64,000 bases of DNA from Marsupella aquatica (taxonomy: Eukaryota > Plantae > Marchantiophyta). The stretch is from the NCBI GenBank assembly GCA_973895155.1, contig OZ316899.1:5831241-5895240 (forward strand), written 5' to 3'. A program made the translations under genes and the position numbers. The notes below the pieces were generated by a model. It was not told where the DNA came from. It worked only from the letters and a program-made list of their open reading frames with translations, and made no database searches. Of the stretch, positions 1 through 64,000 are shown in pieces (position 1 is the first letter of the stretch; each line of letters begins with the position of its first letter).

Positions 1-13517: not shown

Positions 13518-13969
13518 CTGGAAAATGCAACAAATGTTTGGAGCCTGGAGTTAGTAAAAAAAATCCCCAAACCATCCTTTTTAAACCCTAAGTACACTTT
13601 AAACTGAAGTGAAATGAACATTACCATTTTTGAGACCCGGGCTCAACAGTGCCTATAGGTCTTCAGGCTCAAACTTGATGAACCCAATCTAGAAGTAGGA
13701 GGGAAAAATCTGCAAATATATAATACATTATAAGCCATGACTCATGATCAAGTAGAGAAAGGGATGATAGACTATAACCCTCAATAGTTCCAATATAAAC
13801 CAAAAGGCTTTAAAACAAATTGTACCTTTCAGATGCCCGGGCTCTTGCAATGCATATGCATTAGCCAAAACTTTGAAAAAGATGCGGAAGTGTCGTGCAA
13901 GTAGTCCTAGAGTGTTCCCACCCTTTATGTTAATGAAAAAATGAAAGCATACCCTAGCTAAATGAAAAC

Positions 13970-14220
13970 ATAACCCAAACCCCTACCCTGGACCCTAACC
14001 CTAAACCCTTAGTGAACCCTAACCCAAAGTAAACCCTCAATTAGAAAATAAACAAAACCTCTATTAAAACCTAACTCAAACCCCTACCCTAGACCCTAAC
14101 ACAACTTCAAAGGTAAAACCTAAGTAATAGGAACCCCTACCTTAAACCCACACCCAAACTTCAAAGGTAATTTAACCTTACTAACCAAAACCCTTACCTT
14201 AAACCCTAACCCAAACCCCT
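13970..14220 (+). repeat. Degenerate (A)AACCCT telomere-like/telo-box repeats in the CACTA-1 divergent promoter region
   Basis: Repeated aaccct/aaaccc units, e.g. ccctaaccctaaaccct at about 13993-14009. Confidence 0.6.
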
Positions 14221-14861
14221 CAATTAAATAGACCAATCATGACCCTAAACTTCAATATAGTGCAAAAACCCTGAGTTAGAAGTCAAAGCCAACCCTTACA
14301 TTAAAATCTAACACCTACATTAAATCCCTACATTGGAACATAAAAAATTTAAGTCCCTCAATTAAACACAAAACACCTTAACTTAAAACCCAATTATATT
14401 TTCCTAACTTGGCAAATCACAAGAGTTATGGGTTTAAGCAACTTACCCTTCTAAAGCCGTTTAATGTATTTCGGATTGTTTCCCGCCCTAAACCGATATC
14501 ACCTGCCTTGCAAATTAGTTCACAACTTAGAGAGACATTTTGCGAACCTCTACGCTTTGCAACGGCTTTGCAAAAACAAAGGCCGAGAGCATATTTTGGT
14601 CCCTTCTGCAGGTTGCAATTGCCTTGCGATGACTAAACCTTCACAACAGGGTCACAATTTGGGAAACAGTTTGCGAAGCGTATAGGATGGGAGTTTCCCA
14701 TGCGAATCTGATTGCAACACCCTTTTTTTGAATGTCGTAAGTGTTGGCGGGAGCTCGCGTTGAGCTCATTCCTATGTTTTGTCGAGAGAACGAGCGGAGA
14801 AGGCGAGAGGGTAGTGTAGCTGCGCGCAAGGAGAAGAAAGAGACTTGAGAGGCAGAAGGCT

Positions 14862-16893
14862 ATGGCTGGTGGTGAGGGAAGTGGACAACATGGTGCTAGT
14901 GGTAGTGGCAATGGGACGAATCAAGAGAAGGAGGGGAATGCATTCGCAGATTTAGTGGCCCAACATCTCAATGCTGCACAGTTGGGCGAAGTGAATTTGA
15001 ATACTCCAGCAGGGCTTGCCTCGTTGAGTGGCATTCTAGGGCAGATTTTGCAGACATGAATTCTAGTAGGGCAGGCTACTAGAGGGGAAGAGGAAAGGGC
15101 CACAATTGAGGAGAAAGCTAGAGAGAAAAAAAGGAAGAGAGAGGAGAGGGCTAAATTGGGAGTTGCTTCTCCTCAAGCCCTTGAAAAAAAGAAGAGAAGA
15201 GAGGAGAGGGATGCAATTCGAAAACAGAGGGATGAGCAACGTCAAAAAGAGGAAGCAAGGAAAAAGTTGCCATTCATTGCCTTGGAGACGAGTGGAACTC
15301 CAACAGAGCTAGCCTATGCAGGGGCTAAGAGCACAATCAAGCAGATCATCACAAACAATTTCTCACGAGGCATGCAGTGGGGAAAGGTTGAGAAGGCAGA
15401 ACAAAAGAGGGTGATCAATCAGATCAAGGATGCATTTCGCAACGGACCTGACATAGATGAGCAATGGCTGGGAGACAAGATTTCAAATTCTATGTCCGAA
15501 ATGAGATACCATGACAGGATGAAGATCGGAGCCCACCTGAAAGACTTGAGATCGTACAGGAATTTGCGTAGACCCCTCCATTTCACCGAGGACATTTGGA
15601 ATGCATTTTACAAGATTGAGGTGCAGATCAAAGCAGCTGGTGAGTTAGATCAGTGGAAGGATGCATTGGCTCGAGCCTTGAAGGCAAAGGAGGCCGGGAA
15701 GCTCTCCCCTGACCACAACCTGAAGGGACTCAAACAGAAGGTGGCTGATGTGCAGAAGGTGGTTGATCAAGAAGGAAGACCACCCAAGCGATTCACTGAT
15801 GCAACCAAGCGAGTAAAGGCCACCCCCAATCCAATCCACAGGTTGGGTCAAGGCGGGCTCCCCGGCCTCAAGGCTCACTTTGTGAGTGCCTCCTCCCCTT
15901 CGTACTCTCTTTCCAACTTAGTTTCCCAGTGGGGCAAGGCAAGTGAATGGAATCCCATGAATGTTGAAGCTCTCATGTGCTTGCTTGTGTATTGTTTTAG
16001 GTCATGTCTGACACTTAGAATTTTGGGCACCTTTTTAAAAACTATTGGGAAAACAGTTTGCGAACCCGTTGCGATGCGTATCCCTTTGCAACCTGTTTGC
16101 AAACTCTATTATGGGCTTTTGTTTTTCCTCAGTTGCAAACCCGTTGCGAAGGAACGCGCATCGCAACGGACATTGCAATGAGTTTGCAAACTATTGGCCT
16201 TTGCATGTTGTTAACCTATTAGCTTTGCAAAGTTTATGAATTCCCTTGGAATGAGGTTTGCTTTTGTGGGGTTAATTAGGGTGAGTTTTAGGTTATAAGC
16301 TAGGGTTTATTTTTTGTGTTTAATTTTTGGTGGCATGCATGACAGTACCGGAAATACAAGAGAAAGATATCAAAGAAACATATTGAGACAGCAATGGAGC
16401 ATGGACGAAAGTACCTCTTTGCAATGGTAGATGCCAAGTTGGCTACCGTGAGTATCTTAGATTTGACAATTTTTTAGTTGTCATGCAAACATTGTTGGGG
16501 ACCCTTTAATTTTGCATAAATTCATTGAGTATATGGATGCAGGATTCAGATGAGCCTGAGAGGTCGGGTGCTGATGTGAGCAGTAGTGATGATGAGGATC
16601 AGCCTCTTTCTAGTGGTGCTCAAGGGGGAGACAGTAGCCATGAGGGCGGTTCATCCCATCGTGGCAGTCGCAGTAGTCTTGCGTCATCGAGACAGGTTGA
16701 TGATGAGGGGGAGCAGGAGGCAGGTGACGATGATGAGGATGAGCAGGAGGGGCAGGAGGAGCAGGAGCAGGAGGATGAGCAGGAGCACCCACGGGCCCTG
16801 CGCACCCGTCAGCAACAGGATATACGTTCCCGAAAGGATAAGGCCAAGAAGCCGGCCAAGAGGGGTAGAAAGAGCCCATTTTATTTAGTTTGA
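14862..16893 (+). pseudogene. CACTA-1 second gene (TnpA/ORF2-like, unknown function), divergent from the transposase, spliced
   Basis: ORFs 14862-15059, 15156-about 15881 (donor GTGAGT) and 16525-16893, with coiled-coil and acidic tail. Lies inside the TIRs. Confidence 0.6.
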
Positions 16894-17673
16894 GTGACTA
16901 GCCATGTAAGAGCTTAGGATAGGAAGAGGTAGGATATGGTTAGTAGGGTCCACTTGGCATCACATATGCCACCCTTCTTATGAATAGGGTTCCTTGAACT
17001 CCTACATTTTGTACATGCACCTATTTCTCATCTTATAAACACCAATTTTGCCTTCCAATACATTGGGTCCATACCCAAGAGGAATACCTCGCAAAATTTT
17101 CATTGAAGCTTGTGGTTTCAAACAATTGCGAACGGGTTGAGAATTCCCAAACCTAAAAAATAACCAGCTCATTTACCTCGCAACTTGCGAGCAACATTGC
17201 ATCACACTTTTACATTCAATCTGGTTCACAACTATCCCATTCTTCTCTCTTTGCTAATTGCGAACGCAATTGATTCGTTCTATTTGAAGCAAAACACTCC
17301 ACTATTTGCGATACAAATGAAATGGCAACTTATGAACCTAAAAGTATCTCATATTCCGAGTCAACTAACACCGCAAACCATCTGTGAAGCAAATGCATTC
17401 GCAAATTTGAACAACCGCAACGGCATTGGGTGGGGCTTTGCGAACAGCATGCGATACGCAAAACATCGCACAGGTACGGCAAATTCCGAGGCTATGCGGT
17501 TGGGTAATTGCAAAGTTGTTGCGATGGTCCAATTGCGAAGCATTTAGGTTTGCAAGTGGCGAAGGTGTTGCAATGCGCATTTAGTCGCAACACGTAGAAT
17601 TCTTGATGTAGAGTTCTTTGTTAGTTGCGATATGTTTGGGTTTGCAAAAATGGATGATAGTGTAGTAGTGATT

Positions 17674-19000
17674 TTGGGGCTGGGGATCCAAACCACCGGC
17701 CCCCACCCCCGCCCCCTCAGGTTGCTTACGCTTATTCCTGGGACCTTTTGCTTTCCCAGCTTCCCCCTCGGACCCCTTGCCACCCACCTTTGCCAAGTCC
17801 GGTCGGTTATTCACCAATGTAGTGGCCTTGTCGAAGGCGTCAGAAAGCATTTTGAACTCATGACGCTTTTCCTGTAACTTGTCCCTGAGCAACGGCGGGA
17901 GCTTCACTATAAATTTTTGAAGCTGTGTATGTAGGGTCTCTTGTCCCGCCGGGATACACGCCAACTGGTTCTGGTAATAAGTGATGACTTTTGGATATCA
18001 CCCCTGAAGCTCATCTCCGTTACACATTTCTGAGCGTGCCGCTCCGGGTACTTAGTGGTGACATGAGCACGGAGTCCCTCAACCAGGTTTTCCCAAGTTA
18101 ATGGCAAGGAGGAGTCCTCTTGCAACTTCTTCCAAGACTTGTACCAAGTCAAGGCATAGTCCTTCAGGTAAGGAGCGGCTGCGGTAGCCCAAGTGGGACG
18201 CTCAACATACGCTTGAAGATGAATCTCCATTGTGGAGAGCCAACTCAAGAACTTTTGTCCACTCTACTCGTAGGCCCCGTCATAAGTTGAAGGAGTCGGT
18301 AGCTGGTTCACTTGGAACATACTCCGTCCAACTACCATTCCCCCCTCGGGACGCGTTGCACTCTGACTACCCAGACTAAGTAAGTATTTAATTTGGGCCC
18401 CCTTGTTGTGTTCCAACTGCTCATAAATGAGTCGTTGGTCTTGAGTCAACGGACCCAGACCGTCATCAGCGGTTGGGCCCTTGCGGGTTGTATGAGGACG
18501 GTCCTCCAACCGTCTTTCCTTTGCGGGCCGCTTGTCCTTAGGTTCTCTCGTGGATTTTGGTGACACCCCCGGCATCTTGCGAGCACCATGACCTCCCGGG
18601 GTTGAGGCATCACCCACATCGCCCTGGTTTTCCTTGGTCAAATTATCCACAATGACGTCCGGCTTGACGTCATCCTTTGCTTCCGCGTTCAACCCTCTCA
18701 AGACTGGGATTAGTTCCTCTTCTCGGTCCTGACCCTCGTCCTCCGATTTGGCTTCAGCATTGTCGTCGCTTCCTTCTGAGTCGGAGTCGTCATTGTCCGA
18801 TTCGTCCTCCGAAGGATTGGCCACCTCCTTCCCTTTAAGTCAACGGCGCTCTGCACTTGATGTGTTTGCTGCAGCGGTCGACGGTTTGGCCGTTGCGTCT
18901 TCTTCATCCTGCTTATAACATTCGTCTAGGGAAGTCGACCCATCCTCCTTCTGTTCATCTTGAACTTGGGCTCTCCCCTTGGTGGGGGGAGCCTGTTTGC
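17674..19000 (-). pseudogene. gag, 5' part (broken into ORFs 18264-18824, 17907-18248, 17581-17964)
   Basis: PSTYDG, WLSTMEIHL, YLKDYALTWY and LTWENL retrotransposon-gag features. Lies downstream of the PBS. Confidence 0.8.
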
Positions 19001-19085
19001 CACTCTTTGATCGAGTGTTTTTAACCGTTAAGATTTTTGGATTCCAACTTAGCCCAACCCCGGCCCGGTGTCTATGTCAGCAATC

Positions 19086-19097
19086 GCTCTGATACCA
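19086..19097 (-). promoter_or_regulatory. Primer-binding site, tRNA-iMet
   Basis: Minus strand reads TGGTATCAGAGC. Confidence 0.93.
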
Positions 19098-19099
19098 CA

Positions 19100-20585
19100 A
19101 GTGGTGGACCTTGCCACCTAGCGCCCTCACCAATCCTAGCACTCATGCCTAAGTGCCCCTGGTGCCCGAACGCCTCCATGGAATACCTTGAGCAAGTAAA
19201 CTAGTGCCCCTTGCACCGCCAGCGGCCCCTCCCATACAAAGCCGCACTCGCTCTCTAACACAACTACTACTCAACGGTCCTCCCTATCTACACAAGCAAC
19301 CAAGAACCTCGATAAGTAATCCTTCAGGATCTAGAACTTGCCAGGTCTAGCATCCTACTCAAGCTCAACAGACGTTGGTAAATAGGTCAGCGATAGGTCC
19401 TCCCAATGCCATAAGCCGGAACCAAAACCCACGCCCACTGTCCGTCTCGGACAGCTCCTTCCGTGGGCGCGGCCCGGGTTCCCCCTCGTACCTATCCATC
19501 ACCAACTGACCGCCCTGGCCCCAGGACATGCTCATGGCCCAAGTAGCGTAGCTTGTCCTAAAGCTTGTCCCAAGCTTGTCCCAACACGCCAGGACCCGAA
19601 TGGCCCCGACTCTAGCAACCAACTCTAGATTTGCCTCACTGATGATCTAGGGGCTAAGCACCCTTGGAACTCAACCTCCACACCTACTTGGCCTTGCCGC
19701 TCCAATGCAAGCTCCCTTGGGAGACTAACGCGGCTTGGCTGCTTCGGCGGGATTTGGCAAGCGGGCGAGCTAACACCCACAAACCCCAAGCACCCATGGT
19801 TCCTCCAGACCCAGATGAGATGAGGAGAGCGTAGCCCTCCTCAAGAGGTTTCCAACGCACCCAAGAAGTCCCCCAATGGACTTCTCGTTAGGAAGATATC
19901 GCCATTTCCGTTTGGCGATTTCCCTTAGTGTCGCGACCACCGCGGCTCACGACTTCGGCTCGCCCTTAGTCCCCAGGGAGACACCACTCCCCTCATAATG
20001 CTTCTAGAGACCTGTCACCCCCGGACCAGCTTTGGTCCCTAAACATTTGGCCCCCAACCCGGATCCTATCGTGCATAATGGGCGCGCCACCAATTGGCAA
20101 CGCCCATAACTTTCTTGTTAGGCATCCGCAAGCGGAGTGCCTTAGCCCGTTGTGATCGGGCCAACCCAGTGCTCATTCCTAGGCCTCAGGTCTCATTGCT
20201 GCTTGGGGCCCCCGATCGGCCCAACCCGGATCAGGCCATAACTTGCGCCCCAAGCATCCGTTTCTCATGGCGTTAACTCCATTGGCCTTGGGCCCAAGAG
20301 GAGCTCACACTCAGGCCCTCAGAACTCAAAGTGCATCGGGTCCGGATGGCCATCCTTGAGCCCGGCCCATTTCCCCTTGACCCGACCAGCTATCAGCTAG
20401 TCCAAGTCCTTAGTGTGTGTCCCTAGCTTGGCTCCTTGGCTCGCTAGTCTCACGTCTCATTGCCCACAAGTCTCCCCATGCTAAGTCCTCCTCGGATGGC
20501 CTATCCGGGCCTGGACCATAAAGGAGCTCGGCGTCGGAGTCAGCGACGCCGGAGCTTAGTGTTAAGGTAGTCGAGTTCCGTGACT
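19100..20585 (-). repeat. 5' LTR of chromovirus
   Basis: Direct repeat of 2545-4014, with the PBS 2 nt downstream on the minus strand. Confidence 0.92.
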
Positions 20586-20763
20586 TAGCCACTGTCCGGA
20601 TTGCTGCTCGGCAATTTTTCTACATTGTCACACCATATGATTGGAGTTAACTTGTTCTCCACCCAGTCCTGGACTCTTCCTAGCACATTTCCATCGAAGA
20701 ACTTATCATACAGATCCCTCTCATATATCTCCGTCCTCGAGGCATAGTTTGCCACCCAAGACT

Positions 20764-22126
20764 TGTGTAGTATCACACTAGGGACATAAATCAACATTTA
20801 AGATCCAAAACATGGTATCAATCCCATGGAAGAACATGTAAGGAATGATTTTCTATTGTTTAGCACTTTTGAATGAGTAAGATAACAAAAACACATATTT
20901 GAGCCCTTTTACTATGGTTGCTCAGCAAGGCATAGATTTGAATGTTTACTTAACATTATAAATAAAATAACAAAATGGAAACAATTAACAAAACACAATG
21001 AAAATCTTGAAGTATGGTGAGGGAGTTAGGAAACAACCAAGGTTACTCCTCAATACAACTTCATTTGATGTGATTTAGGTGGTATATCGGTAAGAATATT
21101 TTTGGGAAGGATTATTATACTAGGATGATCACTAAAATGCCGTCAACATGTCTAAACTTTTCCTTCCAAGGTACTTAGTGGAGACTAGTAATTAATCACT
21201 TTTGTATCCAATCGGTACTTTGTGTCACGAACAAAAAACACCATCATCATCAAATTTGAAGTCATAAGTCATTGGAAATTAATATTCCTTAGCATCCCGT
21301 GCTCAAGTAAGGTAATGCCAACAACTATGCATCAAGAACTCAAGAAAGTGGGTTTTCACCACTTAAAGAATCTATTCCCTCATACTTCTGAGATTCAACT
21401 TCAAACAACTAATTTTACTTCAATGATCTAAACTCTCAATTATTTAGATCAAGGAAGGGAGAAAAATTCATTTTGTATTTGCAAGCTCCATACAAAAAAA
21501 TGAAAGCTTTACTTTGCAAAGGTGATTCTAGTGCTGCAGCACATGCCACGGGCACTTATTTTATTTTTTCACACAAAAAGTGATAGAAACTCTACTACAT
21601 ATAGGGTAGCAGGAACCAAAGGGAAAATAGATAATGAAAGGACAATCATGCCCTTTCATATCTTAAGGATCATGAACTAAAGTAAAAAGTATGAAAATAT
21701 GTTACAAGAGTACTCAGGTTTCACTAGAATGCTCCTGGAATCAAAAACTAATCAAAAGTGATCCCTAGTGTTAACTGGAGTAAAAGTGCCATTGCACTTT
21801 TGTGATAAAACTAACAAATAACAAATTTGTCTGAATTTTAATTTCTAACATAAAAGTCAGATTAGGGTGAAACTTTTCTAGGGGGAAGATTTATGTACAT
21901 GCTGGCAAAATTTCAGACTTTTCTAAGGTGTCTAAGTGTCTTAATAAAATTGATAAAATGTTGTCGGATATAAAATACACTTTTTCCGGAATTGTTTTCT
22001 AAGTGTCGGAAGCGCCGTTGCGCCTTTGCGCACTTATGCTACAACAAAACTAAAAATTCTATAACTCCTAAACTACATGTTGATTTTGGCCGACACTTTC
22101 AGGGTAGGGTCTATTACATAAGGGCT
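20764..22126 (-). repeat. LTR copy B (inverted copy of 1-1350), no PBS, other end not defined
   Basis: Reverse complement matches 1-1350 along its length. Begins TGTGTAGTATCACAC. Confidence 0.75.
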
Positions 22127-22529
22127 ACCTCCTGAAAAAGTATGGGACTTTTCTATCTATGCTGACTACTTAACAAAAATTACTGAGATTAGCTAATCTT
22201 GAATTGAAGTGTGGAATAGGTCAGTCTTCTTGAAGCAGTGTTGTCTGGTCCGGTGGTTGAAAATTCCTGAATGTCTCTGTTCGAATCACTTCTCGAAGGA
22301 AATCCATAACCTGAGTATCATGTCAAGCAAAAGGAAGAGATCTGATTTGTCGTTCAGCATTTAAAACAGGAAGTAGCCTCCTGTGGAACATTGTGTTCAC
22401 CTTACTAGCTTGCATGTAGATGCCGACCAGATCATAACTACAACAAGTAGCATGATAGTTACGTGGAGGTGTCCTTGGCAAGCGATAGAAGTGGAGTGAC
22501 ACTAGGTAACAGTTCCCGCCACTTCAGGG

Positions 22530-25500
22530 TGTAATCAGCCAACCATTGTGAAGTAATGTTGTTCCAGATTCTCTAACTCTCAGCAACTGGTGTAATGAAG
22601 TGTTGAACAACAAAAGGTTCCTCTGGAAGGGCACCATGGTTGACTTGGTATCTTTTGTTGGTTTGCCTCAAAAAGTTGATGATGAATTCCAAGACGTAGG
22701 CAAATAAGTTTCCAAAATATGCCAAAGCCAGATCTCCATTCTCCAGCACAATGTGTCCAACCAGGATCATGACAGCAAGAATAGGGCAAAAATATTCAAC
22801 TTCTATCCAGATTTCATCCATCTCTACTATCTCCAAGCGGGTGACTTTCTTTAGATGAAGTTTCAAGATATAGAGATATTCAACTCTCTTCTTATGATAG
22901 TACTGCCAAAACTCTAAGATGGGAGGAGTTATAAGGTTTGAAACTCTGACAAATTCAGCAAACTATTTAATACTCTCCTGAGGAGTCCTAGTGACCCTAA
23001 GACTCCTCAGGAGAGTATTAAACAGTTTGCTGAATTTGCAGTGTAGGGATGAATTGACCTGGCAGGATTTATCTTGACATTGGGGAAGGGTGTCAAGATA
23101 AGAAATAACAAGATGTTCACTTGTAGGTGTAATTGCAGGTTCTGGAAAACTGAGGTAGAGGTGGTGTGGTTGGTTGGAAGGACTGTAAGGTGAGGTGGGT
23201 GAATGACTAGAAGGAGGCTGGGGAAGAATAAAGAAGGGGTGATCTAGACTCTGAAGTATGGTAACGTACAGCAGAGTAGATTTGAGTGACATGACAATGG
23301 AATAGCCGTGCAAGTCTTTGTACTAGATCCTCACAATGTTCTAAATGATGATCTCAAATCAAGGTGGTAGTAGCTTTCTGTAACAGATCTTCCAAAACAT
23401 CAACAAGATCCGTCTTGTCACACTCCAACAACTTAGCCATTTCAGTAACAAGATCAAAGTAATACTCAGTTGATCGTCCTGATGAAGTTCCAAAGGGTTG
23501 TTGGAGTTCAGTCCTCAATGGTGATAGCATCTCAAGATTTGGTTCCTCCAAAACAACATTGGATATGTGAGTAGTAGGGACAATAGGTGTCATCAATGGA
23601 GCTTTGACGGGCTCCTGAATGTACTGAGCAGGTCCTTCAGTAGGCGAGTAGAATGAAAGAGGACTGCAGGATACTGGAATGGTGACTGAAGATATTCGTA
23701 ATCTTTCAATTGCATCAATGATTTCTTCAGGTCCACAAGTTAACAAGCTAGTTAGCTTGTCAACGATCTATTGATTGAATTTGACCTTCGTTGAATCATT
23801 TTCTGGTATATCAGTGAGGGGAGAACGATGTGGTCTTTTCCGTGGTCTTGTAGTAAGGGGAAATAAAATGAGTGGCTGCATGATTAGCCTGAATTGGGGT
23901 AGTAGATGAGCTAGGGAGAAAATCATTTGTTACTGCAATTAGCGAGGGGATAGACTGAGTTGGTTCTGGAGATGCAGATGTAGGGTTAGCAAAATTGGGA
24001 TAAAGGGGAGTCCTTCTATCGTGACTAGGATTTTCAGGGTCCATTGGGGTCTAAAGAAGGGTTATCTAAGGGTTCTTTGGAAGGGGCTCGCCAAGCAAGG
24101 GGAGTAGCTTCAGGACAGAAAGGGGGTGACATTGCTTGATCATCCATCTGAGCATCCTTACCTCCTTCAATTTCAGAATCAGAGTCTCCAAAATCAAATT
24201 CGTCGATAAATCTGGCTCTTTCCTCCTGCTCCTCAGGTAGTAAGCAATCACCTTGAAAATATAACTGACACAAGTAAGCGGGTAATAAAGTGGGTTGTCC
24301 CGCTTTCACCTTCTTAATCTGGGATAAGATTGCTTGTCTCATCAGTAATGCCCAATTTATATCAGTTTCGCCCTTCCAACTTGCAACAATGGTATCAGCA
24401 AGAGATACTGGTATCATGTGAGGACGATTGGGATGGAAGATGGGAACCAACAATTCCAAAATGACTTTTAAAGTGTAATCAATACACCGGTCCATGTTCC
24501 ATCCATGACTAACATTTCAAGTTCCAGCAAAAGTAAGGTTTTGAGATCTCTCCTTGGCACGACAGTAAACTACTCCCTTCAGCAGGGCAATCAAATGTAT
24601 CTGCCACAAATTGTAAAGTCCACTTCTCTGGATTTGCTCGAGCAATGCCCACCATATCCACTTCAATGTGCGCTCCATCCTGAAAATCTTTTAAGTAGCT
24701 GGGTGAAGTCACGGAGCAAGGTAGAGTAAGTAACTTACTCAAGTGCATCACTTCCAAGGATTCTTTTAGAACATCCTGACTTCTCTTTAAATTGGGGTAA
24801 ATCATTGGGGTAAATATACAAAATGTTGTAAGGAAATTGGGGTAAATCATTGGGACAACTTTTGGTAGAGGGACTCCGGTTGTGACTCCCTCTACTTCCT
24901 CTCCTATTGTTGCCATAGTCGAGGCGTAAGTCAAAGTTGTGAATATAAAAGCGGCTGGGCAAAACCAAACGTTGAAGCGTTGTTGCAAAATTATGCCGTT
25001 CCGCCTATACTCCAAAACGCAAATGTTGTTTACAATGAAACGTCGTTGCTCTGTGTTGTGCTGAAATGCTGCTGACCCCAAAATGTCGTGGCATTTTTTG
25101 TGCCGTTGCGCGGTTATGCCTTGACACCGAAACTCCGTTGCGTTGTAGCGCCTTTGCGCCATTGCGCCTTGACGCTTTTGCCTTCCGTGATCAAAACTTT
25201 GCGACAAAATTTCCCGATCGCACCACAAGAATACAGACAATGTTCTCCCTTGCTCTTCTCAACCCTCTCCTTAGATTTAAGTAATGGAAATGCAAAGTCG
25301 CAGTCAAGTGGCCTCTTCAGAATGTCGAGTAGATTATGGAGCTTGACTCCTTGAGATGGGAGAGTACCCAAGCAGGGCAATGCTTGCTAAGTACTCAGGG
25401 TATTATCTAGTAATCTGCCCCTATCTTAAGTCTTAACCTTATTTACATCTAAAAGTAGACTATTTGGCTATGTTTAATCTATTTCTAACTACAGAAATTT

Positions 25501-25549
25501 TAAATTTTTTCATTATTTCTAATTATTTCTAATTTAGACAGCTATTACA
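22530..25549 (-). mobile_element. Putative 3-kb LTR containing a PMD-like ORF, with PBS-like TGGCGGGAAC downstream
   Basis: Ends TGTAAT...ATTACA. The right end truncates the F-box-like ORF. TGGCGGGAAC lies 8 nt beyond the left end on the minus strand. Confidence 0.55.
23354..24916 (-). pseudogene. Retroelement accessory protein, PMD-like (ORFs 24509-, 24034-, 23811-, 23354-)
   Basis: LSKLLTLPC...RANPEKWTLQFVADTFDCPAEG...LELLVPIFHP...INWA...AYLCQLY. Similar to ORFs 36189-37235 and 58203-59705. Confidence 0.55.
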
Positions 25550-26096
25550 ACTTGAGTGATGTAACAGACATCATAGAGAGGGCATCAATAGGCAAAATTT
25601 GACGTAAGAGAACACCAAATGTACACGCGGTTGAGTGACGATTCCAATGTCGGTTGTCGTCCATGTTTTCAATGACGTCCTTCACCACTTTTAACGTTGC
25701 CCATCCCTTTGAGTGAGTCATGAGGAATCTCCATTTCCTACTAACTCTGGACAATACGCGCATGTTGTCGATCGTCTTAAAGGTAGCATCATCATCTATG
25801 CCATGTGCATTTGCAGACTCAAATGCATTTCTAAGTAGAGGCCAAACATGTCCCTCTCTCAGCAAATCCGGGAGGCCAGGGGTGAGACTCTGCCTTTTGT
25901 TTCTTTGATAATTGAAAGCCTTCTGTTTTGGGAGAGCCGATCAAAATCAACTTTCAACTTCAGCTCAGTAATTGTTGCCGTAAACTTATCAAGGCGTGTA
26001 GCGCACTTTTTATGATAACGCCTCTTTGTGTATGATCCTTCCATGTTGTACAGTATAATTGGAGAGCCGCTTGAAGCACCCGTGAGATGAAGACGA
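25550..26096 (-). pseudogene. F-box-like protein 2 (5' part continues at 31065-31230 beyond the LTR element; 3' end cut by an LTR)
   Basis: SLTPGLPDLLREGHVWP...VSRKWRFLMTHSKGW, paralogous to 31861-32499. Confidence 0.55.
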
Positions 26097-29000
26097 TGTC
26101 GCAAGGACTTAAAGTTAGGGGCTCCTCGGGCAAACTGCGCGTTTCTGGCTGCGACCGGGACAGGCGACAAGCACTTTTTGGAGCAAACTCTCACTCCTTT
26201 ATATTTTTTACTTTTCTCACAAAGGTTACAATAGGTGCCCTGGAGTAAGCTTGCCTGCAAGAGTCTGGTAGCTGGCCCTACGGTGGGCCGCTACCTCTAA
26301 CTTGTCGAGTAGAACTCCTCGAGTGACTAACTACTCAAAATCTGACGGAAAAACTATCCTCCTTAGCTCACAAAACCAAAACTCGACTAGCTACTCCACT
26401 AGTCTAAAACAACTCACACGGAACTCGGGCCTGGACCAACGAGACTCCAAACTTGAGAAATCCTCGCCTGGATCGACGAGACTCCAAACTTGAGAAATCC
26501 CTGCCAGGATCAACGAGACTCCAAACTCGAGAAATTTCCCGTCTAGATCAAAAACTCCACACCTGGATCCAACACTTGCTCAAAACTCCAAAACCACCGC
26601 ACAACAATCGAGTTCCGCAGAACGGAGCGAAACTCACAGAACGCAACTCGACAGATCTCAATAGACAACCGCCAACCTCAATGAGCCAAGGCTCAAGTCT
26701 TAAGTAGCATCAGAAATCCAACCATCCAGCCTGAGTCAGCTGCCATCAGCAAGGCTCATCCAAACTCCAAGCTTGGTGACTCACCCAAACACCAAACCTG
26801 GTGACGATGAGTCACCCAATCACCAAACCTCAATCCATCCAACCAAGCAGCCCCTCCGAGTCAGCATGCACGCAACCCAACCGGGAGGCCTTGCCCATCA
26901 TCCCCTATAAAAGCCATTCCCAAGCCGAAATCTTTCGGCATGACATCCTCCCCCAGTAAACCTGAGCAGCCTCCGGTCTGCTCCAATCCATCAGATTTCC
27001 TCTAAGTCTGAGTCCAAACTCGAGCCATGCGCCTGGACCACTTCGTCCTCAAGAAACTCAAACCCAAAGCCTTGAGACTCGGCCTTAGGCACTCCACTTT
27101 CCAGAAACTCAAAGTCCAACTCATCCAAATCAGAACCAGTCAAGCCACTTTCGAAACTCAAGTCCAACGGATGCGCCTGGACTAGTGCCTCGTCTTCAAA
27201 TTCACTCTTAAGTCGGAACTTGAGTCCATTTCATCTCTAGTTTGCACCTTGCAAACCTTCACTCTCTCCCGTATGTCAACGACTCGATAGTCAATCTGAT
27301 CAAGCTCTTGAGCCTCTTCAAGTTGTGATGGATCCCTTGATTGTCAGCATACTCCTGAACATCCCAATACAAATCTGGCCACCAATACTCCTTTCGGATC
27401 TACTCACAGACCTTCGCTCTTATTCCTTTCAAACCACCTTTGACCTCAGCATCATAGACTTCCTCCAAAATCCGCTTTGCTCATCCTTAGAATTGACAAC
27501 TCTCCTCGGTACTAGCATGGGGCCCTTAGGTTTCCGCCAAAGGTAGCCCTCTCTAAGAATGAACTTATCAGAATTCACTCAAATGTCTTTGAACTCTTTA
27601 CCATCCTGCTTCATCCGCTTCCCAAAGTCACTCAGATACTTCCCAATGTCCAGTAGCTCTCCTGAGTAACACTCTTCCTTGAACACTAGACTCCCCATCT
27701 TTCGGTCCGCAATTGGCTCCCCTTTGAACTTTGCACTTAGATCCATCTTAGCATCTTGGTTCTCCCCCATAGCAATGCCAACTTCTGCTGCTGTTGGATC
27801 TCGCAACTGCTTTTGGTTCCTCTCATTTCCAGGTAGAACCGCCGGAAACTGAACCACCTCCTTATCATCTTTGGCCCAAACCTTCACCATGAAGGTAGTA
27901 TCATCCAGAACCTTCGTCTCCATTCTCCATTCAGTGATGAACGGCATGCCCAGTATCACCGGAAACAACAAGTGCTCATGAACAAAAATGTTACAAGCCT
28001 GCTTGACATTCCCAAACTTCACCATCACATTCGGACATCCACCCCAAAGATAGTCCTTCATTGAACTCACCGAGTTCACACTCCAAAGCAACTCATTATC
28101 CACCGGCCAATTCCCCTTTTGAAACACCTTTGGATCCATCAAGTTGATCTCCGAGCCAGTATCAATGAGCGCTCGCACCTTGCCTTCCATTCCTTCCAAT
28201 TGGCACTCGCTCTCCGGACTTGCTCGAGCCCAATATCCATCTCGGTAAGCATAACCATTTCCTTTCATAGAGCCCATGACATGAATGGTCCTTGACTGCG
28301 CGGTAATGCTTTCTCATTCTCCCCCTTCAGTCGGGTCCCTGTTTGCCACAGACTCAGCTTCGCTTCCGGTTCCCATGAGCTCCTCTTCCGCATCAAAGAG
28401 CTCATCGTCCAAGTTCATGAGATCCTCTTCAAGGGACTTGACCATCTTTGGTTTCCCCAAGTCTGACTCTTTGGGGCCAGCAAGCTTACTACCTGAACCC
28501 ATGGACACCCCAGCAGTGTAAGTTTGGAAACTTCCAATTTCTGTCTCGCCAGCCTCCCCCATCAAGGTGTGAGGGCCCTCGTTGTAAATCCGTTTCCTCT
28601 TGGATCTCTCCAAGATTGCTTCCTGGATCTCCCGCCTCATACTGCCAAAGAACTCGGCATTGGTAAACCCTTGAGCCTGTTGGCTCCAGAATTTCTCAAC
28701 TACAACCTCCGGGTATATGGCCTGGTCCACATCCCTGCCAAGCACCCAGCCCGGGTCCTTCCTGATCGGTTTCCCTTTCTCCGACTCTTTCTCGCTCATT
28801 TCCTCTTCTTCGAACCTAACCCTTCTTTCCTTGTCTCGAGTATCCCGCCTCTCTCGCTCCCCTGATTGAGATGGAGTGTCATCCTCATCGGTTTTCTTCC
28901 TTGTTGACTCGACCGAGGCATCCCAACTAGCCCCAACCTCAACTGTTATCGCATTGATCAGCACCGGGTCACTCCATCCGGATCTCTCTCGCACCAGATC

Positions 29001-31064
29001 CGCCAAGCACTTGTAAAACTTGTCCATTTCCGTCACGGGGCCATCTAACTCCACATTGTAAACATTCGCTTCCAGGTGCGAAGAGGACGCCTCTTTGACT
29101 CGCTTCCCAACCCGCTTCTCAGCCAAAGCCTTCATGCCTCCCTTGTTGGAGTTGAATGGAATCGGCTCTTCAGTATTGGCAAACAATATCTTTTTTTGAC
29201 CAACTTCACCGACGAACTTGATCAGCCCTTTATCTGCAGCTTCCCTCAGGTCCAGGCACTCCCGTTTGTCATGCTTTTTGCTATCGCACCACATGCATGG
29301 CCAACTCTGCATCTCTTGCTTCCTCTCGGGAGCACTCGCAACCCTCGGTTTTGGATTCTTGACCGCATGTGCCGCCAAGATCCTCAGGTTCTGCATCATT
29401 TCCGCGAGAGCATCCACCGATGGTTTGATCTCATCCTTTGCTGGTTCTTGCTTCCCTTTCCTCAATATCAGTTTTGACGGCCTTAGGTCAAGAGTGGTAG
29501 CCTCCTTATCTAGCTCTCGCCACCGGTGTCGATTGCTCACTTTTGACATCGCTTTCTCAACTTGGTTCCAGTCGTTAGACAAGGTAACTCTCAAAGGTTC
29601 CAGTAGCTCCATCGCGTTCTCAAGCTCCTCTCAAAGGTCCTCATCGGCTGCCCTCAAGAAGAGCGTCGAGCGCTGCAACTCAATGATTCCCACATCCCGC
29701 TTCGGTAATTGAGACACCCTTCTCTTGAACTCCCTTAGGAGTTCTTGTGGCCCTTTCAGCTTCTTGTTCCTATCATTCACCCAATCCAAGAAGGTAGCCT
29801 GCGTGACCCGATCAGCATCCTCCGCTTGGAACTCCTCTTTCATCTTCTGGTCAAAGTCATCCCAGCCCTCAACTGACTCAATGATGGTCCGCACCGTCAA
29901 ACTCAACTCCTTATCAACCAGCACCATGAACTCTTTCACCGCCGTCCCTTCGTCCAACTTGTAGACAACTGCTTTCGTCAAGTAAGACTTAAGGTAGCTT
30001 GTCACATTTCTCCCATCGAACTGCCCATTCTCCTTCAAAACCTCTTGGAGACACCGAGTAGTTCTATTCGCTTCCCTGTTCGCCCTTTCCGACTCAAGCT
30101 CTTCCTTCCTTATGGTTCTCATCATCAACATGACGATGCTCAAGATCCAATCTACTTCGTCATAGTCACCCATCTCATCCAATCGCCCCCAAGGAATCCC
30201 CAGTATGGTCGCCAATGTCGCGAGGACTTAAAGTTAGGGGCTCCTCGAGCAAACTACGCGTTTCTGGCTGCGATCGGGACAGGCGACAAGCACTTTTTGG
30301 AGCAAATTCTCACTCCTTTATATTTTTTACTTTTCTCACAAAGGTTACAATAGGTGCCCTCGAGTAAGCTTGCCCGCAAGAGTCTGGTAGCTGGCCCTAC
30401 GGCGGGCCGCTACCTCTAACTTGTCGAGTAGAACTCCTCGAGTGACTAAAAACTCAAAATCTGAGGGAAAAACTATCCTCCTTAGCTCACAAAACCAAAA
30501 CTTGACTAGCTACTCCACTAGTCTAAAACAGCTCACACGGAACTCGGGCCTGGACCAACGAGGCTCCAAACTCGAGAAATCCTTGCCTGGATTGACGAGA
30601 CTCCAAACTTGAGAAATCCCCGCCTGGATCAACGAGACTCCAAACTCAAGAAATTCCCCGCCTGGATTGGAAACTCCACACCTGGATCCAACACTCGCTT
30701 ATAACTCCAAAACCGCCGCACAACAGTCGAGTTCCGCAGAACGGAGCAAAACTCACAGAACGCAACTCAACAGATCTCAATAGACAACCGCCAACCTCAA
30801 TGAGCCGAGGCTCAAGTCTTAAGTAGCATCGGAAACCCAACCATCCAGCCTGAGCCAGCTGCCATCAGCAAGGCTCATCCAAACTCCAAGCCTGGCGACT
30901 CACCCAAACACCAAACCTGGTGACGACGAGTCACCCAATCACCAAACCTCAATCCATCCAACCAAGCAGCCCCTCCAAGTCAGCATGCATGCAACCCAAC
31001 CGGGAGGCCTTGCCCATCATTCCCTATAAAAGCCATTCCTGAGCCAAAATCTTTCGGCACGACA
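26097..31064 (-). mobile_element. Non-autonomous Ty3/Gypsy-like LTR element (gag and protease, no RT/RH)
   Basis: TG...CA LTRs 26097-26945 and 30216-31064, 4-bp TSD ACGA, PBS TGGCGACCA (30214-30206), PPT GGGGGAGGA (26954-26946). Confidence 0.92.
27579..30215 (-). pseudogene. gag (29631-30215, 28314-29612) and aspartic protease (27579-28277)
   Basis: FDGRNVTSYLKSY gag motif, CMWCDSKKHDKREC knuckle, ALIDTGSEINLM protease. Confidence 0.88.
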
Positions 31065-31860
31065 ACGACACCCAACAGATTGAACACAACAACCAATCAA
31101 CCAAACAAGAGGATCCACTTGCAAAGTCTGCGGGTTGATCTTGACCCTGTAGGGGCTGCGCGCCGGTCGCGCAACGGGCGTAGAACGTCTGCCTTTGTGG
31201 GGAGGCTCTCCCTAAGAAATGAACAGCAATGTGATTTCTACCCAGTGCAATGAATGTCAAAGTGTAGAAATTCAACCAAGCATAGGGATAAGTGAGAAAG
31301 ACATTGAAAACCCTAACAAAGAGTGAAGAGGAAGAGGAAGAGTAAAGAACAAGGGAGCACGTACCGCACCGCATGAAACTACATCATGGATACGGGACAT
31401 CTCAACTATACTTGACAATGTACATCTTGTTAACAGACCAAACAAGAAAGTACGCAAGGGTCTAGGATCTATGGCCAAGTATAGGGGGTTACATGTTTAG
31501 GGTTGCGTGTCCAAATCTTGAAGACCCTCGCCGAGAATTGATAGTGAATGACACGATTGATCTTGGAGATTTAGGGTCTTAGGGTCCAAATGTCAAAGAC
31601 CCTCGCCAAGAATCGATAGTGAAAGATAGGATGGATCTCATGTCGCCAAGTATTTTATTACTCAAAAAAGTTGTACAAAATTAGTCCATGATCTCTAAAT
31701 CTGAACCAGGTGTGGCGTACTCCTGCGTATTCTATAAACTAAACCGATAATGACATGAAGTGCACCTAAAAGTTGTCACAATTGACACTTACACATTGAT
31801 CAAGTCTTTCTAGAACCTGCTCAATGTACCAATTATCAAGACAAGTCCTTTTCCAAGCAT

Positions 31861-32499
31861 TTACTCGTTCTTCAGTTGCTGAACACCATGTATCGACAGA
31901 TAACAGTCCGCTTCCTCCGAATCACATAATAACCAGGAATTGATCCTGTCATTTAAGATATCATCAGCCAACCGAGCCCAAACATCAACCGGTGGGAACA
32001 CTCTCATTGACTCACGAAAGAAGTAAGGTGTCAATTTAGGCCATCTTGTGGCACAAAATATCACCGCAGTAGTCATTGCAGCCCATGCTATAGAGTTTGT
32101 TATCAAATGTCTCCATTTCCTATTGATATGCGCAATAGACCGCACCATCAGGCACATATTCCTCACTGGAGCATCCACAAGCACAACATCTTCCAACATT
32201 GATCGGATCTGGGGCCATATGTGCAACTCCACAAGATCATCAGGCAATCCCGGAATCAAGTTACCGGCTGGAGGGCGACATCGTAGGGGATAACGAGAGG
32301 AGGGGAGATTCCAGATGCAAGCATGGTCTTGTTCTTTACTAGCAAGAAGCGTCTGCAATTCCGATATAAGCCTTTCTTGTGTCCTATCAATCACCATCTC
32401 ACGTCCGCCTGCACTTGGATACATAGTTTCAAACAAAGCAACAACCCTCATCTCAAGGAACCAAGCGGGTTTTGGGTCGAATTTGAGCCTTGCCAACAT
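31861..32499 (-). CDS. F-box-like protein 1 (TE cargo), intact ORF of 212 aa
   Basis: LIPGLPDDLVELHIWP...INRKWRHLITNSIAW matches the plant F-box pattern LIPGLPDD...(V/I)xxxWxxL. Confidence 0.6.
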   Translation of the reverse strand: MLARLKFDPKPAWFLEMRVVALFETMYPSAGGREMVIDRTQERLISELQTLLASKEQDHACIWNLPSSRYPLRCRPPAGNLIPGLPDDLVELHIWPQIRSMLEDVVLVDAPVRNMCLMVRSIAHINRKWRHLITNSIAWAAMTTAVIFCATRWPKLTPYFFRESMRVFPPVDVWARLADDILNDRINSWLLCDSEEADCYLSIHGVQQLKNE

Positions 32500-32817
32500 A
32501 AATCCATAACCCTATACTTATAACGGTCATATTATAAACCCTAACCCCCTAACCCTAGGCCCGCAACCCTGAAGTCCATGTCGGCAAGGGTCGCCAAGAT
32601 GAACAAGGAGTTAGGTCATTGACAATGATCTCCTGAAGAAGGAGACAATGTCAATGAAGGTCGTTGACATACAATGTCAGACGATATTGGCATTTGCTAC
32701 AAGGCCGCGGACCTCAGTTAGAGTCAAGATAGGTTGGTTTACACATTGATCCGTGTCAATGTTCCTTTTACAGATGTTTGCAAAGCACCAGTACAAGTGC
32801 TTGCACGGGGAGTAGGC

Positions 32818-35800
32818 TGTGGTGCGTCCCATGGCTCCCTAAACCCCAGAAACCCCCCTTCACAAGCCGATTCCGGCAGGTTTCGCGCTTGGTGAGGCCG
32901 TTTTCGCGGCTTAGTGGCATGGGACGCTGCTAACCTCCTTCTACTACTACTATTAACATTTTACACACATATACTGGACAGATTCTTCATCGGGTCATGA
33001 GATACATAGCCGGCCTAATCTAGGCCTTCCCTTGTCTTCCCCTCCTTCTTGTTAGGTATATTTGGATTCCGCCGCCGGAATGATCCCCAATAGGCTTGGT
33101 TAAGCCGCTAAGACCTCTCTCAGCTCGACACATCCAACTCTCACTCCCTTGCTTACTTTCCTTCATCTATTAGTTGATGTGGGCACTCTTCACACAAGTT
33201 AATACGACACACAAATAGCAAAATGACTCCTTTTGACTGAGTCATACCATGCACTTGCCATACAAACAGTACATCTCATACACAAGCTCTGCGAACTAAG
33301 CCGTGAGGCCAACTCTATTCAGCTCTTAGGCATGAGGAAACATGAATATACACAAGGGTCACTGTATGACTAACCGAGAGCTTCTCTTACTACTTGATCC
33401 CAGCCCGGCTGGTGCAACTAAAAACTTGCTAAAGAAGAGGCCCTAAGCTCCCCGCTGCCCAGGTACTTATCCTGGTAATGGATCCGCCTAATTCTTTGCA
33501 ACGTAAGCCTAATCTACCTAACTGAATCTACCTATGTACAGCGAGGCAGGAGTACAAGTGTTGCTCTTACCAATGGAACCGCAATCCCACTAAGCTAAGT
33601 GTCAGGGCCGCCTCCTGGTCCTGATCCTAATCCTAAACTTAGAGATCTGAGCCCGCCCTGCCCACTCACGCCTCCTCCCTCCACGTCCGCCCTCCTTGAA
33701 AGGAGCGGCCCTCCACCACCGTCATGGCAGCGATGTCTGTTCCTCAGTGGACGCCCCCAACGCTTCCTCCTCAGCCACTGCCGTAGGTTCGTTCTCTGAC
33801 AGATTACCTGCCCTTGACTAAGTCAACTCTCCATTGGCCTGACTGGGTCCACCCCCGACATCGGTTACGGCATCGGCTTCAACATCAGCCTCGGCTACGG
33901 CCTCAGCCTCGGCTACGGCCTCCCCTGCACACTCAAGTGGTGGATGGGGTACCTCGGCTTCATTACCAGGTATCCTGGCCTCGGCTTTGTCATCCCCTTC
34001 TTCTAAGGTAGTTGGATCCTCTGCTGTAATCCTGCCTGAGGTCGGTGCTGGGTTTACCTCCATGGTCACCACGGCCTGTGGAGCCGTATTACTCCTTGAC
34101 CCTGAAGGTTTCTGTTTTTTTTTTTTCTGGTTTGGCAGCTGGCCCCTTCCCCTTCTCACTTACTTCCGGCACTGGTGCAAATGGCGCGGTTTGTCCTTTG
34201 GCAAGTACCACTCCTGGTAACTTAGTGGCCTCAATTTGAGTTGGCCCTGATGAAGCCAAGCACTTAAATACTGCGGCTTGTTTCTTCAGCCGCTCCATTT
34301 GGTTGTCGGCTTGTCGTTGTAAGTTCTCTAGCTTCCGCGTGCTTTCCTCCAACTCTTCCTGCACTTCGTCTAGGTCCTTGCGCGCCTCCTCCAGCTCCTT
34401 CTGGGCTTCCTCCAATTCCTTTTTAAACGCAGCTCTCTCCTCCCGGGTCGCTCTTAACTCCTTGTCGAGCTCTGCAATGATGACAGACTCCATCTGGTTC
34501 ATCTTGGCGTAAGTCTGATCGAGCATATTGTCCTTCTCACGCAGGTCGGCTTTGAAGTTGGCCGTCAGAGATGCAAGCTCCTGCTGGAGCGCAATAATTC
34601 CTTGATAGGATTTCCCTAACTCGGCCTCCTTCTTCTCAAGGGCTCCGCGGATAACCTCGAGCTCCCCCTTCAATGCCCTTTCCCTTCTCTGGGTCTCCGC
34701 CATGGCCCGGTTGTTGGCTGTTATGTGGGCCTCCTTTGCATCCCTCAGCTCTCGCTTCCACTTCTCCCGCTCCTTGATTGCATCGGCCAACTCTCCTTGG
34801 GTTCGAGTCAGTTTATTCTCGATAATCCGATTATCAGACTATGCGGGATCCAATTGGCCCTGCATGATATTTAGCTCATGCCGCTTAATCCGCAGCTCAT
34901 CTTGGGCTTTCTTGGCCGCCCTCAGGTCTTTGATTTTGGCTTCCCTTGCCCTAAGCCGACGGATGACCTCGTCCTTCTTGCTTCTTTCCAAAGCCACCGC
35001 TTCTTCTAATTGGCGCTTCTCCAACATCTCCCTCTGAAAAAAGGGTCCTTGCTCCAACTCCTCCCCAAAGATGCTGAGCGCCAGCTCTCCACACATTTCC
35101 CCGTACTCCATGGCTCTATCCTTAGCATAGGTGGAGTAACTAGAAGTCATCGGCATCAACCACCGCGGCCTCTGCTCCCAAGCCGTCTTGCGGATTTCTT
35201 CTACGGTGGCAAGAGGGTTGCTTCGCTTTTCTGCAAGCCGCCTGATGTCCTCTGGCCATTCTCCTCCTGGTAAATCCTTTTCCCTAGCCAGGGCTGCCTC
35301 CTCTTCCTCCCTGATTCGCTCCTGAAATTCCTGCGCCGTCTGTTTTATGCCGTCAAAGCTCGGGGGAGCGACATCTGGTGGGGGAGACTCGGGGCTGCTC
35401 TGCTGGCTTGGGTCTCCTCGAACTACTCTTGGGAGCGTGGGGATGAACCGGCCACAGGTCCTTACTCCTGGAACATGATGATCCGACCCGTAGCCGGAGT
35501 CATCATTGCTGTAGTCCTCTACCGCCTCCTCCTCGGCTTGGACTACCGGCTTCTCCCGCTGTTCTCCTGGTTTTGTCGTGAACACGGCTTCACCTCTCAC
35601 CGGTCTTGGTTCCTCCTCCGGCTTCCGTGTTGATCTCTTGTTCTCCTTGTCGTGGCCGGGAGCTACGGCCTGCTTTTCCTCGGCTTCGGGACTTGAGGCT
35701 CCTACATACATCCGGACTCCCGGCTCGTGTTCCGGCCTCAATCTCTCCTTGGTTCCGGTAAAGGGGTCTTCCCTTCTGAGTCGGCTTAGGTTGACTTCTG

Positions 35801-37566
35801 GGGCAGCGGCCTGTATCGGTGCCGTTGCTGTTGCCATTGCCGGAACCGTTCTCCTTTCCTTCTCCAGCAATTTCAGCAGATTCTGCATGCCTGGTTGCTG
35901 CATCGGCAAGTCTTCTTCCCTTGGTCTAAACACCTGCTCGATCGTCGGACTGTCGGGCTGGTTGGGCTTCTCTGGTGCCGGCCTCTGCTCCGGGACCTCC
36001 TCCGGTGCTCTTGCCGATAGGGGAAGTACTGGGGCAAAGATTTGACTTCTGGCATACCGGCACAACAGCGGCATTTGATAGCCAAGCCGGGACACGCTTC
36101 CCACGCCGATCACCTGCTGTTCCTCCTTCAAGATCTTCTTCAGTTGGTTGAGGAGGTACCCATTGTAATCCCGGCTTGGGTCTGGCCTTTATGCCAGGTA
36201 GACCTGAGCCTTGCCGATCTCTGCCCTCGGCAAGTTACAGTGCATGGTCACCCGCAAGAAATCAATCATTTCTCCGATGTGCGGGTTGGTGCAGGTGTTC
36301 CGGAAGAAGCCATTCTTTGTTGATGGTCCTGGAAACGACCAAAACTCCTTGTCAGGTAAGGTCTTCCTGGTATCAACCTTGGTCTTATTACCCATCGGCA
36401 AGCCAAACACTTCAGCAATCACCCGGGGAGTGAGATAGAAATCCTTCCCATACACCCTCATGGAATTGGTCTCGGGTTCCCATGATCCCACGAATTCTAA
36501 CAAGTCTGAGTCCGGCACCTCCGGCTTCAGCCATGGTAATCTTACGAAGGCTTCCAAGCCGGATCCGGCCATGAAGCCTTGGTACTTCTTGGTCTGCATG
36601 GCTGTAAAGCATGCATCCTCCTCCCATGCAAAGTGTAATTGCACTTCCTCCGGTAGGGTCACCGCCCAGCCTTTCCAGGTGTCATCGTTTGTTGGAATGG
36701 CATTGATGGGGTCGACCTCCTCCTCCTCGGCTTCTCTCTGCCTCCTGCTCTGTTGTTCTGCTGGCTTCTTTGGTGCCGCCAACCTCGTTCTTTTTGCCGG
36801 GGTGGCCTCTTCGTTGTTGTTCCCCTTCCTCTTCATCTCGGCTGTCGTGGATGTCTCTCCTAGCACGGTTGCCTTTGTCCACCCCTCCGTGCTACCCTTC
36901 AACTCCCAGTGTATGTCGTTGCAGCGTTTGATGGCTTCTCGGATGCCGACGACTCTGTCTTCGCAAAACAGCAGGTCGTCTAGGTCGTTGCCAGTAGGCA
37001 TCCACAGGAATTCAGCCTTGATGAGTTCTCCTCCTAAGAAGGCAGCTTTCTGCAGCTCCCACAATCGGGCGAGCTCCTGCCGTTCTCGAGCTACTCTCTC
37101 TGATTCTTCGTCCTCGTAAGTCCCAATGTACTCAGTTGCCCGTTCAAACAGGCATCCCCAAAAATGTGCCGCTTGATTGACGTTGCTCATACCCTTCTCG
37201 AGTTGATAGTCGGTATCTATTCCCACCCTGAGCACTTGCCTAAGCAGTTGACAGTAGTTGGCCGCCCGTAGTCGCCTCCTCAGTTTGTGCTTGCAAATGA
37301 GCCACTATTCCTCGCGAGCGGTCCTTACCCCTCTCCTCCTCTGGTTCTCCCTCCCGTTGGTTACCCCTAGCCGTCGGCACTTAGCGTGCCCTAACCCTAA
37401 TCGTGTTCTCTCCCCTGGCGTCCTTACTTCCGGCCTCGGCTCGGGTTCCATAGTCACCCTTAATTGTTTATATTTTCCTTATTTATGTAACTATACTAAG
37501 GTGTTTCTAGGGTACACTTCCCTTTTCCCCTTAAACTAGCCCAGTGATTCCTGGCTAGGCATCACA
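32818..37566 (-). mobile_element. 4.75-kb solo LTR containing protein-coding ORFs
   Basis: Ends TGTGGTGC...GCATCACA (7/8 inverted match). Flanks TAGGC/TAGGG (4/5 TSD). Removal restores the SWIM reading frame. No gag/pol inside. Confidence 0.8.
33818..37235 (-). pseudogene. PMD-like plus acidic/coiled-coil protein (ORFs 36189-37235, 34839-36131, 34089-34790)
   Basis: GLEAFVRLPW...EFVGSWEPETNSMRVYGKDFYLTPRVIAEVFGLPMG, followed by a long heptad E/K/R-rich region. Confidence 0.65.
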
Positions 37567-40070
37567 TAGGGTCTTCCCATTGACTCCCTATACAAGAAGG
37601 AGTAGATCTGGACGCAATGTACTGAAGTTTGCCCCCTGCTAGTGTTGTTCACCATGAGCCTTATGACGGTAGCATTCCCTGTTTCAATTCTCCTCATTGA
37701 CGTGCACACAATGGCCTTGGTCTTAGCATTTTGGATACGTGCTAATGCATCCTTGTGGGGGTCTAACCTCCTTCCCCTTGCCTGGCCATTGCGGCGGGTA
37801 CCACGATTGTCAGGCCTTGTAGGATCTGGCCGCTCTAGGTATGTGTTCAAATCCATGATGATGTTGCAAGTACTCACTACCTCATTCATAATATCGCCAC
37901 CAGAAATGACATCCACTCCCTTGTTGTGCAGGAAAATAACCTCTGCTTCTGTAAGATTAGTATCACAAGAGACCGGAAACTTTGAAGGCAGTGGTGGTAG
38001 TAGGCTGGTAATGAAAGGCAAAGAGGATTTTGTGCAACACTAGTTGTTCGGGAAAAACCAATACGGATATGGAACACCTGGTTGATTAAATTTACTCCCC
38101 GCCAGCCAACAAATACCAACAACACCCAATCCGCTCACTTTCAATCCTGCCTCTCTAATAAATCAAGCACATACCCTAAACCCTTGCCTTTGAACGCACC
38201 TCTACAACCGGGACTCTTACCACATGTTGAGAACTTACGCAATTTTGGTTGAGTTATAACTGTGTTCAATTTTGAAAAGAAAGATTCCACATTCCCGATG
38301 GCAGTAGCGTCTCAAAGTTGGAGTTCAAATAGGCTTGGTCCCCGCTCTTTCCTCCCATTGTGTTGGTAGTGCTCCAGAGATGCAACCTGGCTCAATGCTC
38401 AAGTTGCATCTAAGTTACAGGACTATACTAACCCAACCTTTCTATTAGAGGACCATTTTTGCATAACCGCATGCACCGACTCTGCCCCGCTGTGGTTAGG
38501 CATGAGCGCAGCCTTTTTTGTATCCATCTCCTACAATTTCCAAGAAGAATGTCAATACAATTGGAAACATATCTTGGCAACCTTCACCAATATTTGACGG
38601 AAAGCGTTACTGAGGACGTCCAATTGAACATCCCTTCAACTGACCCCATGTCAGCGAGCTTCGCCAAGATTTGACGGATTTCATGCATATAGAGGAAAAG
38701 CGTTAGACACTTACGAGTCTCAAAAAATTTCCCCATTGAGAAAACCAAACAATCCACCATTGAGACATCCATGTTGTGAGCTCCTTCGCTTTTCCGAGTA
38801 GCGCGTTGCCCTCGCTCCACCACGTCTTAAGCTTCTCAAAAACTCAAAATGCAAGAACTATGTTGCCGGCGTGTCAAAGAAAATCTAGAATTTCCTTATG
38901 CTCAAATCTCTTGTGTAGGACAATGTGCTTCTGCACCCTCTCCACTGATTGGGCCCAGTGAAACGCATCAAACCTCTCTCTATGGGTATTTACCTTTCCA
39001 TCCCAAAATTTATTGCGGTTTGCATTCCACCCAGTAGCAGCATTATCAGCCATAAAGCCACAAAATTCAACATTCTTTAGCCCATGTTCTCCACACACCC
39101 TCCTCATGACCTTCCATGCAGTTTGTAATGCCGCACTATCTTCTGAAACCAGTTCACAAGCAAAGATTGTGCACAGGCCCCGATAGAAATGGTCACACAC
39201 GTGTGCTGACATGGTGCACCATTTGTTGTCAAGTATATAATGCATCACATCAGACATCACCCATGAATGCTCGAGATCCCCGCCTGGCTGCATCTTCAAA
39301 CAAGGTCCACCCCGGAACCAGGACCTTCTGTACTCATTTTTAAAATGTGCGGTCGCTCGTCTGTTCCCACGTTCTGGGATGGGAACAAAACACTTTGGAT
39401 AAATGGAAAGGCAATCACCTTCCGCATCTCCAGTATCATGTTAAGATTAGATGACACATGACTGTACTTCTTGATGCTCCTGATCATAGAGCAAAAAACA
39501 GATTCATCGCCGAGGATGGACAACATTTCATTAAGGTCTCTTTCCTCCTCAAATGTCACCATTTCAGCCATTGGGTCTTCAAGAACATCTTTAAGTTTTT
39601 GTATTGCCTCGCCCTTGATAACAGACGGCATAGCAGTCGGACTCCTCTTCAGCTCCACCTCCACAAGATTGCGCACAACTGATCGTTGATCTTTGTTATG
39701 CGTGAACATTGCAGGATGGGTTTGATTTCCTATATGCATCGCAACACAAAACTTGTGACAATAATTCACGTCATCCTTGGTTAAAGTGATATAGTACATC
39801 TCACTTGGGCATCAAGCTATACACCTGGGAGGCCTCTTGCAGTACGTACAAATTACACTTGACGGGGGAACATCGGGTCCAACAGGGAAAGGTAGCTCAT
39901 TTGTGCCTGCTCAATCTTGGGTCCACTTTGCAGAATTGTGCTCTTGTCGCTGTTGGAAATTTTCACAATCCTGATGTAGACATCGCAGAGAACCCAAACA
40001 CTTGACGCTTTGGATCTTGTACAAGTGACTATTGTTGTTCAGCTTTGGGCCAATGTTTGCTCCTGTGCAA

Positions 40071-40520
40071 GCGAGAGTTTCTCAGTAGGAAATTTGTTGT
40101 CTTTTCAACATTGACTGTTCAACATTGACTCTCCGAGTCGGAGCATCATCAACTTGTTATCCCTACTCCTACTCGGCGGGGGTCTTTGAGATCTATTTGG
40201 GACTCTTGGGGCCCACACTCTTGTATAAGCGAGAGTTTCTTAGTAGGAAATTTGTTGTCTTTTCAACATTGACTGTTCAACATTGACTCTCCGAGTTGGA
40301 GCATCATTGACTTGTTATCCCTACTCCTACTTGGCGAGGGTCTCTGAGATCTATTCGGGACTCCTGGGGCCCATACTCCTGTATAAGCGAGAGTTTTTCT
40401 TAGTGGGAAATTTGTTGACTTTTCAACATTGATTGTTCAACATTGACTCTCCGAGTTGGAGTATAATCGACTTTTGATTCCGTCTCTTACTCGGCGAGGG
40501 TCTCTGAAATAGATTTGGAT
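40071..40520. repeat. Tandem repeat, about 3 units of about 158 bp
   Basis: gcgagagttt...ttttcaacattgactgttcaacattgactctccgag recurs at about 40071, 40229 and 40387. Confidence 0.9.
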
Positions 40521-41369
40521 GTATGATTGCCAGATTGCCTCCTTGGTGCAGGTCTACTTCAGAGTTTGGTGTCGGTTGTTTGGAGTGCATATCATACTCG
40601 GCGAGCCTCTCTGAGATATATTTGAGCATTGTAAAGGAGAGAAAATGCCGGTTTGTATGGATATTTGTAAAACAATTATGGATTAATGGTACAGAGAAGC
40701 GTTTCTAGTTCCATAATCCCATTTTGGCAAGGGTCTCTAAGATATATTCGAGCATTGTAGAGGAGAAAACGCCCAATGTGGAGTTTTCAAGTCGTTTTGT
40801 ACGGATAATTGTAAAAACTTTATGGATTTATGGTATGGAGAAGCGTTTCTAGTTCCATAGTCCCATTTTGGCGAGGGTCTCCAACATCTTGGGTCCCTCG
40901 GCGGGGGACTAGTGCCTCTCAATTCCATCTCGGAGAGGGTCTTTGAGAGACACAATGCCTGATCTGCCTTACCTTTCCTCTCGTGATACAGTCCAAGAGT
41001 TTAGAGGCATTGCCATTTCATGCACACTACTCCTTCTCGAAGAGGGTCTCCGAGAGTACAAGGTGTCCAAAGTTCTTCATTGGCGACTATCTCCTAGATA
41101 AAGTGAAGACATTTGGGGCACGCCTTTCTATCTTGGCAAGGGTCTCTGACATGGAGCAGGGGTCTTATTGGATTTAGATTGTCAACTTCCTTGTCCACAA
41201 TCCCTCTTTTGCGAGTGTCTCAAAATAGGATGACTGCCAGATGTGGCACACCACGCCATCTTGGAGAGGGTCTCCGAGATCTTTTGGTGCTATCTCATTG
41301 CAGCTTTGTATACCCCACCCAAGGGTATATACTACGAGGTTGGCCCACTACAAGGTTTAGAGGTCTTTG

Positions 41370-41630
41370 TATTGGCCCGCTATCCATTCTTGGCGAGGGT
41401 CTTTGAGATTTGGACTCGTATTGTGGGCCCCCATTCCCTCTTTGGGATGAGGCTCCAAGATGTTGACATGTCTTTGTATTGGCCCGCTATCCATTCTTGG
41501 CGAGGGTCTTTGAGATTTGGACTCGTATTGTGGGCCCCCATTCCCTCTTTGGGACGAGGCTCCAAGATGTTGACACGTCTCGGTATTGGCCCGCTATCCA
41601 TTGTCGGCAAAGGTCTTTGAGATTTGGACC
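41370..41630. repeat. Tandem repeat, about 2.4 units of about 108 bp, containing GGCGAGGGTC
   Basis: tattggcccgctatccatt... at about 41370, 41478 and 41586. Confidence 0.9.
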
Positions 41631-44600
41631 CTAAACCCTAAACACTGGCCGTAAACCCTAGAACCTTACGTACTTTCTTGTTTGGCCGTGTACTTTCTTG
41701 TTTGGCCCGTTAATTAACAAGATGTACATTCTCTAGTATAGTTTGGATCTCCCGTATCCATGTACTTGTGTGCGGTGTAGTATCGGGGATCTCTCATATC
41801 CATGGCGTACTTCCGTGCGGTGCGGTACGTGCGGTACAAGGGTCCTTCTTCCTTACTCTTCCTCGTCACTCTTGCTCTTCACTCTTTGTTAGGGCTTTCA
41901 ACGTCTTTCTCACTTATCCCTGCGCTTCCTCACTCTTCATCATTCACTCCCCGTCTCATTGACTCCCCGTTATTCCTCATGCATCCTTGCTCTTCCTAGG
42001 TCCCCTTCGCTCTTTGTCCCAGTCTTCCAATCACGTTGGATTTCCTCTCTTCCACTTATTCTTGGCAAGTGTGGCCGTGTGCCCTGGTTTGCAAAGGTGT
42101 TTTGAAGGCTTCACCTTGGTGGCAGTCGAGTCTTGTAGTTTCAAGCTTTGTGCTGGTTGGCAAAGGTGATTTGAAGGTCTTAGTCTGGTTTGAGCTTGGC
42201 AGCGGTCGACTCTCAAAGTTTCAAGCTTTGTGTTGCAAAGGGTGATTTGAAGGTCTCAGTTGGCGGCGGTCAAATCACTCTCAGTGGGTTGTAGTTTCAA
42301 GCGTGGCCCTTCTCCTATCTCCAAATTTGGATCTCTTGTTCACTGCATGACTGTCTAAATGATTTAAATGTATGTTGCAAGCTCGACATGTCAAAACTTT
42401 TGCTCGGTGGGGCTCGCCAAGATGTATGGTTATTGTGAAGTAATTCTTGAATGTTTTCTCATGTAATCTTAGATCACAATGGTGAAGAGGAAAGACTCGG
42501 TTGGTTCTGTGGTTGGACCTGTTGATAGCGGAACTTCTCGGCAGAGTAAGAAACAACGGTCTTTGTCCCCTTTGCCAGTGACATCTCGACTAACGCACTC
42601 ACAAGGTGGTCCCCTTGTGGAGTCAGTGGACGCAAGGAGGAAGTTTGAGCCAAAGAAAATATCGTTCAAGCCAATAGGAGCAGCGGGATTAGCAGATATT
42701 GCAAAGATGGGAGTTTGGGAGTTGATTGTCTCCAAGTATGAGACAAAGTTTGAAAAGGATCCTCCCCGGATCCCCTTATGCGGGCTCATGCCAATGGAGG
42801 CCGTCAGGAATCTTCATGATGAGTCAATGGTCAAACTAAAAGAAGGATTCAGAGAGAGCAGCTATATTGTAAAGCTCAGCAAGTTCCACATCACTAAGTT
42901 CAATGAAGCAGGGGAGACAAGGACACTGGCAGAGTTCAAGCCCTATTGGGACTCGTTGTGGACTGAAATCAATGAGCAATTTGAGCAAGAGTGCGATGCG
43001 TTAGAGGACTTCAAAATGCTCAAGGACAAGATGTTTTGGGTTTTTGACGGAAACCATAGGTACACAGCTTGGTCTGCAGTTGCGGAGGAGTTTCCAGATC
43101 AACCGCAATACCATCCGTGTGTCAAATTCTCTCTTTTGAACGTTGGAAAGGACGGATTCAAGAAGGTTGAGCAAGCAATGCACGCTCTGAACTTGTAAGT
43201 AACTCACATTTTGCAACAACAGGTATACAATATCATTTCCTTTGTGTGAATACCCTATTGGCAATCTGTCAAAGATTGCCCTATTTGAATGTTAGACCTA
43301 AGAACATTCTTTGCCGTGTCCAGGATAAGCGTGACTGTCATGAGGACGTCATGGTTCAATGACGCTGATCAGGTGGCAAAGTTGTTGAACACTCCATTGG
43401 AGGAGTACAGTTTGCTTATGTCAAAGGAGACACTAGAGGGTTTCCTCAAGGCTCAAAATTGTGGCCACGGGAAGACTTGGTACTCCAAGAACATGACAAA
43501 AGAGGTAGATGTGTACATCATGAGCTGGTCAAACATTGAAGCGGGGCAAATCAATATTTCAAAGGAAATGGCACAAGACGCAGCTCATGGGCACCCGTGG
43601 AATGCCAAGAGACTTGAGCATGAGACTGAGGCAATGATTACTGTTGCGTGCAAGAGCTGGGGCACTAAGTTCCCCAAGCTCACTGCCTGCGTGAATCCAG
43701 CAAATGGAGCTGAATTCATCCCGGCATGTCGACAACTCTATCACAAGTTGGCAAAGGAGGCCAAGCAGGGTGTCTTGAATGTGCAGGTTAGATTGGACAG
43801 GATCCGCTTGATTTCTGGGGCTTGGTTAACTACAGAATGCAAATTAAAACTCTTGAAGGCTCATTTTGGAACGGAGGAAGATAGGAGTAGGTATCACCAT
43901 CCACGTAGCAATAGTGATTCAACGGTTATATCATGGCTAGCAGTGTGGTCAATGTGGTGTTACATTGACTACGTTGGTTGTATCTTGTTGACCGATTTTG
44001 CTGAGAAGGCCTACCAGCCTGGAAATTTTAGCGGAACGCAAGAGGAATTTGCTAAGCTTTATAGAAAGCTTTACCAATCTTATGTGCAAGAGAAATCCTT
44101 AAAAGTAGGCGGTGACATTTGGAATGAAGGGAATACCAAATTGGCATTTTGGGACGCATGGATAAAGCAAACAAAGTGGCGCGTGACAAGATTTCTCATA
44201 CATCAAGAGAACATGAATGCAACAATGTTGAAACAACTACCATTGGCGATTAGATCTTGGATGGAGGCGACAGGTAGCCTTAGCTTGTATCCATGTGATG
44301 GTCGCATGCCTCATGGCAGAGTATTCTCAGATTGGGAACGGAGGAACTGTCCATGGTACATGGAGTATGACAATTGGAACACTTTTCTCAAGGTTGCCAA
44401 GAAGGATAGTGCAGACCTGCTCAAAGAAGCATAGGAACCTAGTAATTACTACAATATAACAAAGTTGCGACAACTGTCAGATTCAGTAACGAAGGCAACA
44501 AAGGTGGAGACCCTTATCCCAACTGACCCTGCCTATGATAGGAAGAAGGCCAGAAAAGAAGGTGAACGGAAGTTTGAGAAGGAACCATCGAGCGACATCA

Positions 44601-45362
44601 GTCAGTCTAACTCTCTAACCAGTCCAAGAAAAACATCAGGTATTACTCGATTCCTTTTGCACTACATAGTGGTTTCATTTGGCTGGGTTTGCTAACATAG
44701 TACTGAACCAATTTTGGGGTCATTGAGATAGACTGCATCTCATCTTGGCAAGGCTTGCTGAGAACAAACAAGTTTCAGTCGCATCTCGTCCGAACCCTTG
44801 GATCTCATCTCGGCAAGGCTCGCTGAGAAGAACATCCAAATGTCGTCCGGACCCTTGGAGATAAAGTATAACGTCTAGTGTCTATGGATCTCATCTCGGC
44901 AAGGCTCGCTGAGAAGAACAGCCAAATGTCGTTTGGACCCTTAGAGATGAAGTATAATGTCAAGTGTCTATGGATGTCATGTCGGCAAGGCTTGCTGAGA
45001 AGCTTAGGATCAATAACCCCATTGCTTTGCAATCTATCCAGGTTTGAAGGAGATACCGGAGGAACCAGGTTCTGTAAAAGGCAAGGCTGTAGAAGTAGCT
45101 TCAAAGCCAATTATAGAGAGGCTCAACAGCCAACAATAGAGCCGGCTATAGAACCAACTACAGAACCAACGATAGAGCCGACTACACTACAACAAGGCAA
45201 CTAGCAAGTGGAGCAACAAAGCGTGCAACCTTTGACCAAGCCAATGGCAGACCAGCCTCTGGACCAACAAAGCAAGCAGCAACAAGAGCATGATGCATCC
45301 CAGGGAGAGAATGCAACCCAAGGACGGGATCATTCAGATGACGTACGGGTAGATAACGAAGG

Positions 45363-45727
45363 GAGGTGTTTACAAAAGACAGCAAAACAGGAAATATGAG
45401 TTAATAACAGAAACTGATAACAGGAAAAAAACTGGTAACAGGAAAATGTGTGGATTTTTTTTTTTGAAATTTTTTTTTTTGGAGAAAAGAAATGTTCCTT
45501 TTTTTGGTCGACCAGTTTTTTTTGCTAGCGCCTGACGTTGCTAATAGTAGCGCCCAAAGCTAGCCAAAAATGTTGCATTGTTAATTTTTTTTTGAAAATG
45601 ACATGTTTTAGGAGACATTTTTAAATTGTCATTTTTCCTGGTAACAGTGATTTTTTCTTGGTAACAACATATTAAAAATAGGAAAAAAAATATTGTTTAC
45701 CTGTTTCCTGTCTCCGTCGCTATACCC
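45363..45727. mobile_element. MITE-like insertion of about 365 bp
   Basis: 8-bp TSD AACGAAGG (45355-45362, 45728-45735). Internal inverted repeat AGACAGCAAAACAGG / CCTGTTTCCTGTCT. AT-rich. Removal restores VDNEG|EDERAEDK. Confidence 0.75.
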
Positions 45728-45732
45728 AACGA

Positions 45733-45830
45733 AGGAGAAGATGAACGGGCAGAGGACAAAGGAGAAGACAAACGGGCAGAGGACAAAGGAGAAGACAAAC
45801 GGGTAGAGGACAAAGGAGAAGACAAACAAG
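45733..45830 (+). repeat. 27-bp coding minisatellite (GEDKRAEDK)
   Basis: ggagaagacaaacgggcagaggacaaa, about 3.5 copies. Confidence 0.9.
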
Positions 45831-47579
45831 AGGGGTGCGAGTCTGATACTCCGGTGTTGAAACGGATGCCATTATCCTCAAGGCCGAAGACAAAGGCCAC
45901 AAAAATGACCAAAACAACGAGGCCCAAACCTCGTCGCACCAAAGCACGTGACAGAGCTTGAAGACATTCTGCCCAGCCCCATAGAGCAACCCCCGCCCAG
46001 CCCAATAGAAGTTCCGCCCATGACAATCCAACATGAGGCCACAACAGATGGCCCAAATTATGAAGAGGACGTTGAAGTGCAATATGTCAAACCGGAGTCG
46101 GATGGCACAGAGGTGGTTGGAGTTTGGCGTGCAAGCGCTGATAACTTTTCTTCCCAGCTCAGGCATTGTTATTTTAAATGGTCTTTGTATCTTTTCAAAA
46201 CTTACTTTGACGCTGCCAATGACGGTAAAAAACCGGTTGTGGTACTCTGTTTTAGAGACTGGTGTAGAAATCTTAGGCGGGGTGGTTTGGCTGCAGAAGG
46301 CTGGGTAAAGAACGGGAAGCCTACAAGGTCTGGTACAAATCTGATTCTGATTCGCATGGGATCAGACACGCGCATGCACGCGGATGGGAACATCCCATTG
46401 TGGAATTTGTTCCGGCCAGATGACCTCACTCGAGTTGAGGATTTTGCGCGAGTTTTCCTCGACGATGAGGGATTGTTTGGCATAGTGCACAGTGCTTTGG
46501 TTTCCCACTGTCGTGCGAGAGTGCATGGTTATCATCGCCAATCACCATGCCCTATGCACGCCCGCTAGGATTTTATGGTAGTTTAGGTTCATCATTTAGA
46601 GACCATATATGCAAGCTATAATAGATATTCTTGGTGTTCTCTAAGCAAGCATTCTCCTCTTAGTAGCACTTTGGGCAATGTTCTTGTAGCAAACCCTGGT
46701 TGTTCTTGAAGCAAATAGTCTTTGTTAGGAGCACTCCAGAGCCAACATACTTAGATTGCTCATTGCACATTCACTGCAGTTCTTCTTGAGTCTTAACTTT
46801 AGCATTGCAAGCACTTGGCTATGGCAGCACACTCCATGGCACCTCCACACATTTGAGGATTGGCTATGACTCTTTAGATGCTCCAGCACATCATGGCATG
46901 CTGCTGGTTTTCTTATGTACTACTCACTCTACATGCTACATACGTATTACTCAAGAAGAACTATCTTCACAGGATTACATCCACCGACGTGGCAATCTGG
47001 TGATTGCTTCATCAATCAGATTTGGTTTTGAGTGATAATTGTAGAGTTCACTGAAGGCGAAAGACGTTCATGAATAGAGGGAGATTGACTTGTACAGGGA
47101 CAGGTCGAACACAAACTTTCAAGTTATTGTCAGTTCTCAAAATGCCATTTTGAGCACATCCGCAATCTAGTCTGGTTGTAACTCTTCAACTGTTTGACGA
47201 GAGTAGGAGATTTTAGCATGGTTGGAAAGCTCTCATTGAGGCGTGCAAGATTGATATAAAGAACTCCAAAAACAAAGCTCTATCAAGTGAGATACAGTCG
47301 CTGACATTTTGACTTCACCGAAATGCAATTTTGGGACAATTTTGCGAATTCCGACTTTGATCTCTACTGTTTGCGTCAACAACTTGGGGCATGTAAGGGC
47401 TCATTAGGAGCGTCTGTGAGTGCTTCATATCTTCATGATTATCTCACATATCGTTATCTATTACCAAGAGAGATGTGTGTTGAAGAGTTGGAACACCTTC
47501 ATGCAGATTTTAGGGATTTGGTCTCTATTTTGAGGTTTAGAGGAATACTGATTGATCTCTTTGAGCATGTCACATAAGC

Positions 47580-49257
47580 ATGAGCTCAGGTGACTCTAAC
47601 AGGGATCCATGGCGGCCATACCATCTCCAAAGTGACCCACGCCCATTAGAGACTATCCCTCTCAAATCATCTAGATCCTTTAGAAGGAGACACACTCAGA
47701 ATACTTCTTCTGGATCTGTCGGGGCAGGAAGCTCACATCAGGTAATTCCAACAACTACATCATATCAGGTTCCTCAATTGTCTATTCAACCACAATCAGG
47801 CATGTACACATCTCTTTCAGCTCCGACCAGCACATTCCCAGCTCCGCTGCCGACATCAACAATTCCACCAGTGTACGGGATGGAGGCTAGCAGCTCATCC
47901 AGCAAAATCGGGAAGTCTAGTGGTCGGCCTGGCACCATTTCTCTACGGGAATTCAAAGCAACATTTTACACAGTTGTGTATGAGTTGGAGCTCAAGTACT
48001 TGAGCCACTACACTGTTGCCTTTGCATTCAAACAATTGGCAAGGTATGTGCACCATGAGGCATTGGATGTGTACCAGCAGCACTCCAAGCAGTTATTGGG
48101 AGTCACTCAAACCCCAAATCCTGCTTACGTTGCTGCCATAGCCGGTGCCCACCAGACAGCACTACAAGCTGCCATTGCAACGCATGCTGCTGCTGCCGCT
48201 TCTTCATCTAGCAGTGCACCTTCGCCAGCACCCACTACAGTGGTATTGAGTCCAGCTGAGCTTGCTCTAGCTACTACAGGCATCTCTCCCACTGTTGATA
48301 CACCAGTGTATCTTGATCCAGTGGATGAGTTCTTTCAAATTCTTGAACAGGAATTTCCAGTGAAGAGCTCAGAGAAGATAATGCAGCTTGCTACATTCAT
48401 GCGACAAAAGGATGAAACGTTGAAGATGATGTACCAATGATTACTCAAGTTGAAGGAGGATACCAACAGTATCACAGACCAAGAGGCTGCATCAAGAGTT
48501 AGAGATGTGATTACCTTGCTGGAGGGAACACTGAACTCTATGTCAGGTCCCTCATCAACTACTGTGATGCCTGTTATGGAGGTCCAACATCAGGTTTTGA
48601 TTGGACCGTCCCCTTTGTCACATGCTGAACATAGTATGCATTTGTCACTTCCTAGTTCTAGTTCTAGTTCTAGTGCTACGATGAGTATTGATTCCATGGC
48701 TAGGCCTACATCTAAGTGTTCAGGGAATTCTCAGTCCCTCTTGGACATGCTCATCAGTGACAAGGTTGTGGATACTAATGTCCTACACAAGATGTCTCAC
48801 AATGTGCCCAAGATTGTTCCTAGTGATAGGACTTCAGTCTCCACTAGTGTTGCCATTGTTGATAATAGGGCTGCGGTACAGGTGGAAGGTCACATTCCTA
48901 AGGTGGTTATGCTAGATACTGGAGCTCAGCCTGTCATACTTGGCATTCAATTCGCCAAACAGTTGGGGCTAGTTGACTCCAAATTGCAAAAATCCGCATG
49001 GTACATCCGGATAGCAAGTGGCACTGTGGAGGAGGTACTAGGTGAGAGTGCTCAATTGCTCACTCTCTCTTTCAATGAAGGTACAGATCAGGAACTCCAA
49101 TTCAAGGTCAGATGTCTGGTCACCAATGCCACAAGCTATGATGTGCTCATTGGCCAAGAGGCTTTATTCCCGCCAGGATTTACCATTGATAACTGGTTTG
49201 AGCATGCATACTATCGTGCTAATTGGAAAACTGATGGCATGTGCTTGGGCTACATTC
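47580..49257 (+). pseudogene. Retrotransposon gag and aspartic protease remnant
   Basis: gag-like helical region (FAFKQLARYVHHEALDVY...FMRQKDETLKMMY) and the protease motif VMLDTGAQPVILG...YDVLIG. Confidence 0.7.
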
Positions 49258-49808
49258 CACTGGCACAACTAGATTTTGTTGCGTCGGATGCTAACAATAC
49301 CTCCTCATAATCGTCGTTAATATAATTAACGACTTCCATGACTACGTTTATAACTACGTCCGGTGTAACGGCGACCTCGGAGAAATCTAAGCGCCGATTG
49401 CCCCCATTTTAACGTCGCTGGAAACACGTTTAAAATTAACGTCTCTGGATGAGCTGTCCTAAACATCGTTTTGGTCGTCGTTCAATATTAACGTCGTATT
49501 AGAGGACGTAATGTGTTTAGGGTATAACGACGTCAATGTTTACGTCGTGGAGGGAGCCGTTAAAGTGGTAACGTTGCTCTGTAGGACGTTCCAATTGAAT
49601 CAAGCCATGTTAGATGTTGAGTACATTGGTGTGGACGACTTGAATGAGGAGTAGTCCATGCTGACTCGAGTATAGCTTGGGTTTTCTACGGGACGATGTT
49701 GGTTTAAGAGTGCTGAGACCAAAGTAGGCTTGCGTTTGTGATTTTTGGAGAATGCACTCTTCCTGAGTACAGAGAAATTGCAGCGTGGGATAGACTCAGT
49801 ATTCAATC

Positions 49809-50368
49809 ATGGTGCGCAAGTTCTTCAAGGATGTGCATTGTTGCTTCCTTCCACTTGGTGAAGAGGACAAGACTATCCGTGGGTTCTTTTGTCGGGGAGG
49901 CGTTATTGAGAAGTTGTGTACCTCAGAAACAGACTACTTGCTGGCTATACGTGGAAAGAAGTTGTTGAGCACTTCAGTGACTACCATGGATTGATCGAGC
50001 ACTTTGTAGAGACAGTTCATTTCATTTCTATCCGTTGGGTAGAGTGCTCAATTCTGGCCAACAAACAGTTGGATCCAGGAGACTTCCTGTTGCATCCAGG
50101 TGATGATCAGATGTTGGATGAGGCGCCCAACCCAGATGGTGGGGAGGCATATCCACCTACATTGCCCAAATGTGAGCTGTCTCCGACTGAGCTTCACATT
50201 GTCTTGTATGATTACAAGGAAAGTTGTGCAGCTGAGGTTGAGGCTGAAAGGCTAAAGGCTGGGGAAGAGGTCGTTCGGAAGAAATGGAACCAGAGGCAGA
50301 GGCGTGATTCTTACAAAAGAAGGAAGGCAGATGAGGAGTACTACTGGTCTGGTGAAGGAGCTCCTTAA
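49809..50368 (+). pseudogene. Unknown small ORF in CACTA-2, convergent with the transposase (frameshifted)
   Basis: Overlapping ORFs 49809-49994 and 49916-50368, flanked by motif clusters. Confidence 0.35.
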
Positions 50369-50882
50369 GTAGCAACAATCTGGATGTCAATGGATGAGGC
50401 AATTTAGTGATTCGGCTAGGTTATAGTCACTTTGTGGTGGACATGCAATGTGCTTTGTAGGACCTTTGTATCTCTATATCATACTGAATCTGAATAAAGA
50501 CTCCCTCATGTTTTTCATTTTGAATGCACGTGCCAATTAATGTCACCACTGTCATTAACGTCGCACGGATATAGTAACGTTGCAATACACGACGTCTTTG
50601 GTTTAATATGTACCCTAAAACGACGTAAGTTAGTTTAACGTCGTTTTAAGTGGAGAATCAACGTCGTGTGGAGTACGTAAACTGGGTCGTGGCTAAATTA
50701 ATGATGTTGAAGGCTCAATAAAACGACGTTAATTGGAATTAACGTCTGGCTGGTACAACGTAGTTTGAAGATACATTGGTCTACAGAACGTAATAGTCAT
50801 ACAACGACGTTACCCACAGATGCTACAAACCCACATGAAGGTGGCCATAACGAATATATACATGCACTGAATACATTTATGG

Positions 50883-53800
50883 TCATGGATCCATATCATC
50901 TACAATTACTGAAGCCATCAAACCCTTCCTCCGTCGTGGGAAGATGGGAATGACGATGGACCATCCTCTCATAGTGTGCATCGGAACCATAATACACTGA
51001 TCCACCTGGCTAGGAAATACTATAGTGTCACTAACCTCAGTCCTGGATGGTGCTACACGAGTCGTGTCTACCCGATAGAACCCACACTCATCTTTCACCA
51101 TGGTGGCTCTATGTGGAGGTGACATGATGGATTTGTGCCACCGCACCTCTAACACAATAGTAGTAAATGACCCAAAGTGAACGTCTAAAATATCCAATAT
51201 AGTGCCACAACAGGGAATCTCAACATCACTTGGGTCTGTCAACATGAACACTCCTGAGTTACATGTACTCTTCTTCATGTGATCTGTCCTCCAAGTGCGA
51301 AAGTGGTGCCCTGACTCATACATGTGTGTATGGGTCATTGCCCACAACCTGGTCCCCTAATGATGTTCTGTACATCAATGGGAATGGATAAGGGGTCCAT
51401 GCTCTGCAAGGAGCCTATCCATGCGCTCCAATGCCCATACGCAAAATAATGCATACCGTCGTGCAACTATCAATTGCTGCTCCAAGAATGCACTGCAAAA
51501 AATGTATGAATCCATGAGAATATTGCGACCTCATCCACATAAGTGCTCCTTGAACCCACTCTAACTTCTACACACATAGAATGTAGAACAACGTCTATTG
51601 TTAGATTAACATATATATAGAGTTGCATATATGTACCTATGCAACTCCCTCCACTGAGACATCTCTGGGCGATTTCCCAACACATAATTGTGGATCTGTA
51701 GGCAAAGTATGTCATCATGTAGTGAACGCTTTTTTGATGCACCCATCAAACGCAACCCACTATTGTCATCATCTTGTGCCCCTTCCCAAGCTGTGGGAGC
51801 TTCTGTGTCCAACTCCCTATCATCCCTCCGGAATAAAAGAGGCACTCCGACATGATATACCCCATTGCCATACTTCCCTCTGGTTGAGCTGGTTGACGCA
51901 CCATGGACTTGAGCACTTTCATGAAGCGCTCTACCCAATACATCCAACGTGCATGGACAGGACCAGCAATCGCGATCTCATCCACCAAGTGACATAGTAA
52001 ATGCAATTGCATGTCAAATATGCATGGGGGAAACACCTTCTCCATATTGCACATCACGCGAGCTGACCTCTCCCTCATCAAAGGAATCTCAGACTCCTTT
52101 ATCTCCTTAGCGCATACCCACCTATGTTCCTCCTCAAAACCATCAAAGATTTTGTATATCAGATCCACATAGGGCCATAGAAAAATGAGTTTGAAATACT
52201 TGTTGAATTACATGGCTCCTCCAGCGGTAACAAGAACTTGCAAGAGAGCAATGGAAGAGAGGGTACGTTATCATACCTAAAAATGGAGCACATCTCATAT
52301 ATAGTCAGACGGAGTAAACGACGCTCCCGGGAATCATCACAACAATGCAAGACTGTTGGTAGCACATGTTGTATCAACTTGTGATAATCATGAGACTTCA
52401 ACCCTATTGGGGGTATGTGATCATTCCTTGTAGTGCACCCACAAAAACCAGCTCCGTAATGGCTAGGGAACTTCATCTCGCTTATCATCCCATTCATGTC
52501 CTTCAAAACCTCTCTTGGCAAAATCCAAGGACCAGGAGGTTTCTCCCCAGTACGTGTTATCCAACAACTCTTCACTACTCCAACCCTCTCAGCATCCTCT
52601 CGGACTCCACGAGTGTCATTTGTCCCATAAATGTGCTTCACCAAGTTCTTAGCAACATTCACTTCAATGTGCATGGGGTCCAACAACCATCGAACCTGGA
52701 GTCTCTGGAAATTGAAATAACATATTGAATCAGTTGCAATCTCTAAATTAAGCATTTTATTGGTCTAATTTGCTGTAAAGGAACCATGCACTTCTATCAC
52801 TTACCCTCCAATAAGGCAAGTCCCACATAGCTGAGCGTCGGTTTACTCCACAATCCTTGGGTTTCAGTAACTTTGCTTCCACCTTCTCTGCCATTTGAAT
52901 TTGTCCTTCAGCTGAAGGGCCATTAGGACATGGCCGCACTTCAGTCTCTGCCCAATGTGTTGTGTTTTGTCGCAAGTGGTCATCCATTGCCAACCGGACC
53001 CTACTGCCCTCATATGTGGTTTTGTGCAGTAGTCTTGAGTACCTCCCACGCAACTCTGGGCCACATGAAGGGCAAGCTGAAAAACCTGCCACCTTCAAGC
53101 CAGATATTGTCCCCATACCTGCCATTTCATTGAACCATGTTTAGACCACAAATAACCCCAACACTTGCATTGTACATGACATTGTGCAAACAATAGTCAT
53201 TGGGTTGCCCAATGAATTACCTGGATCATCTGTGGTGCAATGAGTGATCATCACCCTCATATTGAAGGTCCTGTCATTGCCTGCTTCACGAGTGACATCT
53301 GTTGTCACTGCTCCAACCTCCCATAGATTATGTAGCTCTTCATAAGCTGGAGCCAAACAGATATCAGGATTCTTACAGGCCTTGGGTCCAGGAATTATAG
53401 CTAATAGAAGCACATGACCCTTCTTCATTGCCAACCATGGAGGGATGTTTTGATTTATCAAAAGAACAGGCCAGATGGACTTAGGCTTCCGTCATTGTTT
53501 ATATGGGTTCACTCCATCGATTGCCAACCCCAAACAAACATTTCTTGGCTCCTGGGCAAAATTTGGCCAAGTGGCATCAATGTGCTTCCACGCTGGACTA
53601 TCTTGGTGGTATTGCATTATCCCTGGTGGGGATTTGTTCTCCACATGCCAAGTCTGTAGTGTGGATAAATGCTTTCATCGGTAGAGATGCTGAAATCGGG
53701 GAGTGATTGGGAAATAACGAAAAACCTGCCAGATCCAATGTAACGTCGTCAATTTGACGACAATCACACTAAACGTCCTTCCACACTACGTATTATTAAA

Positions 53801-54851
53801 ACTAACATCGTGGAGGACAACGTTTCTTACATACGATGTACCATGCAACGTTAGTTATTGCATCCCATACGACGTAAAAACAAAAAAATGTCAGGTGGAA
53901 AGACATAAAGTGAGATGGACGACGTAAAGTAATCAATTACATAGTCATGTACGACGTTGTTTGAAAGAATGCAACGTTAAAAGTTGGACTTTCTTGTTCT
54001 CACATTGCGTTGAGGAAAACATTACCTTTTCTGCAATCTTGTCTCCAATGGTGTCTGGTCGATATTGTGGAAGCCTACAGTGCTCCTCTGGGCAGTGAGT
54101 GTGATCCTTGTACACTCCTCTATACAAGATGCACCAACCTGGGCACATGTGGATAGTCTCTAAAGCCAACCAATTGAGGCTAACAACTTCTTAGCCTCCC
54201 TCACACATCCAAGGAGAGTGTTTGGTTGGGGCAAGAGTTTTCCGTGGAACAATTGGAAGAGTGCATCTGTATGGACATCCGAACCATTGAAAACTCCTTG
54301 CAAATTCAACATCAACAAAGTTGCACCCAACCTGGATTTGCAAAACCACAAACACCAGACTTTTTGCAGTTAGTCCAAGTAGCTAGATGGCATGCCTGGC
54401 ACTACAACTTAGACTGCCCAATATTCACTGGATGAAATTCCAGAGTTGTGATAATTTTAGGACAACCTTACCGTGAGGATGGAGATCCCTCAAATAGTGG
54501 TGTTTTGGCTTCAGTCTCCAAGTGATCCCAATCTTCTTGATCCACTTCCATGATAGGGTGCTCGGCGTCAGGTGCATGAGGTCCAAAGTGAACGTCAACA
54601 AGGTGGGCAAAGGCATCTTCTTCAAGGATAGGGTCATCTCCCTCATCTCCCTCATCGTCAACATCATCATCCAACTCTCCATCATATGCATCATGGTACT
54701 CCTCATCCTCATCGTCCATCTCATCATGGTCAAGGGGCTGACCCTCAGCATCCTCCTTGTCTGAGAAATGTAAGGTGGCACGTACGTGAAAGGCACGGGC
54801 TGATGTAGTCATCATTGATGGGTGAGGTGTGGGAGTAATATGTACACCATC
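50883..54851 (-). pseudogene. CACTA transposase core, copy 2, spliced and degenerate
   Basis: LLPQPNTL..REAKKLL, HMCPGWCILY, NIPPWL, TTDDPG, LDPMHIEVNV, GLKSHDYH, FPPCIFDMQLHL, WMYWVERFM and KDECGFYRV. Confidence 0.92.
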
Positions 54852-54984
54852 CTAGAGTTTTCAATATGCAATGACAAATCACAATTAGAGAAAGGGTTTC
54901 CGTGATAAAGCTTACAGTGAAACATCAATAATGAAAAATGCAAGGGTCACCCCATAATGAATATGTCATGTACACATGTAAACA

Positions 54985-55789
54985 TCAATGCCAATCATAA
55001 TCTACGAGAATCTCTTCCCCTGCTCTAATGGTGCGGGTAGCATGTGTCAAGATGTAATGCGTGCATGCTACAAGCAAACGAGGGTGACTCTGGTCATGGA
55101 ACTCGTGCCACTCAGCGTTTGGCCTAAACCCTGAACGCCGAGAACCAATAGTGCTGTTGATGTAACCCGCCAAGTTCCCCGTGCAAGGTGGGTAACCATC
55201 AATCTGAGCATACCTAGGGTCCAACTTTAGTGACATGCCATATCGACTAAAGGTTGGGCACTGTCGGGACAAGATGCGCCATCTCGCCGCCAAATACTTG
55301 GGCCCATAGAATGGAAACAACTAAGGCAAATCATCGGGTGCACAACCGGTAGGGACCACAATATCCACAAGAGCAAATACTCCAAGTCCTACATGAGTCC
55401 CCAATGTGGAGGGGAGGATGACCCATGGGCGGTCCCAAACTATAATAGGCTCCCGAAGCGGGAGGTCCATAGGGAGTCCAAACTGGGCTGGGAAGGAGTC
55501 CTTTAAGATGTCCAAGGCTCTCCCTCGCAACTGTCTCGATGCCCGGGACACCGATGCATCAAGAAAAGGGCATCGGGGCGGAACAATCCTAGGTGGACGG
55601 GACTCAATCGATCGGGGTCTAGTGGTCACCACTACTCCCTCTCAATAGGGTGCATCCTAAACACTCTCCTCCTCCTCCAAAATACACGGTCTATCTCCCT
55701 CAATGTGGCTGGCAAATCGGATGGATGGACGAGTGGTGCGAGTGCACGATATGCAATGTCTCTCAAGCGGTCCACAGGCGAAGATCGCA
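54985..55789 (-). pseudogene. SET-domain exon inside the CACTA-2 transposase gene (in-frame stops)
   Basis: VILPSTLGTHVGLGVFALVDI ... *LFPFYGPKY ... GNLAGYINST ... PNAEW ... ATRTIRAGEEILVDYDWH*. Confidence 0.88.
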
Positions 55790-55906
55790 CTACAACAGGA
55801 ATATGTTCCACATGCTCACCAAAACAAGTTCAGAATATGACAATCAAAAAACAATTCAAGGAAGGAGATGTTATCATAATTGCAATACCCAACAAAATTG
55901 TATTAC

Positions 55907-56550
55907 CTCTCGGGTCGGGGGGTGTAACGACCATGGATCCCTAAATGGCTAAGGACAGTGGTCCTCTCGTGTAAGACAACACCCTTGCATCGTCTGCAAC
56001 GGCAAGGCATCTTGCGAACTGGCCCAATCCCCTGAAGAGCAGCCATGGCCTCTCCAAATCCATCAGCATGATGGGGGCTCCAGCCTCTCCTACCCTCGGA
56101 ATGATGTCTGCGTCGACAACGCCTGGATTGGTGACGCCTAGATCAATCATACATGTCTGGTGAGTAATCTCTCTCCCGGTCCGATAGGTCATCCCTCCCC
56201 CTATGATGATGGTCATCTCTGCGTCGGGTGTAAGTACCCCCACCATGGTCCTCATAGGATGAGTCATCCCTCCTCCTCCCTCCCTTGTCATCCCTCCTCC
56301 TCTGCCGCTCGTCATTGCTCCTATAGCCCGATGAAGCTGAACTCCCCCTATGCCGATGATGGTGTCTATGTCGGTGAGAACTACCGCCATGCTCATCGTC
56401 ATCATCACACGAGTCATCCCTTTGCCTATCTGACTCATCATACGTCCCCCTATGATGATGATGGTATCTGTGCCGATGATGCCTGCCCCCATCATGGTCC
56501 GATGCATAGGTTGCCATGTCCCCTGTGATCAAATTTACAAAGGCCCCCAC
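55907..56550 (-). pseudogene. First exon: His/Arg/Asp-rich repeats followed by a transposase-associated Cys/His domain
   Basis: Reading through the TGA at 56143 gives PCRCRRCKGVVLHERTTVLSHLGIHG, then donor AG|GTAATA at 55906. Confidence 0.78.
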
Positions 56551-57708
56551 AACATATTAAACCCCAAGCATAAACGTATCCCGCTACGTTAACCAAAATA
56601 ATGTCCATCCACACGACGTTCTTCTAAAATTAACGTCGTTTTTTAGGTTGTGGGGAGGTTGCTGAATTTAGTTTACGTCATAATGTACGACGTACTTAAT
56701 AAGTTAATGTCGTTCGGTATGACGTAATTATGTGTAACGTTGCCACTAAACCCTACACCCCTGGTTAATGTTGTGATTAATGACGTTAAATTAGGGTAAC
56801 GGCGGGTCTCCAAGGTTCGTGGGCTATGGCTGTTTTCCTTTAACAAAACATCGGGAAGTGACTCGAATGTGACTCACATTCAACATTCAACACTTCCCCT
56901 CTCCCCCTCTCGACCTCCTATCTTAACAGTGAATGACTATGGCTCATCCACGCTATCTCCCTTCCAATGGAGATTTTTGTGACGCCGTCGGTACGGCGGT
57001 TAATGAGTGATTCGGTCTAACTGCGCTTAGCACGCGCGTTACGAGTGTCTTAGGCCGCTATTATTAGCATAATGACAATATTTAGGTAATCATTATGGGT
57101 AGGACATCATTAGGCAATAAGGGGGAATTCAGGTTCGGATTGGCAACGGGTCGCTATTCGCACACCCGGGTTACGAGCGTGGAGGGGCCCCTCCCTCGAG
57201 TCCGTATAACGAACTTAAGGAAGCGGCCACTGACACGCGCTGACTCAGACCGGCGGAGTGGCCGGTACACCACAAGCGTGAGCGGTTCAGCCTATGGGCG
57301 TCGAGGAGATGTCGGGGGATCGGCAAGCCCTCAAGGTATAAAAAGGGAGCCGACCCTTTGGAGTGCACCAGTCCATCAGTCCACGCGCCAGCTTCAACCC
57401 CAGCTCTCTCGTTTGCTCTAAGTCGCCACTACTATCTCCTCTGAATGTCGCACACGATCCTCTCTAGCTCGACCATTCGATTCTGGACGCAATTCCTATC
57501 TACCGGAAGGCACTTGACCGACTCATTGAAACACGCCAACCTGCGCCGATACAAAATTGAACGTGAGTACGAGAGAGCCATCCGCCTAGCAGGATGACAC
57601 CACTACATCCTTAACTTTGACTACCCGTCTCAGAGCGAGCTTTACCGACCAGCAGAGGTATCTGGGTACTTCTTCAACAGAGACAAATATATCGGTTTCT
57701 GGGAAGCA

Positions 57709-60038
57709 TTGCTTCGGCTTCCGGATGAGGTCTTCAATATCCCGGGTACGATCAACTTGCAACGACATCACTTCGACCACATCCCTGCTCAGGTTCGGGC
57801 TATCATCAATAGCGAGTCCAGCACTACCCGTTTGACAAGGTCGTTCGCACTTGCTTCGGAGAACTTCTACCAGCACCTGCAGAGCTTCATGGGAACTAGA
57901 CCCGCAACCACCGGCGCCAGCCCAGTGGACCCCATACCCGTACCCGTACCAACGCAGACTCAGGCTCAGGCTCAGCTTCAGGCTCAGCTTCAGTCTCAGC
58001 CTCAGCCTAGCCAACCCCCACCGCCGATCGCCCCGCCAGCAGTACAAGTACGCTCCATCATCAACGCTGTGGACCTTAGCGACGACGATGAGGCTACCCC
58101 ACCCTTGCTCAGGCGGCCCAGAGGAGTAAACACTCAGGGGGCCGACACTGCATCGTCCCCTCCCCATGCTCGGACCAAGGAGCAGCTCCAGCAGACAACA
58201 CGGTGACCGTGGCCGCCCCAGGACCAATACTAACGGCGGTAGTACTACCTATGCCCGATCGAGAGGATGGGGAGGTGTCACCTTCCCCGAGCCAGTCACG
58301 GGGGAAGAAGAGGAAGGAACTCGCCACTGCATCCGGGTTACCATTGGCCACGGTAGCCGTGGCCAAGGTAACAATGCACCACATGGGGGAAAACGTGCAT
58401 AAGAACATCCTCCATCGCAAGCATGCGGTGTACCTGAAGACTCAGGGATTCGAGCACCTCGCCGCTCTGCCCTGGAACACTTGCAGGTACTACGGGGAGG
58501 ACATGACAGAATTTGTCAAGAATTATGATGATACACGTCAGCATACTCGACTGCGGGGAAGGAATATGTCCCTCACGGAAGAATGGCTCAGGATGATCTT
58601 TGGATTACCCGAAGGTGACCATCGAGTCGAATCACGGGCTCCCGGGGGCAAGGGAGCCAAGTACCAATCCTCAAGTTTTCCCTCAGAAGGAGCAGTGGAC
58701 AACGGGTTTGTGATGAGGACCTGTCTCATCCCCGAGATAGCTGAGCGACTGGAGTTCCAGAGGTACGCCCTCCACATGATGGAACCCGGGGGGAGATCTC
58801 CGCCGCCCAGGTTATCCAGGTCGAGAACTATGGACCTAGGAAGTGGGCGTCGTACTTCGCTAAGAAATTCCATGAAGAGATGGAGCGGCGAAGGAAGACG
58901 CTGTACATTGGCGGGAAGGCGTATTTCGCTAGCCACATCGAGATCATTCTTGAGTGGTACGCTCGGTTTGATCAACGAACCCTTCCCCGTGTCAACGTTA
59001 CAAAGCTGGTCCCAGCTAGGTGGGTTTTTTCGGCCTTGGAGAGACGGCCCCAACCCGAGGCCCGAAGTCCAGCGGACACGCCAGCTTCACCCACCTCCAC
59101 AAGTAGCTGTAGTCGTAACCGAGGAGGTACCGGATGGGTCGGTTGTCGCAACCGTTGATGCGATCCAACAGGCCGGGCTAAGTACAGAAGTCGGTATGGC
59201 GGAGGTCTTACCCGAGCCCGGGTCTCCCAAAGACCCACCGGTGGCTATTCCGGAGAACCGGACATTGCTGCAGGAGGATACTCCAGCCCCTTCCAACATT
59301 ACGTCCCCAGGGCTGGACGTCACTGCCCTGGCCCCCGCGCGTGTTGACGTCTGCCCGTGCCCAACTCCGGACAGGCACAACCTGGACCACCCGAAACTCT
59401 TCGTACCGGGTACATTTCTGAACGGGCTTCTGGGAGATTTCTCTCATCAAATTGCCCGGGATACCGGGGAGTTCATGGCCCGGAAGGTAGCCTGTTTCTT
59501 CAATCAGGAGTTAGTTGCCGCAGTAAAGGCAGGTTGGGCCCAGTCAGAGGCCCCTCAGAGGATAGAGCGGTACCGGGTGGAGTCCGTCTACTTAAAGAAC
59601 GAAGTTGCAGCTCAAGAGGCTGAGCTTCTGCAACTACGACCCAAGGTTGCAGCCGCCGATGATTTGTTAGCAAAGGCGCACGCCCTTACCGCCCTAGCCG
59701 AGTAGGCCAAAGCTGGGAACGAGGCCGAGATTGCACGACTCCGGAACCAGATTGACAGTTTGAAGAATCAAACTGTCATCTGGCAGAAGGACCTGGAGGA
59801 GGCCGAAGAACGGGCCCAGTGGGACACTGCGGAGATAGCCACGCTGCAGGCCGAGGTGGCGCGGCTCCAAACCGAGGCCGAGAAGCAAGACCAGCTGGCG
59901 GGTAAATTGACGAGCGACGCCCAGCAGCTGGAGGAGGCATGTCAGGAGGCAGCAGAGGAGAAGGACGTGGCGAGGCGAGAGAACAAATCTCTGCTGGACC
60001 AGGTCCAGCTCCTCAAGGCGGACAATGACAGGCTTTGA
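57709..60038 (+). pseudogene. ORFs inside the putative LTR: Pro/Gln-rich, PMD-like and coiled-coil
   Basis: GFEHLAALPW...EFVKNYDDTRQHTRLRGRNMSLTEEWLRMIFGLPEG...NGFVMRTC, with C-terminal coiled coil at about 59580-60038. Confidence 0.65.
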
Positions 60039-61010
60039 AGGCAGCGGGATGACCGCTCCCATTCGGGTGGCTCAGGCAAGCGTGCCAGGCATTAGTAGCG
60101 GAGCAGGAATAGATTAGGATTAGGACTAGCTTAGTCAAGCTCTTGGGACAGGCACTTGCCTTAGGTACAGCAGCGCTGCCATGCTATCCAGCCTACGTAG
60201 ATTAGGATCTTCTAATAAGACACAGCCGTTTTCCGGCCTGACTGTCAGCTTAGTTAGGACCTTAGTCAGCGAATGTTCGGCGAGAGGACACCCCGTCCCT
60301 CGGCCCTCGGCCCTTAGTATTTAGTGCACCCCTCGGTAGAGGCAGGGGGGGTTTTTAGTCTCAAAGTTGGACATCCGTAGTATGTGCGGGGAGTCCCGGC
60401 CTCTGGGAGTGAAAGAGTACCAAGGGGAGGGGGTAGGACTAAGCTCGTCGGGCGAGTGCAGAGCCGGGCTCCGTTGTAGTATACTCTCTTGGCCTTGAAC
60501 CTGTTCATTCCGGAGCTATCGGGTCAACCAAGTGTACGCACATGTCCCCTATGTAGTAAAATCATTTCCCATTATTTCCTTCATGTAAATCGAGATTGTA
60601 TGCTTGTGCGCTTGTATGTGTGTGTGAATCTCGTGTATAGGTGACAACGCCGGGCCGAACACACTACCCAAATCGTGCACGAGGTGCAGCTTGCGGGGAT
60701 GTGGTTGCGAGCACGGGTTGAGGACCTGTATCATGGAATCCGGATCAAAGGCGGACAACACGAAGGCTTAGAAGTCCTTAAGCCGGGGTCGATGCTGTTA
60801 TCGACTAAGGTACGTTCCGGCGGCGGAACACAAACCATACCTAGGAGATGTCCGTATCTAACAGTAGGCGCATTTAGCGCTAGTTTACGTGAATTAGGTG
60901 CATTACGCGCTTCCCTCCCTGCCCGAACCCTCAGATTTACGAGGGATGTGCCCGTCTAAGCTGAAGTCTGAGTTAAGGCCGAAATCGACGACATGACATA
61001 GCCTTTGTTT

Positions 61011-61028
61011 TGGCGCTAGATGGAGGGG
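61011..61028 (+). promoter_or_regulatory. Primer-binding site (tRNA-Asn-like)
   Basis: TGGCGCTAGATGGAGGGG versus the recalled plant tRNA-Asn complement TGGCGCTAGAAGGAGGG (one mismatch). Confidence 0.7.
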
Positions 61029-61121
61029 GCACTCTACATATTGTAGAGGGGAGACATGTGCGTATTCACCTAGGCAGGATACATCAGGACGTAGTACTAA
61101 CCATCGCATTTATATGAGTAA

Positions 61122-64000: not shown

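Follow-up and report, generated by a model that had tools for sequence, protein, structure and literature searches.

The window analysed here is the whole 64,000-nucleotide stretch of Marsupella aquatica DNA, and its positions 54,985 to 56,550 raise the question of how a SET-domain exon came to lie between a Cys/His exon and the transposase of a CACTA element, here called CACTA-2. The original prediction was that CACTA-2 and a second element of the window, CACTA-1, carry the SET exon as an old, selected component and not as a recent Pack-CACTA capture. This view is supported by a private SET family, congruent trees and pN/pS ratios. Very probably, CACTA-2 belongs, as a dead copy, to an old TNP2-type lineage in which the SET exon is ancestral, co-inherited with the transposase and under selection, and would encode an alternative zinc-motif–SET (Zn-SET) product acting in lysine methylation.

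Layout and comparison of the two elements

CACTA-2 is flanked by retroelements on both sides. Its features are listed below; a slash in a splice site marks the exon boundary.

About 50.5-56.9 kb, minus strand: CACTA-2 element
56927..56931, minus: tentative 5' terminus, CACTG (CACTGTTA on the minus strand)
56600..56830, minus: 5' subterminal region with copies of the AACGTCG/ACGACGTT motif
55907..56517, minus: exon 1, with ATG at 56517, a His/Arg/Asp-rich low-complexity stretch and then the Cys/His motif
55945..56004, minus: CRCRRC-x13-H, PF13963-like zinc motif
55790..55906, minus: intron from exon 1 to the SET exon, from sequence reading (donor AG/GTAATA, acceptor TTGTAG/T)
54985..55789, minus: SET exon with its own TGA stop (54985-54987)
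55324-55641 and 54988-55320, minus: SET core
55423-55437, 55375-55389 and 55303-55320, minus: SET motifs WDRPW, GLGVF and LFPFYG, N-terminal side
55189-55200, 55153-55179 and 55012-55038, minus: SET motifs DGYP, GNLAGYINS and TRTIRAGEE, C-terminal side
54985-55002, minus: end of SET, DYDWH (54988-55002) and then stop
55321..55323, minus: inactivating in-frame TAG in the SET core
55635..55645, minus: approximate site of the frameshift between linker frame and SET-core frame, the parts matching protein P0001 in different frames
50886..54851, minus: TNP2-type transposase exons, with several stops
54851, minus: first exon base after the phase-0 transposase acceptor AAAACTCTAG/G
53144-53461 and 52760-53125, minus: Transposase_21 (Pfam PF02992, E=1.8e-15)
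53219..53230, minus: D-D-P-G codons and phase-1 intron donor G/GTAATT
51749-52168, minus: DUF4218 (Pfam PF13960, E=3.5e-30)
50557-50805: copies of the AACGTCG motif inside the 3' terminus
50547..50551, plus: tentative 3' terminus, CACTG read inward

Clusters of short subterminal repeats, which characterize TNP2-type CACTA elements, are present at both ends of CACTA-2 (on the 5' side the AACGTCG copies lie at 56614-56632), and the two subterminal regions contain an inverted match (50720-50757 against 56602-56642). The ends agree in seven of their first eight nucleotides (CACTGT[C/T]A), and their placement is tentative. No convincing terminal inverted repeat beyond 8 nt and no 3-bp target-site duplication were found there, the flanking three nucleotides reading ATT and CAC outward, which points to wrongly placed ends or to a rearranged copy. 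There is no room in CACTA-2 for a TnpA-like gene, and the transposase matches are interrupted by stops.

The CACTA-2 copy is broken and dead. Its exon 1 contains an in-frame TGA (56143-56145), and the predicted SET exon, while present, is not an open frame, owing to the TAG and the frameshift listed above. The two halves of its SET core are 53% and 69% identical to P0001, an intact relative, and the linker (in the frame of 55635-55829) matches residues 1-26 of that protein. An in-frame junction of exon 1 and the SET exon (AG+T) was considered as the ancestral state and rejected, since a different frame of the linker is the one that aligns with the intact relative. The closest relative of CACTA-2 is the locus L022, which likewise has a His/Arg-rich head, followed by a CPCRRC-x13-H motif.

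CACTA-1 provides the comparison:

About 9-14.6 kb: CACTA-1 element
13284..13517, minus: exon 1 with a Ser/Asp-rich head and phase-0 donor ATG/GTGAGT
13341-13400, minus: CGCKTC-x13-H
12349..13175, minus: SET exon, with phase-0 acceptor TATAG/GTATCC at 13175 and stop at 12349-12351
9173..12216, minus: TNP2-type transposase exons, with phase-0 acceptor CCATAG/AAT at 12216
11025-11036, minus: D-Y-P-G codons and phase-1 intron donor G/GTAAGG

This copy, too, is dead. Exon 1 has an in-frame TGA at 13425-13427, the SET exon carries three frameshifts, and the transposase has an in-frame TAG a few codons ahead of the ATG at 12033. Its transposase matches Pfam Transposase_21 (E=4.7e-26) and DUF4218 (E=2.6e-32), and it resembles protein P0130 of Calypogeia fissa in exon 1 (53% identity) and in the N and C parts of SET (57% and 78%).

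As predicted, the two elements are strongly diverged and share one module order. At the DNA level only three short matches of 66-74% are found, and the repeat motif AACGTCG occurs nine times in CACTA-2 and zero times in CACTA-1. At the protein level, the Cys/His, SET, Transposase_21 and DUF4218 modules follow each other collinearly, in blocks of 33-62% identity. First, the spacing of the Cys/His motif is identical (CRCRRC-x13-H in CACTA-2 and CGCKTC-x13-H in CACTA-1). Second, the SET blocks can be aligned, with 40% identity in the N-halves and 48% in the C-halves (tblastn E=2e-14 and 2e-10); all of the conserved SET blocks listed in the prediction are present, but LFPYGGPIY of CACTA-1 lies in another frame. 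Third, the stop falls at a common position, Y-x-W-x-stop, which reads DYDWH-stop in CACTA-2 and HYEWD-stop at 12349 in CACTA-1. Furthermore, both transposases have the phase-1 intron after D-x-P-G.

The SET family and its descent with the transposase

A search with a profile built from both SET halves retrieved 73 proteins at E<1e-3 among 1.84e9 (1.84 billion) representatives. Nearly all of them form one private family with like motifs (WGRxW, GLGxF, LFPYxGxxY, DG[DY]P, GN[IL]AGYINS and A-x-R-T-I-x-A-G-[DE]-E, then stop) and a like stop position. Both SETs of the window fall in this one family and not beside separate host SET genes. No host parent gene of the SET exon was found among the 1.84e9 representatives, the close matches all belonging to the transposon-linked family. 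The sole SET copy that is not linked to a transposase, P0053/P0110 of Calypogeia, is confined to its species and forms a long branch; a search with P0053 found no further relative, so it represents no conserved host donor. A homologue search with the family alignment gave at least 15 proteins, and a metagenome scan with it gave three short loci only.

Fifteen of the fetched loci extend far enough to show the neighbourhood of SET, and in 14 of them a TNP2 transposase directly follows the SET member. Intact SET ORFs occupy this position, directly ahead of Transposase_21/DUF4218, in L002-L009, L010, L016, L017, L019 and L021 and in the Riccia loci L001, L018 and L020; because these intact ORFs were drawn from a protein database, open frames are favoured among them. 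Most of the relatives are metagenome or SRA contigs.

Trees of the SET-carrying elements were compared. Broken SET exons were translated through their breaks, each of which was marked X, and the two transposase blocks entered the analysis as separate single-HSP blocks without concatenation. The SET and Transposase_21 trees have six of nine splits in common, including all supported clades, an agreement reached by none of 20,000 label shuffles. The SET and DUF4218 trees have four of seven in common, which equals the agreement between Transposase_21 and DUF4218 themselves. Mantel correlations in the co-phylogeny comparison were r = 0.74 and 0.68. The trees are thus congruent, as an old component had been expected to make them: their supported clades agree, and all three recover the deep split between CACTA-2 and CACTA-1.

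The proposed check on selection gave pN/pS ratios below one for the SET exon (0.29, p=4e-6, and 0.56, p=0.03), and exon 1 gave 0.33 (p=0.009). In the close pair L010/L021 the introns are as similar as the exons, so the pN/pS of that pair is a weak test. Between the lineages synonymous sites are saturated and the motifs are kept; dN/dS of distant pairs was not used as evidence because of this saturation. Collectively, these sequence comparisons support the view that the SET exon is inherited together with the transposase and is under selection in related elements. It probably predates the split between the DGYP type (CACTA-2) and the DGDP type (CACTA-1) lineages and, in active copies, has been transmitted with the transposase under purifying selection.

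Great age is not the only way to read this distribution. The named sources of the SET-carrying lineage so far are two liverworts only, Riccia sorocarpa and Calypogeia fissa, and their copies fall in different subclades without a clear host-like pattern, as might follow if a single SET-carrying CACTA family had spread horizontally among liverworts. We consider such an account unlikely, as the window lineages show saturated synonymous sites and protein identities of 40-50% in SET as well as transposase, which indicates long separate histories by whatever route. Even with horizontal spread, the SET exon would still be an ancestral component of the element and under selection.

Predicted fold of the SET domain and proposed splicing of the Cys/His exon

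The C-halves of both window SETs exceed the gathering score of Pfam SET (PF00856; 26.2 and 31.9 bits against 22.4), while neither N-half alone matches Pfam SET. The fold was assessed on the intact relative P0001, which is 53-69% identical to CACTA-2, in place of the broken window copy. Its AlphaFold model has pLDDT >90 over the SET part and superposes on histone lysine methyltransferases with Z of 11-12 and rmsd of 2.2-3 Å over about 120-135 residues. In this model the predicted fold, the GxG loop, the cofactor Asn and the Tyr resemble those of Set1/COMPASS, EZH2, SETD8, MLL1, ASH1L, SET7/9 and LegAS4 of Legionella. Identity to solved SETs is only 15-24% with no subfamily standing out, and the family profile had no significant match to a solved SET among PDB sequences (best E=0.025-0.15). 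Unlike the solved SETs, the family has no pre-SET or post-SET Cys clusters and carries N-S-[ST] in place of NHSC.

The latter difference bears on whether the protein is an enzyme. The NHSC motif reads I-N-S-[ST] in the family, with the His replaced (LegAS4 aligns with I-N-F-S there), so catalysis is not assured. Moreover, the chain ends three residues after the Tyr of the catalytic motif, with the post-SET region absent, and characterised SETs are only very distantly related to the family. The domain might therefore be conserved for binding or regulation, or as a dominant inhibitor of the transposase via the shared N-terminus. We regard such a non-catalytic role as quite unlikely: 20 divergent members show no or almost no variation at GLGxF, the cofactor Asn or the Tyr of E-L-x-x-x-Y, the predicted fold superposes on active methyltransferases (Z about 12), and small SET enzymes without a post-SET region are known (SET8, SET7/9 and viral SET).

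The second question is how such a SET protein would be expressed. In 12 of 17 loci, SET is preceded at a distance of 250-1100 nt by a Cys/His exon with a GT donor after it. Its C, C, C and H are invariant among homologous exon-1 ORFs. Pfam Transpos_assoc (PF13963) is the top match, weak and always below the gathering score, in eight of 11 of these ORFs (best E=5e-4), where it covers only profile positions of about 34-65 of 74; the CACTA-2 exon also matches it weakly, below cut-off, at E=0.003. These weak matches suggest that the exon may be the core of the Transposase-associated domain, and therefore the first exon of the transposase itself.

In L010, L021 and L019 the exon 1 donor, the SET acceptor and the transposase acceptor are all in phase 0. 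Donor and SET acceptor are in phase 0 in L022 and CACTA-1 as well, and so is the CACTA-1 transposase acceptor. Because a phase-0 donor faces both acceptors in intact relatives, alternative splicing of one donor into either a Zn-SET protein or the transposase would fit. Gene models that join exon 1 to the SET exon exist in Calypogeia fissa (P0130 and P0136) and Riccia sorocarpa (P0031 and P0033), and the junction in P0130 is the one inferred for CACTA-1. Each exon was searched singly, and spliced models were never joined for searches. Unlike the intact relatives, CACTA-2 has phases compatible with neither splice. The caution of the original prediction about its splicing was thus right, as the donor at 55906/55905 leaves 2 nt and the transposase acceptor is in phase 0.

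Accordingly arranged, the unit would work as follows. The first exon of the transposase gene would encode a head of low complexity and then CxCxxC-x13-H, the core of the Transposase-associated domain, and the self-terminating SET exon would sit in the intron after this first exon. Splicing of the exon 1 donor to the SET exon would yield a Zn-motif–SET protein of about 260-420 aa with its stop right after Y-x-W; skipping of the SET exon would join the same donor to the transposase exons. The shared N-terminal module could bring the Zn-SET protein to the sites of the transposase, where it would probably methylate lysine in a histone, a transposition protein or a host protein, to the benefit of the element.

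A single SET–transposase fusion protein, with the stop skipped or spliced out, would be another possible product. In Riccia, the 773-aa model P0028 continues from the C-half of SET into the transposase, and P0141 joins parts of SET with transposase sequence; both, however, lack parts of SET and look like models on decayed copies. The SET exon has its own stop at the common place in essentially all family members, the four gene models named above and the Logan ORF P0035 end at that stop, and a phase-0 donor fits the transposase acceptor directly, which together make a fusion highly unlikely.

Relation to known systems and significance

Recent or independent Pack-CACTA-type captures of host SET fragments, with the common order a coincidence or a preferred site, have next to no probability and are largely refuted: CACTA elements do transduplicate host gene fragments and both window copies are non-functional, but no host parent turned up, the SET and transposase trees agree, exon position, phase and stop are alike in many loci, pN/pS is below one, and SET divergence (40-48%) matches that of the transposase (about 50%). 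The likeness to Pack-CACTA consists in host-like coding sequence inside a CACTA element; the differences are a complete domain that is conserved across deep lineages, constrained, co-inherited and without a detectable host parent.

In maize En/Spm, TnpA and TnpD are produced from one transcription unit by alternative splicing. The liverwort elements resemble it as TNP2-type CACTA elements (Transposase_21 and DUF4218, a putative Transposase-associated N-terminal motif, subterminal clusters and tentative CACT-type ends) and, judging from their exons, apparently also in giving two products with a common 5' exon from one unit. Unlike in En/Spm, the second product would be a SET-domain protein instead of TnpA, encoded by an extra exon that precedes the transposase body within the first intron. 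No description of a SET-exon-carrying CACTA element in land plants was found in the literature.

To our knowledge, few transposons carry chromatin or DNA modifiers of their own, and those that do are informative on the arms race with host silencing. Carriers of such modifiers include elements with VANC, TET/JBP in KDZ/Plavaka elements, the PAG cassette and the SET of HarbingerS.

Several of these can be compared by description only. SET genes are described in HarbingerS and in MuDR families of Phytophthora (Kojima & Jurka, Repbase Reports 2014, as cited in PMC12730594), and Helitrons are described as having captured SET (cited in bioRxiv 10.1101/2025.02.11.637652). They share with the liverwort elements an accessory SET histone-lysine-methyltransferase-like gene in a DNA transposon. 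They belong to other superfamilies and hosts (animals, oomycetes), and their SET is a separate gene, whereas the liverwort SET appears as an alternative exon behind the first exon of the transposase.

Closer in classification is PAG2 of Plavaka elements (EnSpm/CACTA superfamily) in red algae, which the same preprint describes as a long-conserved SET accessory protein with a proposed chromatin role, an N6-adenine DNA methylase–SET fusion in the three-gene cassette of giant elements of 17-19 kb (bioRxiv 10.1101/2025.02.11.637652). By description, the wider CACTA superfamily and a conserved SET accessory are common to both. Unlike PAG2, the liverwort elements are of about 6-10 kb and TNP2-type, with SET alone behind the zinc motif of the transposase. 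VANC proteins of VANDAL (MuDR) elements in Arabidopsis are, as cited in PMC12730594, anti-silencing proteins thought to act on the chromatin of their own element. By analogy VANC may serve as a functional model for the Zn-SET protein; it is not a SET-type enzyme and has no sequence or fold relation to SET.

A more specific role is conceivable but doubtful, namely that the Zn-SET protein replaces TnpA, is made from the transposase transcript and is guided to the ends by its zinc module, and that its lysine-methyl mark shields the element against host silencing or reverses such silencing. The mark could then be written on nearby nucleosomes or on the transposase. If this were true, land plants would have a transposon-encoded histone writer that targets its own element, present in both major liverwort classes and kept through the deep split of the element lineages.

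For the biology of these elements, the preferred reading of an ancestral, selected SET exon means that a land-plant CACTA lineage has co-inherited a SET-type exon through a deep split and apparently expresses it from the first exon of its transposase. The annotated genes in Riccia sorocarpa and Calypogeia fissa, together with the intact ORFs at hand, make this a testable system. For annotation, it means that many liverwort "SET domain-containing proteins" are transposon products.

Layout and decay of the two elements

CACTA-2, the element under study, and CACTA-1 are two CACTA transposons in the window, both of which carry an exon of the SET lysine-methyltransferase type between a Cys/His-motif exon and a TNP2-type transposase.

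Features of the two elements (window positions)
About 50.5-56.9 kb, minus strand: CACTA-2, CACTA-type element
5' end of CACTA-2, minus strand: subterminal region with copies of AACGTCG
From ATG at 56517 to donor AG/GTAATA at 55906/55905, minus strand: CACTA-2 exon 1, a His/Arg/Asp-rich stretch, then the Cys/His motif
55945-56004, minus strand: CACTA-2 Cys/His motif CRCRRC-x13-H
117 nt, minus strand: CACTA-2 intron from exon 1 to the SET exon
55789-54985, minus strand: CACTA-2 SET exon, last residues DYDWH-stop
From acceptor 54853/54852, minus strand: CACTA-2 transposase exons, Transposase_21 (PF02992) and DUF4218 (PF13960)
About 9-14.6 kb, minus strand: CACTA-1, same module series
13341-13400, minus strand: CACTA-1 Cys/His motif CGCKTC-x13-H
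13175-12349, minus strand: CACTA-1 SET exon, C-half 31.9 bits (Pfam SET), last residues HYEWD-stop

The second half of the CACTA-2 SET exon scored 26.2 bits, above the Pfam SET gathering score of 22.4, and Transposase_21 and DUF4218 were likewise found after the SET exon of CACTA-1. When the CACTA-2 SET pieces were run against the window by tblastn, CACTA-1 was their sole match (38% over 95 aa, E=2e-14; 45% over 73 aa, E=2e-10). In tblastx, blocks of 33-62% identity followed one another in the same order in both elements, starting with the Cys/His motif and ending where the transposase ends. DNA likeness (blastn) was limited to three segments, 62-190 nt long and 66-74% identical, the repeat motifs were unlike, and both transposases had a phase-1 intron behind D-x-P-G. 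These results therefore confirmed the original prediction that CACTA-2, far diverged and with its own repeat motifs, keeps the order of Cys/His exon, SET exon and transposase, the same SET blocks and the phase-1 intron.

Both window copies are dead, and 54985-56550 is a broken relic. In CACTA-2, a TGA interrupts exon 1 at 56143-56145, a frameshift lies near 55635-55645 (the linker and the SET core match P0001, an intact relative, in different frames), a TAG falls within the SET core at 55321-55323, and the transposase carries stops. In CACTA-1, exon 1 is interrupted by a TGA, three frameshifts disrupt the SET exon and a TAG falls within the transposase exon.

The Cys/His exons of the window matched Pfam Transpos_assoc (PF13963) weakly (E=0.003 and 0.03). 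When homologous ORFs from nine other loci were included, PF13963 was the top family for 8 of 11 exon-1 ORFs, each below the cut-off, with the CxCxxC...H core covered; three Cys and the His were the only invariant columns of the alignment. TNP2 transposases usually begin with PF13963, so the Cys/His exon is probably the transposase's own first exon, with the SET exon lying in the intron behind it.

Several local observations concern the surroundings. The His/Arg/Asp-rich low-complexity head of CACTA-2 exon 1 (56146-56517, minus strand) has a like composition in the closest relative (L022:2-200), unlike other lineages, in which the heads are Ser/Asp- or Lys-rich. Two more AACGTCG copies, at 49411 and 49490, lie about 1 kb past the tentative 3' end of CACTA-2, within or beside a plus-strand retroelement fragment whose aspartic protease ORF spans 48450-49307 (Pfam gag-asp_proteas); the real end may therefore be disturbed. 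The 3' side of CACTA-1 is directly adjoined by Ty3/gypsy-type pol and gag ORFs (5066-8304, minus strand) with integrase, RNase H, reverse transcriptase and protease motifs.

Co-inheritance and constraint

Two accounts of the SET exon were weighed: an old, selected component of the element, as originally predicted, or a Pack-CACTA capture. Three separate trees were built from single blocks with exons unjoined (15 rows for SET, 12 for the Transposase_21 core, 10 for DUF4218), the broken window SET exons being read through with an X per break. The groups {CACTA-1, L019}, {L010, L016} and {L018, L020} appeared in all three trees, and {L001, L017} in both trees that contain L017. CACTA-2 grouped with L002 (and L014) at 90/99 in the Transposase_21 tree and 87/92 in the DUF4218 tree; the SET tree placed it weakly (51/10) with {L002, L014, L011}, within the DGYP group at 69/90. 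SET and Transposase_21 had 6 of 9 splits in common, a number reached in 0 of 20,000 label shuffles, and SET and DUF4218 4 of 7 (26 of 20,000 shuffles), as many as the two transposase domains share with each other. Path lengths in the SET and transposase trees correlated at 0.74 and 0.68 (0 of 5,000 shuffles). This congruence argues that the SET exon has travelled with the transposase since before CACTA-1 and CACTA-2 split.

Comparisons among copies pointed to constraint. Between L011 and L014, which are moderately diverged, the SET exon had a pN/pS of 0.29 (Fisher p=4e-6). The close pair L010/L021 gave 0.56 for the SET exon (p=0.03), 0.33 for exon 1 (p=0.009) and 0.12 for a Transposase_21 ORF. 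Since introns and exons of this pair are equally similar, it tests constraint only weakly. Synonymous sites are saturated between lineages (dS >1.6), and the motifs are nevertheless kept. Many divergent lineages hold open SET frames of 260-406 codons, in a protein-database source that favours open frames. Together, tree congruence and pN/pS below 1 supported an old, selected component rather than a Pack-CACTA capture.

Splicing and predicted products

Among 17 loci, 12 have a CxCxxC-x13-H exon 250-1100 nt upstream of the SET match, with a GT donor a few codons later. In the intact loci L010, L021 and L019, as in CACTA-1, phase 0 holds at the donor and at the acceptors of both the SET exon and the transposase, and in L010 and L021 each acceptor sits exactly at the start of its open frame; L022 has a phase-0 donor and SET acceptor. 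Thus, judged from intron phase, one donor could serve two acceptors: splicing to the SET exon would yield a Zn-motif-SET protein terminated by the SET stop, and splicing to the transposase exons would yield the transposase. Exon 1 is joined to the SET exon in gene models of Calypogeia fissa (P0130, 351 aa, and P0136) and Riccia sorocarpa (P0031, P0033). P0130, with 53-78% identity to CACTA-1, has its junction exactly where that of CACTA-1 was placed; in P0035, from an SRA assembly, both parts form one continuous ORF. The doubt originally raised over CACTA-2 splicing was borne out: with 2 nt left over at the donor, a phase-0 transposase acceptor and a linker frame that calls for 1 nt, both junctions are out of frame, as expected of a decayed copy.

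An AlphaFold model of P0001, made with a 20-member family alignment, had pLDDT >90 over residues ~80-260. Foldseek retrieved the histone lysine methyltransferases LegAS4 (from Legionella), MLL1, NSD and SET7/9, and VIA-align placed Set1, EZH2, SETD8, MLL1, ASH1L and SET7/9 in a tie (Z 11-12, rmsd 2.2-3 A, 118-135 residues); the family profile found nothing significant among the sequences of solved chains. The GLGxF loop, the cofactor-motif Asn and the Tyr of E-L-x-x-x-Y are invariant or nearly so, and the chain stops three residues past this Tyr. The NHSC His is replaced (I-N-S-[ST]); LegAS4 has I-N-F-S at the aligned place. Methyltransferase activity is plausible.

The SET family and its precedents

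Of 1.84 billion representative proteins, only 73 matched a profile of the two window SET C-halves at E<1e-3. Nearly all share the motifs and stop at most a few residues from Y-x-W. They form two subtypes, DGYP (CACTA-2-like) and DGDP (CACTA-1-like), and P0001 is nearest to the CACTA-2 SET (53-69% identical). Riccia sorocarpa and Calypogeia fissa are the only named sources; the remainder are unlabelled SRA or metagenome assemblies. With one exception, each fetched contig with enough flank carries the SET ORF directly 5' of Transposase_21/DUF4218, both on one strand.

Fetched loci of the SET family
L002-L009 (one identical 300-aa ORF in eight SRA runs), L010, L013, L014, L016, L017, L019, L021 and, from Riccia, L001, L018, L020: SET upstream of transposase
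L015:10001-11512: P0053 gene, 503 aa, single exon, two C-x12-C-x9-C-x2-H-like motifs

The exception, Calypogeia fissa P0053 with its paralogue P0110, combines Cys-rich N-terminal motifs with a long-branch SET of the same family. No transposase was found within 10 kb of P0053, host genes (FtsH, mL59-like) are near, and the database search gave no other relatives of the pair; P0053 may be a copy that was domesticated or recombined. A third, decayed element on a JGI metagenome contig (L013:700-5073; order SET, Transposase_21, DUF4218) is far more divergent, its SET being just 26-28% identical to P0001 and P0005, and hints that the arrangement may predate the window's two lineages. Gene models P0028 (L018:10001-14242, Riccia sorocarpa) and P0141 pass from a partial SET into transposase; they are the sole hint of a SET-transposase fusion and probably annotation artefacts on decayed copies.

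SET domains have precedents in other DNA transposons: HarbingerS and Phytophthora MuDR families (as cited in PMC12730594) and Helitrons that captured SET (as cited in bioRxiv 10.1101/2025.02.11.637652). The latter describes PAG2, an accessory gene of red-algal Plavaka, in the wider EnSpm/CACTA superfamily, in which SET is fused to an N6-adenine methylase. Three window ORFs at 42479-46565 (plus strand) had no Pfam match at E<0.01; if they are ParB-like or DNA methyltransferase-like genes beside a MULE, they would be reminiscent of the ParB plus methylase/SET accessory cassette of red-algal Plavaka elements. Full-text searching of the literature turned up no account of CACTA elements with a SET exon in land plants. 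The liverwort case is thus a new form of a known theme, and what the present analysis adds for the CACTA-SET arrangement is the comparison of SET and transposase trees.
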